This document shows, in pieces, positions 1-64,000 of a stretch of 64,000 bases of DNA. Under the pieces are notes generated by a model that made no database searches, was not told where the DNA came from, and saw only the letters and a list, made by a program, of their open reading frames with translations. A program made the translations under genes and the position numbers. Within the stretch, counting starts at the first letter, position 1. Each line of letters opens with the position of its first letter. Source of the DNA: Candidatus Latescibacterota bacterium (GTDB lineage Bacteria > Latescibacterota > UBA2968 > UBA8231); NCBI GenBank assembly GCA_965215195.1, contig CBDCDC010000002.1:3840001-3904000 (forward strand), in the 5' to 3' direction.

Positions 1-222
1 ATCTGTGGAGCCAAATATCAATAAAGGATTCGGAGAAATTACCTACGAGCGTATTTATCTCTCGTAGAACCAAAGGAGATTTTGAACTGTTTTACGGATC
101 AATCTGGAGACATATCACAGAAATTCTAACGGGCTATTCGACAACAGAACTTCGGGAATTTGGTGGGGTCGTATTTGTGGATACCACAACACTGGATCCT
201 CTATTTGAGCCTTCAGTATAAT

Positions 223-720
223 ATGCCTAACAGAAGTAATCTGAGTAATCTGTACACTGGTAAGGCTGGTCATTTAGCCGTTATGGCAGAGCTTCTTTTT
301 CGGGGTTGGAATACAGCCATTCCAGAAGTAGATATAGGCGACGACATTTTCGTCGTCCACGACAGAAAAGGGGACCTGTACCGAGTACAAGTGAAGACGG
401 CTGTGGCAAAATCGCATCAGTATGGGCACAGCGCACAGTTCAATATTCCGATCTCGCAGCTTCAGAAGGAGATGGATCCAGATATAACATACGTTTTTGC
501 GGTTCGGCTCCACACTCGGCATCAAAGCCGTTGGGATGATTTTGTCATAATTGACCGGCGGGATATAGAGAAATACCGGGAGGGTGGCATGGGCAGTGAA
601 AGCAAAGATAGTCTTTTGTTGCGTTTGCGTTTCGAGGAGGAGAGTATTACCTGCAAAGGGTACGACCTATCGCAATACAGAAACGACTGGGATACGCGCT
701 TTCCCGTTATCGAACACTGA
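223..720 (+). CDS. PD-(D/E)XK superfamily nuclease-like protein
   Basis: N-terminal helix 'TGKAGHLAVMAELLFRGW', then 'DIGDDIFV...RVQVKT' (D..QxK nuclease core). ATG at 223 preferred over TTG at 160. More AT-rich than flanks. Confidence 0.65.
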   Translation: MPNRSNLSNLYTGKAGHLAVMAELLFRGWNTAIPEVDIGDDIFVVHDRKGDLYRVQVKTAVAKSHQYGHSAQFNIPISQLQKEMDPDITYVFAVRLHTRHQSRWDDFVIIDRRDIEKYREGGMGSESKDSLLLRLRFEEESITCKGYDLSQYRNDWDTRFPVIEH

Positions 721-776
721 GAGTACTTCGGATCAAAGTGCTCTGAACGAAAAACTTTCTTGGTAGAGGAGATGCT

Positions 777-1376
777 ATGCATGTGGCAGTAATCGGCGCG
801 GATCGCCCTTGGGGAACGCTGCTGGCGGCGGGATTGAGTGCGGAGTTTGAGGTGGTGGCACTCGGCGCAGAAGAGACCAGCGACCTAGCTGGCTACCGGC
901 AGGTCGATTTGCTCCAGCGCGAAGCATTAGACCTGGCACTAACAGGTGTAGAGGCCATCGTCCACGCGGCGGGCGGCGATTCGGTCGGCGACGACGAACA
1001 GGCCCTGCTCGACACTGCGGCGCGAGGTACCTACGTGGCACTGACGGCCGCCTGTGCCGTGGGCATTGAGAAAGTGGTGCTGCTGAGTTGTCTCGATTTG
1101 GTGCGCGACTACCCAGAAGAATATCTAGTGGATCCGCAGTGGAATGCCTTGCCGCGGGCCGAGGCCAAGTCGCTGGCACCGCTTATGGCCGAACTGGTCG
1201 GCCGCGAGATCGCCCGCACCGGACAGCTCGAAGTGCGCTGTTTGCGCCTCGGCGAATTGGGTGCGGAGACCTCGGCCGAAGACGCTGTGGAAGCCGTGCG
1301 CCAAGCCCTTGCTGCCGAGCGCGAAGGGCACCACTGGTCGCTATCACATGTGGCGTCGAGCGGGCGCTTCGCCTAA
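777..1376 (+). CDS. NAD-dependent epimerase/dehydratase-like (SDR) protein
   Basis: Degenerate Rossmann start 'VAVIGADRPWG', 'VEAIVHAA', 'GTYVALTAAC', 'VRCLRLG'; GAGGAG RBS upstream. Confidence 0.65.
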   Translation: MHVAVIGADRPWGTLLAAGLSAEFEVVALGAEETSDLAGYRQVDLLQREALDLALTGVEAIVHAAGGDSVGDDEQALLDTAARGTYVALTAACAVGIEKVVLLSCLDLVRDYPEEYLVDPQWNALPRAEAKSLAPLMAELVGREIARTGQLEVRCLRLGELGAETSAEDAVEAVRQALAAEREGHHWSLSHVASSGRFA

Positions 1377-1385
1377 GGGGGCATT

Positions 1386-2183
1386 ATGGCAACAGTGAAC
1401 GAAGGCAAGGTGGTGTTGTTTGGGGCGGGTGGCCCGGTCGGAGCGTCCGCGATCGTTGCGCTCAAAGGCCACTACACGTTGCGGGTGACCGATCTCCGGC
1501 CGATGACCGAGGTTGCGGTCGCGCCGCCGCAAAGTCCCCGGGCACCGATCCCGCAGGTGCTGGGGCCGCCGCACGAAAATCGGGTTGTCGATATTACCGA
1601 CTACGCGCAAGTGTTGGCCGCCTGCGAGGGCATGGACGCGGCCATCAATGTATCCGTCATCCGGCCGCATCCGGTGCTGGCCTTCCAAGTCAATATGGTC
1701 GGCGCGTACAACGTGGCCAAAGCCTGCGTCGCCGGCCGGGTAAAAAGGCTGATCCACACCGGGCCTTTTCACACTTCGCTGGACCACAATGCCGACTATT
1801 GGAACGACTTTCAAGTGGAAGCCGACATCCCGCTGCATCCAGGCGACGACCTCTATGCGCTGAGCAAGTATTTAGGGGGGCACATTACGCGCGTGTTTGC
1901 CGAGCGCGAGGGTCTAGAAGTGCTCTCCTTTGTCTATACGCATTTTCGCCCAAGGGAAGTGCTGCCCGAGGAATGGGGAAGCGGCGTACATCCATATACG
2001 ACCTCGTGGGAAGATACCGGGGAGGCGTTTTTGTATGGGCTGCGAGCGCCTGAGATGCCGTCGCCCTATGAGAATTTCTTCATTTGCGCCCGGCTGCCGC
2101 ACGACAAGTACCGGCCCGACAAGGCCCAGCGGCTCTTGGGGTGGGAGGCCAAGGACCGGTTTGAAGCTCTGTACCGGCGGTAG
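1386..2183 (+). CDS. NAD-dependent epimerase/dehydratase (uronate dehydrogenase-like SDR)
   Basis: 'VVLFGAGGPVG' Rossmann motif, 'NMVGAYNV', catalytic YxxxK 'YALSK', C-terminal 'KAQRLLGW'. Confidence 0.8.
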   Translation: MATVNEGKVVLFGAGGPVGASAIVALKGHYTLRVTDLRPMTEVAVAPPQSPRAPIPQVLGPPHENRVVDITDYAQVLAACEGMDAAINVSVIRPHPVLAFQVNMVGAYNVAKACVAGRVKRLIHTGPFHTSLDHNADYWNDFQVEADIPLHPGDDLYALSKYLGGHITRVFAEREGLEVLSFVYTHFRPREVLPEEWGSGVHPYTTSWEDTGEAFLYGLRAPEMPSPYENFFICARLPHDKYRPDKAQRLLGWEAKDRFEALYRR

Positions 2184-2221
2184 CATTTGCTATCCGCGAT
2201 AATTCCCGCACCTCTCAACTC

Positions 2222-2243
2222 AAAATGCAGCGAGTGCATTTTT
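2222..2243 (+). terminator. Possible intrinsic terminator hairpin
   Basis: AAAATGCA-gcgag-TGCATTTT inverted repeat running into a T tract, just downstream of the epimerase. Confidence 0.4.
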
Positions 2244-2264
2244 ATAGCCTTGCTTTTCTGCCCG

Positions 2265-2388
2265 TGCCTCGACAAAACCGGTCGGCAGATCGGCTTGGGG
2301 GTCCGGTCCGTTCGCGTTCACTAACGGCTACTATCCCTACGAAGACAACCAAGCCGTGCATCGGGTCTTTGGCGAGCTTCCCCTGAGC
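2265..2388 (+). pseudogene. Internal fragment of a paralogous TonB-dependent receptor
   Basis: Translates (from 2305) GPFAFTNGYYPYEDNQAVHRVFGELPLS, matching GPYAFTNVHRPYDEDQTVHRFFAEIPLS in the receptor at ~7083-7167. Confidence 0.8.
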
Positions 2389-2575
2389 TCCAGCTCGGCG
2401 AGACAGCCCTGTGGCGGAGCTTTCAGCATCTGACCGATTTGACGCAAATGTATCGCACAAAAAAGACAACCCAAAGCAAAAAAAGTGATAAAACCCTAGC
2501 CGCCTCGGAGAAGGGGCCGGGGGAAGAGGCTGCGGGGAGCCTACCCACTGGCCACTATCCACTAAGGAAGACACC

Positions 2576-3310
2576 GTGACCAAAGTCGTGGCCGCGCTAG
2601 TGCGGCGGATCGTGGCCGCGCTGCGCGATTTGGTGCCCATCATCATCGTCATTGCGTTCTTTCAGATCGCGGTGTTGCAGCAGCCCTTTCCCCATCTCGG
2701 GCGCGTCGCGGTCGGGCTGGTCTGCGTGATTGCCGGCCTGACGCTCTTTATTCAGGGACTCGAAAGCGGGCTTTTTCCCCTCGGCGAGGCCCTAGCGCAG
2801 GCCTTTGCGCGCAAGGGGAGCGCGACCGCGCTGCTGGCTTTTGCCTTTTGCTTGGGCTTTGGCACCACGGTCGCAGAGCCGGCCCTGATCGCGGTGGCCG
2901 CGGAGGCGGCCGAGGTGGCCGCGGAAGCCGGTGCCATTGCCAGCGACGATGCAGTGCGCGCCGCGTACGCGTTTGAGTTGCGCCTCGTGGTCGCGGTCTC
3001 GGTCGGCGTGGCGATTGTGTTGGGGGTGCTGCGCATCCTCAAGGGCTGGCCGATTCAGCGGCTGATCATTGGAGGCTACGCGCTCGTTACTGCGATGACC
3101 GCGTTTGCGCCCGACGAGATCATCGGCGTGGCCTACGACAGCGGCGGGGTCACCACCAGTACGATCACTGTGCCGCTCGTCACCGCGTTGGGCGTTGGGC
3201 TGTCCGCGTCGATCCGGGGGCGCAACCCGATGATCGACGGCTTTGGGCTCATCGCGTTTGCCAGCCTGACGCCCATGATTTTTGTACTCGCCTACGGCAT
3301 GGTGGTCTGA
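2576..3310 (+). CDS. DUF1538 family membrane protein
   Basis: Hydrophobic, with '[11 protein letters not shown]', '[21 protein letters not shown]', '[16 protein letters not shown]'. Confidence 0.85.
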
Positions 3311-3312
3311 GG

Positions 3313-4104
3313 GTGGAATTCCTGCGTACTTTTGCGGAGACGGCACGAGCCACCGCGCTCGACGTGGTGCCGATCGTCGGCATCCTCGTCCTGTTTCAGG
3401 TCGCGGTGCTGCGCCGCAAGCTGCCCAATCTGCGCCGGATCGCGACCGGGTTCGTCTTCGTCCTGTTGGGGCTCACCCTCTTCCTCATCGGCTTGGAGGA
3501 GGCACTTTTTCCCATCGGCGAGACCATGGCGCGTCAACTCACTGCGCCCGAGACCATTGGCGCGGCGAGCTTGGCCGACGGGGTCGATTGGTACGACTAC
3601 CTGTTAGTCTATGCCTTTGCCGCGGCCATTGGCTTTGCTACTACGGTGGCCGAACCCGCGCTCATCGCGGTCGCGCTCAAGGCCGAAGAGGTCTCGGGCG
3701 GCGCGGTCAATGCCTGGGGCTTGCGGCTCGCAGTGGCGTTGGGGGTCGCTGTGGGGGTGGCACTGGGCTGCTTTCGCATTGTCACCGGCACGCCCCTGCC
3801 CTGGTACATCATTGCCGCGTACGTCGTGGTGATCGTCCAGACCTTTTGGTCGAGCCGGACCATCGTGCCGTTGGCCTACGACAGCGGCGGGGTCACCACC
3901 TCGACCGTCACCGTGCCGGTGGTGACCGCGCTGGGCTTGGGGCTGGCGGCCACCGTGCCCGGGCGCAGTCCCCTGATCGACGGCTTCGGGCTCATCGCGT
4001 TTGCCAGCGTCTTTCCCATCATGTCTGTGCTCGGCTACGCCTTGGGCGCGTCGTGGGTAGGCCGCCGGCGCAACGCCAACACCAACCATTCCGAGGAGAC
4101 CTAA
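3313..4104 (+). CDS. DUF1538 family membrane protein (paralog)
   Basis: Same motifs: '[11 protein letters not shown]', '[15 protein letters not shown]', '[16 protein letters not shown]'. Confidence 0.85.
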   Translation: MEFLRTFAETARATALDVVPIVGILVLFQVAVLRRKLPNLRRIATGFVFVLLGLTLFLIGLEEALFPIGETMARQLTAPETIGAASLADGVDWYDYLLVYAFAAAIGFATTVAEPALIAVALKAEEVSGGAVNAWGLRLAVALGVAVGVALGCFRIVTGTPLPWYIIAAYVVVIVQTFWSSRTIVPLAYDSGGVTTSTVTVPVVTALGLGLAATVPGRSPLIDGFGLIAFASVFPIMSVLGYALGASWVGRRRNANTNHSEET

Positions 4105-4107
4105 GCC

Positions 4108-4458
4108 ATGAGACTCAAGCTGATCGTCGCCTTGGTCAGCGACGACAAGACCGACCCGGTGATCGATGCGGCGAGGGCCGGCGGTGCGACCGGCGCCACG
4201 ATCATCACGGGTGTGCGCGGCGAGGGGCTGAAACCGCAGAAGACCTTTTTCGGCCTCGACTTGGCGGCCAAGCGCGACGTCGTCCTGTTCTTGGTGGTCG
4301 AGACGCGGGCGCGCGACATCTTGGAGCGCATCCGCGAGGCCGGGCGTTTTGAGCAAGAGCCCGGGGCCGGCATTGCCTTCCAGATCCCGATTGAGGACGC
4401 AGTCGGCCTCAGCACCCAACTCCCCACCATCCTCGAAGAGATAGAAGACGAAATATGA
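4108..4458 (+). CDS. P-II family signal transduction protein
   Basis: 116 aa; 'KLIVALV...GATGATII..VRGEG', 'GAGIAFQIPIEDAVGL'. Confidence 0.85.
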   Translation: MRLKLIVALVSDDKTDPVIDAARAGGATGATIITGVRGEGLKPQKTFFGLDLAAKRDVVLFLVVETRARDILERIREAGRFEQEPGAGIAFQIPIEDAVGLSTQLPTILEEIEDEI

Positions 4459-4856
4459 ACGAGAAAAGTACCATTCGGGTCGGAGACGTCATGGGCTCCG
4501 AGCTCTACACGATCGACAGGCTGGCGACCGCGGCCGCGGCCATGGCCCTGATGAAGCGCCACGGGGTCAGCTCGCTGGCGGTTGACCGGCGCGACGACGA
4601 CGACGAATTCGGCCTGCTCGTGGTCGCCGATGTCGCACGCGAGGTAATCGCCGAGAACCGCGCCCCCGAGCGCGTCAACGTGTACGAGATCATGTCGAAG
4701 CCGGTGTTGACCCTGCCGTCGGACATGCTCGCCCGCTACGCAGTGCGCTTGCTCGTGCGCTTTGAACTCTCCCGTGCGGTGGTCGTCGACTGCGACCGCA
4801 ACCCGCTCGGCATGGTGACCTTGCGCGATCTCGTCCTGAGTCATGTGGTGGAGTGA
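4455..4856 (+). CDS. CBS domain pair protein
   Basis: 'RVGDVM', 'VYEIMSKPVLTL', 'GMVTLRDLV'; ATGA overlap with the PII gene. Confidence 0.85.
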   Translation: MNEKSTIRVGDVMGSELYTIDRLATAAAAMALMKRHGVSSLAVDRRDDDDEFGLLVVADVAREVIAENRAPERVNVYEIMSKPVLTLPSDMLARYAVRLLVRFELSRAVVVDCDRNPLGMVTLRDLVLSHVVE

Positions 4857-4892
4857 TGGGTTGCTTTATTCTGGGGCATTTTTCGCATCCTG

Positions 4893-4922
4893 TTGTCCGA
4901 TTCCCTGACACTTTGGTATGAT
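4893..4922 (+). promoter_or_regulatory. Putative sigma70 promoter upstream of the TonB receptor
   Basis: TTGTCC (4893-4898), 18 bp spacer, TG-extended TATGAT (4917-4922). Confidence 0.3.
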
Positions 4923-5057
4923 AGGAGGACCCCGACCAGCACAGAGCAGGCTTTTCAAAAGCGTTAGGGAATCAGCACTTGTTGGAGAAAGATGGTTCGC
5001 ATGTACGGCTTCCAACCACTCAATGCGCTATTTTCAACCTTTAGCAAGTGAAGTAAC

Positions 5058-8000
5058 ATGAGACTGTCGAGCAAGTGCATTTTGCTATTGATCGGGGCCG
5101 CGGCACCCGCAGCGGCGCAAGAGACGGGCACTGTCGCCATCGCCGTGGTCGACGCGGCGAGCGAGCGTTCCTTGGAATCGGTCTTGGTCCATATCCCGGC
5201 CCTGAAACTGGGCGGGTTGTCAGACGCGCAGGGCCAGCTCACCATCCTCGAGGTGCCGGCGGGTTCGCACGAATTGCACGTCGAGTTGATCGGCTATGCG
5301 ACCGCGACCGCGACCGTCGCGGTGGTCGCCGAGCAGACCACGAGCGTTGAGTTGCGATTAGCGCCCAGTGCGCTCCTCCTCGAGGAGGTAGCGGTGACGG
5401 GCACGGCCTTTGAAGAGTCCCCCATCAGTTTGCCCTACGCGGTCGCCGTGGTCGGCCGGGAAAAGATGGAACAGCAGGGGTCTCCGCAACTCGTCGATTT
5501 ATTCAAGAACTTGAGTGCCAGCCACGGGGTAATCGGCGAGCGGAGCAGTTGGTACAACGCCAACCAAGCCGCCACCCTTACGGAGAGCATCGCCAACGTG
5601 AACCTGCGCGGACTGGGGGCTTCGCGGACGCTGGTGTTGATCAACAGCCGCCGCCAGACCTATGTCCCAGCGCGCTTGATTGGTGGGCGCTTCGTGGATG
5701 TAAATGCCATCCCGGCCATCGCCATAGACCGGGTCGAGGTGCTCAAGGAAGGGGCCTCGGCCATCTATGGATCGGATGCCGTGGCCGGCGTGGCCAATTT
5801 TTTGACTCGCGACGACTTTGAGGGCTTTGAGGTCTCGGCTGCCCACGAACATTTTGCCGGCGCGGGCGATACAAACACCGGCGTTATATGGGGTGAGAAA
5901 CTCGGCAGTGCCCATGCGGTTATTGCGGCGGAATGGATGCGGCGTCAGGAGCTGAAGATCACAGAGCGGGACTACCTGCTGCAACCGTGGCACGGCGACG
6001 GGCAGCGCCTAGGATGGTCGAGCATAGGGAATCCCGGCACCTTTGCCGTTGGTTCTCCTGCCCCATGGACCGCCACTATCCACGCCCCCCTTTGTGAGCA
6101 GTTTGGCGGCTTCCGGGAATCTTGGACCTGCCGTTTCCGCTATCAGCCTTGGGACAACCTGATCGAGGACATCAGCCATACCCGCGCTTTTGCCGAGCTC
6201 AATGGTTCTCTGGACAGTGGCACTAATTATCACATCGAGGGTCTGTGGGCCGAGGCCGAGATTCCCGATTGGTACACGACCCCTTCGTATCCCCCTTTCC
6301 CCCTGACGGACACGAGCATCATGGAGGTCGCGCCCGAGCACCCGGGCCGGCAGGCATTCTGCGAGGACTACGGCGGTGAGGCCGGCAGCCCCTACTACGA
6401 CGAATGCCAAGGCGACGAGAACTGGTATTTCAACGGTCGTCCATTTGGCAACTCAGGCCCCGGGCGCACCCTAAGCCGCGACTCCCGCACGTGGCGCGTG
6501 GCGGCTTCCGCGCAGGGCGAATTTGCGTCATTGGGTGGTCGAGAGACCCATTTTGACCTCGGTCTGTCCTATTCCCGCACCGAGGGCAACTACAATCTGC
6601 CGGGGGTGTACGTCGAGCGGATATTCCTCGGCTTCCGCGGTTTTGGCGGGCCAGATTGCGGCGTTGGCGTGGAGGCCGATCCCACATCCCTTGCTGGGAT
6701 GCGGCTCAGCGCGCTCAATGGCCAAGTGGCTGGTCAGGGCAACTGCCAGTACTACAACCCCTTTAGCAATGCCATTGAGTTTTCCCAGCAACCTCGCTCG
6801 GATTTTGCAAACGAGGCGAATCCCAATTACCGCGCCAGCCTTGCCAACAGCCCCGAATTGCGGCAATGGCTCAATCAGGAGGTCGATCTACAAAGCACCG
6901 CGGATATATTGGTCGCCGATGCGACGCTGACGGGAAGCTGGATTGAGGACGTCGCCAGTTACGCGGCCGGCTATCAGTTCCGCCTGCTCAATGCCAGCGG
7001 CGATCCCAACGACCTAGGCGACGTGGAACTCAATCCCTGCCCGGTTGTGGGCGATGACAGTTGCTCAGCGGAAGATAAGTTCGGCCCTTATGCGTTTACG
7101 AATGTGCATCGGCCTTATGACGAAGATCAGACGGTGCATCGCTTCTTTGCCGAGATTCCCCTGAGCTTGGGAGCGCGCTTTGACACCCAGCTCGCCGCCA
7201 ATTACGAGTTCCACGATGTGGCGAGCAGCTTTGATCCCAAGTTCGGTTGGCGCTATCAGCTAGCGGAATCCCCGACCCAATCCTTGTTTCTGCGCGGCTC
7301 GGTGCAGACGACGTTTCGCACGCCCTCGCTGGACGATGTGAATGAAAGCCCGCTTTCGACGCTCGAGTGGATCAATGAGACAGGTGCCTATCAAACGGTG
7401 GACCGATTCGGGAGCAAGGACCTCAAACCCGAACAGGCTTTTACCTATAATGCGGGCCTCGTCTTGGTCACCGAGGCGGGCTTTGACGCGACTTTTGACT
7501 ACTGGAGCTACGATTTCAAGGATGTGATCGGCACCATGCCCTACGGGGCGATTACTAGCCTCTACGCAGACGAGGATCAGAGCATCCGGGACGCAGTGAA
7601 GCGATTCATCGTCTGCCCGGACGGAATAGGCACTGGCACCTGCGCGGCCTCAGCACTCGAGCGGGTGCAAGTTGATCTCGTCAATTGGCCGGGGGTCAAG
7701 ACCTCGGGGTTAGACGTGCATCTGGGGGCGCAAATGCAGGCGGGACCCGGGCAATTTGCGGCCAGTTTGGACGGAACCTATACGCTCGAATACCGGACCA
7801 AGGCCCTGACGCTGGGCGATTTGGTGCTGCAAGAGGAGGCAGACGCGGCCGGCTACCTGAACTTTGGCAATCCCATTGCGACCTCGCTTCCCAAGTTGAA
7901 GAGCCAAGCATCGGCGGGCTATCACTGGGAAACCTATAGCTTCGTGAGTTACCTGAACTACGTTTCGTCTTACGAGGACCGGGGATCGATGAATTCCGCG

Positions 8001-8222
8001 ACGAAGAAAATCAGAGAATTATTCGGGACCATTGACCCGTTCCTCACGTGGGATGTGACCTTCCTGTGGAACTTGTCCAAGGGCGTCCACATCGTGCTTT
8101 CGGGAATGAACCTGCTCGCTAGTAAGCCGCCGCTGGCGAACATTGAGCAAGCGTACGATGGCTTTACGCACGACCCCAAGGGACGGCGGTTGAAGATAGC
8201 GGTCTCTTGGTTTGGCGAGTGA
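5058..8222 (+). CDS. TonB-dependent receptor with N-terminal carboxypeptidase-regulatory-like domain
   Basis: Signal peptide; plug 'VNLRGLGASRTLVLINSRR...IDRVEVLKEGASAIYGSDAVAGVANF'; barrel motif 'DLKPEQAFTYNAG'. Confidence 0.92.
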   Translation: MRLSSKCILLLIGAAAPAAAQETGTVAIAVVDAASERSLESVLVHIPALKLGGLSDAQGQLTILEVPAGSHELHVELIGYATATATVAVVAEQTTSVELRLAPSALLLEEVAVTGTAFEESPISLPYAVAVVGREKMEQQGSPQLVDLFKNLSASHGVIGERSSWYNANQAATLTESIANVNLRGLGASRTLVLINSRRQTYVPARLIGGRFVDVNAIPAIAIDRVEVLKEGASAIYGSDAVAGVANFLTRDDFEGFEVSAAHEHFAGAGDTNTGVIWGEKLGSAHAVIAAEWMRRQELKITERDYLLQPWHGDGQRLGWSSIGNPGTFAVGSPAPWTATIHAPLCEQFGGFRESWTCRFRYQPWDNLIEDISHTRAFAELNGSLDSGTNYHIEGLWAEAEIPDWYTTPSYPPFPLTDTSIMEVAPEHPGRQAFCEDYGGEAGSPYYDECQGDENWYFNGRPFGNSGPGRTLSRDSRTWRVAASAQGEFASLGGRETHFDLGLSYSRTEGNYNLPGVYVERIFLGFRGFGGPDCGVGVEADPTSLAGMRLSALNGQVAGQGNCQYYNPFSNAIEFSQQPRSDFANEANPNYRASLANSPELRQWLNQEVDLQSTADILVADATLTGSWIEDVASYAAGYQFRLLNASGDPNDLGDVELNPCPVVGDDSCSAEDKFGPYAFTNVHRPYDEDQTVHRFFAEIPLSLGARFDTQLAANYEFHDVASSFDPKFGWRYQLAESPTQSLFLRGSVQTTFRTPSLDDVNESPLSTLEWINETGAYQTVDRFGSKDLKPEQAFTYNAGLVLVTEAGFDATFDYWSYDFKDVIGTMPYGAITSLYADEDQSIRDAVKRFIVCPDGIGTGTCAASALERVQVDLVNWPGVKTSGLDVHLGAQMQAGPGQFAASLDGTYTLEYRTKALTLGDLVLQEEADAAGYLNFGNPIATSLPKLKSQASAGYHWETYSFVSYLNYVSSYEDRGSMNSATKKIRELFGTIDPFLTWDVTFLWNLSKGVHIVLSGMNLLASKPPLANIEQAYDGFTHDPKGRRLKIAVSWFGE

Positions 8223-8273
8223 CCGACTCATACATACTGGATTACATCATCTCATCTCATCATTGAGTAGCCC

Positions 8274-9287
8274 ATGATTATATCCCAAATAGCTGTCCAC
8301 CGGCCCGCCGGTCTGTTGCGCATTCTGACCGACACAGGCCTAGAAGGTCGCTGTACTGATGTTGCGGCCACGGTCGCCGAGGCCGATGTGGCCGCGGCGG
8401 CCTCCATCCTCATCAAGGCGAATCCCATCGATCGCGAACGGATATGGCGGGCGTTCAATGAAGTGGACGGAGGGGTGCCTTCCGATCTCCGTGCCTGCAT
8501 TGACGTCGCCTTGTGGGACCTCACGGCCAAGGCCGCTGGCCAGCCAGTGCATCGGCATGTCAACGGCTTTCGCAACCGCATTCCGGTTTGCAGGAGGGGT
8601 GCCGAGCGAAACTCGGCCGCAGAGATCGTCGAGGAAGCAAAGGAAGCGCAGCGGGCAGGTTTCCGGGGGTACAAATTCGACGCCCTTTTGGACGAAGAGT
8701 CGCTCGTCAACCTGATACGCGACGTGCGCCGGGCCGTAGGAGCGGATTTCTGCCTGTTGTTCGACGGCCGGACGCGGTGGGTCATTGACCAAGCGATACG
8801 GATCGGCCGGGCGCTCGACGCCGCGGACTTTTTCTGTTTTGACCAGCCGCGGCCCGACCGCGATATGTCCGGCGGGCGGCAGGTAGCCGCCGCAATAGAT
8901 ACCCCGACCAGCATGGGTGTGTCCAGTCCCATGGAAGCGGCCCAGGTCATGGCGGCCCAGGCGGCCGACCACATCCGCACCGGGGCAACGCGAGCCGGCG
9001 GCATGACGGATGTGCTCAAGGCCGCCCGCTGTGCCGAAGCCTTCGGGGCCTACTGCCATCTGGACGGTTCCGGGATATGCGACGGTTTCGCCCATCTGCA
9101 TCTGGCGGGCACCATTCGCAATACGCCCTTCTTGGAAGTATCCGCGGGACCGTCCTCTGCGCCGTTCATGGAGAATCCGCTGCAGATATGCGATGGGTAC
9201 ATTCAGATTCCCGCTGCGCCGGGACTGGGCATGGAGATCGACATGGGCGTCGTCGGCGAACACACCACGGAACTGATTCAGATCTGA
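8274..9287 (+). CDS. Mandelate racemase/muconate lactonizing enzyme (enolase superfamily), degenerate active site
   Basis: 'IDVALWDLTAKAAGQPV', 'GFRGYK', C-terminal 'GYIQIPAAPGLGMEID'. Confidence 0.85.
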   Translation: MIISQIAVHRPAGLLRILTDTGLEGRCTDVAATVAEADVAAAASILIKANPIDRERIWRAFNEVDGGVPSDLRACIDVALWDLTAKAAGQPVHRHVNGFRNRIPVCRRGAERNSAAEIVEEAKEAQRAGFRGYKFDALLDEESLVNLIRDVRRAVGADFCLLFDGRTRWVIDQAIRIGRALDAADFFCFDQPRPDRDMSGGRQVAAAIDTPTSMGVSSPMEAAQVMAAQAADHIRTGATRAGGMTDVLKAARCAEAFGAYCHLDGSGICDGFAHLHLAGTIRNTPFLEVSAGPSSAPFMENPLQICDGYIQIPAAPGLGMEIDMGVVGEHTTELIQI

Positions 9288-9300
9288 GGATGGATACCCT

Positions 9301-10488
9301 ATGCAGATTCGGAATGTCAAATGTTACCTGTTGCACGGTGAACCCGCGACGCGGCAGGAGATCTGTGGGGCCAGAGGAAGCATTGCCCCAGTGCCGCCGG
9401 GCCTCTCCGGCCTGCTTACCCACGACCAAGGATTCGGTGCTGCCGATCCCGAGGGATTTGCGTTCACCGGGGAAGAACCCGAGCCAACGTACCGCCTGCT
9501 GATCCGGCTCGTGACCGATGGCGAACTGGATGCGTACGCCGACTATGCCACGGGGTTTGATCCCCGGGAACTGGAATGGCAGGCCAAGGCGTTTTTGGCC
9601 CGCTATGCCCACATGCTCATCGGCGTGGATGCCTTTGACCGGGAATACATCTGGCAGCGGTTTTGGATGGCCCAGCGGTTCATGTACACGGGCCGGGGGC
9701 TGCTCGACACCATCGACCGGATGTTGTGGGACTTGGCGAGTCGCTCTGCCCGCCTGCCGATCTACAAGCTGCTCGGGGCTTGCCGCGAAAGCGTACCCGC
9801 CTACTGCAACGTCGGCGGCCAGACTATTGACGACTTGGTGGCTCACGCGGTGAAGCGGGTGGAAGAAGAGGGGTTCATCGGCTGCAAGGATCACTCGTAC
9901 CGAGGGGTGAAAGGCAACGGGGAGCTGGCCGTGAAGATGCGGGAGACGCTGGGCGACGATATCCTGCTCTTTCACGATCCGGTCGAGTCGTACACGTTTG
10001 AGGAGGCCGTGAAAATCGGCCGCATTCTGGAGAAGTGCCGCTACCGATGGATAGAAGAGCCGCTGCAGGACTACGACATCATGGGGCTGAGGAAGCTGTG
10101 CGCCGCCCTCGATCTTCCGGTGCTGACCCTCGAGTGGATCGGCGCCATCGGCGGACAGCCCTACAATACGGCACCGTACTTGGCTCTACAGGCCGCGGAT
10201 ATAGTCCGGCAGCGGGGCATCGGCATCACGGGCCAAGTCAAACAGGCTCAACTAGCCGAAAGCTTCGGCGTTGAGGTACACGGCGGCGATCCCCAAGTCA
10301 TCCTATCTATTGGCAACGATCCCGTCTTTGAAGCCATGGGCGTACAGCCGCCTCCACCCGAGGAGGAACTGGACTGCCGAGGTGCGCTCGTCGTAGAGAA
10401 TGGCACTATGTCGATAGCTTGGAGCGACCGTCCCGCGGCCGAACCGGATTGGGACGAGGTGGCCCGGCGCGCCGTTTGTGTCATTTGA
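9301..10488 (+). CDS. Mandelate racemase/enolase superfamily protein
   Basis: 'IDRMLWDLASR..LPIYKLLGA', 'LFHDP', 'WIEEPL', 'TLEW'. Confidence 0.85.
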   Translation: MQIRNVKCYLLHGEPATRQEICGARGSIAPVPPGLSGLLTHDQGFGAADPEGFAFTGEEPEPTYRLLIRLVTDGELDAYADYATGFDPRELEWQAKAFLARYAHMLIGVDAFDREYIWQRFWMAQRFMYTGRGLLDTIDRMLWDLASRSARLPIYKLLGACRESVPAYCNVGGQTIDDLVAHAVKRVEEEGFIGCKDHSYRGVKGNGELAVKMRETLGDDILLFHDPVESYTFEEAVKIGRILEKCRYRWIEEPLQDYDIMGLRKLCAALDLPVLTLEWIGAIGGQPYNTAPYLALQAADIVRQRGIGITGQVKQAQLAESFGVEVHGGDPQVILSIGNDPVFEAMGVQPPPPEEELDCRGALVVENGTMSIAWSDRPAAEPDWDEVARRAVCVI

Positions 10489-10520
10489 CCACAAAGCTAT
10501 CCTACCGGAGCCAGTATGCA

Positions 10521-11423
10521 ATGTGCGGCATTGTTGGGCTGTACGTAAAAAAACGCGACTTGGCCGACCAACTCGGTGCGCTGTTCGCCGAGATGCTGAT
10601 ATGCATGAGCGATCGCGGCCCCGATAGCGCAGGATTAGCGCTCTATGGCAATGAGCCGCCGGAGGATTTTATCAAAGTCACCTTGCGGCACGCGGCCTTC
10701 GACTACGACTGGCCGGGGCTGGCCGACCAGCTCGGCGCACGCTTTGGCTGCGAGCCCAGCCTGCGCGTCAACGCCAACTACGCGGTCATTGCGGTGCGCG
10801 CCGACGCCGATTCCCTATGGCGGGTGATAGCTGGCTTAGACCCGGGCCTGACGGTAATGAGCATCGGCCGCAGCATCGAGATCCTCAAAGAGATCGGCCC
10901 ACCCGCCGAGATCGTCGAGCGCTTCGGCGTACGCAAGATGCGCGGGACGCACGTCATCGGCCATACGCGCATGGCCACCGAGAGCGCGGTGACCACCGAC
11001 GGCTCGCATCCCTTTTCCACGGGCATGGACCTCTGCTTAGTACACAACGGATCGCTGAGCAACCACAATCGGCTGCGTGCGCACCTAGAGCGCAGCGGGA
11101 TCGAAATTCGCACTGAAAACGACTCTGAGGTGGCGGCCGGCTACTTGATGTGGCGAATGCAGCAGGGGGATACCTTGCAAGCGGCCCTGCAAGCGGCGCT
11201 CGACGATCTGGACGGCTTCTATACCTTTGCCATTGGCACGGCCGATGGCTTCGCGGTCTTGCGCGACCCGATTGCCTGCAAGCCGGCCGTGCTGGCCGAG
11301 ACGGACGAGTACGTGGCGATGGCCAGCGAGTTCCAAGCGTTGGCCCACCTGCCCGGGATCGATGCCGCCGAGATCTGGGAGCCTAAGCCGGCGCAGGTCT
11401 ATACTTGGGGCGGGGTTGGATGA
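10521..11423 (+). CDS. mgsA: N-methylglutamate synthase subunit A (class II glutamine amidotransferase, GlxB)
   Basis: Ntn start MCGIVG at 10521; 'RGPDSAG', 'GHTRMATES', 'VHNGSLSNH', 'ENDSEVAA'; pathway context. Confidence 0.9.
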   Translation: MCGIVGLYVKKRDLADQLGALFAEMLICMSDRGPDSAGLALYGNEPPEDFIKVTLRHAAFDYDWPGLADQLGARFGCEPSLRVNANYAVIAVRADADSLWRVIAGLDPGLTVMSIGRSIEILKEIGPPAEIVERFGVRKMRGTHVIGHTRMATESAVTTDGSHPFSTGMDLCLVHNGSLSNHNRLRAHLERSGIEIRTENDSEVAAGYLMWRMQQGDTLQAALQAALDDLDGFYTFAIGTADGFAVLRDPIACKPAVLAETDEYVAMASEFQALAHLPGIDAAEIWEPKPAQVYTWGGVG

Positions 11424-11479
11424 TCTACCAAGACAAAGGCGTACAGGTTGCGCTTCAACCCTGATTCGGGCATTGCAAT

Positions 11480-12187
11480 ATGCAAAAGAAAAAAGAAAAC
11501 TATTTTAATTCTGAAGCAGAAAAAATTTATGGTAAAGTAAAAGGGCTGTATCATCAAACGAGTATAAAAAAGAGGATCGAAGCTCTTTTCCTCGATAACC
11601 TCGGAAAGGTTCTATCAAGGGAACAAATCATCGAAGTAGCTAGGGACCCGATAACCCAAAAAGACCCTGAAAATTGGCATCAGAGATTATCGGAATTACG
11701 AACTGATGATGGATACACAATTCTATCATGGCGGAATCGTGGTGACTTAAAGATCCAAGAATACCTTATGCCTACTTCTAAAAAAAGACCAAAAACAACC
11801 AAGAGAGTTCGTCCACATAATAAAGTATGGTTAGAGATATTGGAGAAAGCGAAATATTCTTGTGAATGGGAGGAAGATGGTATTCGGTGCGAACTTAAAG
11901 ACGGAGATATAGATCCAATCGGCGGAGGCACCGTAACACTCACACCAGATCATAAGGCACCCCATTCAATAAATATGGAAGCTGATCCAAGTGATCCAAA
12001 CCAATGGAGAGTATTATGTGGACGGCATCAGGTTATGAAAAAGAACTTTTGGGATGATAGCACTGGCAAAATCAATGTCTATGCTATTGTTCAAGCCGCA
12101 AGTGAAAGGGAAAAGAGGATTGTCTTTTCTTTTTTAATAGATTATTTTGGGTATCAAATCAATGAGAAAAAATTGGAGGAGAAATAA
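11480..12187 (+). CDS. KpnI-like type II restriction endonuclease (HNH/ββα-Me)
   Basis: Blocks I recall from R.KpnI: 'RIEALFL.NLGKV', 'PENWHQRLSELRTD.GYTILSWR', 'YSCEW.EDG', 'GDIDPIGGGTV.LTPDH', 'LCGRHQVMKKN.WD'. AT-rich. Confidence 0.85.
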   Translation: MQKKKENYFNSEAEKIYGKVKGLYHQTSIKKRIEALFLDNLGKVLSREQIIEVARDPITQKDPENWHQRLSELRTDDGYTILSWRNRGDLKIQEYLMPTSKKRPKTTKRVRPHNKVWLEILEKAKYSCEWEEDGIRCELKDGDIDPIGGGTVTLTPDHKAPHSINMEADPSDPNQWRVLCGRHQVMKKNFWDDSTGKINVYAIVQAASEREKRIVFSFLIDYFGYQINEKKLEEK

Positions 12188-12189
12188 GC

Positions 12190-12999
12190 ATGACTCAAGC
12201 GACTTTTACAGAATTTGACAAAGTAACACACAATAACGAAAATAAAAAAGGCAGTACTTTAATACTACCACCGATGGACGTATTTGAATCCATCGAATGG
12301 ATTAAATTAGCTGGCATCAAGCCGCGTGTGGCAATGCTCGATCCATGGTATAATAAAGGTTTTGGAGAAATAAGAGATGATTACAATGATTTTGTCGTGT
12401 CCATACTCGAAGCCCTTATTGATATCTCCGACCACGTATTCTTGTGGGGTTTTCCCGAGATTATAGCTCAGTACTTTAATCGCATACCAACTGAGTACAA
12501 ACTCGTCGCATGGCTCACTTGGTATTACAAAAATAACCCATCTGTTATTCGAGGATGGCGCTCAAGTCAAAATACTTGCCTGCACCTTTCTCAAGGAGAT
12601 GCAAAGCTATATCCCGAACACTTTTTGAACGATGTACAAAAAGAAAAGTTAAAGAAGGGAAAGCTGAGATATATGCCTGGCCCAACTAGCGTAATAGAAG
12701 CGTCCTTGTTGGTGGGCTTTGTAGGTCGGAATGAGCAAACAGGTCATCCGTCGCAAAAACCATTAAAGGTATATGAGCCTCTTTTTTTTATGACGACTAA
12801 AGAAGAAGATTTAATTTATGATCCTATGTGTGGCTCTGGTACTACGGGTGCATTTGCCTTAAAACACAATCGGGTCGCAATTTTATCAGACATCAACGAG
12901 GAATATATTTCCATGGTTGAATCGCGGCTCCTAGAAAAGAGAATTCATTCTACCAGTGCATTGCCCTCAACGCTTATAGCTGCGCTGGAGGGGGATTAG
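12190..12999 (+). CDS. Beta-class N6/N4 DNA methyltransferase, cognate to the upstream endonuclease
   Basis: Motif IV 'DPWY' precedes 'HPSQKP' and motif I 'DPMCGSGTT'. AT-rich; starts 2 bp after the endonuclease stop. Confidence 0.88.
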   Translation: MTQATFTEFDKVTHNNENKKGSTLILPPMDVFESIEWIKLAGIKPRVAMLDPWYNKGFGEIRDDYNDFVVSILEALIDISDHVFLWGFPEIIAQYFNRIPTEYKLVAWLTWYYKNNPSVIRGWRSSQNTCLHLSQGDAKLYPEHFLNDVQKEKLKKGKLRYMPGPTSVIEASLLVGFVGRNEQTGHPSQKPLKVYEPLFFMTTKEEDLIYDPMCGSGTTGAFALKHNRVAILSDINEEYISMVESRLLEKRIHSTSALPSTLIAALEGD

Positions 13000-13002
13000 C
13001 CG

Positions 13003-13701
13003 ATGGGCGCGGGAATGGAAGTGTACGACTTAGCTGCGGGTACGTTGCGCCAGCTCAACCAGCACCTGCACGACCTCACCGAGGAGACGGCCAAGACGCC
13101 GTGGCGGATTCTGCATCCCCGAGGCGCACACGCCGTGGCCGCCGGGGTCAATGCGCCCGTAGAGATCGACATCGAAGGCCACGTTGGCTACTATTGCGCC
13201 GGCATGAATCAGCGCGCCGGCATCACCGTCCACGGGATGGTCGGGGTCGGGGTTGCCGAGAACATGATGTCGGGACTCGTGAGAGTGAAGGGCCACGCCA
13301 GCCAGTGCGCGGGAGCCACCGGGCACGGCGGCCTGCTGGTCATTGAGGGCGACGCGGCGAGCCGCTGCGGAATTTCCATGAAGGGGATCGATATTGTGGT
13401 CGGCGGCTCGGTCGGCCACAGCAGTTGCTTTATGGCGCAAGCCGGCAACCTAGTCGTCTGCGGCGATGCCGACGAGGCGCTGGGCGACTCCCTGTACGAA
13501 GCGCGGATTTTCGTCCGCGGCCGGGTCGCTGGCCTGGGGGCCGACTGCATTGAAAAGCCCATGCGCGACGAGCACCTGAGCGCGTTGGCCGAGCTGTTGG
13601 CGCGGGCGGGCCTGCCCGGCGTCCAGCCCGAAGAGTTCCGCCGCTACGGCTCGGCGCGCCAGCTTTACAACTTTGAGGTGAACAAGGCCGACCAATACTA
13701 A
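13003..13701 (+). CDS. mgsB: N-methylglutamate synthase subunit B (GXGXG / GlxC)
   Basis: Repeated GXGXG β-helix: 'GYYCAGMN', 'GVAENMMSG', 'RCGISMKG', 'LGDSLYEA', 'RRYGSARQLYNF'. Confidence 0.9.
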   Translation: MGAGMEVYDLAAGTLRQLNQHLHDLTEETAKTPWRILHPRGAHAVAAGVNAPVEIDIEGHVGYYCAGMNQRAGITVHGMVGVGVAENMMSGLVRVKGHASQCAGATGHGGLLVIEGDAASRCGISMKGIDIVVGGSVGHSSCFMAQAGNLVVCGDADEALGDSLYEARIFVRGRVAGLGADCIEKPMRDEHLSALAELLARAGLPGVQPEEFRRYGSARQLYNFEVNKADQY

Positions 13702-13747
13702 AGTCCGCACCCCAGCCTAGGGGGCGGGGGACCCCTAACCACTAAAT

Positions 13748-15097
13748 ATGACGCAACCACACCACAGCCAAGAGGGCCTGCGCGAGTCGGCTACCTTTGA
13801 CCGCAGCGTCATCTACGAGATCCAGCGCGCTGCGCGCACCGGGATCTACGACATTCGCGGCTGGGGGGCCAAGCGCCGGGTGCCCCATTTTGACGACTTG
13901 GTCTTTTTGGGCGCGAGCATGTCGCGCTACCCCTTAGAGGGCTACCGCGAGCGCTGCGACACCAATGTGGTGCTGGGCACGCGCTACGCCAAAAACCCGA
14001 TCCACCTCGACATCCCCATCACCATCGCCGGGATGAGCTTCGGCTCACTGTCGGCTCAGGCCAAAGAGGCGCTCGGCCGCGGGGCCAGCGCGGTGGGCAC
14101 GAGCACCACGACCGGCGACGGCGGGATGACGCCGGAGGAGCGCGCACAGTCGCGGATTTTGGTCTATCAGCTTTTGCCCTCGCGCTACGGCATGAACCCC
14201 GACGATCTGCGGAAGGCCGATGCCATCGAGGTGGTGCTCGGCCAAGGGGCCAAGCCCGGCGGCGGCGGGATGCTCTTGGGGCAGAAGATCAGCAACCGCG
14301 TCGCCCAGATGCGGACCTTGCCCAAGGACATCGACCAGCGCTCGGCCTGTCGCCATCCCGACTGGACCGGCCCGGACGACTTGGCGATCAAGATCGTGGA
14401 ATTGCGCGAAATCACCGACTGGCAGGTGCCCATCTGCGTCAAGATCGGCGCGACCCGGACCTACTACGACACGCTCTTGGCGATCAAGGCCGGGGCCGAC
14501 GTGGTGGTCCTCGACGGGATGCAGGGCGGCACGGGTGCGACCCAAGAGGTATTCATCGAGCACGTAGGGATTCCGACCCTGCCGGCCGTGCGCCAAGCCG
14601 TGGAAGCGCTCGACGAGCTAAACATGCACCGCAAGGTGCAGCTCATTGTGTCTGGGGGGATCCGCAGCGGCGCAGATGTGGCCAAGGCCCTCGCGATGGG
14701 GGCAGACGCCTGTTCGATTGGCACGGCCGCGCTGATCGCGCTGGGCGACAACAGCCCGCATTTGGACGCCGAGTACCGCCAGCTCGGATCGGCCGCTGGC
14801 TTTTACGACGACTTGCAGGACGGCCAAGACCCAGCCGGCATCTCGACCCAGAACGAAGCATTGGCCCAGCGTCTCGACCCGGTGGCCGGCGGCCGACAGC
14901 TCGCCAACTATCTGCGGGTGATGACCATGGAGTGCCAGACCATTGCCCGCGCCTGCGGCAAATCGCACGTTCACAATTTGGAGCCAGAGGACTTGGCGGC
15001 GCTGACCATTGAGGCCGCGGCCATGGCCAAGATCCCCTTGGCCGGGACGGATTGGATTCCTGGAAACACGCCAACTAAAGGAGCCTGCTGTGACTGA
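13748..15097 (+). CDS. mgsC: N-methylglutamate synthase subunit C (FMN-binding glutamate synthase family, GlxD)
   Basis: 'AGMSFGSLS', 'GQGAKPGGGG', 'RHPDWTGPDDL', 'DGMQGGTGA'. Confidence 0.92.
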   Translation: MTQPHHSQEGLRESATFDRSVIYEIQRAARTGIYDIRGWGAKRRVPHFDDLVFLGASMSRYPLEGYRERCDTNVVLGTRYAKNPIHLDIPITIAGMSFGSLSAQAKEALGRGASAVGTSTTTGDGGMTPEERAQSRILVYQLLPSRYGMNPDDLRKADAIEVVLGQGAKPGGGGMLLGQKISNRVAQMRTLPKDIDQRSACRHPDWTGPDDLAIKIVELREITDWQVPICVKIGATRTYYDTLLAIKAGADVVVLDGMQGGTGATQEVFIEHVGIPTLPAVRQAVEALDELNMHRKVQLIVSGGIRSGADVAKALAMGADACSIGTAALIALGDNSPHLDAEYRQLGSAAGFYDDLQDGQDPAGISTQNEALAQRLDPVAGGRQLANYLRVMTMECQTIARACGKSHVHNLEPEDLAALTIEAAAMAKIPLAGTDWIPGNTPTKGACCD

Positions 15098-16448
15098 GCG
15101 CACTGAGATCAAAGAACGCCTCGCCCAAGAGGACATAGAATTCCTCCTAGTACAGTTCGTCGATATGACCGGTGCGCCCAAAGTAAAGATGGTGCCGGTG
15201 ACAGCGCTTGACGACGCGCTCGACGAAGGCGCGGGTTTTGCCGGCGCATCTATTTGGGGCTTGGGGCAAGGGCCGCACTCGCACGATATGCTGGCGCGGA
15301 TCGACCTCGATTCGTACGCGCGCCTGTCTTGGCAGCCGAACACGGTGCGCTTTGCCAGCGACCTCTTCGTCGATGGGGAATCCTATCCCTATTGCTCGCG
15401 CACCAACCTCCAGCGCGTGTGCGCCGACGCCCGGCAACAGGGCTACGTCTTCAACGTGGGCATGGAGCCGGAGCACTTTCTCGTGGCGCGCGATGCCGAG
15501 GGCGCGATCCGGCCTTGGGACCCGGACGGCGTGGATACGCTGGCCAAGCCCTGCTACGACTTCCGCTCCATGTCGCCGGCCATGGCGTACTTGCAGGAGC
15601 TAACTCGGTCGCTCAACGACCTCGGCTGGGGGGTTTATCAGTGCGACCACGAGGACGCCAACGGGCAATTCGAGGTCAACTTCGACTACGCCGACGCGCT
15701 GGCGACTTCAGACCGCATCATTTTCTTTAAGATGGCCACTTCGCAGATCGCCAAAAAGTTCGGGGCGATCGCCACGCACATGCCCAAGCCATTCGCCGAC
15801 CGCACTGGCAGCGGTTTGCACGCGCACTACCATCTGGCCGACGCCGACTCGGGCGAGAATCTCTTCTTGGACGAAGGGGACGAGCGCGGCTTGGGTTGCT
15901 CAGAGCTGGCCTACCACTTCCTCGGTGGCATTTTGCACCACGCACGCGCCCTGTGCGCGGTCTCCAGCCCCACGGTAAACTGCTACAAGCGGTTGCAACT
16001 CGGCACTGGCGTCTATTCGAGCCGCTCGGGTTTTACCTGGACGCCGGCGTTTATCACCTATGGCGACAACAACCGCACGCAGATGATCCGCACGGCCGGC
16101 GAGGGGCATTTTGAAGACCGCACGATCAGCGCCGCGGCCAATCCCTATCTGGCCTTGGCCGCCTATCTAGTCGCCGGGCTTGACGGCATTGAGCGCGGCT
16201 TGGAGCCGGGTGAGCCAAATTTAGGCAACATGTACGAGCGCTCCCTCGACGAGATCCAGGCGGCAGGGATACAGCTTTTGCCGCAATCGCTGGCCGAGGC
16301 ACTCGACGCACTGCGCGAGGACGAAGTGGTGCAGAGTGCGCTAGGCCCCATCGCCGACGAGTTTCTCGAGATAAAAGCCAGCGAGTGGGCCGAGTACGAC
16401 AGCCAAGTCAGCCGCTGGGAGATCGAGCGGTATTTGACCTCCTGCTGA
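15090..16448 (+). CDS. gmaS: Gamma-glutamylmethylamide synthetase (type III glutamate-ammonia ligase, GlnT)
   Basis: 'GAGFAG', 'DHEDANGQFE', 'MPKPFADRTGSGLH', 'YGDNNRT'; GTG start overlapping mgsC with AAGGAG RBS. Confidence 0.9.
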   Translation: MTERTEIKERLAQEDIEFLLVQFVDMTGAPKVKMVPVTALDDALDEGAGFAGASIWGLGQGPHSHDMLARIDLDSYARLSWQPNTVRFASDLFVDGESYPYCSRTNLQRVCADARQQGYVFNVGMEPEHFLVARDAEGAIRPWDPDGVDTLAKPCYDFRSMSPAMAYLQELTRSLNDLGWGVYQCDHEDANGQFEVNFDYADALATSDRIIFFKMATSQIAKKFGAIATHMPKPFADRTGSGLHAHYHLADADSGENLFLDEGDERGLGCSELAYHFLGGILHHARALCAVSSPTVNCYKRLQLGTGVYSSRSGFTWTPAFITYGDNNRTQMIRTAGEGHFEDRTISAAANPYLALAAYLVAGLDGIERGLEPGEPNLGNMYERSLDEIQAAGIQLLPQSLAEALDALREDEVVQSALGPIADEFLEIKASEWAEYDSQVSRWEIERYLTSC

Positions 16449-16509
16449 GGCCATGCCCTTAACTTTAATATGGAGGCTATCGATGCCAGTTCTTCTTCAT
16501 GTACCAACG

Positions 16510-16528
16510 TACGTTATTAACGTATGCT
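16510..16528 (+). promoter_or_regulatory. Palindromic operator/-10 region upstream of hicBA
   Basis: TACGTTA-T-TAACGTA palindrome (16510-16524) overlapping TATGCT. Confidence 0.4.
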
Positions 16529-16575
16529 AATGATGTTCTGACATTTTGGTCCGGTGAATACGTGGAGGTATTTCG

Positions 16576-16821
16576 ATGAATTACAAAGTGCCCCTTGTTT
16601 TAACGTCGCAACCCGAAGGGGGGTACACAGTGACGTCACCTTTGTTGCCTGAGTTGGTCTCGGAAGGAGATTCGATATCCCACGCTTTGGAAAACGTCCA
16701 AGATGCTTTTGCTGCGGTTGTTGAACTCTATGAAGACCTAGGACGCTCATTGCCTCAAGATATCCAAATTCTCGCTACCAATAGTCTCGTGTGTTTTGAG
16801 ACAGTGCTATCTGCTCAGTGA
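16576..16821 (+). CDS. hicB: HicB family antitoxin
   Basis: 'EGGYTVTSPLLPELVSEGDSISHALENVQDA' partial RNase H fold. Confidence 0.88.
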   Translation: MNYKVPLVLTSQPEGGYTVTSPLLPELVSEGDSISHALENVQDAFAAVVELYEDLGRSLPQDIQILATNSLVCFETVLSAQ

Positions 16822-17030
16822 ACTATCGAGAGGTTGCGCGGAAATTGACGGTCCTTGGTTGTCGAGAACAAAAGCGGAGAGGCCGGGGCTCACATAGAAA
16901 ATGGTTTAATCCCCATTCCGAGAGAGCCGCTATTGTTCCAGATTGGGGTGGACGCGATCTGAAATTGGGAACTGTTCGTGCCGCTGTTCGACAGCTAGGA
17001 ATCGATTGGCAGCACTTTCAACAGGCTTAG
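16818..17030 (+). CDS. hicA: HicA family toxin (mRNA interferase)
   Basis: 'RGRGSHRKW...VPDWGGRDLKLGTVRAAVRQLGI'; GTGA overlap with hicB. Confidence 0.88.
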   Translation: MNYREVARKLTVLGCREQKRRGRGSHRKWFNPHSERAAIVPDWGGRDLKLGTVRAAVRQLGIDWQHFQQA

Positions 17031-17100
17031 TGGCTTTTGCAGGATGGTCGTACTCTCATCGCCTTAAAACACTTGCTTTTTGGGAAAAACCAGACGGTCC

Positions 17101-18345
17101 ATGCCCTACCGGTTGCTCAAATTCGGCTTCGAGAAAGAGTACTCCGAGCCGCGCATGTTCCGCTCGCCGGCGCGGCTGCGCGACAGCTATGAAGTGGTGA
17201 TCATCGGCGGCGGCGGCCACGGGCTGGCCGCGGCGCACTATCTCGCCCAAGAGCACGGCATCCGCGATGTGGCCGTCCTAGAGCAGTGCTACATCGGCCA
17301 CGGCGGCACCGGCCGCAACACCGCGATCATCCGCTCGAATTACCTGACGGAAGAGGGCGCGCGCTTTTACCAGTTCAGCGTGGATCTGTACCGCGATTTG
17401 TCGCGGAAGCTCGACTACAACCTGTTCTACTCCGAGCGCGGCCACTTCACCTTGGCGCACACGCCGGCCGCGCTGCGCACCCAGCGCTGGCGCGCCGCGG
17501 TCAACAAGCACCTCGGCATCAGCTCCGAGGTCGTAGGCCCGGAGTTCGTCAAGAAGACCATTCCCGAGATCGACCTGAGTTGTGGCGGGCACCAACCGCC
17601 CATCATCGGCGCGCTCTACCACCCGCCCGGGGCCATCGCCCGCCACGACGCAGTGGCGTGGGCTTATGCGCGCGGGGCCGACCGCCAAGGCGTTGAAATC
17701 CACCAGCAGACCACTGTCACCGGCATTGAAGTCGAGGATGGCCGGGTCGCGGGCGTACACACGGACCGCGGTTTTATCCAGACCCGCAAGGTGCTCAGCG
17801 CGGTGGCGGGCTGGACGCCGCAGGTGCAGCGGATGGTCGGCTTGCGGTCGCCGCTGGTGGTACATCCACTCCAGGCGTTTGTCACCGAGCCGTTCAAGCC
17901 GTGGCTCGACGCGATTGTTGTATCGGCCAGCTTGCACACGTACGTCAGCCAATCATCGCGCGGCGAGTTGGTGGCTGGCGCGTCGTTGGATCCCTACGAA
18001 CTGACGTCCATGCGCTCAACGCTCGATTTTGCCGAGGGCTTGGCCGGGCACATGCTTGACCTCTTTCCCTGCTTGGGCCACGTCAAGGTGCTGCGCCAGT
18101 GGGCCGGGCTGTGCGACATGACCCCAGATTTTTCGCCGATCATGGGCACGACGCCGATTGCGGGGTTTTACATGGACGCGGGTTGGGGCACTTGGGGCTT
18201 TAAGGCTTCGCCGGTTTGCGGCTACACCATGGCCCACACCATGGCCCACGACGAGGACCATCCGCTAATCCGCGCCTTTAATCTGTCGCGGTTTGGCGCG
18301 TTTGCGCTGGTCGGGGAGAAGGGTGCGGCGTCCGTTGGCCACTGA
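17101..18345 (+). CDS. soxB: N-methylglutamate dehydrogenase / sarcosine oxidase beta subunit (MgdA/SoxB)
   Basis: 'IIGGGGHGLA', 'GRNTAIIRSNY', 'ARHDAVAW', 'GWGTWGFKA', 'EKGAASVGH'. Confidence 0.92.
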   Translation: MPYRLLKFGFEKEYSEPRMFRSPARLRDSYEVVIIGGGGHGLAAAHYLAQEHGIRDVAVLEQCYIGHGGTGRNTAIIRSNYLTEEGARFYQFSVDLYRDLSRKLDYNLFYSERGHFTLAHTPAALRTQRWRAAVNKHLGISSEVVGPEFVKKTIPEIDLSCGGHQPPIIGALYHPPGAIARHDAVAWAYARGADRQGVEIHQQTTVTGIEVEDGRVAGVHTDRGFIQTRKVLSAVAGWTPQVQRMVGLRSPLVVHPLQAFVTEPFKPWLDAIVVSASLHTYVSQSSRGELVAGASLDPYELTSMRSTLDFAEGLAGHMLDLFPCLGHVKVLRQWAGLCDMTPDFSPIMGTTPIAGFYMDAGWGTWGFKASPVCGYTMAHTMAHDEDHPLIRAFNLSRFGAFALVGEKGAASVGH

Positions 18346-18358
18346 TTGCGAATTCCCA

Positions 18359-18622
18359 ATGAAAATTCTCACCTGTCCAGTCAACGGTCCGCGCCCGCTC
18401 GCGGAGTTTGTCTTCGGCGGCGAGGTGCGCACCATGCCCAACGCCAAGCAAGCAAGCGACCCTGAGTGGGCCGACTACGTGTTCAACCGCTGCGGCGAGC
18501 CGGGCATCCGACGCGAGTGGTGGTATCACACTGCCAGCAGCACTTGGTTTATTGCCGAGCGCGACACGGCCCGCGACGAGATCGTCCGCACCTATCTGTG
18601 GGGTGAGGAGGACCAAGGGTGA
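18359..18622 (+). CDS. soxD: MgdB / sarcosine oxidase delta subunit
   Basis: 'MKILTCPVNGPRPLAEFVFGGE...WADYVF...EWWYH...FIAERDT'. Confidence 0.92.
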   Translation: MKILTCPVNGPRPLAEFVFGGEVRTMPNAKQASDPEWADYVFNRCGEPGIRREWWYHTASSTWFIAERDTARDEIVRTYLWGEEDQG

Positions 18623-21495
18623 CGCGCCGCCTGCCTGCACAGCCCGGGGAGTGGATCGACCGGACGCAGCCCCTTGAATTCCGCTTTGAAGGCGAGGAGT
18701 TCAGGGGCTTTGCCGGCGATTGCGTAGCCAGCGCGCTGCTGGCCAACGGCGTGCAGATGATGGGGCGCAGCTTCAAGTACCACCGGCCGCGCGGGGCGTA
18801 CACCTTGGCCGGGCACGACGCCAACGCACTGTTTACAGACGGCGAGCGCACGCATCTGCGCGGCGATAGCGAGCCGTTGGCTGCGGGCATGGATCTGCGA
18901 GCCGTCAATACCCTAGGCGGGCTGAAGCGCGATCTGCTCCAGTGGCTGGAGCCTTTGGCCCGCTTCATGCCGGTGGGTTTTTACTACAAGGCATTTCACC
19001 GGCCGCGGTGGCTTTTTCCCTTCCACGAGCGGATCATCCGCCAAATAGCGGGCTTGGGCCAGATCAACCGCGCCCAAGCGGCCACGGCTAGCCCCAAGGA
19101 ATGCGCTTGGTGCGACGTGCTAGTTGTGGGTGGTGGTGCGGCCGGGCTGGAGGCGGCGCGGGCCGCAGGAGAAGCTGGGGCCCGCGTTTTGCTGGTCGAG
19201 GAACAAGCGCGGTTGGGGGGAAGCTGGGCTTGGCAGCACGGCGGGAACTGCGACGAACTGGTCGCGGTGCTTTCTACTCTCCCGAATGTCGAGATCCGCT
19301 GCGGGACCGTGGCCGCCGGCCACTACGCCGACGGATGGGTCGCCCTGTTCGACGCGGTGCGGATGACCAAGGTGCGCGCCGCGGCCGTCGTCTATGCCCC
19401 GGGGGCGATCGAACAGCCGGCCGTCTTTGGGCACAACGACCTGCCGGGCGTACTGCTCGGGTCGGCCGCCCAGCGGTTGGTGAAGTTGTACGCGGTCAAA
19501 CCCTGCGACCGCATGGTAGTGCTAGCGGCCAATAGCGATGCGTATCAGGTGGCGCTGGACATGCTCGCGGCCGGGGTTGAAGTGGCGGCCATCGCCGATT
19601 TGCGCTCCGACGCGCCCCGGCCGGCCCTAGCCGAAAAAATCGCTGCCGCCGGAGTGCCAATCCACCGCGGCCACGCGGTCTATGCGGCCGTGCCCAATGG
19701 CCGGAAGAATGGCCTGCGCGGTGCTGTGGTGGCCCCGCTAGCCGCAGACGGCACCATAGATGCCCAGCGCGGCAGCGAGATCGCCTGCGACGGCCTTGCC
19801 GCGTCGGTCGGCTGGATGCCCAATGCCGCGCTGCCCAGCCAAGCGGGAGTACAGTTCGCGTACGACGAGGTGCTGGAGCAGCTCGTGCCACAGTCATGTC
19901 CAGACGGGGTCTTTGTCGCCGGGCGCGTTCGCGGAGTGTGCGATCTAGACGCGCAGCGGGAGGACGGACGGGTGGCCGGGCTTAGGGCAGCGCACTACGC
20001 CGGCTATGGCGACGGCGAGGTGCCCGCGCCCGTGCCGCCGGTGCGCGAAGCCCGCAGCCACAGCTATCCGATTTTCGCCCATCCGAGCAAAAAGAACTTC
20101 GTGGATTTCGACGAGGATTTGCACTTGGCGGATTTTGTCCATGCTCATCAGGAGGGCTACGACAGCGTCGAACTGCTCAAGCGCTACAGCACCGTGGGGA
20201 TGGGGCCGAGCCAGGGCAAGCTGTCCAACGTGAACGCGATGCGAATTTTGGCCAAGCTCAACGGCGACCCCATCGCAGCGACTGGCTCGACGACCGCCCG
20301 TCCCTTTTACCAGCCGGTGCCGCTGGGGCATTTGGCCGGTCGGCGCTTCCACCCGCTGCGCCGGACGCCGATCCACGATTGGCACTGCGAGCACGGCGCG
20401 GTCTTTGCCCACGCTGGCGACTGGTATCGGCCCGATTACTACGCCTGCGGCGACGCCAGCCGCGACGAGTGCATTGTGCAGGAGGCGCGTCAGGTGCGGG
20501 CTGGCCTCGGGATCATCGACGTGAGTACGCTGGGCAAATTGCAGGTCAGCGGCCCGGACGCTGGCGAGCTACTCGAGCGCCTCTATACGGGCCGCTTCAA
20601 GAAACAGGTGGTCGGTCGCTGCCGCTACGGCGTGGCGCTCGACGAAAGCGGGGTCGTGATCGAGGACGGGGTGATAGCGCGGCTGGCCGAGGACCGCTTC
20701 TACGCGACTACGACCAGCAGCGGTGCGGCGGCCTTTTACCGCGAGATGCTGCGCTGGGCCGCGATTTGGGGCTTGGACGCGACCTTGAGCAATGTCACGA
20801 GTCAACTGGCGGCGTTCAATCTGGCCGGCCCAGCAAGCCGCGACGCGCTGGCGGGGTTGACGGACATCGACCTGAGATCCGGGCCTTTTTCCTATTTAAG
20901 GGTGCGCGAGGGCGCGGTGGCCGGGGTGCGGGCCATAGTGATGCGAGTGGGTTTTGTCGGCGAACTGGGATACGAGATCCACGTGCCGGCTTGGGAGGGG
21001 GAGCACGTGTGGCGGGCACTGGCCGCGGCCGGGGCGCGTCCCTTTGGGGTGGAGGCGCAGCGCCTGTTGCGCTTGGAAAAAGGGCACTTGATCGTCGGCC
21101 ACGACACGGACGCGCTGACGCATCCGCAAGAGGCGGGATTGGCGTGGACCATTGGCAAAAACAAGCGCTTCTTCGTGGGCCAGCGCAGCCTGCAAATCCA
21201 CGCCACTCGCCCCGTTCGGCGTGCGCTCGTGGGCGTGCGGTGGCCCGCTAATTTTGCCGGCAAGCTGCCCGAGGAGTGCAACCTAATCATGCGGGAAGGG
21301 TGGATCGCCGGTCGCATGACCAGCATCGCCCCGGTCTCGACGCTCGGTTATCCACTGGGCATGGCCTTTGTCGAAGCGGATATGGCCGCGCCCGGTACGC
21401 GGGTGCAAGTGCGCTTGGACGATGGTTCGACGAGCGTGGCAGAGGTGGTCGCGCTGCCTTTTTACGACCCTGAGGACGAGCGGCAGAAGGTTTAA
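18619..21495 (+). CDS. soxA: MgdC / sarcosine oxidase alpha subunit
   Basis: 'GRSFKYHRPRG', 'VVGGGAAGL', 'LKRYSTVGMGPSQGK', GcvT-like C-terminus 'GFVGELGYEIH', 'LRLEKGH'. Confidence 0.93.
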   Translation: MTRRLPAQPGEWIDRTQPLEFRFEGEEFRGFAGDCVASALLANGVQMMGRSFKYHRPRGAYTLAGHDANALFTDGERTHLRGDSEPLAAGMDLRAVNTLGGLKRDLLQWLEPLARFMPVGFYYKAFHRPRWLFPFHERIIRQIAGLGQINRAQAATASPKECAWCDVLVVGGGAAGLEAARAAGEAGARVLLVEEQARLGGSWAWQHGGNCDELVAVLSTLPNVEIRCGTVAAGHYADGWVALFDAVRMTKVRAAAVVYAPGAIEQPAVFGHNDLPGVLLGSAAQRLVKLYAVKPCDRMVVLAANSDAYQVALDMLAAGVEVAAIADLRSDAPRPALAEKIAAAGVPIHRGHAVYAAVPNGRKNGLRGAVVAPLAADGTIDAQRGSEIACDGLAASVGWMPNAALPSQAGVQFAYDEVLEQLVPQSCPDGVFVAGRVRGVCDLDAQREDGRVAGLRAAHYAGYGDGEVPAPVPPVREARSHSYPIFAHPSKKNFVDFDEDLHLADFVHAHQEGYDSVELLKRYSTVGMGPSQGKLSNVNAMRILAKLNGDPIAATGSTTARPFYQPVPLGHLAGRRFHPLRRTPIHDWHCEHGAVFAHAGDWYRPDYYACGDASRDECIVQEARQVRAGLGIIDVSTLGKLQVSGPDAGELLERLYTGRFKKQVVGRCRYGVALDESGVVIEDGVIARLAEDRFYATTTSSGAAAFYREMLRWAAIWGLDATLSNVTSQLAAFNLAGPASRDALAGLTDIDLRSGPFSYLRVREGAVAGVRAIVMRVGFVGELGYEIHVPAWEGEHVWRALAAAGARPFGVEAQRLLRLEKGHLIVGHDTDALTHPQEAGLAWTIGKNKRFFVGQRSLQIHATRPVRRALVGVRWPANFAGKLPEECNLIMREGWIAGRMTSIAPVSTLGYPLGMAFVEADMAAPGTRVQVRLDDGSTSVAEVVALPFYDPEDERQKV

Positions 21496-21497
21496 TT

Positions 21498-24086
21498 CTA
21501 GTCGGCTTGCGGACGTTCATCTTGCCTTACTACATCCGCAATTCGAGCATCCTTGATCTGCTGCAAGAGCTGTATGGCATGTTCTCGCTTTTCTTCGATC
21601 TCGCGATGTTTTGCTGCTATTTTCTTTTGGGCTGCAAGGTCGAAGGTCCCGTCTTCGCATATTGGAATATCTACTGATACACGTTTTATGTTGTCTAGTT
21701 TGGCACGGTATGTTCGGTCAAACCCATGCCGGTCTCGCGTCGTGTGCAGTGCATAGTACAAATACTCCGCATCAATGTTGTTATCGACTATTCGCAATAC
21801 TCCGCAATGGTCAGTCGGATGGAATGGAAAATCAGCGGGAATCAGGTGCCAATCAAAGTTTCCATCTATGCCCCAAGTAAGCGATGGCATATCAAATTCA
21901 GTCAACAGGTCTGATTCCTTAATGTGCCCAAAGACATCGCGAACATTTGCACTGATACAAGGAATGCCTTTTTCTATACAATCTTCCTTGACAACTCGCC
22001 TTCCTATCTGCAATGTGAACAAATCCTGATCGCCGAGCAATACCTCCTTGAATTGTGCGTTTACATCCAAGTAATCTATCGGTGTTGCTCCTGACTGCGC
22101 GAGTAAGCGATTAAACTGTTCTATGTCTAATTCTTCCTGCGTCTGAGTTACTTTTAGTTGCTCCAATTCATCCTCTGTCCAATAGCGCTCAACCATCCAA
22201 TGCCGATATGTTGCAAAATCGTTCCACAGGATAATTTTGCAGCGCAAGCATGAAGAAGTGAACGCATTAGGGGAACCTTTGAATTGGTTAAATAAATCTA
22301 CCATTTCGCTCAGATCATTTTTGTCGAGCTCCCAACGATTTGCATCACGCGACTCTCCGATCTCCGATACTAAATAAGTGAAAACAGAAGTAGTCTGCTC
22401 GTCGCGTTCGTCGTACTTGCGTCCAAGCACCAAAATATATGTTTTCTTCGGAGTCGAATAAAAGGTGCGGATCGGTAGAGACACCACGGCGTGAATAAGA
22501 CATTTTTGTTTTGTGTAATTTAAGATGTTTTCTTGGTTCAGCAATCCGTCCGGTACAATGACAAACGCCAATCCGCCCGGCTTCAAACTCTTAATGATCC
22601 ACTGTAGAGCAAGAGCTTCTGTGCCGCGCCCAGCAACGGCATACTCGTCCGCAATACCGGCATCCTCTAAGGCATTTTTTAAGCTGCTGGATCCGCTCGT
22701 AACATACGGCGGATTGGTGAGAATGAGATCGTGCTTGGCATCGTTATCGACGGCAAATGTGCCGAGGTTGGTCCGCAACAGCTCAAACATCGGGTTGACG
22801 ACTTTTCCGGCAAACTCGCCGATAAAATCAGGGGAGTTATATGTCGCGATAAGATCGGAAAAGTAAATAATGGCATTGGCTTTTGCCAGAACAATGGTCC
22901 GTTCGTCTTCTTGCTCGTCGCTTCCCTTATCGTATCCGACAACCGATACCTGTGGGTTTATGATTCCATTGTGCGGCCTGAATTGCGCCATTAGCTGGGG
23001 ACTTTCAATGATTGCCTCCAACAAGAAACCACCCACGCCGCAAAAAGGATCGCACAAAGAGGTCCCGGGCGATAGCGAATTAGCCGTTGACATTTTTACT
23101 ATAGCTTGCACGACATTCCGCGGCGTGAAGTACTGGCCCAAATGACGCAATCCTGCCCCTTGACGGAGAAATGATTCGTAGAGCCTCATTTTGAACTGCC
23201 GCTGAATGTATTTGAAAGACCCGTATTCTCGATCAAAGTCTTGCAGATCGCCTAAAACCTCACAAAATAGCCTAGCTTGGGATAAATTGGGATTGCCTCG
23301 CTCATTGACGAAAATCGTACCGTTTATGATCGTAGTCCCGTCACTCCCTTCTGGGAATAGATTGCGAATAGCTAGGCGGCTTATTTGGGCATAGTTCGTC
23401 AGTGCCGCGACCGGGCCGGATGACTTGCTTAGTTCATACACATGGGCGAAATTGTTGTGCGCTTCAAGTACGGAGAGGTCGGAAAGAAACTTAAAAACAA
23501 ATAGCTCAACCACGTTGTAAAGGCATTTTTCCGGTTCTTTTCCAGTGTTGATCCAGATTTTTTGCCAAATCGTGTGGGCGAGTTGCGAGGGATCAATCAG
23601 CGTCGGGTTGCTCAACTCGTCGTTGGTAGAAGACAGCGAATGATCAGATTGGTCGATTACTTGTTCTAGGCGCTGTAGTTGTTCGGCTGAAATGGTCTCT
23701 TCGATAAGTGCCTTAGCGTTGAATATCGGCAGTGAATCGGATTCTACTCGATTTCCCGTATGTGGGTTAACCCAGAAGGTTTGCCTCCCATCCGTGACGA
23801 TCAGAAGGTTACAAAAATGCCTTGCTACTTCTAGCTCTTGATCGATCGCTTTTTTGATCTGGGACTCGGTAGATAGCTCAACAGAAGTCTTGTATTCAAT
23901 ACACGCTTTTACGGTGCCTCTGCCGAGAGTAATCAACCCATCGGGCCTTTTGTTTTTAATGCGGTGCGGAATCGAGCCAGAGACTATTCCCGCTCTTTTT
24001 AGCTGCGATAACGTAGAAGCCCCAAGACGGTGATACGTATATCGCCCGATAAGGATACTCGAAGTTTGCAAAAGTTCTTCACTCAT
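21498..24086 (-). CDS. Single-chain type IIG-like restriction-modification enzyme (nuclease + N6 MTase + TRD)
   Basis: N-terminal 'KRPDG...CIEYK' nuclease; 'GQYFTPRNVV', 'DPFCGVGGFL', 'NPPY'; C-terminal HsdS-like TRD; lower GC than flanks. Confidence 0.85.
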   Translation of the reverse strand: MSEELLQTSSILIGRYTYHRLGASTLSQLKRAGIVSGSIPHRIKNKRPDGLITLGRGTVKACIEYKTSVELSTESQIKKAIDQELEVARHFCNLLIVTDGRQTFWVNPHTGNRVESDSLPIFNAKALIEETISAEQLQRLEQVIDQSDHSLSSTNDELSNPTLIDPSQLAHTIWQKIWINTGKEPEKCLYNVVELFVFKFLSDLSVLEAHNNFAHVYELSKSSGPVAALTNYAQISRLAIRNLFPEGSDGTTIINGTIFVNERGNPNLSQARLFCEVLGDLQDFDREYGSFKYIQRQFKMRLYESFLRQGAGLRHLGQYFTPRNVVQAIVKMSTANSLSPGTSLCDPFCGVGGFLLEAIIESPQLMAQFRPHNGIINPQVSVVGYDKGSDEQEDERTIVLAKANAIIYFSDLIATYNSPDFIGEFAGKVVNPMFELLRTNLGTFAVDNDAKHDLILTNPPYVTSGSSSLKNALEDAGIADEYAVAGRGTEALALQWIIKSLKPGGLAFVIVPDGLLNQENILNYTKQKCLIHAVVSLPIRTFYSTPKKTYILVLGRKYDERDEQTTSVFTYLVSEIGESRDANRWELDKNDLSEMVDLFNQFKGSPNAFTSSCLRCKIILWNDFATYRHWMVERYWTEDELEQLKVTQTQEELDIEQFNRLLAQSGATPIDYLDVNAQFKEVLLGDQDLFTLQIGRRVVKEDCIEKGIPCISANVRDVFGHIKESDLLTEFDMPSLTWGIDGNFDWHLIPADFPFHPTDHCGVLRIVDNNIDAEYLYYALHTTRDRHGFDRTYRAKLDNIKRVSVDIPICEDGTFDLAAQKKIAAKHREIEEKREHAIQLLQQIKDARIADVVRQDERPQAD

Positions 24087-24380
24087 TTATGAACACTCGC
24101 TTATTATCTCGATGAGTGATTGGCAACGCCCATCTCAATTGATAGCACGAAATTTGCCTCCCAACTAAATTTGCTATAATATAAACTTTTGCAAAACCAA
24201 AAGCTATGTCCCTACCGCTCGCTTGACCCCTCGCAAACGGAAGATCAGCTATGATGTCAACCCGCGCAAGCCCCCTCACTCAGCGCGTCGCCGCAGCGTC
24301 CTCGGCCGTGCAGGTTCCGCTCAACCTGACAAAAGTGGCGTATCAGGCCTTGCTGGGGCGGCGCTAGGAAAGGACGGGTC

Positions 24381-26345
24381 TTGCTCCGACAAGTACCGGC
24401 TGTCTATCGCCAGCGCGTAGGGCATCGCGACCACACCACGGGCCGCGGCGCTACCGGGCGTGCCCTGCTCACCGGCGGCCTCTTGGCCGCGCTCATCGCC
24501 GTTGGCGTACCCTATGGGGGCATGGTGGTGCAAGGGTCGCGGCTGGGGCTTTCGTCGGCAACGCCAGCGGCGTTTTTCTTGTTATTCGTGCTGCTGGTGA
24601 CCGCGCAGGTGGCTCTGGGGGCTGTGCGGCGGGAGTGGGCGTTTGGTCGCGGCGAGTTGGTGACGATTTTTGCGATGATGGCGGTGGCCACGGCCATTCC
24701 CACGCGCGGGGTGGTGGGGATGCTGCTGCCGATGATCACCGGCACCTTGTACTACGCCACTCCCGAAAACCAGTGGGCCGAGCTGATCCATCCCCACTTG
24801 GCCGACTGGATGGTCGTCGCGGACTTAGAGGCCATCCAAGCCTTCTACGAGGGCGCAGGACGCGATGCGCCAATCCCCTACGACGCTTGGTTGGGGCCCT
24901 TGGGGCACTGGCTGGCGTTCTACGCGGCGTTCTATCTGACCTTGATATGCCTGATGAGTATTCTGCGCCGCCCGTGGGTTGACCACGAGCGGCTGGCCTA
25001 CCCCTTAGCGCAAGTACCGCTGGCCATGATCCAAGGCGCGGAGGAAGGCCGGCTCGCGCCCTTTTTCCGCTGTCGCCTCGTCTGGCTGGGCTTGGCCATT
25101 CCCTTTGCCCTCGGCAGTTTAGAGGCCCTGCAGCACTACTTCTCCGCCATACCCTCGCCCGTGCTGGAAACGCGGCTGTCGCTGCTGCGACAGATCGTGG
25201 TCCTGCGCCTCGACGTCAACTTCCTGATGCTCGGCTTTGCCTACCTCATCGGCGTTCAACTCTCCTTTAGCCTTTGGGTTTTCTATCTGGTCCACGCCCT
25301 GCAAGAGGGCCTGCTCCGCAGCCTGCATTTGCACCACACCGCCGAGTTGGGGACGTGGTCCGATGCGGGGATGGGGCACCAGATGATGGGGGCCTGCGCC
25401 GTGCTCGTCGCTTATGGCCTGTGGAAGGCCCGCGCCCATCTGGCCGAGGTTGGACGCTGCTTTTTGCACCCTCGGAAAGACGAAGGGGAAATGGCGTCCT
25501 ATCGCTTCTGCGTCGTCGGCTTGGTCTTGGGCGCGGTGGGCATGGTGGTGTGGCTGTGGCAGAGCGGGTTGCCGATGTGGATTGCCGCGCTGGTAGTGGT
25601 GGTGGCATTGGGCCTTTTAGTCGCGCTGACGCGCATCGTGGCCGAGGCTGGTACTCCCACCATTACGCCGGGCATGGTTCCCGCTGGGTTTACCGTCAGT
25701 GCCGTTGGGGTGCCGGCCTTGGGTGCGCCGGGCGTGGTGGCGCTGGGCTATACCTTCGTCTGGATCGGCGACCTGCTGGTTTTTATGACGGCCCCCTTGG
25801 CCAATAGCCTGCGCTTGGGCAGCGAATTGGCCGGCGACCGCGGTCGGTTGCTTTGGGGCTTGGCCGCGGCCATGCTCATCAGCCTTGTGCTATCGACTTG
25901 GTACACCCTGCGCTTGGCCTATACGCACGGAGCGGTCAACCTCCACCAGCAGTACTTTTCCACCTTTGCGGCCGAGCCTTCCAAGTTCGCCGCGCAAAAA
26001 CTGCTCCATCCCACCGGCCCGGACGCCATCGGCTGGCTATGGACCGGCGGCGGTGCCTTGCTGATGAGCCTCCTGATCGGTGCGCGCAATCACTGGGCTT
26101 GGTGGCCGCTGCATCCTTTGGGCTTTGCCGCGAGCATGGGCTGGGTCATGGACCATATCTGGTGTTCGATTTTTCTCGCGTGGCTGGTCAAGGCTCTGGT
26201 GCTCCGCTTCGGGGGCTCGGCTCTCTACCACAAGACCGTGCCCTTCTTCCTCGGCATAGCCCTCGGCCAAATCGTCACGGCCGGCCTCTGGCTCCTCGTC
26301 GATGGGTTCGCCGGCACGGTGGGCAACCGCCTGCCGGTGTATTAA
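24381..26345 (+). CDS. DUF6785/DUF6784 multi-pass membrane protein (putative transporter)
   Basis: Many TM segments; 'YYATPENQW', 'WVDHERLAYPL', 'WWPLHPLGF', 'PFFLGIALG'. Start codon uncertain. Confidence 0.75.
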   Translation: MLRQVPAVYRQRVGHRDHTTGRGATGRALLTGGLLAALIAVGVPYGGMVVQGSRLGLSSATPAAFFLLFVLLVTAQVALGAVRREWAFGRGELVTIFAMMAVATAIPTRGVVGMLLPMITGTLYYATPENQWAELIHPHLADWMVVADLEAIQAFYEGAGRDAPIPYDAWLGPLGHWLAFYAAFYLTLICLMSILRRPWVDHERLAYPLAQVPLAMIQGAEEGRLAPFFRCRLVWLGLAIPFALGSLEALQHYFSAIPSPVLETRLSLLRQIVVLRLDVNFLMLGFAYLIGVQLSFSLWVFYLVHALQEGLLRSLHLHHTAELGTWSDAGMGHQMMGACAVLVAYGLWKARAHLAEVGRCFLHPRKDEGEMASYRFCVVGLVLGAVGMVVWLWQSGLPMWIAALVVVVALGLLVALTRIVAEAGTPTITPGMVPAGFTVSAVGVPALGAPGVVALGYTFVWIGDLLVFMTAPLANSLRLGSELAGDRGRLLWGLAAAMLISLVLSTWYTLRLAYTHGAVNLHQQYFSTFAAEPSKFAAQKLLHPTGPDAIGWLWTGGGALLMSLLIGARNHWAWWPLHPLGFAASMGWVMDHIWCSIFLAWLVKALVLRFGGSALYHKTVPFFLGIALGQIVTAGLWLLVDGFAGTVGNRLPVY

Positions 26346-26374
26346 TTTTTGATATTATTTGGACCTCTACATCA

Positions 26375-26653
26375 ATGATCCGCAGCTTCAGAGACCGAAA
26401 GACCCAGCGTTTTTTTGCCGGTCATCACGTCGCAGAGTTCCAAGGATTCGCCAACCAAGCCACGCGTCGTCTTGCTTATCTGGACAGCGCGGAGTCCCTT
26501 CAGGATCTGGCTAACTTGCCGAGCAACCGCCTAGAGGCGTTGCGGGGAAATCGAGCCGGCTGGCACAGCATTCGGATCAATCGGCAATGGCGGATATGCT
26601 TCCGCTGGAGGGACAATGAGCCTTTTGACGTAGAGATCGTGGACTATCACTAA
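26375..26653 (+). CDS. higB: HigB / RelE-family toxin (plasmid maintenance killer)
   Basis: 'MIRSFRDRKTQRFF...PSNRLEALRGNRAGWHSIRINRQWRICFRW...VEIVDYH'. Confidence 0.92.
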   Translation: MIRSFRDRKTQRFFAGHHVAEFQGFANQATRRLAYLDSAESLQDLANLPSNRLEALRGNRAGWHSIRINRQWRICFRWRDNEPFDVEIVDYH

Positions 26654-26667
26654 CTGGGAGTAAGGAC

Positions 26668-26973
26668 ATGAGCGCAAAGAACGGTATGAGACCGGTGCAT
26701 CCGGGCGAGATATTGTGTGAGGAACTCGATACGCTCGACCTGTCGGCCAATGAATTGGCTACGGCGCTGGATGTGTCGCCGAACTGCATCACTGCAATCC
26801 TCAACGGTCAGCGCGACGTAACTGCCGACATCGCGCTTAGACTAGCGCGCTATTTCGGGACGACGCCACAGGTCTGGTTGAACCTGCAGAAGACCTACGA
26901 ACTGCGCCGAGCCGAGATCGATATAGGCCAGCGCATCGCCGAGCGCGTGCAACCTCGGCGGATAATGGCGTAG
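26668..26973 (+). CDS. higA: HigA family antitoxin (HTH)
   Basis: 'RPVHPGEIL', 'TADIALRLARYFGTTPQVWLNLQKTYEL'. Confidence 0.92.
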   Translation: MSAKNGMRPVHPGEILCEELDTLDLSANELATALDVSPNCITAILNGQRDVTADIALRLARYFGTTPQVWLNLQKTYELRRAEIDIGQRIAERVQPRRIMA

Positions 26974-26976
26974 AGG

Positions 26977-28551
26977 ATGCGAAACACAATGACGACAACG
27001 CCACGGACCAACAGCGCCACCACTGGCTACGAGTCCGAGCTGTGGCAGATGGCCGACGCCCTGCGGGGCAGCATGGACGCGGCCGAGTACAAGCACATCG
27101 TCCTCGGCCTCATCTTCCTCAAGTACATTTCCGATGCCTTTGAGGAAGCATACACCCGGCTGGAGGCCGAGCGCAGCGCTGGAGCCGATCCCGAGGACCC
27201 GGACGAGTACCGCGCCGAGAACATCTTCTGGGTGCCTGTCGAGGCCCGCTGGTCTCGCCTCAAGGAGCAGGCGCGGCAGCCCACCATCGGCCAAGTTGTG
27301 GACGCGGCCATGGCCGGCATTGAGCGCGATAATCCCGCCCTCGAGGACGTGCTGCCCAAGGACTACGCTCGCCCCGTATTGGACAAGCAGCGCCTTGGAC
27401 AGCTCATAGACCTCGTGAGCAATATCGCCGTTGGCGACGCCGAGGCTCGCGCCAAGGATGTGCTGGGCCGGGTGTACGAGTACTTCCTTTCTCAGTTTGC
27501 CAGCGCCGAAGGCAAGCGAGGCGGCGAGTTCTACACCCCGCGCAGCGTAGTCAAGCTCCTCGTCGAGATGCTGGAGCCTTATCGGGGCCGGGTCTATGAT
27601 CCCTGCTGCGGCTCCTCGGGCATGTTCGTCCAGTCGATGGAATTCATCGAAGCCCATGCCTCGGGCAACGGCAACGGCGGTAGTGCCCGCTCTGACATCT
27701 CCATCTACGGTCAAGAGTCCAACTACACTACTTGGCGGCTGGCCAAGATGAACTTGGCGATCCGGGGCATTGAGGGTCAGATTGCCCACGGCGACAGCTT
27801 CCACAACGACCGCCATCCCGACTTGAAGGCCGACTTCATCCTCGCCAATCCGCCGTTCAACATCTCGGATTGGGGCGGCGAGCGCCTGCAAGACGACCCG
27901 CGCTGGCAGTTCGGGGCACCGCCAAAGGGCAACGCCAACTTCGCTTGGGTGCAGCACATCGTCCACCACCTCGCGCCCACGGGCGCGGCCGGCTTTGTGT
28001 TGGCCAATGGCTCTATGTCGTCCAACCAGTCGAGAGAGGGAGACATCAGAAAGAATCTGATAGAAGCCGACTTGGTAGATTGCATGGTCGCGCTGCCCGG
28101 CCAGCTTTTTTATTCCACCCAGATACCGGCCTGCCTCTGGTTCTTGTCCCGCAACCGGCGCACTCACCGCGACCGCCGGGGCGAGATGCTGTTTATCGAC
28201 GCGAGGAAGCTCGGTTGGATGGTGGATCGCACCCACCGCGATTTTGCACCAGAGGACATTGCCCGCATTGCCAGTGCGTATCGCGCTTGGAGAGGCGAGG
28301 AGGGGGCAGGCGACTACGAAGACGTTCCCGGCTTTTGCAAGAGCGCGTCGTTGGACGAGGTCCGCAAGCACGGCTACGTCCTCACCCCGGGCCGCTACGT
28401 TGGTGCCGAGGTACAGGAAGACGATGGGGAGCCTTTCGCCGAGAAGATGCAGCGGCTTGCGGCGCAGTGGCGACAGCAGCAGGCCGAGGGTGTTCGGTTG
28501 GACGCGGCTATTGACGCGAATTTGGAGAAGTTGGGGTTTGGCAAAAGATGA
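26977..28551 (+). CDS. hsdM: Type I restriction-modification methyltransferase subunit
   Basis: '[19 protein letters not shown]', 'GEFYTP', '[11 protein letters not shown]', 'NPPFN', 'LTPGRYVG'. Confidence 0.95.
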
Positions 28552-30301
28552 TGCATATAAACACATAAACACAGAAGATATCAGACGCCAACTCGATTTG
28601 GGGGAGGATAGCTACTGGGAGTTCAAGCAGGTCGAGTTCCGCGCCGATCGTCCGACTGCACCCAAACGAGACGATTTGGCAGATGAAATAGCGGCTTTTG
28701 CCAATACTGGCGGCGGTGTGCTGCTCTGTGGTGTCTCTGATGACGGTGCAGTACAGGGCATGTCGCGAGAACAAATGAACGCTTTGGAACGCATGGTCGT
28801 CGAGTTGTGTGCCCACTCGATCAAGCCGGCGCTCTTCGACGTAGCCATTACGCGCCACGAACTCGACGACAAAGCACTGTTGGTCGTCTCAGTAGCCAAA
28901 GGCACCGCCCAGCACGACAGTCCGGGTGGCAGCTTCCGGCGCGTCGGTAGTTCCAAACGACAGATGGCCAGCGCTGAGCGCATGCGCTTGGCTCAACAGC
29001 GCGGCCAAGCGCGTTATCGCTGGTTCGACGAGCAGCCCGTGCCGGATACCGGGTTCCGCACACTGGACGAAACACTTTGGAAACCGCTGCTCAGCGTGGG
29101 CGGGCGGGCCGATCCCGAAATGGCACTGGAAAAACTCGCCCTGTTGGGCAGGGATGAGGACGGTGCAATGCGAGCCACGGTGGCGGGGATTCTCCTGTGT
29201 ACCCACGCGCCTGAGGAGTGGCTTCCCAACGCTTGCATTACCGCGACCCACTATCGCGGTGCGGATCGGGCCTCCGGCCAATTCGATGCGCGGATCATCA
29301 CGGGTCCGATCAACCAACAGGTGGCGGACGCAATGGCCTTTGTGATGCGCAACATGCGCTTCGGGGCGTACAAGAAACCTGCCCGCCTAGACCTTCCGCA
29401 GTACAGTGCCGAAGCGCTTTTCGAGGCGTTGGTGAATGCCGTCGCCCATCGGGACTATTCGATCCGCGGCAGCCGGATTCGAGTGTCCATGTTTGCCGGC
29501 CGCCTAGAAATCAATTCGCCGGGTGGGCTGGCCAACAACCTCACCATTGACAGCATGGCAGCTCGGCAAGCGACGCGCAACGAAACCATCGCATCCGCGC
29601 TCGGACGAATGCCCGTTGGCGACATTCCCGGGTCTGAAAAGCGTCAATTCTTCATGGAGCGTCGCGGCGATGGTGTTCCCATTATCCTGCGCGAGACCGA
29701 GGCGTTGAGCGGGAACCCTCCTACGTATTGGCTGCTTGATGAGTCAGACCTCTTCCTGACGCTGCCCGCCGCGGCCACGAATGCCACGCCAGCCACTGTC
29801 GCGGTGACGGTGCGTCGAGATGGTCGCCCGCTCGCGGGTGCCGATTTGCTGGGGCTATTTCCCGACAACACTTGGCAACGAGCCACGACAGACGAGAACG
29901 GAGAAGCGGCGATGGACTTGTACGCGACGAACCTGCCCATGACTGTGTTCGTCGCCGCCAAGGGCTTTGCCGCACACCTTAAACGCGGGTGGGTCCCGGC
30001 GGATGGTGCGCTGGCCGTGGAACTCAAAGCCCTTTCCGGCGGCGGCGCAGTGATTTTTCCCGAGGCAACCGGTGCCATTCCGGGGCTCAAGGGGCAGCTC
30101 AATCCCATTCGCGGCCCCCATGACCGAACCTACCTCTATGCCTCGAACATCACCATCAACCACGGCGAGCACCAACCCGTTCACTTTTCTTTTGGTGAAG
30201 ACTTGCGGCTGATGGATGCCAATGGGGTCGAAATGTGGGGGCGCATCGTTCATATCGCAGGCAGATCATCACTGGTGGAGTATCGCGCAATAGAGCCGTG
30301 A
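28538..30301 (+). CDS. Schlafen/AlbA_2 domain + RecG-C-like (HATPase_c_4) protein with atypical β-rich C-terminus
   Basis: 'GEDSYWEFK', '[21 protein letters not shown]'; '[13 protein letters not shown]...LEINSPGGL', 'MERRGDGV'; TTG start overlapping hsdM. Confidence 0.8.
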
Positions 30302-30355
30302 AGCCAACGGCGCACAAATTGCCTTCGCTTGGATGGAGCGCATCGGCTGGCAGGC

Positions 30356-30389
30356 TTGACATCACTTAATAAGTAATTACTATAATTAC
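30356..30389 (+). promoter_or_regulatory. mazEF promoter with palindromic operator
   Basis: TTGACA at 30356; TACTAT/TATAAT at 30378-30386; inverted repeat GTAATTA-cta-TAATTAC at 30373-30389. Confidence 0.65.
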
Positions 30390-30419
30390 AATTATTCTTT
30401 TCAGGAGAAGCTCCAAGCA

Positions 30420-30662
30420 ATGGCAACCAGAGATGTCAAGCTAATCTCCATCGGCAACTCTAAGGGCATTCGTCTTCCCAAGGTCCTGTTGCAGAAATAC
30501 GGCTGGGGAGATTCCCTTGTCCTCGAAGAAACCGAAGAAGGAATTTTTCTGTACAGCAACGAAAAGAACAAGCTCTCTTGGCAAGAGACCTACCACGCCA
30601 TGGCGGCTGACCGCGAAGACTGGAGCGATCTCGACACTACGGTAGCTGACGGTCTCGATTGA
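30420..30662 (+). CDS. mazE: AbrB/MazE family antitoxin
   Basis: 'VKLISIGNSKGIRLPKVLL' AbrB signature; CAGGAG RBS. Confidence 0.88.
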   Translation: MATRDVKLISIGNSKGIRLPKVLLQKYGWGDSLVLEETEEGIFLYSNEKNKLSWQETYHAMAADREDWSDLDTTVADGLD

Positions 30663-30668
30663 TGATTG

Positions 30669-31001
30669 ATGGCGGCTTTTCCGAGGCGATACGCCATCTA
30701 CTTTGCCGATCTCAATCCCACTGTGGGGGGAGAAATCCGCAAGGTGCGTCCGGTGGTTGTGGTCAGTCAGAATGAGATGAATCAGTTTGTCGACACGGTC
30801 GTCGTCTGCCCTCTCACCTCCGCGTTGCATCCTCAGTGGCGTAGCCGGCTGCAAATCCAATGTGCGGGCAAGAAAGCTGAAATTGCCGTGGACCAGATTC
30901 GCACCATCAGCAAACAGCGGCTGAGGGACCAGATCGACAAATTGTCTGCCGAGGCAGCGGCCCAACTCCGTCGCCTTATTACGGAGATGTACGGAGAATA
31001 G
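30669..31001 (+). CDS. mazF: PemK/MazF family toxin
   Basis: 'ADLNPTVGGEIRKVRPVVVVS', 'VVCPLTS', 'DQIRTISKQRL'. Confidence 0.92.
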   Translation: MAAFPRRYAIYFADLNPTVGGEIRKVRPVVVVSQNEMNQFVDTVVVCPLTSALHPQWRSRLQIQCAGKKAEIAVDQIRTISKQRLRDQIDKLSAEAAAQLRRLITEMYGE

Positions 31002-31044
31002 CGATCTAATCAAGTGTAGAGGAAAAGTGAATCGGCAGTGAAAC

Positions 31045-31269
31045 ATGAACATTAACACTGAATTCCTCACTCGCTGCATCCGCACTTTAGAGATGGCGTT
31101 GGAGCAGTTGCAACAGTACGATGTGGACGATATCTCCTACGACATCCGCAACGACACGGCGCACCAATACGGCGAGGGCTTCGCCGAGACGACGCTCAAG
31201 CTGCTGCCCCGCTTCATAGCCGACGCCAAGGAATTAGCTCGGGTCATAACGGAGGGATCGCATGCCTGA
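31045..31269 (+). pseudogene. HEPN (HI0074-like nucleotidyltransferase substrate-binding) toxin with apparent in-frame internal deletion
   Basis: N-terminal helix 'FLTRCIRTLE' joined directly to the RX4HXY motif 'RNDTAHQY'; only 74 aa, lacking the family's central 'KEFE...' helices. Confidence 0.7.
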
Positions 31270-32992
31270 GCGTCTGGACTTGCCGCGCCGCTACCGGGAT
31301 CAGATCGAGGCCCTGCTACACGAGCACGTGCCCGGCGTGGAGGTGTGGGCTTACGGCAGCCGCGTCAGTGGCAGAAGCCACGAGGGCAGTGACTTGGACT
31401 TGGTGCTCAGAGGGCCGAGCCTGAAGCGGATACCGAGCGGCCAACTGGCGGATCTGATTGAGGCGTTGGAGGAGTCGAACGGCCCTATCCTTGTGCAGAC
31501 GCACGATTGGGCAAGGTTGCCGGAGCGCTCTCATTGGGAGATTGAGCGGGAGTATGTGGTGTTACAAGAGCAAGCGACGAATGAGCGCGATATTGAGGAT
31601 GGATGGCTAACCACGACCATCGGCGACTGCGCTGTACTCGTCCGCCAGATGGTTGCGCCATCGGCAGTAGGCGATGCCCCCTACATCGGTCTTGAACATA
31701 TCGGAGAGAACACTCTTCATCTTACAGACAATGGCGTAGCAAGCGATGTTGCCAGTACAAAAGCACAATTCCAACGCGGCGACATTCTTTTCGGAAAGTT
31801 GCGCCCATATTTTCGCAAGGTTGTTAGAGCACCTTTTGATGGCATTTGCTCCACAGACATTTGGGTTGTCCGCGCTCAAAAGAGTGTAGAGCAAGGATTT
31901 CTCTACTATTGCATGGCAAATCAGCCGTTTGTTGAGTTTGCGACATCTGGCTCCGAAGGCACTCGAATGCCGCGAGCAAATTGGGAGTATGTATCGCAAT
32001 ACGAAATCCCCCTCCCACCTCTTCCCGAACAACGCGCCATCGCCCACATCCTCGGCACTCTCGACGACAAGATCGAACTCAACCGGCGCATGAATGAGAC
32101 GCTGGAGGAGATGGCGCGGGCGCTGTTCAAGTCGTGGTTCGTGGATTTTGAGCCGGTTCGCGCCAAAGCCGCACTCAAGCACCCCCAGAGCACCCCCAGA
32201 GGGGGGAGTGATGGGAGTGTGGAGCGGGAAGGTATTGATGCGGCGACTGCCCAAGGGGGGCGGGATTGGACGGTGGAACGCGCCCGTGCGTATCTCGACG
32301 AGATGGATCCGAGCATTGCGGCGTTGTTTCCCGATCATTTTGTCGATTCGGAATTGGGGGAAGTGCCGGCAGGGTGGGGAGTTGGATGCTTTGGGGATAT
32401 AGTTGATCAGGTCCGCGATAAGGAAAACCCGCTCGCTTCTCCAGATACCGTCTTCCGCCATTTCAGTATTCCGGCCTTCGATAAAGACCAATGGCCACAG
32501 ACAGAGCATGGCGAAAATATCAAAAGTCAGAAATCGCGTGTACCGCCGGGAGTTATTTTGTTATCGAAGCTTAATCCAGAGATTGAGCGCGTCTGGTTCG
32601 TGGACGTGGCGTCTGATGAGAGGGCGATATGCTCAACCGAGTTCTTGGTTCTTCAAGCTCGACTGCCGTTCCAACGGAGCTACGTCTACTGCCTCGCACG
32701 CTCCCCGCTCTTCCGCCAGCAGATCGAATCTTTCGTGACAGGCACGTCGAAGAGTCACCAAAGGGCGCAGGTAGGAGCCGTTCTCGCCCTAGGAGCAACA
32801 ATACCATCGGCACCAGTCATTCACGCGTTTGACCAGCAAGCCTCGGCACTCTTGGACAGGAGTGTTGACTGCCGTAGAGAGACCACCAGCCTCGCCGCCC
32901 TGCGCGACACACTGCTGCCCAAGCTGGTGTCGGGCGAAATACGAGTGAACACGCGAGACGAAGAGAGCGAAGCGATAGGAAAGCACCAATGA
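31262..32992 (+). CDS. hsdS: Type I R-M specificity subunit with N-terminal MNT (minimal nucleotidyltransferase) domain
   Basis: aa 1-~103: 'VWAYGSRVSGRSHEGSDLDLV' (GSx10DxD). Then TRD1, conserved 'PPLPEQRAIAHILGTLDDKIELNRRMNETLEEMARALFKSWFVDF', TRD2 and 'LRDTLLPKLVSGE'. Confidence 0.92.
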   Translation: MPERLDLPRRYRDQIEALLHEHVPGVEVWAYGSRVSGRSHEGSDLDLVLRGPSLKRIPSGQLADLIEALEESNGPILVQTHDWARLPERSHWEIEREYVVLQEQATNERDIEDGWLTTTIGDCAVLVRQMVAPSAVGDAPYIGLEHIGENTLHLTDNGVASDVASTKAQFQRGDILFGKLRPYFRKVVRAPFDGICSTDIWVVRAQKSVEQGFLYYCMANQPFVEFATSGSEGTRMPRANWEYVSQYEIPLPPLPEQRAIAHILGTLDDKIELNRRMNETLEEMARALFKSWFVDFEPVRAKAALKHPQSTPRGGSDGSVEREGIDAATAQGGRDWTVERARAYLDEMDPSIAALFPDHFVDSELGEVPAGWGVGCFGDIVDQVRDKENPLASPDTVFRHFSIPAFDKDQWPQTEHGENIKSQKSRVPPGVILLSKLNPEIERVWFVDVASDERAICSTEFLVLQARLPFQRSYVYCLARSPLFRQQIESFVTGTSKSHQRAQVGAVLALGATIPSAPVIHAFDQQASALLDRSVDCRRETTSLAALRDTLLPKLVSGEIRVNTRDEESEAIGKHQ

Positions 32993-33915
32993 AATTTTCG
33001 CAAAGATGGTGGGTGGTCGTTGCCTTACTACTTGCGTTCGCAGTGACGGTGAGTTTTCTCTCCGCGCAAACAGAGGAACCTTCCGCTGTCGATGCCCCCA
33101 GCAGTGCAGAAGTCCAATTGAGTAGCGACGAACCCGAACAAAAGCAACCAGCGCTTGCATCGACTAGAGACACAGCCCCCGCCGCCGCTGTCGAGACTGA
33201 CCGCCGTTTCAACGAACTTCGGCGCGAGCTTCTCGACGACCGAGCGAAAATGATCGATAGGTGGCTTGAAGCGACAGCTATCTTCCTTACGTTGCTTGGC
33301 GTTGCTGCTGCAATTCTCGGCTATTTCGGTTTCAAAAGGCTCGATAGAATTGAGAGCGAAGCGCGTGAGAATATGGAAGCGTCTGAGAAACATGCGCAGG
33401 AAGCTCAACGCTATGAGGAGGAAACCCAACGCGATCTTGAAAAGGTCAAGGAGGAAGCCCGACGCTATGTTGAAGAGATCAAGACAATTCGTGACAAAAC
33501 CGAAATAGACCGGGCGTTCTCCGAGGCCATCCTGCTTCAGCAGCAAAACAGGATTGAGGAGGCCATTGAAAAATGGCGTTCTATCGCCAACATCACAGAA
33601 GGAACCGACGACGAGCGTGCGGCTGAAGCATGGTTTAACATCGGCTTCCTCACGTCTCCTAGGAATGTGAAGGGAGAGAATTTTGCAGGAGCAATTGCTG
33701 CCTATGACAAGGCGATTGAGTTAAACCTGAGTGGGCCGAATTTGCATTGGGCGTACTACAATCGAGGAAATGCAAAAACCAGTCTTGGACAAATCGAAGA
33801 GGCCATCGCCGACTACGGTGAAGCACTCAATTTAGCCCGATCAGTTGGCAACGCAGATTTGATGGAACGAGCAAGGCGTAACCTCGACAGTCTCGACAGG
33901 AGCGACTCTCTATGA
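32989..33915 (+). CDS. Membrane-anchored coiled-coil TPR protein
   Basis: N-terminal hydrophobic segment, second TM 'AIFLTLLGVAAAILGYFGF', charged coiled coil, TPRs 'AIAAYDKAIEL', 'AYYNRGNAK..LGQIEEAIADY'. Confidence 0.8.
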   Translation: MKFSQRWWVVVALLLAFAVTVSFLSAQTEEPSAVDAPSSAEVQLSSDEPEQKQPALASTRDTAPAAAVETDRRFNELRRELLDDRAKMIDRWLEATAIFLTLLGVAAAILGYFGFKRLDRIESEARENMEASEKHAQEAQRYEEETQRDLEKVKEEARRYVEEIKTIRDKTEIDRAFSEAILLQQQNRIEEAIEKWRSIANITEGTDDERAAEAWFNIGFLTSPRNVKGENFAGAIAAYDKAIELNLSGPNLHWAYYNRGNAKTSLGQIEEAIADYGEALNLARSVGNADLMERARRNLDSLDRSDSL

Positions 33916-33941
33916 CCACCATCACCGAAGCCGAGGTTCAA
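33912..33941 (+). pseudogene. Relic 5' end of an hsdR allele (MTTITEAEV)
   Basis: atgaccaccatcaccgaagccgaggttcaa vs live hsdR start atgaccaccctcaccgaagctgtcgtcgaa (35924); ATGA-coupled to the TPR stop. Confidence 0.7.
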
Positions 33942-34060
33942 CCGCTGCTTTTCATCTTTTAGGAGAGACCGCGTTGAGTCGTCCCTACGATCTAGACCGC
34001 CGCGAATCTGACTGTGAGCCCCTACGTGAAAAATGCTAAAAAGATGGCGGAGGCCATTGC

Positions 34061-34561
34061 ATGACCGACGCATTGCTGACAGTCCCCGACCAGAAATAAG
34101 CACTGTCCCTTGTCTATGCACAGGCAGTGGCGGCGCGTGCCGGTTATGTCACTGAAGTTCCCAACATGGATCGAGACAGCATTGATCTGTGCATCCGCGC
34201 CGGTGGTAGGATGCGGCCCTTGCTCGATTTGCAGTTGAAAGCTACCGTCAACTTGGAACGGCCTCTTGACGGATTCCTGCACTTCCCACTGGGCATCAAA
34301 AATTACAATGACCTGCGTATTGAAGCCCAGATCCTTCGGCTGCTCGTGGTGCTTGACTTGCCGCAAGACGAACAACGATGGATGACGATCACCCAAGATG
34401 AACTCATACTGAGACATCGGGCCTATTGGCTTAATCTGCGAGGATACGAAGAAACCGCTAACCAGTCGTCTGTTACCGTCCGCATCCCTGAAGAGAATCT
34501 GTTCAACGTCGAAGGTTTGCGTACGCTAATGGAACAATCAAGAAAAGGAGGGAACCGATGA
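34061..34561 (+). pseudogene. DUF4365 PD-(D/E)XK-like protein with nonsense codon at codon 13
   Basis: GGAGG RBS, then MTDALLTVPDQK*ALSLVYAQAVAARAGY (TAA 34097-34099); 'DRDSIDL', 'LDLQLKAT', 'KNYNDLR', 'AYWLNL'. Confidence 0.75.
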
Positions 34562-35700
34562 AAGTTAGTATCCAAGACAAGAAAGCCTTGCTTGCGGTTT
34601 CTCCTGCGGCGTTGTCTGCGTACGCTCGCACGGCCGGCTGGACCAAGGTCGATACCTACGGCAAGCATTCTGATGTATTTATGGGCGAGGGGCTGCCCGA
34701 GATCATTCTGCCGCGAACTGCACACTTGGGTGATTACGCCAGAGTCGTCTCGATGGTCGTTGAAATTTTCGCCAAGGTTGCCGACGTTGACGAACTTGCC
34801 CTCTATCGCGACTTGGCGATGGCTGACCGCGACGTGGTCCGCGTCCAAGCCGTTGATGGCGACGACAGCGGCAGCGTGGCAGTGAACGATGGGATCGATC
34901 TCCTGAGTGGCGCACGCGACATGATCCTCGCTGCCGCCTGCTCGCTCCAAGGGCCACAGCCCCTCTATCGTGCGGGTGCCAACCGAGAGGCTAGGGCCTA
35001 CCTGAACCGGGTTCGCTTGGGGCAGACCGAACAGGGTAGCTTCGCCATTACGCTGTTGAGTCCGGTTATTGCTCCCCCGATACAACAGCCGCTCTTTTCG
35101 GCGCTGGAATACGGCGATGACCCGATTGAGCGGCAGGTAACAAGGCGTCTGGCGGACGCGCTGGCAGCTACCTGCGAGGCGACCGAAAAAACGGTTGGCG
35201 GAGACGCTGGCGCTTTCTCGGAAGCCGTAGCGCATGGAGTGAGTGCCAATTTGTGCGAGGCACTCGTCAAGCTGATCGAGCCGTTCTCGATACTGGACAT
35301 CAGTCTGGTTTGGGCGCGCACACACCCGATGAGTACAGCCCGGAATGTCGTTCGCTTCGCCTCGCACGATGCTCCGATCCTGCGCGAGGCCGCGCGGTCA
35401 TTTCGCGACCGCGAACCACGACCGGATATGTGTCTGTTTGGCGTCGTGCAGAGGCTGAAACGCGACGAGACGGATACGAAAGGAACTATTGCCCTGCGGG
35501 CATCCATTGACGGGCAAAACCAAGTAGTTGTGGCCGTTCTAAAACAGTCCGATTACGAGCGAGCCATACAGGCTCACGAGACTAAGTCGCCGCTCGTCAT
35601 GGAGGGCGATCTCGAGCGAACCGGCCAACGCTGGCGATTGCTGAACCCGCGCATCGCAGATGTCATTCTGAATGAGGATGCGTCGGACGAGGACGAATAG
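34558..35700 (+). CDS. Hypothetical protein coupled to the DUF4365 gene
   Basis: 380 aa ORF with ATGA overlap; 'GQTEQGSFAITL', 'GVSANLCEAL', β-rich C-terminus. Confidence 0.8.
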   Translation: MKVSIQDKKALLAVSPAALSAYARTAGWTKVDTYGKHSDVFMGEGLPEIILPRTAHLGDYARVVSMVVEIFAKVADVDELALYRDLAMADRDVVRVQAVDGDDSGSVAVNDGIDLLSGARDMILAAACSLQGPQPLYRAGANREARAYLNRVRLGQTEQGSFAITLLSPVIAPPIQQPLFSALEYGDDPIERQVTRRLADALAATCEATEKTVGGDAGAFSEAVAHGVSANLCEALVKLIEPFSILDISLVWARTHPMSTARNVVRFASHDAPILREAARSFRDREPRPDMCLFGVVQRLKRDETDTKGTIALRASIDGQNQVVVAVLKQSDYERAIQAHETKSPLVMEGDLERTGQRWRLLNPRIADVILNEDASDEDE

Positions 35701-35747
35701 CCCATGTCTTGGGAAGGGTTGTATCATTACTCATAGGAGGTGTAGGA

Positions 35748-35855
35748 ATGGCAAACTGGGCGCAGTGCTCCGCAGTCAAACGCGACCCTAGTAAGCTCAG
35801 CGGGGCTTGGGTATTTCGCGGGACACGAGTGCCGGTATCGGCTCTATTCGAGTAA
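35748..35855 (+). pseudogene. Truncated DUF433 antitoxin-like gene
   Basis: AGGAGG upstream; [35 protein letters not shown] stops about half-way through a DUF433 domain. Confidence 0.75.
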
Positions 35856-35923
35856 CGCAGGCGGTCATGCGCGTATCTGCATCGACGCCGGACAAGCCGC
35901 CGCAAACCCCCACGGAAAGTCCC

Positions 35924-38900
35924 ATGACCACCCTCACCGAAGCTGTCGTCGAAGACGCCGCCCTCGCTTGGCTCGAAAGCCTCGGCTGGACGATTGCCCC
36001 CGGTGCTGCTGCCGCGGAGCGCACCTCCTACGGTCAGGTCGTCTTGGAGCAACGGCTGCGGGACGCCTTGACCCGGCTGAATCCCTCGCTACCCGCCAGT
36101 GCGCTAGACGACGCTTTCCGCAAGCTGACCCGCCCGGTAGGCGCGACCCTCGAAACGCGCAACCGCACCTTCCATCAGATGCTGGTAGAAGGCGTGACGG
36201 TCGAATATCGGGCCGACGACAGTTCGATCCGTGGAGCGCAAGCGCAGGTTGTCAATTTTGACGACGTGGCGGCCAACGACTGGCTCGCTGTCGATCAGTT
36301 CACGGTAGCCGAGAACCGGCATAACCGCCGCCCGGACATCGTGCTGTTCGTCAACGGCCTGCCGCTGGGAGTGATCGAACTCAAGAATCCAGCGGACGAA
36401 GACGCCACCATCTGGACCGCTTGGCAACAATTCCAGACCTACAAGGCCGAGTTGCCGACGCTGTTTGCGTTTAACGAACTGCTGATGGTGTCGGACGGAA
36501 TGCAGGCCCGCGTCGGTACGCTCACGGCCGGGCGGGAGTGGTTCAAGCCTTGGCGCACCATCACCGGCGAAGCGCTAGCCGACCCTAATAAGCCGGAGTT
36601 ACAGGTGGCCTTGGAGGGGGTCTGCGAGCCGGGGCGGTTCCTGGCCCTCGTGCGCGACTTCATCGCGTTTGAGGACGATGGTAGCGGTGCGCTCGTCAAG
36701 AAGATGGCCGGCTATCACCAGTACCACGCGGTCCGGGTCGCCGTGGGCGAGACCCTGCGTGCGGCCAAGCTGCAACGCACGGTCAAGCAGGTGGCCGAAG
36801 AGCGCGGGCGCTACGAATCGGGCCAAAAGCCCGGCGGCGAGCTGGGCGACCGGCGCATCGGCGTGGTCTGGCACACGCAAGGGTCGGGCAAAAGTCTGAC
36901 CATGGTCTTCTATGCCGGGCGCATCATTCGCGAACCGGCCATGGGCAACCCTACCATCGTCGTGCTCACCGACCGCAACGACCTCGACGACCAGCTCTTC
37001 GGCACGTTTGCGCACTGCCAAGACTTGCTGCGCCAGCCGCCGGTGCGGGCAGATAGCCGGGCCGACCTGCGTAACAAGCTCTCGGTCGAAGCGGGCGGCG
37101 TGGTCTTCACCACCATCCAGAAGTTTTTCCCCGAAGAGAAGGGCGACAGGCATCCGGTGCTTTCTCCGCGACCCAACATCGTGGTCATTGCCGATGAAGC
37201 GCACCGCAGCCAGTACGACTTCATCGACGGGTTCGCCCGCCACATGCGCGATGCATTGCCGTGCGCCTCCTTTGTTGGCTTTACCGGAACGCCTGTGGAG
37301 TTGCGGGACGCCAACACCCGCGCCGTGTTCGGCGATTACATCAGTATCTACGACATTCAGCGCTCAGTCGAGGACGGGGCCACAGTGCCGATCTACTACG
37401 AGAGCCGCCTCGCTAAATTGGCCCTCGACGCGGGGGAGCGGCCGCGCATTGACCCGGGTTTTACAGAAGCCACCGAAGGCGAGGAAATCGAGCGCAAGGA
37501 AAAGCTCAAGGCCCGCTGGGCACAGCTAGAGGCCATCGTCGGCGCGGAGAAGCGCTTGCGGCTGATCGCCCAAGACATCGTAGAGCACTTTGGGCAACGC
37601 TTGGCAGCGTTGGACGGCAAGGCCATGATCGTCTGCATGAGCCGCCGCATTTGCATCGACCTCTACCGCGAACTGGTGCGCTTGCGCCCGGACTGGCACA
37701 GCGAGGACGACACGCAGGGAGCCGTCAAGGTGGTGATGACCGGCTCGGCGTCCGACCCGCTAGAATGGCAGCCGCACATCCGCAACAAGCCCCGGCGCGA
37801 GGCACTGGCCAAGCGGTTCCGCGACGCGGCCGATCCGTTCTGCGTCGTGCTGGTGCGCGACATGTGGCTGACGGGTTTTGACGCGCCGAGCCTGCATACG
37901 ATGTACGTCGATAAGCCCATGCGCGGTCATGGGCTGATGCAGGCGATTGCCCGCGTCAACCGCGTGTTCAAGGACAAGCCGGGCGGCTTGGTGGTGGATT
38001 ACCTCGGCTTGGCCCACGAGTTGAAAAGTGCCTTGGCTACCTACACCGAGAGCGGGGGCACCGGGCAGACCGCGCTCGATCAGGAGCAGGCGGTGGCGGC
38101 GATGCGGGAAAAGTACGAGGTCTGTTGCGGCCTGTTCTACGGATTCGATTGGTCGGCTTGGACCGCCGGTACGCCAGCAGAGAAGCTGGGCCTGTTGCCA
38201 TTGGCGCAGGAGCACATCTTGGCACAGGAAGACGGCAAGGCTCGCTGTGTGCAGGCCGTGCGGGCACTCTCGCAAGCCTTGGCCTTGGCCGTGCCGCACG
38301 AGGACGCGCTGTGCATCCGGGACGACGTGGGGTTCTTCCAAGCCGTGCAATCCGTGCTCGCCAAGCGCGCCCCCGGCAGCGCATGCTCCGAGGCGGAGAT
38401 GGACCACGCGGTGCGCCAGATCATCTCGCGGGCCGTGGCTTCCGAGGGGGTGATGGACCTCTTCGCCGCGGCCGGGCTGAATAAGCCGGACATTTCGGTA
38501 CTATCAGACGAGTTTTTGGCCGAGGTGAAGGGGATGCCCCAGCGCAATCTCGCCGTGGAGTTGTTGCAAAAGCTGCTCAAGGGCGAACTCGCTGCCCGCC
38601 GGCGGAAGAACGTGGTGCAAGCGCGCTCCTTCGGCGAGATGCTGGAGCAGACCCTGCGCCGCTATCAGAACCGGGCCATTGAGGCCGCGCAGGTAATTGA
38701 AGAACTGATCGGGCTTGCCAAGGAAATGCGCGAGGCCAACGCTCGCGGCGAGCAACTAGGTCTTGCTGAAGACGAGCTGGCCTTGTACGACGCGCTGGAG
38801 ACTAACGACAGCGCCGTCCAAGTCTTGGGCGATGAGACCCTGTGCCGCATAGCCCGCGAACTCGTCGAGACCGTCCGCAACAATGTCACTATCGACTGGA

Positions 38901-39058
38901 CGCTGCGGGAGAACGTGCGGGCGAAGCTGCGCGTGCTGGTTAAGCGCACGCTGAAACGCCATGGCTATCCGCCGGACAAGCAGGAAAACGCCACGAAGAC
39001 CGTCCTAACACAGGCCGAAGTGCTGTCGGAAGGATGGGCGGCCTACCCATGCCATTGA
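35924..39058 (+). CDS. hsdR: Type I restriction endonuclease subunit R
   Basis: '[20 protein letters not shown]', 'WHTQGSGKS', 'ADEAHRSQY', 'GFTGTP', 'MWLTGFD', 'QAIARVNR', 'GYPPDKQ'. Confidence 0.95.
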
Positions 39059-39237
39059 CTAACGATCGTTATTCCCTACTAGACTCACTCGAAGATGAAC
39101 GACGATGGGATCGTTCGTTCGCTGACTCGCAGGATAAGCTCGCCCAATTGGCCCAAAAAGTTCGCACGGACATTGAAGCTGGTCGGGTCCACAAAATGAG
39201 TACGACAAATTGCTCAATCGACTATAAGCGCCCCTAA
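39049..39237 (+). pseudogene. C-terminal remnant of a small antitoxin-like protein
   Basis: 'LLDSLEDERRWDRSFADSQDKLAQLAQKVRTDIEAGRV' resembles small TA antitoxin C-termini; N-terminus and toxin partner absent. Confidence 0.5.
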
Positions 39238-39242
39238 CAATC

Positions 39243-39815
39243 ATGAACGCGACGCGCAAAAGCCCCATCGCCCATCTCGTTGCCGACGCACCCGCTGCGG
39301 TGCAGGCCGCCTTGCACCATCCGGTTGATATGGTCAAGGTCGGGGCCAAAGGACCGCGCTTGGTCGAGTGGGCCGAGCAGTACGCGCTGGTCCTGCCAGC
39401 GCGGATATACGACACGCGGCCCGTGGGAGCGGATGGGGTTTTGGCGCGGGTGGGCGCGGGCGAACTTATCTTGGAGTGCCGGCCCGCAGACGAGTTGTGG
39501 GCGCGCCTGAACGCGGCGTTGGAAGCTGCGGAGGCCGGGGTCTATCGGGTGGAGCAGCAGTCGGCGACCTTGGTGGTGCGGGGGGATGCAGCCGCGAGTA
39601 TTTTGGCGCAGGCCTGCGCGGTGGATTTGGCTCGTGCGCCAGCAGGGCGGATGGTGTACACGCAGGTGGCCGGGGCGGCTTGCGGGGTGCTGCCGCACAG
39701 TAGGGACGGGCAGCGCGCGTACCGCCTGTGGGTCGATTACAGCTTGGCGACCTATCTGTGGGAAGTGCTCGCCGCCATTGCCGCGGATCTCACTTGCGCC
39801 AAAACGCCGGGCTGA
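39243..39815 (+). CDS. soxG: MgdD / sarcosine oxidase gamma subunit
   Basis: 'RKSPI', 'VRGDAAASILAQACAVDL', 'YRLWVDYSLATYLWEVL'; completes the soxBDA set. Confidence 0.82.
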   Translation: MNATRKSPIAHLVADAPAAVQAALHHPVDMVKVGAKGPRLVEWAEQYALVLPARIYDTRPVGADGVLARVGAGELILECRPADELWARLNAALEAAEAGVYRVEQQSATLVVRGDAAASILAQACAVDLARAPAGRMVYTQVAGAACGVLPHSRDGQRAYRLWVDYSLATYLWEVLAAIAADLTCAKTPG

Positions 39816-41238
39816 ACAGCACCAAGAGCGTGAAAATCTCCAGCCGCCCAATCAGCATGGCAAAGCACAGAATCCACTTGGCGACCGGATTGATGTCGCC
39901 GTAGTGATGGACGACTTGCCCCAGGCCCGGTCCTAAGTTGTTGATGCAGGCGGCTACCGCTGAAAAGGACGTAGTCAGGTCCAAGTCGGTGGCGAGTACT
40001 GCGATGAACATGATCGTGAACGCCAGCACGTACACCGAGAAAAATCCCCACACCGCTTCCATTACGCGATCGGAAACAGACCGTTGCCCCACCTTGATGG
40101 GGAGGACCGCGTTGGGGTGAATCAGGCGCGTGATCTCTCGGCTCCCCTGCTTTAGAATGAGCAACATGCGCATCATTTTAATGCCCCCTGCTGTCGAGCC
40201 GGCGCAGCCACCGGCAAACGATCCGAGGAACAACAAAAACGGCAGTACGCTAGGCCAAACCGAATGGTCTGCAATGCTAAAGCCCGTGGTGGTGACAATG
40301 GACACCGTGGCGAAGAGGCCGTAGCGCAGGGAGGTGCCGGCGTCGTGCTCGTTGTGCGTAAAAAGTATTAGCGAGGCAATTAGGATGGTGATTAGCAAAA
40401 TGGTTAGGTATGTGCGGCATTCGGGGTCAATGCGATACGGATGCAGGGACCGCTGGCGAAAGGCGTAAAAGTGCAACGTGAAGTTGATGCCCGATAGCGC
40501 GATAAAAAAGACGGCGACTAGCTCGATGGTTTGGCTGTTAAAAAAGCCAATGCTGGCGTCGTGGGTTGAAAAACCGCCGATGGAAACCGTTGTAAAGCTG
40601 TGGGCAATGGCGTCAAAAGGTTCCATGCCGGCCAGCCAATAGGCCAAGGCACAGGCCGCGGTTAAACTCAAGTAGATGTACCAAAGGGCCTTGGCGGTCT
40701 GGGTGATCCTCGGCGTCAGCTTGGAATCCTTAATAGGGCCGGTGATCTCGGCGCGAAAAAGCTGCATGCCGCCGACCCCGAGCATGGGCAACACGGCAAT
40801 GGCGAGGACGATGATGCCCATGCCGCCCAACCACTGGAGCTGCTGGCGGTATAACAAGATGGATCGGGGCAGGTCGTCCAAGCCTTGGATGACGGTGGCG
40901 CCGGTCGTGGTCAAGCCAGAGAGGGATTCGAATACCGCGTCGGTAACGCCCAGTTTGGGCTGGTCGGACAACATCAGCGGAAAGGCACCGTAAAACCCCA
41001 AGACGACCCAGAACAACACCGTTACCAAAAAGCCGTCCCTGATCCGCAACTCGGCGCGCTGCTTGCGCAATGGCAACCAGCACACCAGCCCGGTGCCAAG
41101 CGTAATGGCAAAGGCCAACAGAAAGGCGTTCTCAGTCCTCTCGCCATAGAGGAGGGATACGCCGACAGGCACTAACATGGTGACGCTAAATAGCGTCAGC
41201 AGGACGCCGAGGACCCGAAATGCGACTGCGGGGTGCAT
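39790..41238 (-). CDS. trkH: Trk potassium uptake membrane subunit
   Basis: 'FESLSGLTTTGAT', 'QWLGGMGIIV', 'GGCAGSTAGGIK', 'NNLGPGLG', 'MLIGRLEIF'. Confidence 0.95.
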   Translation of the reverse strand: MHPAVAFRVLGVLLTLFSVTMLVPVGVSLLYGERTENAFLLAFAITLGTGLVCWLPLRKQRAELRIRDGFLVTVLFWVVLGFYGAFPLMLSDQPKLGVTDAVFESLSGLTTTGATVIQGLDDLPRSILLYRQQLQWLGGMGIIVLAIAVLPMLGVGGMQLFRAEITGPIKDSKLTPRITQTAKALWYIYLSLTAACALAYWLAGMEPFDAIAHSFTTVSIGGFSTHDASIGFFNSQTIELVAVFFIALSGINFTLHFYAFRQRSLHPYRIDPECRTYLTILLITILIASLILFTHNEHDAGTSLRYGLFATVSIVTTTGFSIADHSVWPSVLPFLLFLGSFAGGCAGSTAGGIKMMRMLLILKQGSREITRLIHPNAVLPIKVGQRSVSDRVMEAVWGFFSVYVLAFTIMFIAVLATDLDLTTSFSAVAACINNLGPGLGQVVHHYGDINPVAKWILCFAMLIGRLEIFTLLVLFSPAFWRK

Positions 41239-41248
41239 GCGTTATAGT

Positions 41249-42592
41249 TCACGCTCCGAAGATCTTTCGCACTTCCGCATGGACGTAGTGGCGGGCGAAG
41301 ACCACGGCTTTGTCTCCGGGGTGAATGCGCGTATCTCCACGGGGGATGATCACGCGATCGCCATGCACGACAGCGCCGATGATCGAATCCCTCGGTAGGC
41401 GGATGGAGATCAGGGGTTTTTGGGTGATTTTGCTGCCGCCGTGGGCGATGTACTCGACCGCTTCCACGTCGAGGCCGGGCAGGCTGGCGATGGAGGCAAT
41501 GCGCTGGTGCCGCACGTAGCGCTGGACGGCATTGACGGTCAGGAGCTGTTTGCTCAATACCGAATCTAGGCCGATGGCCGGGGTGATGGGCATGTAATCG
41601 ACGTTGTTGACCAAGGCAATGGCGCGCGGCACTTCGAGGTGCTTGGCGACAAGCGTCGAGATGATGTTGACCTCGTCGTTGCCGGTAACGGCGATAAAGG
41701 CGTCCATGTCGGCGAGCCCTTCGACGGCCAACAGGTCGTAGTCCGTGCCGTCGCCTTGGATGACCAGCACGTTGGCGAGTTGGTCGGCGATTTGCCGGGA
41801 GCGGGTCGCGCGGCTTTCGATGAGCTTGACGTGTATCTGCGAGGAAAGCGCTTGGGCGACGAATTGGCCGATGAGGCCGCCGCCCAAGATCGCGATGTTC
41901 TCGATGCGGTGATCGGCCAGACCTGTCAAGCGGAGCACCGAGGGAATAAAGTCGGGATCGCTGATGACGAAGATCCGGTCCTCTGGCAGCAGCTTGGTGT
42001 TGCCGCTGGGGATCAAGGTCTGCTGCTTGCGCTGGATGGCGACGATGCGCATGGGAATGTCGGCAAACTGCCGCCCCAATTCGGTCAGGGGGGCGTGGAG
42101 CAGGGAGGACTGATGGTCGAGGCGCATGCCGAGCAAGACGAGCTTGCCCTCGGAAAACTCGACCAGATCAGTGGCACTGGACTGGCGGATGAGGCGGACG
42201 ATGGCGTCGGCGGTTTCCTTCTCCGGGTGGATGAACTGATCGACGCCAAGTTCTTGCGGGCTGAAGATAAAGTCGGGCGCGGCAAATTCGGGATTGCGGA
42301 TGCGGGCGATGGCCGATTGGATGCCTAGCTTCTTGGCCATTCTACAGGCGAGCAGGTTGACTTCGTCGTTGGTGGTCATGGCGGCGACGAGATCCACCTG
42401 CTCAATGCCGATCCCGCGCAAGTCCTGCAAACTGGTGCCATTGCCTTCGGCGACGATGATGTCGAGCTGTTCGCTAACGCGCTTGACGCGGCTGGGGTCG
42501 GTGTCAATCTGGGTAATATCGTGCCCGTCTTGGCTCAGTTGCTTGCTCAACTGGAAGCCGATGGCCCCGGCACCTATGACCAAAATGTGCAT
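41249..42592 (-). CDS. trkA: Trk potassium uptake regulatory subunit (two RCK domains)
   Basis: 'VIGAGAIG' and 'ILGGGLIG' Rossmann motifs, 'GDGTD', 'IIPRGDTRIHPGD'. Confidence 0.95.
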   Translation of the reverse strand: MHILVIGAGAIGFQLSKQLSQDGHDITQIDTDPSRVKRVSEQLDIIVAEGNGTSLQDLRGIGIEQVDLVAAMTTNDEVNLLACRMAKKLGIQSAIARIRNPEFAAPDFIFSPQELGVDQFIHPEKETADAIVRLIRQSSATDLVEFSEGKLVLLGMRLDHQSSLLHAPLTELGRQFADIPMRIVAIQRKQQTLIPSGNTKLLPEDRIFVISDPDFIPSVLRLTGLADHRIENIAILGGGLIGQFVAQALSSQIHVKLIESRATRSRQIADQLANVLVIQGDGTDYDLLAVEGLADMDAFIAVTGNDEVNIISTLVAKHLEVPRAIALVNNVDYMPITPAIGLDSVLSKQLLTVNAVQRYVRHQRIASIASLPGLDVEAVEYIAHGGSKITQKPLISIRLPRDSIIGAVVHGDRVIIPRGDTRIHPGDKAVVFARHYVHAEVRKIFGA

Positions 42593-42749
42593 GGTTTTCA
42601 GCTAAATTTGCAGCGAAGTACGCCGTTAGGAATTGGAACTGATGGTGCGCTCGGGTGCCTTGGATTGTCGGGAATAACGATCGTTCGAGGGAACGATGCC
42701 GCTGCGTTCATCTGCGGATATCCTATTGTGCGTAACGTCAGTTAGAACG

Positions 42750-42885
42750 CTACTACACGACACCAGCCCTCAGCCGGCCAAGGATCGAGGGCATCTTGCC
42801 CTCGTCGAGGGCGGGACGCCCGCGATCCCGGACCCATCGGAAACAGCAGAAAAGGCGTACTCTAAAGTAAGTGTCGTGTACTAAG
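42750..42885. mobile_element. MITE copy A (136 bp)
   Basis: Ends CTACTACACGAC ... GTCGTGTACTAAG; 9-bp TSD GTTAGAACG (42741-49 and 42886-94); opposite orientation to copies B and C. Confidence 0.9.
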
Positions 42886-42928
42886 GTTAGAACGTAAAAG
42901 CTAAGGACGACGCGCCCACAACGCGAAC

Positions 42929-43243
42929 TCAGTCAATGTGAAAGACTTCGCGCAGGTCCTTAGCGCGCGGGCTGTCGTCCGGGTTGGTGGCCATGATGTC
43001 CTTCATGTAGGTCCACCACCGGCGGCAGGATGGCGTCTCGGCGATGCGATTCCAGCGCTCCTCGTCCTCGAGTTCAACGTAGGCAAAAAGCTGGTGGGTG
43101 TCTGCGTGGAGGAAGATGGAGTAGTTGTGGACGCCGTGTTCTTTGAGGGTCTGTTCCAGATCGGGCCAGATGGGGTTGTGGCGCTTTTCGTATTCGGCGT
43201 GTTGGTCGGGATTAACCTGCATGACAAAGGCTTTGCGGATCAT
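42929..43243 (-). CDS. rhaM: L-rhamnose mutarotase
   Basis: '[10 protein letters not shown]...[11 protein letters not shown]...HNYSIFL...[17 protein letters not shown]...L.EVFH'. Confidence 0.93.
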
Positions 43244-43263
43244 GGGGTCTCCTTTTGGGTGGG

Positions 43264-44733
43264 TTAGCGAATCAGGACCAATTTGCGCGTCAGGGTCGCG
43301 TTGGCGGTGTGCAAGCGGCACAGGTACACTCCGGTGGCCCGGCCGCGGCCGCTCCAAGTGACGGTGTGCCAACCAGCCGACCGCGCGCCTTGCGCCAAAA
43401 CCGCTACTCGCTGCCCCTTGAGGTTGTACACGGCCAGTTCGACCGGCCCGGGCGCGTCCAGCGAAAAGCGGATGGCGGTGTGGCCGTTAAAGGGGTTGGG
43501 CGCGTTGGCGACGAGGGCCGCTCCCCGGCTGGCCGGCGCGTCCGCGACCTCAACGGCGGTGGGGTGCGCATCCGGCGCGAATTGGGCGAACCACAACTCG
43601 TAGTTGGGGTGGACGCCCGCGCTGAATACTACTGTGGGTATCGGCGGCGCGAGGCTGCCGCTGGCCGCGGAGATGCCGTGCATAAAAAAGGTGGAGACCA
43701 GCCCGTATTCCTCCAAATTCGGCAGGGTCACCGCGCCCCAGCTCGCCCCGGCGTCCTCCGAGGTGTAGAGCCGCAGTTGCGCGCCGTAGGTGCTGGGGAT
43801 CCACAGGCGCGCTGGTTCGCCGGGCGCGTGGAATACGGCCGCCACTTGCGACGGGCTGAGGGCTTGGCCGCTCCAAGCTCGCGCCTGCGGATCGCGCTGG
43901 AAGATGTAGAGCTGGTTGGTCGCCTCCTCGTCGGGCTGGTACTGGGCGGTGACGTAGATGCGGCCATCGGGCGTTTGCAGCATGGCCTCGCCAAAGGCCA
44001 TCGCACCTTGCGCAATGACTTCGGGTTGGGGCGGCGTGGCTGGCGCGTAGGGCAGGTGCATGTAGAGGATGCGGTCGTAGCGGGCCGTTGGATCGGGCTG
44101 GTTGCTCACCAGCAGATGAATTCCGGTCGCGTCGGGCTGGACGATGGGGTACAGCCAAGTGGTAAAAGGCTCGTCCCGCCGCTGGGCCGGGGCCAAGACA
44201 AAGGGGCCGTCCCAAGTCTGCGCGGCCAAGTCGAGCACGGCTAGCTGGAAGGTATAGGTAGCCGGGTCGCCAATATAGGCAATGACGAGCCGCTCCCCGT
44301 GGATCCCGGCCCCCATGTACCCGGCCTTGCCCGAAGGCGGCGCGGGCAACGGCTCAAAGCGGTCGATCTGCCCCGGCTCGGCCGCCCGCAGCACCACGGG
44401 CGGGCCGTTGAGGGTGGGGTAGATCAGGATGAGGCGCTGCTGGCCGTCGAGGAGCAGCAGGCCCGGCTGGTAGTTCAGGCCGTCCCACGTATAACCGCGC
44501 CGCCACTGGCCGTTTTCCAGCTTGTAGATCGCCCCTCGCGCCGTGGCCTGCTCAGCCCCCCACAGCCCCAGCGTGTAATAGGCAGTGCCGTCGAAAATTA
44601 GTTTGGGCGCGTTGTACCCCCAATAGGGGCTGACCCAAGCGACGCCCTCGTCGATTTTGGACAGCCGCACATCCACCTGCGCCCAACCTGGCCCGGCCCA
44701 CGCAGCCGCTAGGGGCAATAGCCAGCGCAACAT
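43264..44733 (-). CDS. Secreted BNR/Asp-box (β-propeller-like) protein with FlgD-Ig/T9SS-type C-terminal domain
   Basis: Signal peptide '[18 protein letters not shown]'; Asp-box 'TSEDAGASW'; 'TAVE' linker then 'NAPNPFN...[10 protein letters not shown]...TGVYLCRL'. Start uncertain. Confidence 0.75.
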
Positions 44734-44859
44734 GGGGTCGGGAGGTCGTCTGCGCATGAGGATCATGGCCGTTTGCTCCTTTTCGCAAAGTGCCAAGTGT
44801 CTGGCATTCCGCCCACCGAGTCAAATTAAGCGTATATTGCGGTGCCAAAAGAACGCCGC

Positions 44860-44992
44860 CTTAGTACACGACCCCTAAAGTAGGCACCCCTTACTTTAGA
44901 GTACGCCTTTTCTGCTGTTTCCGCTGGGTGCGGGATCGAGGGCAAGATGCCCTCGATCCTTGGCCGGCTGAGGGCTGGTGTCGTGTAGTAAG
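44860..44992. mobile_element. MITE copy B (133 bp)
   Basis: CTTAGTACACGAC ... GTCGTGTAGTAAG; TSD GAACGCCGC (44851-59 and 44993-45001). Confidence 0.92.
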
Positions 44993-45050
44993 GAACGCCG
45001 CTCAGAAGCCGTTTGAAAACTAAAGTTTTGCTCTCGGCCTTAACTCCGAG

Positions 45051-45080
45051 CCGCTGGGATCGAGGGCGTCTCGCCCGCGA
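45051..45080. repeat. Solo REP-like palindrome outside the MITE
   Basis: GGGATCGAGGGCGTCTCGCCCGCGA, nearly identical to the MITE-internal unit. Confidence 0.7.
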
Positions 45081-45146
45081 AAATCGCCTTGCAAAGCAGC
45101 CCGACAGGGGTTTGTCACGCCTAGGCGCGGTGAAGCAGACGGCTGC

Positions 45147-47094
45147 TCAGAAATTGAAGATCATGTTGCCCTCAACGCCGTAGGCCCCATCGATGAAGAG
45201 CCACAGGCCGGCCGTGGTGAACTCGCCGAGGATCAGCCCCAAAAAGAACGGCAGCAGGGCGCGATAGGCACGCACTCCGCCGTAGCGCAGGATGGTCGCC
45301 TTGAGCAGCCAAGCGCAGAAAATGGCGAACCAGCCATAGGAAATAATGGTATAGGTGGAGGCAATGGGGAAGCCGAGCGGGTGCAGCGGCCACCACACAA
45401 AGCGGTGGCGCAAAAACAGCAGGCCGGCCATGACCGAGCCGCCGATGGAGGTAAACAAGAGGCGGGGGCCAAAGGACGGGTCGGGATTGTGGTACATGGA
45501 GGCCATATAGGTGAAAGGCCAGCGCGGCGCACCGCTAAAGTACCAGCTATGCAGGTTGATGCCGCCATAGGTATAGGCGAGGGTCATGGTAAACCAGATC
45601 GAGCCGAGCAGGCCCACGGCAATGGCGGCGAACAAGGCCCACGGCAGCCAGCGCGGCGCGGGCGAGTCGCCGGAGGTGAGCTTGAGGCTGTGCATGACCG
45701 CGTTCATCATGTTGGCGGCCGTCTCGCCCATCCACACCGTGCTCAGCCCGAGGCTGGTCATGTTCCCCAGCCCGAGGCCCTCCGGGCCAAAGCCGCGCGT
45801 GATAAAGGCTTGGGGGGCCATGGGGGTCTGGCAGCCGGGGATGCCGGCCTCGCAGACGATGCGCGACAAGGCCACGAACACGACGAGTGCGCCGGCGATC
45901 AGCAACAGGGCCACGTACAGGGAGAGGCCGGTGAGGGTCAGCCAAGCCGCCATGACCGCGATGCCAACGCCGAGCCCGACAAAGGCCGTACGCGGCGACA
46001 CAAGCTCGCCCGGGGCCGGCTCGCCTTTGCGCGCTTGACGCCACAGGCCGCGCAGATGGGAGCGGGCCGTCCAAACGACGAAGAGCGCCAGCGCGAAAAG
46101 CCCGCCGGCCTGCTGGTAGGACACTGGAACCGGGCCGCCCGAAGTCCAGATGTCCGCGCCCCCCAGTTGGAAGCCGAGGCGGGCGAAGGCGACTTTTTGC
46201 AGGGTGTAGAGCAAAAAGAAAAACCAGATGCTAAAGGACACATCGAGTGCCATCAGGTACGCGAGGCCCATGACCGGCAAGTTGACCCGCAAGGGCAGGC
46301 TCGCGCTGCCTTGCAGCAGGGACACTGCGCCGGTGAGGGCGATGGGCTGGAAGGCGTCGTGGTAGTAGTGGAGCGAGTTCCACGAGTGCAGCAAAAGCGG
46401 CACGGCCGCGCCCAGCCACAGCAGGCGGCGCTTGAACAGGCCGCCGAGGAGGGGCGCAGAGTCCGCGCCTTCGAGCATGGCGAGGGGCAGGCGGGTGAGG
46501 GGAAAGACGAGGCGCTCGTTGGCGATCCACTGGCCGCGCAGCAACGCGCCGAGGCAAAAGATGACCCAGTAGAAGGCGAATATGAAGAGCATCCAAGCCG
46601 CCAGTGGCCGCGCCCAAGCCGCCCACGGCACTGGTGCGCCGCGCTCGGGCAGCCCTTCGTAGAACAGGCGCACGGCCTCGGCGTCGGCTGGCGCGAGATA
46701 GGGGTGGATGTGTTCGACGAAGAGCTCCTGCCAAGCATTCTCCGGCGTAGCGTAGTACGCGGCTCCGGTGATGACCGACAGAAAGCTGCCGGTGAAGCCG
46801 GTGGTAACCACGACTGAGCCGACCAGCATCATGGCGTACACCGCGATGAGTTCGGCGCGGGAAAAGGCCCACGCTCGGCCCAGCATCTTGAGCAGGGGCA
46901 GGATCGCGGCCGTCAGCAGAAAGAGGAAGAGGACGGCGATTACCGGGATGGCATTGCTGGTGAGCTGCGATCCCTTGACGATGAGGATGCCCCAAGGGCT
47001 GAGTACGCTGATGGCCCCCACGAGGAGCAAACCCGTGAGGACAGCGCGCCAAGAGCAGGCGGATGGGGAGGTGGGGCGGAACGTGGGAAGCCCC
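45147..47094 (-). CDS. DUF6785/DUF6784 multi-pass membrane protein (paralog of 24381-26345)
   Basis: 'YYATPENAW', 'WIANERLVFPL', 'WWPLHPLGF', 'PFFLGLILG'. Start unresolved (the ORF extends into cfa). Confidence 0.75.
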
Positions 47095-48327
47095 CTAACT
47101 GAGACTGCGGATGAAGTAGAGCAGGCGCTTGAAAAACCCCGGCCGGATGCCGGGGGCTTGGGTGCGCTGGGCCACCACGTGGTAGGCTTGGAGCTGGCGG
47201 TTGTGCATGGCGTGGGAGCCACCCCACAAGTACAGGCGGAAGGCGCGGAAGACAGCTTCGCCCCAGCGCTCGACGATAGTTTGGCGGTTGGCCTCAAAGC
47301 GAGCGGCCCAGTGCCTCAGCGTCAGGGCGTAATCGTTGGTTTCATCTACCACTTCCTCCACCTTGAAGCCGTGCATGAGGAATTCTTGCAGCAGGTCGGG
47401 CAGGCACAGGTACGTGTGGGTGCCGGGGTAGATATAGCGGCGCACGAAATTGCTCACCTTGTACTTTTCGAGCGTGGCCGAGGCGTCCAGATAAATGCGG
47501 CCCCCGGGCTTGAGGCACTTCCACACTTGCGCGGCAAAGTCGCGGTAGTGGGGGATGTGCTCGATGACGCCGAAGATGACAATGGCGTCGTACGGCTCGT
47601 GCGGCTCGTGTTCGAGGAAATCTTCGAGGAGAATTTGGCAGGTCGTCAGCCCTTGTTCGGCGATGAGGTTTTGGTGCAGCCGGTGCGAATCCTCGGCAAG
47701 GGTCAGGGCCGTGCAGTGGATGCCGCGCGGGCCGGCGTAGCGGGTAACTGCGCCCCAGCCCGCGCCGATGTCGAGCAGGCGGGAACCCGCTTGCAGGTGC
47801 AGGGCTTGGGCCATGGTAGCAAATTTGTGCTCGGCAGCCTGTTCCAGCGTTGCGTCGTCGTCGCGGAAGAGGCAATGCGAGTAGAGATGGTACTGGCGAT
47901 CGACGAACGCCAAGTAGAAATCGTCGCCGAAATTGTAGTGGTGCGCGATGGAAGCGCGGTTGAGGCGGAGGCGGTTGCTCCACAAGAGTTGCAAATAGGC
48001 CCGCAGCAGGAAGCCGAGGCTGACCCTGCCCTTGACGTAGTGGCGCAGATCTAGGAAGCAGCGCACATCGCCCTCGATATCGATCTGGCCCTCGACATAG
48101 GCGCGACCGATGGCGTATTCGTCGAGTCCTTTGCCGAGCACCTCGTCGGAGTGAAAGACGACGCTAAAGGCCGGTTCGCCTGCGGGTCCCAAGCGCAAGG
48201 TCTCGCCTTGAGCAAAGGTGAACTGGCAGGGGATGGGGATGTCGGCGATGGCGGCGTGGAGCAGACGGGCGGCAGCGCATTGGGGCTGGGGGGGCGAGGC
48301 TTGCTGTAACTGGGGTTGTGCGGTCAT
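47095..48327 (-). CDS. cfa: Cyclopropane-fatty-acyl-phospholipid synthase-like SAM methyltransferase
   Basis: 'IAHHYNFGDDFY', 'TLEQAAEHK', 'LLDIGAGWG', 'GVIEHI', 'YIYPG', 'YALTLRHW'. Confidence 0.8.
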   Translation of the reverse strand: MTAQPQLQQASPPQPQCAAARLLHAAIADIPIPCQFTFAQGETLRLGPAGEPAFSVVFHSDEVLGKGLDEYAIGRAYVEGQIDIEGDVRCFLDLRHYVKGRVSLGFLLRAYLQLLWSNRLRLNRASIAHHYNFGDDFYLAFVDRQYHLYSHCLFRDDDATLEQAAEHKFATMAQALHLQAGSRLLDIGAGWGAVTRYAGPRGIHCTALTLAEDSHRLHQNLIAEQGLTTCQILLEDFLEHEPHEPYDAIVIFGVIEHIPHYRDFAAQVWKCLKPGGRIYLDASATLEKYKVSNFVRRYIYPGTHTYLCLPDLLQEFLMHGFKVEEVVDETNDYALTLRHWAARFEANRQTIVERWGEAVFRAFRLYLWGGSHAMHNRQLQAYHVVAQRTQAPGIRPGFFKRLLYFIRSLS

Positions 48328-48440
48328 GGAGGTTTTCCCGGTGGCGATTTCTGCGGCTTAGCTAGCCGCGCAAGCGGGGCGGGAACAGACTATGAATCTT
48401 CGCCCAACCCGTCAAGGAGGTGGGCAAAAGGAGAGAGGCC

Positions 48441-50417
48441 ATGCAGGTGATTGGATGGGAAAAGATGGCGTGGAGTATAGGGGCGGTTGCGTGGTTGGGC
48501 TGCGCTCCGCTCGAAGCGGAGCGTCCGTCGCCGACGGGCGACATCCCGCGCAGCGCGTGGCCCGAGGCTTGGTTCCGGCCACCGGCCACGGCCGCGGCCG
48601 TGGGCTTGCAGACCTTCCGCCAGTCGCCCGCGCTCGACGAATTGGTCGCGGCCGGTGCATTGCCGCCGGTCGCCGAGCGCCTGCCCGACGACCCGGTGGT
48701 GGTGGAACCTTTCGACGCAATTGGCCGCTACGGGGGCACGGCCCGGCTGTTCTTGGCGGGCGAAAGCCTGATCAACGTGCCCGAGGGGGTGCTGCGTCCG
48801 GGGCCGCAAATGCGATTGAATCTGCCGAATTTTGCGGCAAAGGCCGAATACCTCAACGGCGCGAGAACGTTGCGGATCACCCTGCGCCCCGGTCACAAGT
48901 GGTCCGACGGCCATCCCGTAACGGCCGACGACTACGCGTTCTGGTTCGACCACGTGCTGCTGAACGAGGAGCTCACGCCCGTGGTGGAGCCGCGGTTTAA
49001 GGGCGCGCACATCGAAAAGCACGATGCGCATAGTTTCAGTTATCACTTTCCCCAGCCCATGCCGCTTTTTGTCAACCACCTCGCCCACAATAGTTCGCGC
49101 TTGGCAGTGCCAGCGCACTTCATGCGCCGCTACCACCCGGCCTTCACCGATCCGGCGCAATTGGAGCGCGAGGCCGAAGCGCTGGGTTTGCAGGATTGGC
49201 GCACCTATTTCGCGGCTGTGAACAGCACGACCGATCTGATCCCCTTCAACCGCCCGGTGCTGACGGCCTACGTACTGGTTAGCCGGACCTCGACGCGCGC
49301 CCTGCTGCGCCGCAATCCCTATTATCCGAAGATCGACCCGGCCGGCAATCAGTTGCCCTATATTGACTCTCTGGAGGTACAGCGGGTCGATAGCCCCGAG
49401 ATCATGGCGGCCAAGGCTTCGACCGGGCAGATCGACTTTGCCGGGCGGCAGTTTATGACGGCCGATATTCCCCTGTTTAAGCGCTTTGAGCAGCACAACG
49501 GCTATTCCACGTATGTGTGGCCGCGGCCCTACGGCTCGGACGTGGTATTGCAGTTCAATTTGAATCACCCCGACGCGGGCCTGCGGCAGATTTTCCAAGA
49601 CGTGCGCTTTCGGCGGGCCATGTCGCTGGCCATCAATCGGGAGGAAATCAACGACATCGTTTACTTTGGCTACGGGGTGCCGCGCCAGTTGACGGTAGTG
49701 CCGGCGAGCCGCTACTTCGAGCCAGAATTTGCCGCCGCTTGGGCCGAGTTTGACCCGGTGCGGGCGCGGGCCCTGTTCGACTCGGTGGGGCTGGTCGACC
49801 GCGACGGGGACGGCCAGCGCGAGCGGCTTGACGGCAAACCGCTGCAAATCACCTTGGAGTACATGATCGGGGAGACGCCCAAGCAGGTCACCCTAGACTT
49901 GATCGCGGCCCACTGGCGCGAGGTGGGGGTGAACGTCAATCTCAAGCAGATCAGCGGCACCTTGCAGCGGATTCGCGCGAGGGCGGGCTTGATGGACATG
50001 ACTATATGGCACGCCGACCGCAACGCGGATATCCTCTTTCCCATTGAGCCTTATTGGTACGTGCCGACCAATGGCGGCTGGGAGCAGAGCCAGTGGTCCA
50101 AGTGGACGCGGTGGTACTTTACCGATGGCGCGCTCGGGTGGGAGCCGCCGGCGCAGATCAAGGAACTGATCGGCTGGTGGGAGACCCTGCGCCGCACTAC
50201 CAACGAGGACGAGCGCATCGCGATGGGCAAGAACATTCTCCGCAGCCAAGCCGAGAACTTGTGGGCACTCGGGGTCATTGGCTTGGGGCCGCATCCGGTC
50301 GTGGTCAGCCACAAGCTGCGCAATGTGCCGCCGCAGGGCTATTGGGGCTGGGATTCGCGCTGGACGTGGCCGTACTATCCAGAAACTTGGTATTTGGATG
50401 AGGGAGTTGCAAAGTAG
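48441..50417 (+). CDS. ABC transporter substrate-binding protein, family 5 (probable lipoprotein)
   Basis: Lipobox-like 'WLGC'; 'LPPVAERLP', 'KWSDGHPVTADD', 'RNPYYPKID..GNQLPYID', 'RFRRAMSLAINREEI'. No permease genes adjacent. Confidence 0.9.
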   Translation: MQVIGWEKMAWSIGAVAWLGCAPLEAERPSPTGDIPRSAWPEAWFRPPATAAAVGLQTFRQSPALDELVAAGALPPVAERLPDDPVVVEPFDAIGRYGGTARLFLAGESLINVPEGVLRPGPQMRLNLPNFAAKAEYLNGARTLRITLRPGHKWSDGHPVTADDYAFWFDHVLLNEELTPVVEPRFKGAHIEKHDAHSFSYHFPQPMPLFVNHLAHNSSRLAVPAHFMRRYHPAFTDPAQLEREAEALGLQDWRTYFAAVNSTTDLIPFNRPVLTAYVLVSRTSTRALLRRNPYYPKIDPAGNQLPYIDSLEVQRVDSPEIMAAKASTGQIDFAGRQFMTADIPLFKRFEQHNGYSTYVWPRPYGSDVVLQFNLNHPDAGLRQIFQDVRFRRAMSLAINREEINDIVYFGYGVPRQLTVVPASRYFEPEFAAAWAEFDPVRARALFDSVGLVDRDGDGQRERLDGKPLQITLEYMIGETPKQVTLDLIAAHWREVGVNVNLKQISGTLQRIRARAGLMDMTIWHADRNADILFPIEPYWYVPTNGGWEQSQWSKWTRWYFTDGALGWEPPAQIKELIGWWETLRRTTNEDERIAMGKNILRSQAENLWALGVIGLGPHPVVVSHKLRNVPPQGYWGWDSRWTWPYYPETWYLDEGVAK

Positions 50418-50604
50418 GCGCGAGCGCTCAGAGCCCGCAGGACCGCTAGTTGTTTTTGGCCGTTCTCTAATTTTTATTATAATAATGTGCCAATTATTAA
50501 GAGTTGTTGAAAGGAGGTGAAGAGAAGCTGTTTTAGGCATCAGAAGTTCACTTTTCGCTTTTTGACGAATGTTCCAACCACGAACCTATGAGGTGAATCG
50601 CATT

Positions 50605-51564
50605 ATGAAGAAAATTTTGAGCATCGCGACTGTGTTGGCCCTAGGCATCATGTTGCAGGCCAGCGCGGTATCGGCCCACGTGCCGATCCCCGGCATCGAC
50701 TCCGGTACGCTTTTCCAGTGGCCCGCTGGCCAAGAACCGACCTTGGACGGCGACCTCTCTGAATGGGATATCGTCCCTGAGGATTACTACGTCCCCTTTG
50801 ATTCGCACTTCGAGTACTATCTCGGCTTGGGCCACGAAAACGACGAGAGCAATTTGTCGTTTCGGGTAGTGGGCGCTTGGAGCGCGGGGACCAACCGCCT
50901 CTATCTCATGATGGAGCGTTTCGACAACTACTGGGATCGCAATGGCGTTGGCGCGGTCGCGGCTGGCGATGATAGCTGGGAGATCATGATCGACGCCGAC
51001 CACGGCGGCGACCGGCACTTTGCGCTCCCCGACGATTACGAAGACGACGACGAGCGTCAGCGCAATCAGGGCCGTTTTGCCCAGAACGCCCATTACGTCT
51101 GGCCCGACATGCCCGACGCCAACCGGGCCGTCGGCTGGAAGTGGTTCTTCAACAGCAACTCAACATGGCACGACGTGCCCCCGTGGGGCGATTACGGTTT
51201 CCAGCTAGACGGCGAAGTCAACTCGGGCGAGGTCACAGCGCGCATCGAGGTGATGTCGGTCGCTTGGGACGACTTCCACTGGGTCGGTCCCGACGAGAGC
51301 CAGATCCACACTTTCACCGAGGGCAATACCATCGGCTTGGGTTGGGTCGTACACGACATGGACTCGGCCGAAGAGGACAATGGCGGCGCCAGCGACGGCG
51401 GCTGGGGCATCAATCCCAACATCCAGATGTGGTTCGACTGCGTCAACTGCTCGGACTTCCTGCTGGCGCCGCTGGATCCTCGCGTGGATTTCAGCAGTAT
51501 TGAAACTGGAACCGCAGTAGAGGAAGAAAGCTGGGGACGCATCAAGGCGGCCTATATCCAATAG
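50605..51564 (+). CDS. Secreted CBM9/DOMON-like sugar-binding protein with C-terminal 'TAVEEESWGRIK' motif
   Basis: Signal peptide MKKILS...AVSA; 'PTLDGDLSEW', 'DSWEIMIDAD', 'GNTIGLGWVVHDMD'. Confidence 0.65.
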   Translation: MKKILSIATVLALGIMLQASAVSAHVPIPGIDSGTLFQWPAGQEPTLDGDLSEWDIVPEDYYVPFDSHFEYYLGLGHENDESNLSFRVVGAWSAGTNRLYLMMERFDNYWDRNGVGAVAAGDDSWEIMIDADHGGDRHFALPDDYEDDDERQRNQGRFAQNAHYVWPDMPDANRAVGWKWFFNSNSTWHDVPPWGDYGFQLDGEVNSGEVTARIEVMSVAWDDFHWVGPDESQIHTFTEGNTIGLGWVVHDMDSAEEDNGGASDGGWGINPNIQMWFDCVNCSDFLLAPLDPRVDFSSIETGTAVEEESWGRIKAAYIQ

Positions 51565-51592
51565 TTCGCTTCTCGTTCCCAACTGCTAGTCT

Positions 51593-51634
51593 CTGAAGGG
51601 GAGGTGTCTCGTGCATCTCCCCTTCAGGTTTCTG
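51593..51634 (+). terminator. Strong hairpin (terminator or mRNA-stabilising stem)
   Basis: CTGAAGGGGAGGTG ... CATCTCCCCTTCAG followed by GTTTCT. Confidence 0.7.
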
Positions 51635-51653
51635 TATGTTAGGAGATGCAGTC

Positions 51654-53642
51654 ATGGTCGCATTCAGAGGCTTTTGCGCCGCGCTATTGTTGGCCGCCAG
51701 TAGTGCCCCGGTCGCGGGATTGACCGTCTATCGGCTGGGCGGCGAGGGCTTGCCGCCGCCGCCCGAGGTGGCCAGCGGGGAAGCCGATTTCGTCCAATTT
51801 AGCTGGGCCGAACTCGACCCCGACTTGCAGGGCGCAAGCGAATCCCTCGCGATTGCCCCCGACGGTATTGCCCCTTTGTTCTTCCCCGCCGATTTCAATA
51901 TCGCGCCGACGGTCGAGGATCGCGGCGGCTACCTACATACCCAGGGCTTTCAGGCTTGGATCGAAACCGATGACACTAGCTTGGTAAATGACGGCGATCC
52001 TGCGACGGCCTATTACGAAGAGAAGGGATCCAATCGGGTGAACGTGGGGGATGACTTGCGGTTCGGCAAAACCTTATTGTTCGACCTCGGCGGCTTGTTT
52101 GCGGTAGATCGCATCCGCTTTTCCACGCGCGCTGGCAACGAAGACAATTACATCGAGCTGTTCCACGTGTGGACCAATACCCTGACGACTGAAGAAGCCG
52201 GGATCAGCAGCGTCGACCTCTGCACGGCCGGGAGGACGGACAACTGTTTGAGCTTCATCAACCGGGCCCACCGCGACATCTACAACCGCAAAGACATGTA
52301 CTTCGACGCCCTGTTGGAGGTCAAAGAAAACACCCGCTCCACCGTAGAAGTGGAACTCACCGGCGAATACATCCGTCGCGTGGCACTATTCGTGCCGTCG
52401 CAGCCGACTCGCGACTGGGAGATTGCCGAATTCGAGATCTTCGCGCCCGGCTATGTGCCCAATGCCTCGTACCTGTCCAACATCCTCGATCTCGGCAAAG
52501 AGGTCTCGCTGGGTGAGCTGCGCTGGTCGGGGCACAAGGACGCGGCCGCCGCGGTCAACATCCGCAGCCAGAGCGGCAGCGATGTCGATCCCAATATATA
52601 CTGGCGCCATACGTTCCGCGGCGACGAGCAAGTCAGGTACGACGCCAAGGGCAAGCCGCTAACCCTGCGCACCTACGGACGCTTGGAAATTTCCGAGCGC
52701 GGCAAGATCACCCGCGATGCAGAAAACTGGGATTTCTGGTCGACGACCTATGATTTTAGCGATAGCAGCGGGACGCGCTGGTCGGCGACCAAGCCGCGGC
52801 GCTATGTGCAGTTTGAGTTGGATTTTCAATCGAATATCGCCGCGGGCAGCCGGATGGATTACGTGGAGTTCACCGCGTCCCCGCCGGCCGTCACCGCGCT
52901 GGTCGGCGAGATTGACCCTTGGCAGGTCGAGACGGCCGCGGTGACCCAGTTCACTTACGCCATCCGGCCTACCATTGGACTTGACGACCCGGGGTTTGAC
53001 CACGTGGAGATCGCGGCTAACGGCGGGCGTTTAGTGAGCATCGACGGTGTGCGGATCGGGGGCGAGGCCGTGGCTTTTGAGCGAGTTGAAGAAGGGGCCG
53101 AGCGGCTAGTGGTGGGCGTACCTAAGCTGAACGTGGACCACACCGAAGAGGTGGTGGAAGTGGATTTCAGCGGCGAGATCTTTCGCTACGGAGCGACCTT
53201 TGCCGGTCGCGTGTTCGACAGCCAAACCCCGCAGGAGATTTGGCAGCCGGTGCAGCCCGGCGACGCCACGGCGCTCAGGGACGGCAACACCCTTTCGGTG
53301 CAGGCTCTTGCGCTAGGCTCCCGGGTTCTCGGTGCGCTAGACCTAGCCGGGGGCGTTTTTACGCCCAACGGCGACGGCGTCAACGACAGGTTGGACATTG
53401 CCTATGAGCTGCTCAAACTGGTGGCACCGACCCCGGTGGTGGTGCAGGTGCGGGATGTGGCCGGCGGATTGGTGCGCGAGGTGTACCATGGTCTCGACGC
53501 AGCCGGTCGCCACCGGCGGCCGTGGGACGGCTTGGACGGGCACGGGCAGCGGGTGGCCCCCGGCGTTTACATTTGCCGCGTCGAGGTCGCCACCGAGGAG
53601 GGCCGGCGGCAGCGCGCAGGGGTGATAGCGGTCACCTATTAA
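51654..53642 (+). CDS. Secreted discoidin-like protein with FlgD-Ig/CHU_C-like C-terminal domain (paralog 1)
   Basis: Signal peptide; 'NDGDPATAY', 'FDLGG.F.VDRIRF', 'EIAEFEIF'; CTD 'FTPNGDGVND...PGVYICRV...IAVTY'. Confidence 0.75.
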   Translation: MVAFRGFCAALLLAASSAPVAGLTVYRLGGEGLPPPPEVASGEADFVQFSWAELDPDLQGASESLAIAPDGIAPLFFPADFNIAPTVEDRGGYLHTQGFQAWIETDDTSLVNDGDPATAYYEEKGSNRVNVGDDLRFGKTLLFDLGGLFAVDRIRFSTRAGNEDNYIELFHVWTNTLTTEEAGISSVDLCTAGRTDNCLSFINRAHRDIYNRKDMYFDALLEVKENTRSTVEVELTGEYIRRVALFVPSQPTRDWEIAEFEIFAPGYVPNASYLSNILDLGKEVSLGELRWSGHKDAAAAVNIRSQSGSDVDPNIYWRHTFRGDEQVRYDAKGKPLTLRTYGRLEISERGKITRDAENWDFWSTTYDFSDSSGTRWSATKPRRYVQFELDFQSNIAAGSRMDYVEFTASPPAVTALVGEIDPWQVETAAVTQFTYAIRPTIGLDDPGFDHVEIAANGGRLVSIDGVRIGGEAVAFERVEEGAERLVVGVPKLNVDHTEEVVEVDFSGEIFRYGATFAGRVFDSQTPQEIWQPVQPGDATALRDGNTLSVQALALGSRVLGALDLAGGVFTPNGDGVNDRLDIAYELLKLVAPTPVVVQVRDVAGGLVREVYHGLDAAGRHRRPWDGLDGHGQRVAPGVYICRVEVATEEGRRQRAGVIAVTY

Positions 53643-53711
53643 AATAATTGCAAATTGCGAATTAGCAGCGCACAGGGGTCGTTAGTTCAGCAGCGTTCAG
53701 GAGAATTGGCT

Positions 53712-56279
53712 ATGGTCAGCGGAAAGTGCATACTGGCGCTGGGGTTGGGTCTGGGGTTGTGGGGGTTGGTGGGGGCGCAGAATCACGCCCTGCGCTCCGA
53801 CCACGTCGTCGTAAACACCCAACGGCACTGGAGTAACTGGGCCTTCGTCGAGGGGACGCTGGCTATCTCCGCTAGCGGGGAGCTCGCTCCAGCCTTCGTG
53901 CCCAAGGACCACAACGCCGTAACGGACATTGGCCAACACCTGCGGCGCATCGCCGATGACGCGACCATCCTCGACGCGATCGAAGCCGGTTCCAACGAGG
54001 CGGCGGTCGCCAACCTCTTCGATGGCGACGAAACGACCTATTGGGAGCCAGACCCGGACAGCCCGCTGCGGGACTGGTGGTTTCAAGTTGATATGGGCCG
54101 GTTGATCAATGCCACGCGCGTTGGGTTGCAATTTGCGCCCGAGGGGCAGGGCGATCCCTTTTTGCAGTTCGCAGTGCTGACGGCCGACAACGCCGATCAG
54201 GGCAACAAGATAGCGGGCAAGGTGCCCATGCACTTGGTGTACCGCACCCCAAGCGACAACAAAAACCAGCGCGAGTTCGAGTTCGACCTGAAGCGCGGGG
54301 AGCTAATCAACCCGGTCCCCGGGGTGGATTTCCAAGGCGATATGGTGCGCTTGGTGCAAGTCGTGGTCACCGAAAGCGATGGCGCACGCGCCGTTGAGGT
54401 GTCGGCCGAAGAATACGCGGCCTTGGCAAGCCAAGATCAGGGGGACGTGGTTTTCTACAAGCAAGTGGGGGAGGGAGAAGTAGAGGTCGAAGAGGCGATC
54501 TACGAGGCGATTGACCCGCAATTGCGCGGCGCGGTGCGCCATTACCGGCGAGAGCGGCCGCGCTTGGCCGAATTGGCCGTCTATGAATTGGGCAAGAACA
54601 TTTCGCAGGGCATGATCCTAGATCGCAATGGCAGCGCCGAAAGCTCCCACGAAGGGTCGGTGGGCAACCTAGTGGACGGGGAAGGCACCTATCTGACCTT
54701 CAATCTCAAAGCCTTTCAGACCGGGAACGTGGCATTCGGCGAGCGCTTTCTGGAGTTCGACTTGGGCGCTTCCTACTGGCTCGACACCGTGCAACTGTGG
54801 TACAACCTCAGCGTGGCGGGCGGGCGGCTGGCCGGAGCCAGTTTCCACCGCTACGAAATCAAGACTTCGGACGGCACCCCGGCCCCGGGCGGCGGGCGGC
54901 TGTGGGCGACGCCCGCACAGGTCCGCGGCCTAGGCACGGCGCATGAAGTCAACACCTTCGAGCCGACGCCGGCCCGCTTTGTGCGCATAGCCTATCCCTT
55001 TGCCAGCAGCGAATCGGGCCGCGAGGGGAATAAAGCGCGCCTCCGAGAAGTGCAGATCTACGGCGAAGGACACCATCCCGAGGTGGCGCTGGAGTCGGGA
55101 TTGATCCCATTGCAAGGGGCCAAGAGCTTGGTGTCCATCGAATGGGAGGCGGACGCGCCCCCGGGCACGTCCGTGCAAATCCAGACCCGCACCGGCAATG
55201 AGGTCGCCGAAGCGTACCGCTACTACGACAGCGGCGGCGTGGAAGTCTCGGCCGGCAAATACGAGAAGTTGGGCTTTTTCAAAAAGGGCCGGATCGACAC
55301 CCTGCAGGTGGCCGGCTCGGACTGGAGCAACTGGAGCGCGCCCTACGCGCGTTCCGGCGACCCCATTGCTTCGCCCAGCCCGCGTCAATACCTGACCTTG
55401 CGCGCCCGGCTTTCTACCACAGACCCAACGCACGCCGCCAGACTGCGCTCCATTCGCTTGAACTTCAATCCGCCAGTAGCCAAACAACTGCTAGGCGAAC
55501 TGGATATAGGGGTCTTTGCGCGCTTGGGTGCGCCGCAGGAGGTTGCGCTGTTTGTCAAGCCGATCTTCGCGCCGCAGGATTTGGGCTTTGACGAGGTACT
55601 GGTGCGCACCCCGCCGGATATGTCGCTCGAATTCGGCGCGCTGCGCTTGGGCAGCTTGGCGCAGTGGGAAAGCGGCCAAGCCGAAGAGTTGGCCGATGTG
55701 CAGGTGGTGGAGACGCGCTCGGACTCGCTCTATTTGCGCCTCAACCGGCTGGTACAGCAGGGCGGGCAGGTCGAGCTGATGGAGGTGCGGTTTACGACGG
55801 CCCTGTTTTCCCCCGGGGTGGTGCTCCAAGCGGCCCTGGGCAATTCGTCGTTGGCCAACTCGTGGCAACAGGTCGATCCCGCAGACGTGACCGAATTGGC
55901 CCAGAGTCAGGGGTTGCAGATCCTCGCTTCGGTGCAGGACAACAACGTGCTCGGCGACATAAGCGTCCAGCCAGCGGTAGTGACGCCCAACGGCGACGGG
56001 GTCAACGACGCCCTGACCATTGATTTTACCGTGCGTCGGCTGAGCGGCGTGCGCCCGGTCAAAGTGCGGCTCTACGACCTAGGCGGTCGGCTGGTGCGCC
56101 GACTCGATGCCCAGAAGCCCCTAGTGGCCGGAAAATACGCGCTCAACTGGGCAGCCGATGACCAGCAAGGACGGGTGGTGCCGCCCGGGATTTACATCTT
56201 GCGCATCGACATTGACGCGGATTCGCACCGCGGCGTGCGGCAAACGGGCGTTCAGCGCCTGCTGCACGTGGCGTATTGA
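53712..56279 (+). CDS. Secreted discoidin-like protein with FlgD-Ig/CHU_C-like C-terminal domain (paralog 2, two discoidin-like units)
   Basis: 'LFDGDETTYW...VDMGRL', 'FDLGASYWLD', 'SPSPRQYL'; CTD 'VTPNGDGVND...PPGIYILRI...LHVAY'. Confidence 0.75.
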   Translation: MVSGKCILALGLGLGLWGLVGAQNHALRSDHVVVNTQRHWSNWAFVEGTLAISASGELAPAFVPKDHNAVTDIGQHLRRIADDATILDAIEAGSNEAAVANLFDGDETTYWEPDPDSPLRDWWFQVDMGRLINATRVGLQFAPEGQGDPFLQFAVLTADNADQGNKIAGKVPMHLVYRTPSDNKNQREFEFDLKRGELINPVPGVDFQGDMVRLVQVVVTESDGARAVEVSAEEYAALASQDQGDVVFYKQVGEGEVEVEEAIYEAIDPQLRGAVRHYRRERPRLAELAVYELGKNISQGMILDRNGSAESSHEGSVGNLVDGEGTYLTFNLKAFQTGNVAFGERFLEFDLGASYWLDTVQLWYNLSVAGGRLAGASFHRYEIKTSDGTPAPGGGRLWATPAQVRGLGTAHEVNTFEPTPARFVRIAYPFASSESGREGNKARLREVQIYGEGHHPEVALESGLIPLQGAKSLVSIEWEADAPPGTSVQIQTRTGNEVAEAYRYYDSGGVEVSAGKYEKLGFFKKGRIDTLQVAGSDWSNWSAPYARSGDPIASPSPRQYLTLRARLSTTDPTHAARLRSIRLNFNPPVAKQLLGELDIGVFARLGAPQEVALFVKPIFAPQDLGFDEVLVRTPPDMSLEFGALRLGSLAQWESGQAEELADVQVVETRSDSLYLRLNRLVQQGGQVELMEVRFTTALFSPGVVLQAALGNSSLANSWQQVDPADVTELAQSQGLQILASVQDNNVLGDISVQPAVVTPNGDGVNDALTIDFTVRRLSGVRPVKVRLYDLGGRLVRRLDAQKPLVAGKYALNWAADDQQGRVVPPGIYILRIDIDADSHRGVRQTGVQRLLHVAY

Positions 56280-56298
56280 GCAGAGGAGCTAGTCGGCT

Positions 56299-58482
56299 GT
56301 GTTGAATCCGCGTGCGAAGGCGCTGGTGCTGGTATTGTTGGCGGTGCAAAATCTAGGGGCGGAACGCCGCGCCATTGTCTTGGGCGGCGAGGACGGGTTG
56401 GCGTGGGCGAGCGGCGGCGGGACTGTCGCGGCCTTAATACAAACCGACCCGACCGAGGTTGAGGTTAGCAATACCCCGGGCAATGTGCTCGAGTTTGACG
56501 CCGACGGCCGGGTGGGCTGGATGTCGCCGCAACGGGCGGATGAGACCGCGAATATCGCCTTGGGCCTCCTCGACCGCGGCGGTCGCCTCGGCGCACCGAC
56601 CATATTGTCGCAGGTCATAAAAGACCAGCTAATTTTTATGATCGACGACGACCCCACGACCGCGTTTGAGCGCAAGACAGCGCGCGGGGCGAGTCAGGTC
56701 AACTCGCTTGGGGTCATCATGGATTTCGACCTCGGTGCGCGGTTCGGGGTTGAGCGCATCCAGTTTTTCCCCCGCAACGCACATCCCGATTTTCTCGCCC
56801 CGGACTTCCCGTTCCAAAACGATTTTCTGCGGGGCTTTGAACTGCTGCTCAACGACGGCAGCGAAGAAACGCAGGTGGCCAATCAGCCGGTGCTGACCAC
56901 GGTTGAACTGGAGCCGGAAAACGAAGAGCCGGTCGTCGAACTGACCATCCCGCCGCAATACGTCCGCTATATCCGCCTGAAATCCCAGACCACCGTGGGG
57001 TTTGAGATTGCCGAATTCCGCGTCTTTGGGTCCGGTTTTGTGCCCCGCGCCGACTACCTTTCCAACATCTTCGACTTTGGCGAGGAACTAGCCCTGTGGG
57101 GGCGCATTCGCTGGGAGGAGGAGCACTTCGGCGTCGAACGCCTGTCGCGCTTGCTGATCAGTTCGCGCAGCGGCTGGGACGACACGCCGTTGGAATTCAC
57201 CCGTCAGCATCCAGACAGCGGGGAGGACGTGCCGTGGCGGGCGGGCGCGGTCGCGACCACGGCGACCGGCGATGCGGTTGACCTAGACGCCGTGGACGAT
57301 GTCCAAGAAGCGCTCGACCTCTTCAACGCCCTGCCCGTGGACGAGCGCAACCGGGTCGCGCTGACGCAGGACGAGTACGACGATTTGAAGAGTTCGGACA
57401 AAGGCGACGTGCGCGCCGACTTAGTCGCTTGGAGCCGCTGGTCGCCGCCGTATAAACTAACTGCGGGTGCTATAAACGACGATCAATTGGGCGCGCCCAT
57501 CCTCTCGCCCGGCCCCCGCCGCTACTTTCAGTTGAAGGCCGAATTCGCCAGCGAGGATTTGCAATCCGCCCGCGCCTTGGGGCCCCTCGCCTTTACGGTA
57601 TCGAACCCGCCGCTGACGGAGCGGATCATCAGCGAGGTCGTCCCGCGCCAAGTCGAACTGGGCGTTCCGGTGTCGTTCACCTATGCCGTCCTGCCGACCA
57701 AGATGCGCCGCGGCGTAGATTTGGGTTTCGACGTGTTCGAGATTGCCACGCCCGTGCGCGCCGCAGCGGTCGAGACCATTGAGGTGGTCCACGCCGATGG
57801 CCGAGTGCAAACGGCGGATTTCACCGGCATCGCCCTGACCGATTTGCCCGTCCAAGACGCCAGCGGCCTCTTTGCCGTAGAATCGGTGACCGAGCGGCAC
57901 CTGCGGGTGCGCTTTCCCACCATCGCGGAAAGCGATTTGACCGCCGGCCGGGCCGCCGTGCTCAAAATCCGCTTCAAGTGCCGAGTGCTGAGATTTGGCA
58001 CGACCTTTAGCGGCACCGCTTGGAACAGCACGACCGACGACCTCGGCCAGCGGGTCATCGGCGGCAATGCGGCCGATCTGGGGGCCGCGGACGACGATTT
58101 AATCCCCATCGGGGCGGCCGACCCGAATGACCTAGCGGTAAAAGTGCCGCTGGCCGGTGGCCGCCTCCTGATCAACGTCGCGGCCCAACCGCGGGTGTTC
58201 AGTCCCAACAAAGATGGGGTCAACGACGAGACGCGGATACACTGCGATCTGGTGCGGTTGGTCGATGCCGCGCCGCTTACCGTGCGCGTGTTCGATCTGG
58301 CCGGACACCGCGTCCGCACGCTCTTTGCCGGCGCACAAGGCGGCGGGAGTTTTTCCGCGCAGTGGGACGGCACGAATGCGGCGGGACAACAGGTGCCCCC
58401 GGGCATCTACCTCTTCCGCGTCAACTTGGCCACCGATGCCAAACGGGAAGCGGTCGTAGGTATCGTCGAGGTAGTTTATTAG
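56299..58482 (+). CDS. Secreted discoidin-like protein with FlgD-Ig/CHU_C-like C-terminal domain (paralog 3)
   Basis: 'IDDDPTTAF', 'FDLGARFGVERIQF', 'EIAEFRVFG', 'SPGPRRYFQ'; CTD 'FSPNKDGVND...PPGIYLFRV...VEVVY'. Confidence 0.75.
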   Translation: MLNPRAKALVLVLLAVQNLGAERRAIVLGGEDGLAWASGGGTVAALIQTDPTEVEVSNTPGNVLEFDADGRVGWMSPQRADETANIALGLLDRGGRLGAPTILSQVIKDQLIFMIDDDPTTAFERKTARGASQVNSLGVIMDFDLGARFGVERIQFFPRNAHPDFLAPDFPFQNDFLRGFELLLNDGSEETQVANQPVLTTVELEPENEEPVVELTIPPQYVRYIRLKSQTTVGFEIAEFRVFGSGFVPRADYLSNIFDFGEELALWGRIRWEEEHFGVERLSRLLISSRSGWDDTPLEFTRQHPDSGEDVPWRAGAVATTATGDAVDLDAVDDVQEALDLFNALPVDERNRVALTQDEYDDLKSSDKGDVRADLVAWSRWSPPYKLTAGAINDDQLGAPILSPGPRRYFQLKAEFASEDLQSARALGPLAFTVSNPPLTERIISEVVPRQVELGVPVSFTYAVLPTKMRRGVDLGFDVFEIATPVRAAAVETIEVVHADGRVQTADFTGIALTDLPVQDASGLFAVESVTERHLRVRFPTIAESDLTAGRAAVLKIRFKCRVLRFGTTFSGTAWNSTTDDLGQRVIGGNAADLGAADDDLIPIGAADPNDLAVKVPLAGGRLLINVAAQPRVFSPNKDGVNDETRIHCDLVRLVDAAPLTVRVFDLAGHRVRTLFAGAQGGGSFSAQWDGTNAAGQQVPPGIYLFRVNLATDAKREAVVGIVEVVY

Positions 58483-58490
58483 CGGATGGC

Positions 58491-58642
58491 CTTAGTACAC
58501 GACACCTAAAGTAGGCGACCCTTATTTTGAGTACGCCTTTTCTGCGGTTTCCGCTGGGTGCGGGATCGAGGGCGTCCCGCCCTCGACGAGGGCAAGATGC
58601 CCTCGATCCTTGGCAGGCTGAGGGCTGGTGGCGTGTAGTAAG
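58491..58642. mobile_element. MITE copy C (152 bp, longest)
   Basis: CTTAGTACACGAC ... GGCGTGTAGTAAG; TSD GCGGATGGC (58482-90 and 58643-51). Confidence 0.92.
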
Positions 58643-58674
58643 GCGGATGGCTTACTACACGACCCCCGCGACCC

Positions 58675-58830
58675 CCTGATTTCCTTTGGGAGCTGGATGA
58701 TGAACCATACTAACGTCGACCCCTTGGTTGACGAAGTGCGTAATGTGCGCAAGGCGATCTCTGAGACGTTTGACCAGTTGATAAGTTGTGTGACTACTTT
58801 CAGCATCAAGAGCGGGTCGTCAAGCCAGTA
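58675..58830 (+). pseudogene. Possible decayed PIN-toxin tail plus frameshifted small partner gene
   Basis: 'PDFLWELDDEPY*' overlapping 'MMNHTNVDPLVDEVRNVRKAISETFD', which continues in another frame as 'VDKLCDYFQHQER'. Confidence 0.4.
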
Positions 58831-58880
58831 CGGGGCCTTCTCGGAGGCGTCCGGCAGGGAAGAAGTGAGGGAGGATTTTG

Positions 58881-61673
58881 ATGGGCAGAACTAGGGGGAT
58901 ACTCGCGTGGTTGGTCCTCTTGGCATTGGTGTTGCCGGCGACCGCGGCGACCGGCCAGTCGCCGGACCGTCGTTTTGGGACCCAGCGCGGGGCGCAACTC
59001 ACCTTTGAGCCTCGCGGGCCGGGCGTCCTCTTCGATGCGCTCGATCCGGCGCTCAAGAAATGGTACGTGCCGCAGGAGCTATACGTGGATTACGGCTTTC
59101 GCCAGTGGGAGTACTCGAATTACGCCAGAGACCTGTACCAGCGCTACGTCAACACCAACCGCCAGGGCGGGCCGTTTTACGACTTGTACGGGAACTACCA
59201 GACTTGGGGCTGGCTGATTTTCGACTGGAACCAGACCCAACCGGGCCAATTCGGTTCGTCCATATACAAAGACCCCAAGTTCAATTCGTGGTTCAACGCG
59301 GTCACGGTCTCTTCCGATTCGCGCGATCAGTATTACTTGGCAATAACCATTGGCGAGCGCATCCGCACCGCCCTGACCCCGCTGACCTTTTCAAAGCCGC
59401 GTTTTAACGGCATCCAGATGGACTTTGCCGCGGACAAATACGAGGCCACGCTGTTGTTCTCCCGCGCCAGTGAGGCCATCCTCGGCACCACCCCCGAGCG
59501 CCAGCCCAGCGTCTCGACCAACGCGACCAATATGATGGGGGGCCGGGCCACGGCGCAGGTGGGGGATTTTGTCAAGATCGGCGCGACCATGGTAAACGCC
59601 CACAATGCGCAGACCTTGGCCGAGGCGTTTGAACGCAACCCGTTCATCGGCACCTTGGGCGCCGAGCAGGGCAGCGACCCAATCCGGGCCATCGCCGTGG
59701 TCCTGAGCGACGACTCCCCGGAAGACGGCCAAGGCGGCGCAGCCCTGTTTGCCCACGACATCATCATTACGGCCGAGGATTTCGACACCAAGAAGCGCAC
59801 GAAATTCCGCTTGCGCGAGGTGGTGGCCGATCCGACCAAGTGGCCGGTGATTACCGGCGGCTTCCCGCGCGAGGGTTTTTTGGCGGCCGACGGCGAGGAG
59901 CAGATCGTCATCAACTACGACTTCACGGACTTGGCGTATATTGGCCCGCGGCCGACCGAGATCGTCGATATCCAGTTCGATATAGTGGTGGCCAACGACT
60001 ACAAGATCCAGGTGTGGTCGGACCGCCAGATCGGGCGCGGCAGCCTGCCCAGCCCGCCGCTTACGGGCTTGGACTTGGCGCAAGCGGGGGCCGTGCTCTT
60101 TGACGTCCGCAGCGCCGCTGGCAATGTGACGGACAATTCAAACCAGCAGCGCGTCGTCTTCGACTACGGGCTGCCATCGGCGAACATGGTGTTTGGGTTT
60201 ACGATGGAAGTGTTGCAGCTAATGGGATTTGACGCCTATGCCGAGTACGACATCAATCGCGCCTACCTCCAGTACCCCAACCTCACGCTCGCCAACGCCG
60301 ATCGCAACCTGAGTACCCACGCGCGCGACGCGGCCGCTTGGATGATCAACGTTTCCAAACAGGCGTATCCGTTCTTCTTGTTCGGCGAAGCCTTCAGCAT
60401 GGATCCTTCCTACTCGACGACCGCGTTTATCGTGGATTCGGGCGGCAGCATCTACTACGACGACGAGCGCACTTCGGTCTATGAGTTCGTCGATGACAAC
60501 GACGACCAAGATCGCACGCCCGATTGGAGCCGCTGGGGCCAAGGCGGCCCGGACGCGATCGTCTTCCCAGGTTGGGACGAAAACAACGACTTTGTCTCGG
60601 ACTTCAACCAAAACGACAATATCTCCCTGAGCAATCGCATCCCGGATTACGAGGAGCCGTTTTTCCGCTACAACGTCGATCGGCCGGAATTCCTCTTTGG
60701 CGTTGACCTCAACAACAACAATTGGATCGACCGCTTTGAAAACGACGACTTGCCCGACTATCCCTATCGCCGCGACCACCAGGGCTACAACATGTACGTC
60801 GGCCAACACCTGACGCCCCACGCCCGCTTGACGGTGGGACGACTGCGCGAGGACGAGATCTCCTCCAACCGCCGCAACCACGTGACGTACGGCGTCTTCA
60901 CCTACGACCGCGACCACCCGCAGTGGGGCCGCTTGCGGTTTTTCAATTTCCTGAAAAAGGTCGCGGACGATATCCCCGACATCCGCCGCGAGCCCACGCC
61001 AGACCTGCAGACGGTCTCGCTGGCCCACGTCGAGGACATCCTGCCGGCGAGGGACACTTGGGTCAACGACAGCTACGTGCAATTCGATTACGCGCCGGTC
61101 GACGAGTTGAATGTCATCAACAAATTCAAATACAGTCTCTTCAGCCAGCGCGGTCAGGCGTTCAAAAGCGGCGATGCGCCCATTCTCAATGAACGCACGC
61201 GGTTTGTGGGTTTGATCAACAAGGCGGATTACACCTACCAGATCGGCCAACTCGTGCTGCAACCCAAGGTGAAAAGCGAATACCTCAACCAGACGGCCTT
61301 TTTGCCGGCCGATCCCGACCGCAAGGAGTGGATGGGGATCGGCATTGTGCAGGCGCGGCTGCCGGTGCTGAACAACTCCTTCCTCGAAAGCGGAGTGGAG
61401 TATTCGCTTTTCCGCGAGCTGGTCTTGGACGAAGACGCGTTGCTGGCCGATGGCCCGACCCAAGACACGGGCGATTTCCGCAATTTGGTCTTGGCCGTGC
61501 AGTGGACCACCCTCGGGCACTATCTCGGCTACAAGCTCACCACCCAGTTCGGCATTAGCTATACCAAGCGGTGGGACGAGGCGGTGGTGTTGGGGGCCGA
61601 GGGCCTAGTGAAGCAGAGCGAGAGCCGCTCCTTCGGCACCAGCTTTATTTCGGTGTACGCTGGTGTAGAATGA
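58881..61673 (+). CDS. Large secreted/outer-membrane protein of unknown function with acidic Ca-binding-like loops
   Basis: Signal peptide; 'DDSPEDG', 'DDNDDQD', 'DENNDFVSD', 'DLNNNNWID'; amphipathic β-strand-like C-terminus; GAGGAGG RBS. Confidence 0.8.
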   Translation: MGRTRGILAWLVLLALVLPATAATGQSPDRRFGTQRGAQLTFEPRGPGVLFDALDPALKKWYVPQELYVDYGFRQWEYSNYARDLYQRYVNTNRQGGPFYDLYGNYQTWGWLIFDWNQTQPGQFGSSIYKDPKFNSWFNAVTVSSDSRDQYYLAITIGERIRTALTPLTFSKPRFNGIQMDFAADKYEATLLFSRASEAILGTTPERQPSVSTNATNMMGGRATAQVGDFVKIGATMVNAHNAQTLAEAFERNPFIGTLGAEQGSDPIRAIAVVLSDDSPEDGQGGAALFAHDIIITAEDFDTKKRTKFRLREVVADPTKWPVITGGFPREGFLAADGEEQIVINYDFTDLAYIGPRPTEIVDIQFDIVVANDYKIQVWSDRQIGRGSLPSPPLTGLDLAQAGAVLFDVRSAAGNVTDNSNQQRVVFDYGLPSANMVFGFTMEVLQLMGFDAYAEYDINRAYLQYPNLTLANADRNLSTHARDAAAWMINVSKQAYPFFLFGEAFSMDPSYSTTAFIVDSGGSIYYDDERTSVYEFVDDNDDQDRTPDWSRWGQGGPDAIVFPGWDENNDFVSDFNQNDNISLSNRIPDYEEPFFRYNVDRPEFLFGVDLNNNNWIDRFENDDLPDYPYRRDHQGYNMYVGQHLTPHARLTVGRLREDEISSNRRNHVTYGVFTYDRDHPQWGRLRFFNFLKKVADDIPDIRREPTPDLQTVSLAHVEDILPARDTWVNDSYVQFDYAPVDELNVINKFKYSLFSQRGQAFKSGDAPILNERTRFVGLINKADYTYQIGQLVLQPKVKSEYLNQTAFLPADPDRKEWMGIGIVQARLPVLNNSFLESGVEYSLFRELVLDEDALLADGPTQDTGDFRNLVLAVQWTTLGHYLGYKLTTQFGISYTKRWDEAVVLGAEGLVKQSESRSFGTSFISVYAGVE

Positions 61674-64000
61674 TGCGATGCGGTTCAACACAGGGGTGGG
61701 CGGTGGTTTGCCTGCTGGCCGGGCTGCTGCCGGCCGGTGCCCAACCCGACTACGGCAACCGCTTGGGAATCAACGAAGCGGACCGGGTTTCCTATTACGC
61801 CTCCGGCCCACTCGTGCAGCAGGCCGCGCTCGTCCCGGCGTTGAAGCGCTGGTACATGCCGCAGGAAATCGCCCCGGAATACCGCTGGCAGTGGGAGTAC
61901 ACCAACTACGCGCGGGATCCCTACCGGCGCTATTTTTCTCCCGCGCAGGAAGGCGACTATTTCTACGACCTGTACGGGCGCTATCTGACCAAGGGTTGGC
62001 TGGTGTACGACTGGCGGCAGCGGCAGCCGACCAGCTCCGGGGGATCGGGCCTGCTCAAACCGGACGGGCGCTACAACTCGTGGTTCAGCAACCTGCTCAT
62101 CGCCACCGATGCCAAGGGCCAGCACTATTTGGGGGTGACCATTGGCGACCTGATCAACACCACGCTGACGCCGATGACGTTCCGCAAAACCCGCTTCAAC
62201 GGGGTGCAGTTCGACTATGCGGCCGACCGCTTGGCCGCTACCGCGCTGATGTCGCGGATCAGTCTGCCGGTAGATCAGATCGCCCCGGGCGTACGCGTCC
62301 CCGTGGTCACCGAGAACTTTACCAACCTGCTCGGCTTGAGGGGCGAATGGCAGGTGCGCGACGCCGTGCGCTTGGGCGCGACCTTTGTCAACGCCCACAA
62401 CGGCCGAGCGCAAGCCGACCGCGGCGGCAACCCCTTCAAGGGCAAGCTGACCAATGGCCAACTGGAAAACCGCATCAATTGGATCATCGTCCGCATAACG
62501 GACGACTCGCCCGCAGACGGGGTGGGCGGGCCTACGGTTTTCGACCGGGATGTCGAAGTGCATACCCGAATCGGCGGCCGCGACACTGTGCTGGTGGGCA
62601 GCCAGATCGGCTTTCAGCCGCAGATAGAAGGTGGGACCACGCGCAATGGCTTCCCCCTTGCCGAAGGGGCCGGCAGCGAGGGCGCGATCACCTATCGGTA
62701 CAATTTCTCGGCTGAGGACCCGGCCGTGGTGGCCTTAGAAGACCTCATCGACGATGCCGATTTGGTCAACAACATTACCGCCGTGAAATTTCGCTTTCTA
62801 CTCAACAACGATTACCGGGTCGATGTCACTTCAGATGCCCAGACCGACAACGAACCTTTGGGGGCCCAATCCAAGTTTTTGAACGTGGTGCGGGCCGCGG
62901 GCAATGTCCAAGACAACTCCAATCAGCAGTGGGTCGTCTTCGACTACGGCCTGCCGACCGCGACCCAAGTCTTCGGCTTCAGCTTTGAGGTCAGCGATTG
63001 GGCGGGCTTTCGGCTGTACGCCGAGTACAACGTCAACCACCAGTTCCGGCAGTACCCCAATATCGCCCGCAAGACGCACCCCAGCGCGTCCGGCGTGTTG
63101 GGGAATGAGTCGGCCACGGGCTGGATGGTCAACGTCGCCAAAGAGCACTACCCCTTCTTCCTGTTCGGCGAGGCGTTTGGCATGGACGCCGAGTACAACA
63201 CCACGTCGTTCCTCGTGGATCAGGGCGGGCGCATCAATTACGGCGACGACGAAGAGGCGCGCTCGGAGTTTATCTACGACTTGGTCGACGACAACGACGA
63301 CAACGACATCCGCCTCGACCAGCGGCGCGACAAGGAGGGGCTGGCCGACGGAGCGGTGTTCCCCGGCCTCGACGAAAACAACGATTTCATTTCCGATTTC
63401 AACCAGAACAACACCTCAGTGCGCCCCAATTTCATGCCCGACTACGAGGAGCAGTTTTTGCGCCACTACGTCGATCGGCCGGAATTTGTCTTTGCCCTCG
63501 ACTTGAACAACAATGGTTGGGGCGAGCGCTTTGAGAACGACGACGAGCCGGACTATCCCTACAAGCGCGACCGGCGCGGGTACAACGCCTACTTGGGGGC
63601 ATGGCTGACGCCGGAGCTGAAGTGGATGGCCGGGCAAGAGCAAGTGCAACGCTTATCGACCGGCGAAAAGAACCTGACCCGCTACGCCCTGCTGGCCTAC
63701 GAGCGCAATTTTCCGCGGGCCGGCAATGCGGCGTTCTACAACATGTTCAAGCTGGTGCAGGACGATATCGCCGACGACGTGGTCCAGTGGGTGACGGCGC
63801 GGCCCGAACTGGGCCGACCCCTCGACTCGTCTGGTTCGATGCAGCCGATCGCGGATCCGCTGGCCATGCGCGACGCCCTCGTCAATCGGCTGTGGGCTGG
63901 TTTCAGTGGCAAGACCTACAAGGGCATCAACACCGAGGGCAAGTTCATCCACGAGTTCATTCGGCAGCGCGACGCAAACGGCCGCAACACGCGGCGGCTG
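61673..64000 (+). CDS. Paralog of the 58881-61673 protein (3' end outside the window)
   Basis: ATG at 61673 overlapping the previous TGA; no stop before the window end, so absent from the ORF track. MRCGSTQGWAVVCLLAGLLPAGAQ...'PALKRWYMPQE', 'QWEYTNYARD', 'FYDLYG', 'AAGNVQDNSNQQWVVFDYGLP', 'DDNDDND', 'RFENDDEPDYPY'. Confidence 0.85.
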   Translation, partial: MRCGSTQGWAVVCLLAGLLPAGAQPDYGNRLGINEADRVSYYASGPLVQQAALVPALKRWYMPQEIAPEYRWQWEYTNYARDPYRRYFSPAQEGDYFYDLYGRYLTKGWLVYDWRQRQPTSSGGSGLLKPDGRYNSWFSNLLIATDAKGQHYLGVTIGDLINTTLTPMTFRKTRFNGVQFDYAADRLAATALMSRISLPVDQIAPGVRVPVVTENFTNLLGLRGEWQVRDAVRLGATFVNAHNGRAQADRGGNPFKGKLTNGQLENRINWIIVRITDDSPADGVGGPTVFDRDVEVHTRIGGRDTVLVGSQIGFQPQIEGGTTRNGFPLAEGAGSEGAITYRYNFSAEDPAVVALEDLIDDADLVNNITAVKFRFLLNNDYRVDVTSDAQTDNEPLGAQSKFLNVVRAAGNVQDNSNQQWVVFDYGLPTATQVFGFSFEVSDWAGFRLYAEYNVNHQFRQYPNIARKTHPSASGVLGNESATGWMVNVAKEHYPFFLFGEAFGMDAEYNTTSFLVDQGGRINYGDDEEARSEFIYDLVDDNDDNDIRLDQRRDKEGLADGAVFPGLDENNDFISDFNQNNTSVRPNFMPDYEEQFLRHYVDRPEFVFALDLNNNGWGERFENDDEPDYPYKRDRRGYNAYLGAWLTPELKWMAGQEQVQRLSTGEKNLTRYALLAYERNFPRAGNAAFYNMFKLVQDDIADDVVQWVTARPELGRPLDSSGSMQPIADPLAMRDALVNRLWAGFSGKTYKGINTEGKFIHEFIRQRDANGRNTRRL

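Follow-up and report, generated by a model that had tools for sequence, protein, structure and literature searches.

Does a type I restriction–modification (R-M) operon in which a HEPN toxin motif lies just upstream of an antitoxin-like domain fused to HsdS hold a toxin that is guarded by the R-M complex, or a toxin–antitoxin cassette carried as cargo? The question is raised by a locus of a Candidatus Latescibacterota bacterium (assembly GCA_965215195.1, contig CBDCDC010000002.1), located in a stretch of 64,000 nucleotides (positions 3,840,001 to 3,904,000, forward strand) that is referred to here as the window. Few toxin–antitoxin modules are as abundant as HEPN/MNT pairs, and parts of PMC7641770 describe how MntA AMPylates the Tyr of the RX4HXY motif by means of its GSX10DXD motif, while treating the condition that releases the toxin as an open question. 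Immunity loci are also known to carry toxins, seemingly without antitoxins, as stated in portions of the defence-island review literature (PMC3632139).

A nucleotidyltransferase domain at the N-terminus of HsdS

The open reading frame at 31262-32992 encodes a protein of 576 aa and runs without a stop from an N-terminal minimal nucleotidyltransferase (MNT) domain into the body of HsdS (Table 1). A first-pass annotation of this DNA had described an MNT of about 100 aa in frame with the first target-recognition domain (TRD1) and had placed the GSX10DXD motif at 31355-31399, which is exactly where it lies. Residues 1-103 match NTP_transf_2 (E 3.6e-6; 27.7 bits for a cut-off of 21), and alpha/beta elements extend over residues 9-103 in an AF2 model which, being moderate for the fusion as a whole (pLDDT 65), served for domain limits only. 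Within the catalytic motif, G32, S33 and D46 are invariant and D44 is nearly so in alignment A1, and all four positions are invariant in alignment A4. On the NCBIfam equivalog for MntA_antitoxin (NF047752), residues 1-103 reached 22.4 bits and the whole protein 20.5, below the cut-off of 60. The linker that follows differs in length between fused homologues, as seen from their junction sequences. The remainder of the protein matches Methylase_S (E 2e-14) and, over residues 115-564, the PADLOC Specificity_I model (E 4e-84), and it has the two target-recognition domains split by conserved helical regions that characterize HsdS, the central and C-terminal conserved helices being present both in alignment A1 and in the AF2 model. 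The deposited gene call (P0013, 529 aa) starts HsdS at an internal GTG past the catalytic motif, an example of how automated gene calls are able to hide an MNT–HsdS fusion.

Table 1. Positions of the features of the HEPN/MNT cassette and of the hsd genes in the window
Feature	Position	Strand	Basis
hsdM, type I methyltransferase subunit, 524 aa	26977..28551	+	N6_Mtase E 1.6e-109; HsdM_N E 7e-26; PADLOC MTase_I E 2.9e-223
HEPN (HI0074 / NTase_sub_bind type) remnant, 74 codons	31045..31269	+	Homologue alignment; PF08780 subthreshold
Junction between codons 34 and 35, left by the in-frame 198-nt deletion	31141..31152	+	DNA alignment with L004, L010 and L011
RX4HXY motif (RNDTAHQY) within the remnant	31147..31170	+	Sequence; motif as defined in part of PMC7641770
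Overlap of MNT::hsdS start with HEPN ORF stop, 8 nt	31262..31269	+	Sequence
MNT (HI0073-like) domain, HsdS residues 1-103	31262..31570	+	NTP_transf_2, 1NO5, AF2
GSX10DXD catalytic motif (G32 S33 ... D44 L D46)	31355..31399	+	Sequence; alignments A1 and A4
D82, third conserved acidic residue (Asp)	31505..31507	+	Invariant in A1 and A4
MNT–TRD1 linker, residues 104-112	31571..31597	+	AF2 pLDDT <50 at residues 105-112
HsdS body: TRD1, central conserved helix, insert of about 40 residues, TRD2, C-terminal conserved helix	31598..32992	+	Methylase_S, PADLOC, A1, AF2
hsdR, type I restriction subunit	35807..39058	+	HSDR_N, SWI2_SNF2, T1RH-like_C; PADLOC REase_I 1097 bits

The gene is part of a type I operon in which hsdM, hsdS and hsdR are all carried on the same strand; the hsdR frame is counted from a TTG, with homology beginning near residue 40. 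Other cargo is found in the same operons, namely higBA, mazEF, a Schlafen-like gene and PDC-M02. No PADLOC model matched HEPN-A (the full-length HEPN of subfamily A), the HEPN remnant, MazE or MazF. The 8-nt stop/start overlap between the HEPN frame and MNT::hsdS suggests translational coupling, and the same overlap geometry (9001 versus 9008) recurs in most related loci.

The HEPN gene of the window is an internally deleted remnant

The first-pass annotation had also reported an overlapping upstream HEPN gene with an RX4HXY motif. Both the motif and the overlap are present, but the gene is not an intact toxin gene, having 74 codons versus 140. It aligns with residues 1-34 and 101-140 of the 140-aa homologues, with 91% identity to L004, so that helix 1, the loop bearing RX4HXY and the final helix are retained, whereas a clean, in-frame deletion at 31146/31147 has taken away the 66 codons (198 nt) for residues 35-100. 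Where the deletion begins and ends, the full-length sequences have an imperfect 6-bp repeat, GACA(T/A)C, which we read from the alignment as microhomology. PF08780 scores 15.9 bits on the remnant versus a cut-off of 31.8 and versus 64.9 bits for the full-length HEPN of L004, and an NCBIfam search with the upstream ORF (31045-31269) gave no match.

As judged from the structural models, the deletion eliminates three of the main helices: helix 2 is largely gone, helix 4 almost completely, and the two short helices in the middle are missing, as is every residue predicted to dock onto the MNT domain. Since the helices and the whole predicted docking surface are gone, the toxin of the window is most likely dead and its MNT domain an orphan. 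A slight chance of residual function is left to the remnant, as the RX4HXY motif and the open frame are kept. As the deletion is in frame and the overlapping stop and start are retained, translation of hsdS is preserved. With the queries used, neither an intact HEPN-A nor a second copy of MNT-A was found elsewhere in the same genome. Therefore no toxin-guarded system can operate here, contrary to what had been proposed for this locus, and for this genome the message is an ordinary one: the toxin half has decayed.

A class I HepT/MntA-like pair

Searched against the PDB, the HEPN-A profile matches HI0074 (1JOG) at E 2.3e-13 and the window MNT matches HI0073 (1NO5) at E 1.3e-9; full-length HEPN-A, -B and -C all pass the PF08780 cut-off. 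The HEPN-A model (pLDDT 91.5) has a TM score of 0.77 to HI0074 (1JOG) and, by structure comparison, also resembles AMPylated HEPN toxins and HepT–MntA complexes. For L004, MNT and HEPN-A were predicted to form a complex with a score of 0.78 (best control 0.07), a mark attained by 116 out of 157 solved complexes, as against 2 out of 215 mismatched pairs; the docking runs had at least 97% of contacts in common, with partner pLDDT of at least 84. The predicted HEPN interface (residues 72-99) lies entirely inside the segment deleted in the window. Because HepT–MntA complexes have already been solved, this result may mirror likeness to them rather than constitute independent evidence.

PF08780/PF01909 pairs are classed as class I HEPN/MNT in the portion of PMC7641770 that deals with them. 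From such pairs the window retains the adjacent, co-transcribed genes, as judged from the 8-nt overlap, and an MNT partner with GSX10DXD and a PF01909-type domain; an intact HEPN (PF01934 or PF08780) with RX4HXY is missing despite the motif, and is found in relatives such as L004. At family level, a class I pair resembling HepT/MntA has been joined to HsdS. The initial MNT and HEPN assignments and the analogy with HepT/MntA hold.

The MNT–HsdS fusion is widespread

A query covering the MNT and the junction retrieved 1026 proteins of 316-1008 aa at E<=1e-3 (among 1477 candidates), and by our count 115 of 120 among the matches listed carry PF01420. With E values as low as 4e-57 for homologues over the MNT and the junction, the junction cannot be due to chance. 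A length of at least 430 aa is found in 49 of the 150 best representatives (50% identity). The prospect, considered at the outset, that the fusion might be unique to this assembly is thereby discarded, many independent assemblies being represented. For subfamily A, 194 genomic matches were reduced to 80 loci (species-level genomes), and MNT is fused with HsdS in 37 of these. Directly upstream of the 37 fused genes, 23 loci have an intact HEPN with its motif and 4 a full-length one with a changed motif; the HEPN is partial in 1 locus, and none was found in the other 9. For subfamily B, 56 loci were evaluated; 33 of them are fused, and 29 of these 33 have a full, motif-bearing HEPN. Fusions accompanied by an intact upstream HI0074-type gene (138-140 aa) thus do occur inside hsd operons, the co-occurrence that the first-pass annotation had proposed to look for. 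In a sample seeded with HsdM, MNT::HsdS was seen in 10 of 70 loci with a visible HsdS, further MNT types included.

The position directly 5′ of hsdS is occupied by several MNT subfamilies, and in the loci examined the cassette is invariably found there and nowhere else in the operon. Among PLSDB plasmids, the sole record retrieved with the MNT-plus-junction query is an unfused pair of Legionella adelaidensis (38.6% identity), so the MNT–HsdS family was not found on the plasmids of that collection. The MNT–HsdS fusion is a real, natural, widespread and recurrent architecture, and proves to be frequent among uncultured bacteria. We found no description of it in the literature, including by term look-ups in the text of PMC3710099, PMC3632139, PMC3506569, PMC12839542, PMC8649781, PMC13000451, PMC12707154 and PMC4621449; Figure 5 of PMC3710099, with its 'RM_TRD' label, and Additional file 1 of the same paper lie outside the text covered and might depict one.

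Cargo, tether or guard

Taken together, the window probably holds a cargo-laden type I R-M operon with a HEPN/MNT cassette 5′ of hsdS, in which the MNT has become fused to HsdS and the toxin is most likely dead, while intact relatives would exert a coupled control by AMPylation. A cassette of HI0074/HI0073 type sits directly 5′ of hsdS, with its MNT adenylyltransferase translated as residues 1-103 of HsdS. In the intact relatives the HEPN RNase would be synthesized first, and the translationally coupled MNT::HsdS would then AMPylate the Tyr beside RX4H and hold the RNase off. Given that the antitoxin is part of HsdS, control of the toxin would be tied to continued HsdS synthesis from the operon, and the operon would gain an addiction function or an abortive back-up. 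What the data show directly is the architecture, its spread, the deletion and the predicted docking; AMPylation and toxicity, as well as any trigger, are what we infer for the family.

How tightly fusion and function are linked can be approached by comparing fused, split and free-standing forms. All that sets split forms apart is a stop with a start -4 to +3 nt away, and TRD1 can be identical in split and fused forms (L047 versus L069 and L074). By parsimony, the subfamily A tree requires 19 changes between the fused and unfused states, at least 3 of them forced by well-supported branches, and a combined tree of 143 domains requires 34, at least 7 forced; with about 100 columns behind them, both trees have poor resolution. 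Neither tree supports a single origin of the fusion. The share of intact HEPN genes in subfamily A is alike in the three contexts, being 23/37 for fused loci, 9/14 for split loci and 18/26 for loci without hsd genes. Fusion does not look obligatory: frequent interconversion, together with similar HEPN integrity in all three contexts, fits a loose coupling better than an obligatory tether.

These observations also bear on a second explanation, which is possible but which we hold to be clearly less probable, namely that cassettes land between hsdM and hsdS as cargo and that loss of a stop fuses the coupled genes without functional effect, the MNT being an ordinary antitoxin either way. The minimal difference between fused and split forms, the many state changes, the independence of HEPN integrity from context and the amount of other cargo in the same operons are all as would be expected from such neutral compaction. 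Against this, fused forms make up 37 of 51 (subfamily A) and 33 of 39 (subfamily B) of the loci with hsdS after the MNT, shares higher than a neutral accident would lead one to expect, the cassette is confined to one position in the loci examined, and the MNT on HsdS is under purifying selection after loss of the HEPN.

It could also be that in intact members the HsdS-tethered MNT needs an intact M2S or R2M2S complex to work, acting as a sensor-coupled antitoxin, so that with HsdS lost, or under phage anti-restriction, AMPylation would cease and the HEPN RNase be set free for a PrrC-like abortive infection. The combination of a HEPN RNase gene with an HsdS-borne antitoxin in type I operons, in most fused loci of both subfamilies, and the occupation of the same position by several MNT subfamilies would suit such a guard; PrrC and PARIS provide precedents for guardians of R-M, according to passages in PMC12707154 and PMC3710099, and a trigger for HepT/MntA is what the part of PMC7641770 cited above leaves open. 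We nevertheless consider this guard unlikely. It is inapplicable in the window, where the toxin gene is internally deleted; AMPylation being covalent, a blockade of the MNT would free newly made toxin only; and split and free-standing forms of the same pairs are common, with frequent changes of state. If true, a sensor-coupled antitoxin would amount to a type VII pair serving as a PrrC-like guard, and would supply the missing HepT/MntA trigger.

A further reading starts from loci in which the MNT outlasts its toxin. A motif-intact HEPN-A is absent from 14 of the 37 fused subfamily A loci, and the acidic residues of the MNT are kept there, the sole exceptions being L032 (D44N) and L035 (D82E). 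MNT::hsdS is directly adjoined by hsdM in L001, L013 and L031 and by mazF in L026, and tandem MNT-C::MNT-A::HsdS proteins retain MNT-A in the absence of HEPN-A. The dN/dS of the MNT ranges from 0.06 to 0.34, pairs without HEPN-A included, and is 0.16 for L003 versus L007, both of which lack HEPN-A. Such persistence hints at a role beyond neutralizing a neighbouring toxin. The MNT on HsdS might have a HEPN-independent function of its own, nucleotidylating another target (an incoming HEPN toxin, in an anti-addiction role, an Hsd subunit or a phage protein), or might be needed for the folding or translation of HsdS. This too seems improbable, since a cognate HEPN with the 8-nt overlap is present in most fused loci and the predicted docking is specific. 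In addition, the window MNT is altered at otherwise conserved positions (V74G, F90S and R92W), as expected under relaxed constraint. Toxin–antitoxin pairs usually decay toxin first and antitoxin later, and the order of loss seen here is that usual one.

That the fusion or the short HEPN ORF stems from a sequencing or assembly error is highly improbable: the assembly is of metagenome type (2 contigs, 8.5% estimated contamination) and the deposited call begins inside the gene, but the same fusion in hundreds of independent assemblies rules out a lost stop or artefact confined to this genome, the missing segment of exactly 198 nt leaves the frame intact and lies between imperfect 6-bp repeats, and relatives show HEPN truncations of other kinds. 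The recurrent fusion of an enzymatic antitoxin to HsdS provides a concrete and testable physical link between HEPN/MNT modules and type I R-M systems.

Comparison with known systems

The closest solved relatives by sequence are HI0073/HI0074 of Haemophilus influenzae (PDB 1NO5 and 1JOG), whose PDB chains are free proteins of 114 and 146 residues without fusion to HsdS. With the type VII toxin–antitoxin system HepT/MntA of Shewanella oneidensis (SO_3166/SO_3165), as described in sections of PMC7641770, the family shares a small RX4HXY HEPN beside a GSX10DXD minimal nucleotidyltransferase, and structural matches of the HEPN-A model include HepT (7BXO, 6M6U and 5YEP). It differs in that the toxin gene comes first and the antitoxin, instead of being a free protein of less than 150 aa, forms the N-terminus of a type I specificity subunit. 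The sequences have little in common: HEPN identity is 16-17% in structural alignments, the MNT stays at 22.4 bits on the NCBIfam MntA model versus its cut-off of 60, and the toxin of the window is internally deleted.

PrrC of EcoprrI, an anticodon nuclease that a type Ic R-M system keeps latent, resembles the present family in being a HEPN-fold RNase inside an hsdMSR operon and in the idea of a second-line suicide nuclease coupled to R-M, both of which are found in parts of PMC3710099 and PMC12707154. PrrC, however, is regulated through an ABC-ATPase domain, lacks an enzymatic antitoxin and is kept silent by its association with the Hsd complex, whereas the present HEPN, of HI0074 type and 140 aa, has an MNT partner of its own, which is fused to HsdS. 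The N-terminal ABC-type NTPase carried by PrrC-like HEPN proteins is lacking, HEPN-A consisting of a single 140-aa PF08780 domain and the window copy of 74 aa. Covalent joining of an MNT antitoxin domain to another protein has a parallel in the fused MNT–HEPN proteins (FhepTA), in which fusion alters the stability of the MNT domain, as reported in part of PMC13000451. In FhepTA, the MNT is joined to its own toxin, while in the loci described here it is joined to an unrelated DNA-specificity subunit and the toxin is kept separate.

The MNT domain of HsdS

In the window, the N-terminus of HsdS matches NTP_transf_2 (E 3.6e-6, 27.7 bits, cut-off 21) and PDB 1NO5 (HI0073; E 1.3e-9), carries GSX10DXD as G32-S33-x10-D44-L-D46 (31355-31399) with D82 as third conserved Asp, and lies in one frame with the HsdS body, with no stop between them. 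Since the PADLOC specificity-subunit model spans only residues 115-564, about 110 HsdS residues are extra. Directly 5' is a 74-codon ORF containing RNDTAHQY, whose stop and the HsdS start share 8 nt. The coordinates and motifs given in the first-pass annotation are right. The deposited HsdS (P0013, 529 aa) has an internal GTG start at 31403 and a Pfam Methylase_S match only; this start lies past DxD, and automated annotation thus hides the MNT domain.

The MNT::HsdS fusion is real and widespread. In a search limited to proteins of 316-1008 aa and scored on residues 1-140 only, 1026 of 1477 candidates matched at E<=1e-3, and by our own count 115 of 120 among the matches listed have a precomputed Pfam assignment to Methylase_S. 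The best 150 cluster representatives (50% identity) comprise 49 of at least 430 aa, 54 of 166-429 aa and 47 of at most 165 aa. When homologues were aligned, the MNT part and two conserved HsdS regions were highly conserved and both TRDs varied freely, the pattern expected if HsdS works in this family and its TRDs are swapped. Scanning one genome for each species yielded 194 matches; the best 80 belong to Latescibacterota, Chloroflexota, Binatota, Acidobacteriota, Pseudomonadota and others, and the window's MNT has its nearest kin among the Latescibacterota copies. The PLSDB plasmid collection yielded just one matching pair, distant and unfused. Besides subfamily A, to which the window's MNT belongs, a further subfamily of pairs, B (about 35% identity), behaves alike: MNT-B is fused to HsdS in 33 of 56 evaluable loci (57 in all). 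Among 80 HsdM-seeded loci, 70 have a visible downstream HsdS and 10 of these carry the fusion, further MNT types and a directly fused MNT-C included.

Operon context

The genes form a single co-directional string from 26375 to 39058.

Genes of the hsd operon in the window
Feature	Coordinates	Strand	Remarks
higB	26375-26653	+	HigB-like toxin, PF05015, E 8.6e-17
HTH antitoxin	26668-26973	+	HTH_3
hsdM	26977-28551	+	
Schlafen/AlbA_2 + HATPase_c_4 protein	about 28544-30301	+	585 aa
mazE + mazF	30420-31001	+	PemK_toxin E 6e-26
74-codon ORF (HEPN remnant)	31045-31269	+	contains RNDTAHQY
HsdS	31262-32992	+	576 codons
TPR protein	32989-33915	+	
DUF4365 + 380-aa protein	34127-35700	+	PADLOC candidate system PDC-M02A/B, E 5e-48 and 1e-123
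hsdR	35807-39058	+	

Because hsdM starts 4 nt past the stop of the HTH_3 antitoxin gene, the higBA pair may be the first genes of the operon. The Schlafen/AlbA_2 protein, encoded between hsdM and mazE, is possibly an additional RNase-type effector; many related hsd operons have an orthologue in the equivalent position. mazEF lies directly 5' of the HEPN remnant, and the order mazEF-HEPN-MNT::hsdS recurs in L004, the closest relative, and in two other scanned loci, L010 and L011. The PDC-M02A/B pair between hsdS and hsdR is conserved in L004, L008, L009, L044, L057 and L070. The TPR gene overlaps the hsdS stop and encodes an N-terminal hydrophobic stretch; related TPR arrays lie 3' of hsdS in L002, L005, L029, L038 and L078. 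G+C is 0.505 and 0.537 in the hsdS TRD segments (31600-31999 and 32400-32799) and about 0.61 in the MNT and central conserved parts, and is lower in the cargo genes than in hsdM and hsdR, a mosaic that fits module exchange.

The HEPN partner in relatives

In most subfamily A loci, a gene for a protein of about 140 aa lies directly 5', its stop overlapping the MNT start by 8 nt. This protein is a bona fide NTase_sub_bind/HI0074-type HEPN: full-length HEPN-A scores 64.9 bits against PF08780 (cut-off 31.8), its profile matches PDB 1JOG (E 2.3e-13), and its model (pLDDT 91.5) has a TM of 0.77 to 1JOG and also resembles AMPylated HEPN toxins and HepT-MntA complexes. The anticipated co-occurrence of the fusion with an intact upstream HEPN in hsd operons was borne out in 23 of 37 fused loci of subfamily A and 29 of 33 of subfamily B, the latter with full HEPN-B and motif.

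State of HEPN-A by MNT context (best 80 of 194 loci)
Context	Loci	Intact with RX4HXY	Full length, motif changed	Partial	Not found
MNT fused to HsdS	37	23	4	1	9
Free MNT then hsdS	14	9	2	3	0
No hsd genes nearby	26	18	1	4	3
hsdM or hsdR nearby, no hsdS match	3	1	0	0	2

Of the 9 fused loci scored 'not found', L054 does encode a full-length HEPN, but a divergent one that lacks R and H and fell below the identity cut used. Without HEPN-A, L003, L007 and L045 have another HEPN followed by tandem MNT-C::MNT-A::HsdS, hsdM directly abuts MNT::HsdS in L001, L013 and L031, mazF does so in L026, and in L032 a PIN-domain gene (8589-9008, E 2e-15) takes the HEPN position directly 5' of the fusion. The L032 MNT carries D44N, the sole fused locus with the first catalytic Asp changed. 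Triple fusions with two different MNT domains ahead of HsdS are MNT-C::MNT-A::HsdS in L003 (8692-10500), L007, L045 (8680-10599) and L029, where the upstream HEPN is the partner of the outermost MNT only, and MNT-B::MNT-A::HsdS in protein P0105. L044, L058 and L072 have a full-length HEPN-A that keeps R and H but has S, H or F in place of the motif tyrosine, the presumed AMP acceptor; in L022 and L071 it is the R that has changed. Protein P0237 (552 aa) has an MNT-A-like domain at its C-terminus (residues 450-545) and a P-loop ATPase-like N-terminal part.

Decay of the toxin gene in the window

The first-pass annotation took the 74-codon ORF for a HEPN toxin gene; the motif is indeed present, but the gene is not intact and is a remnant. 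Its product aligns with residues 1-34 and 101-140 of the 140-aa HEPN-A proteins (91% identity to L004) and falls below the PF08780 cut-off, and exactly 198 nt are missing from the DNA between imperfect GACA(T/A)C repeats. On the HEPN-A model (helices 6-22, 30-61, 65-69, 73-82, 88-103 and 110-135), the deletion takes out most of helix 2, the two short helices in the middle and almost the whole of helix 4. The rest of the genome (6.13 Mb in 2 contigs) has no further copy of HEPN-A or MNT-A. Among 40 related genomes, four have full-length HEPN-A and three other truncations, so that decay of the toxin is recurrent.

The predicted complex of L004 MNT and HEPN-A scored 0.78 (best control 0.07). Of 157 solved complexes 116 attain this mark, as do 2 of 215 mismatched pairs; at least 97% of contacts are common to the runs, and partner pLDDT is at least 84. 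As HepT-MntA complexes have already been solved, the score may only mirror likeness to them. The predicted interface involves HEPN residues 72-99, all inside the segment deleted in the window, and includes MNT residues 70-77. At three conserved positions the window's MNT departs from the usual residue (V74G, F90S, R92W), and its dN/dS of 0.32 against L004, versus 0.16 for L004 against L008, is compatible with some relaxed constraint, without proving it.

Is the tether obligatory?

The interchange of fused and split forms and the context-independent integrity of HEPN argue against an obligatory tether. By parsimony, the subfamily A tree calls for 19 switches between fused and unfused, at least 3 of them forced by branches with good support; for a 143-domain tree the figures are 34 and at least 7. 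Both trees are poorly resolved. All that separates split from fused forms is a stop and a start within -4 to +3 nt; a split form can have the same TRD1 as a fused one. The share of intact HEPN-A is alike in fused (23/37), split (9/14) and hsd-less (18/26) contexts among the best 80 of 194 loci. Since the MNT is kept on HsdS after toxin loss with catalytic residues intact (dN/dS 0.06-0.34), it may have a role of its own.

Proposed mechanism and known systems

The biochemistry of HepT/MntA is established. In class I HEPN/MNT systems, explicitly including PF08780/PF01909, PMC7641770 describes MntA as AMPylating the RX4HXY tyrosine via GSX10DXD, blocking the RNase. By homology, we propose that in intact relatives HEPN would be made first and then be neutralised by the HsdS-borne MNT, so that toxin control would be tied to hsdS expression. 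Its purpose could be to make the operon addictive, to abort infection, or to guard against anti-restriction in the manner of PrrC. No description of MNT fused to HsdS was found in the text of the papers searched. The PrrC paradigm is well known, as are HEPN genes within R-M operons (PMC3710099, PMC3506569, PMC12707154), and MNT-HEPN self-fusions have been studied (PMC13000451); the system is a variant of these known kinds, solid at the family level and degenerate in the window.
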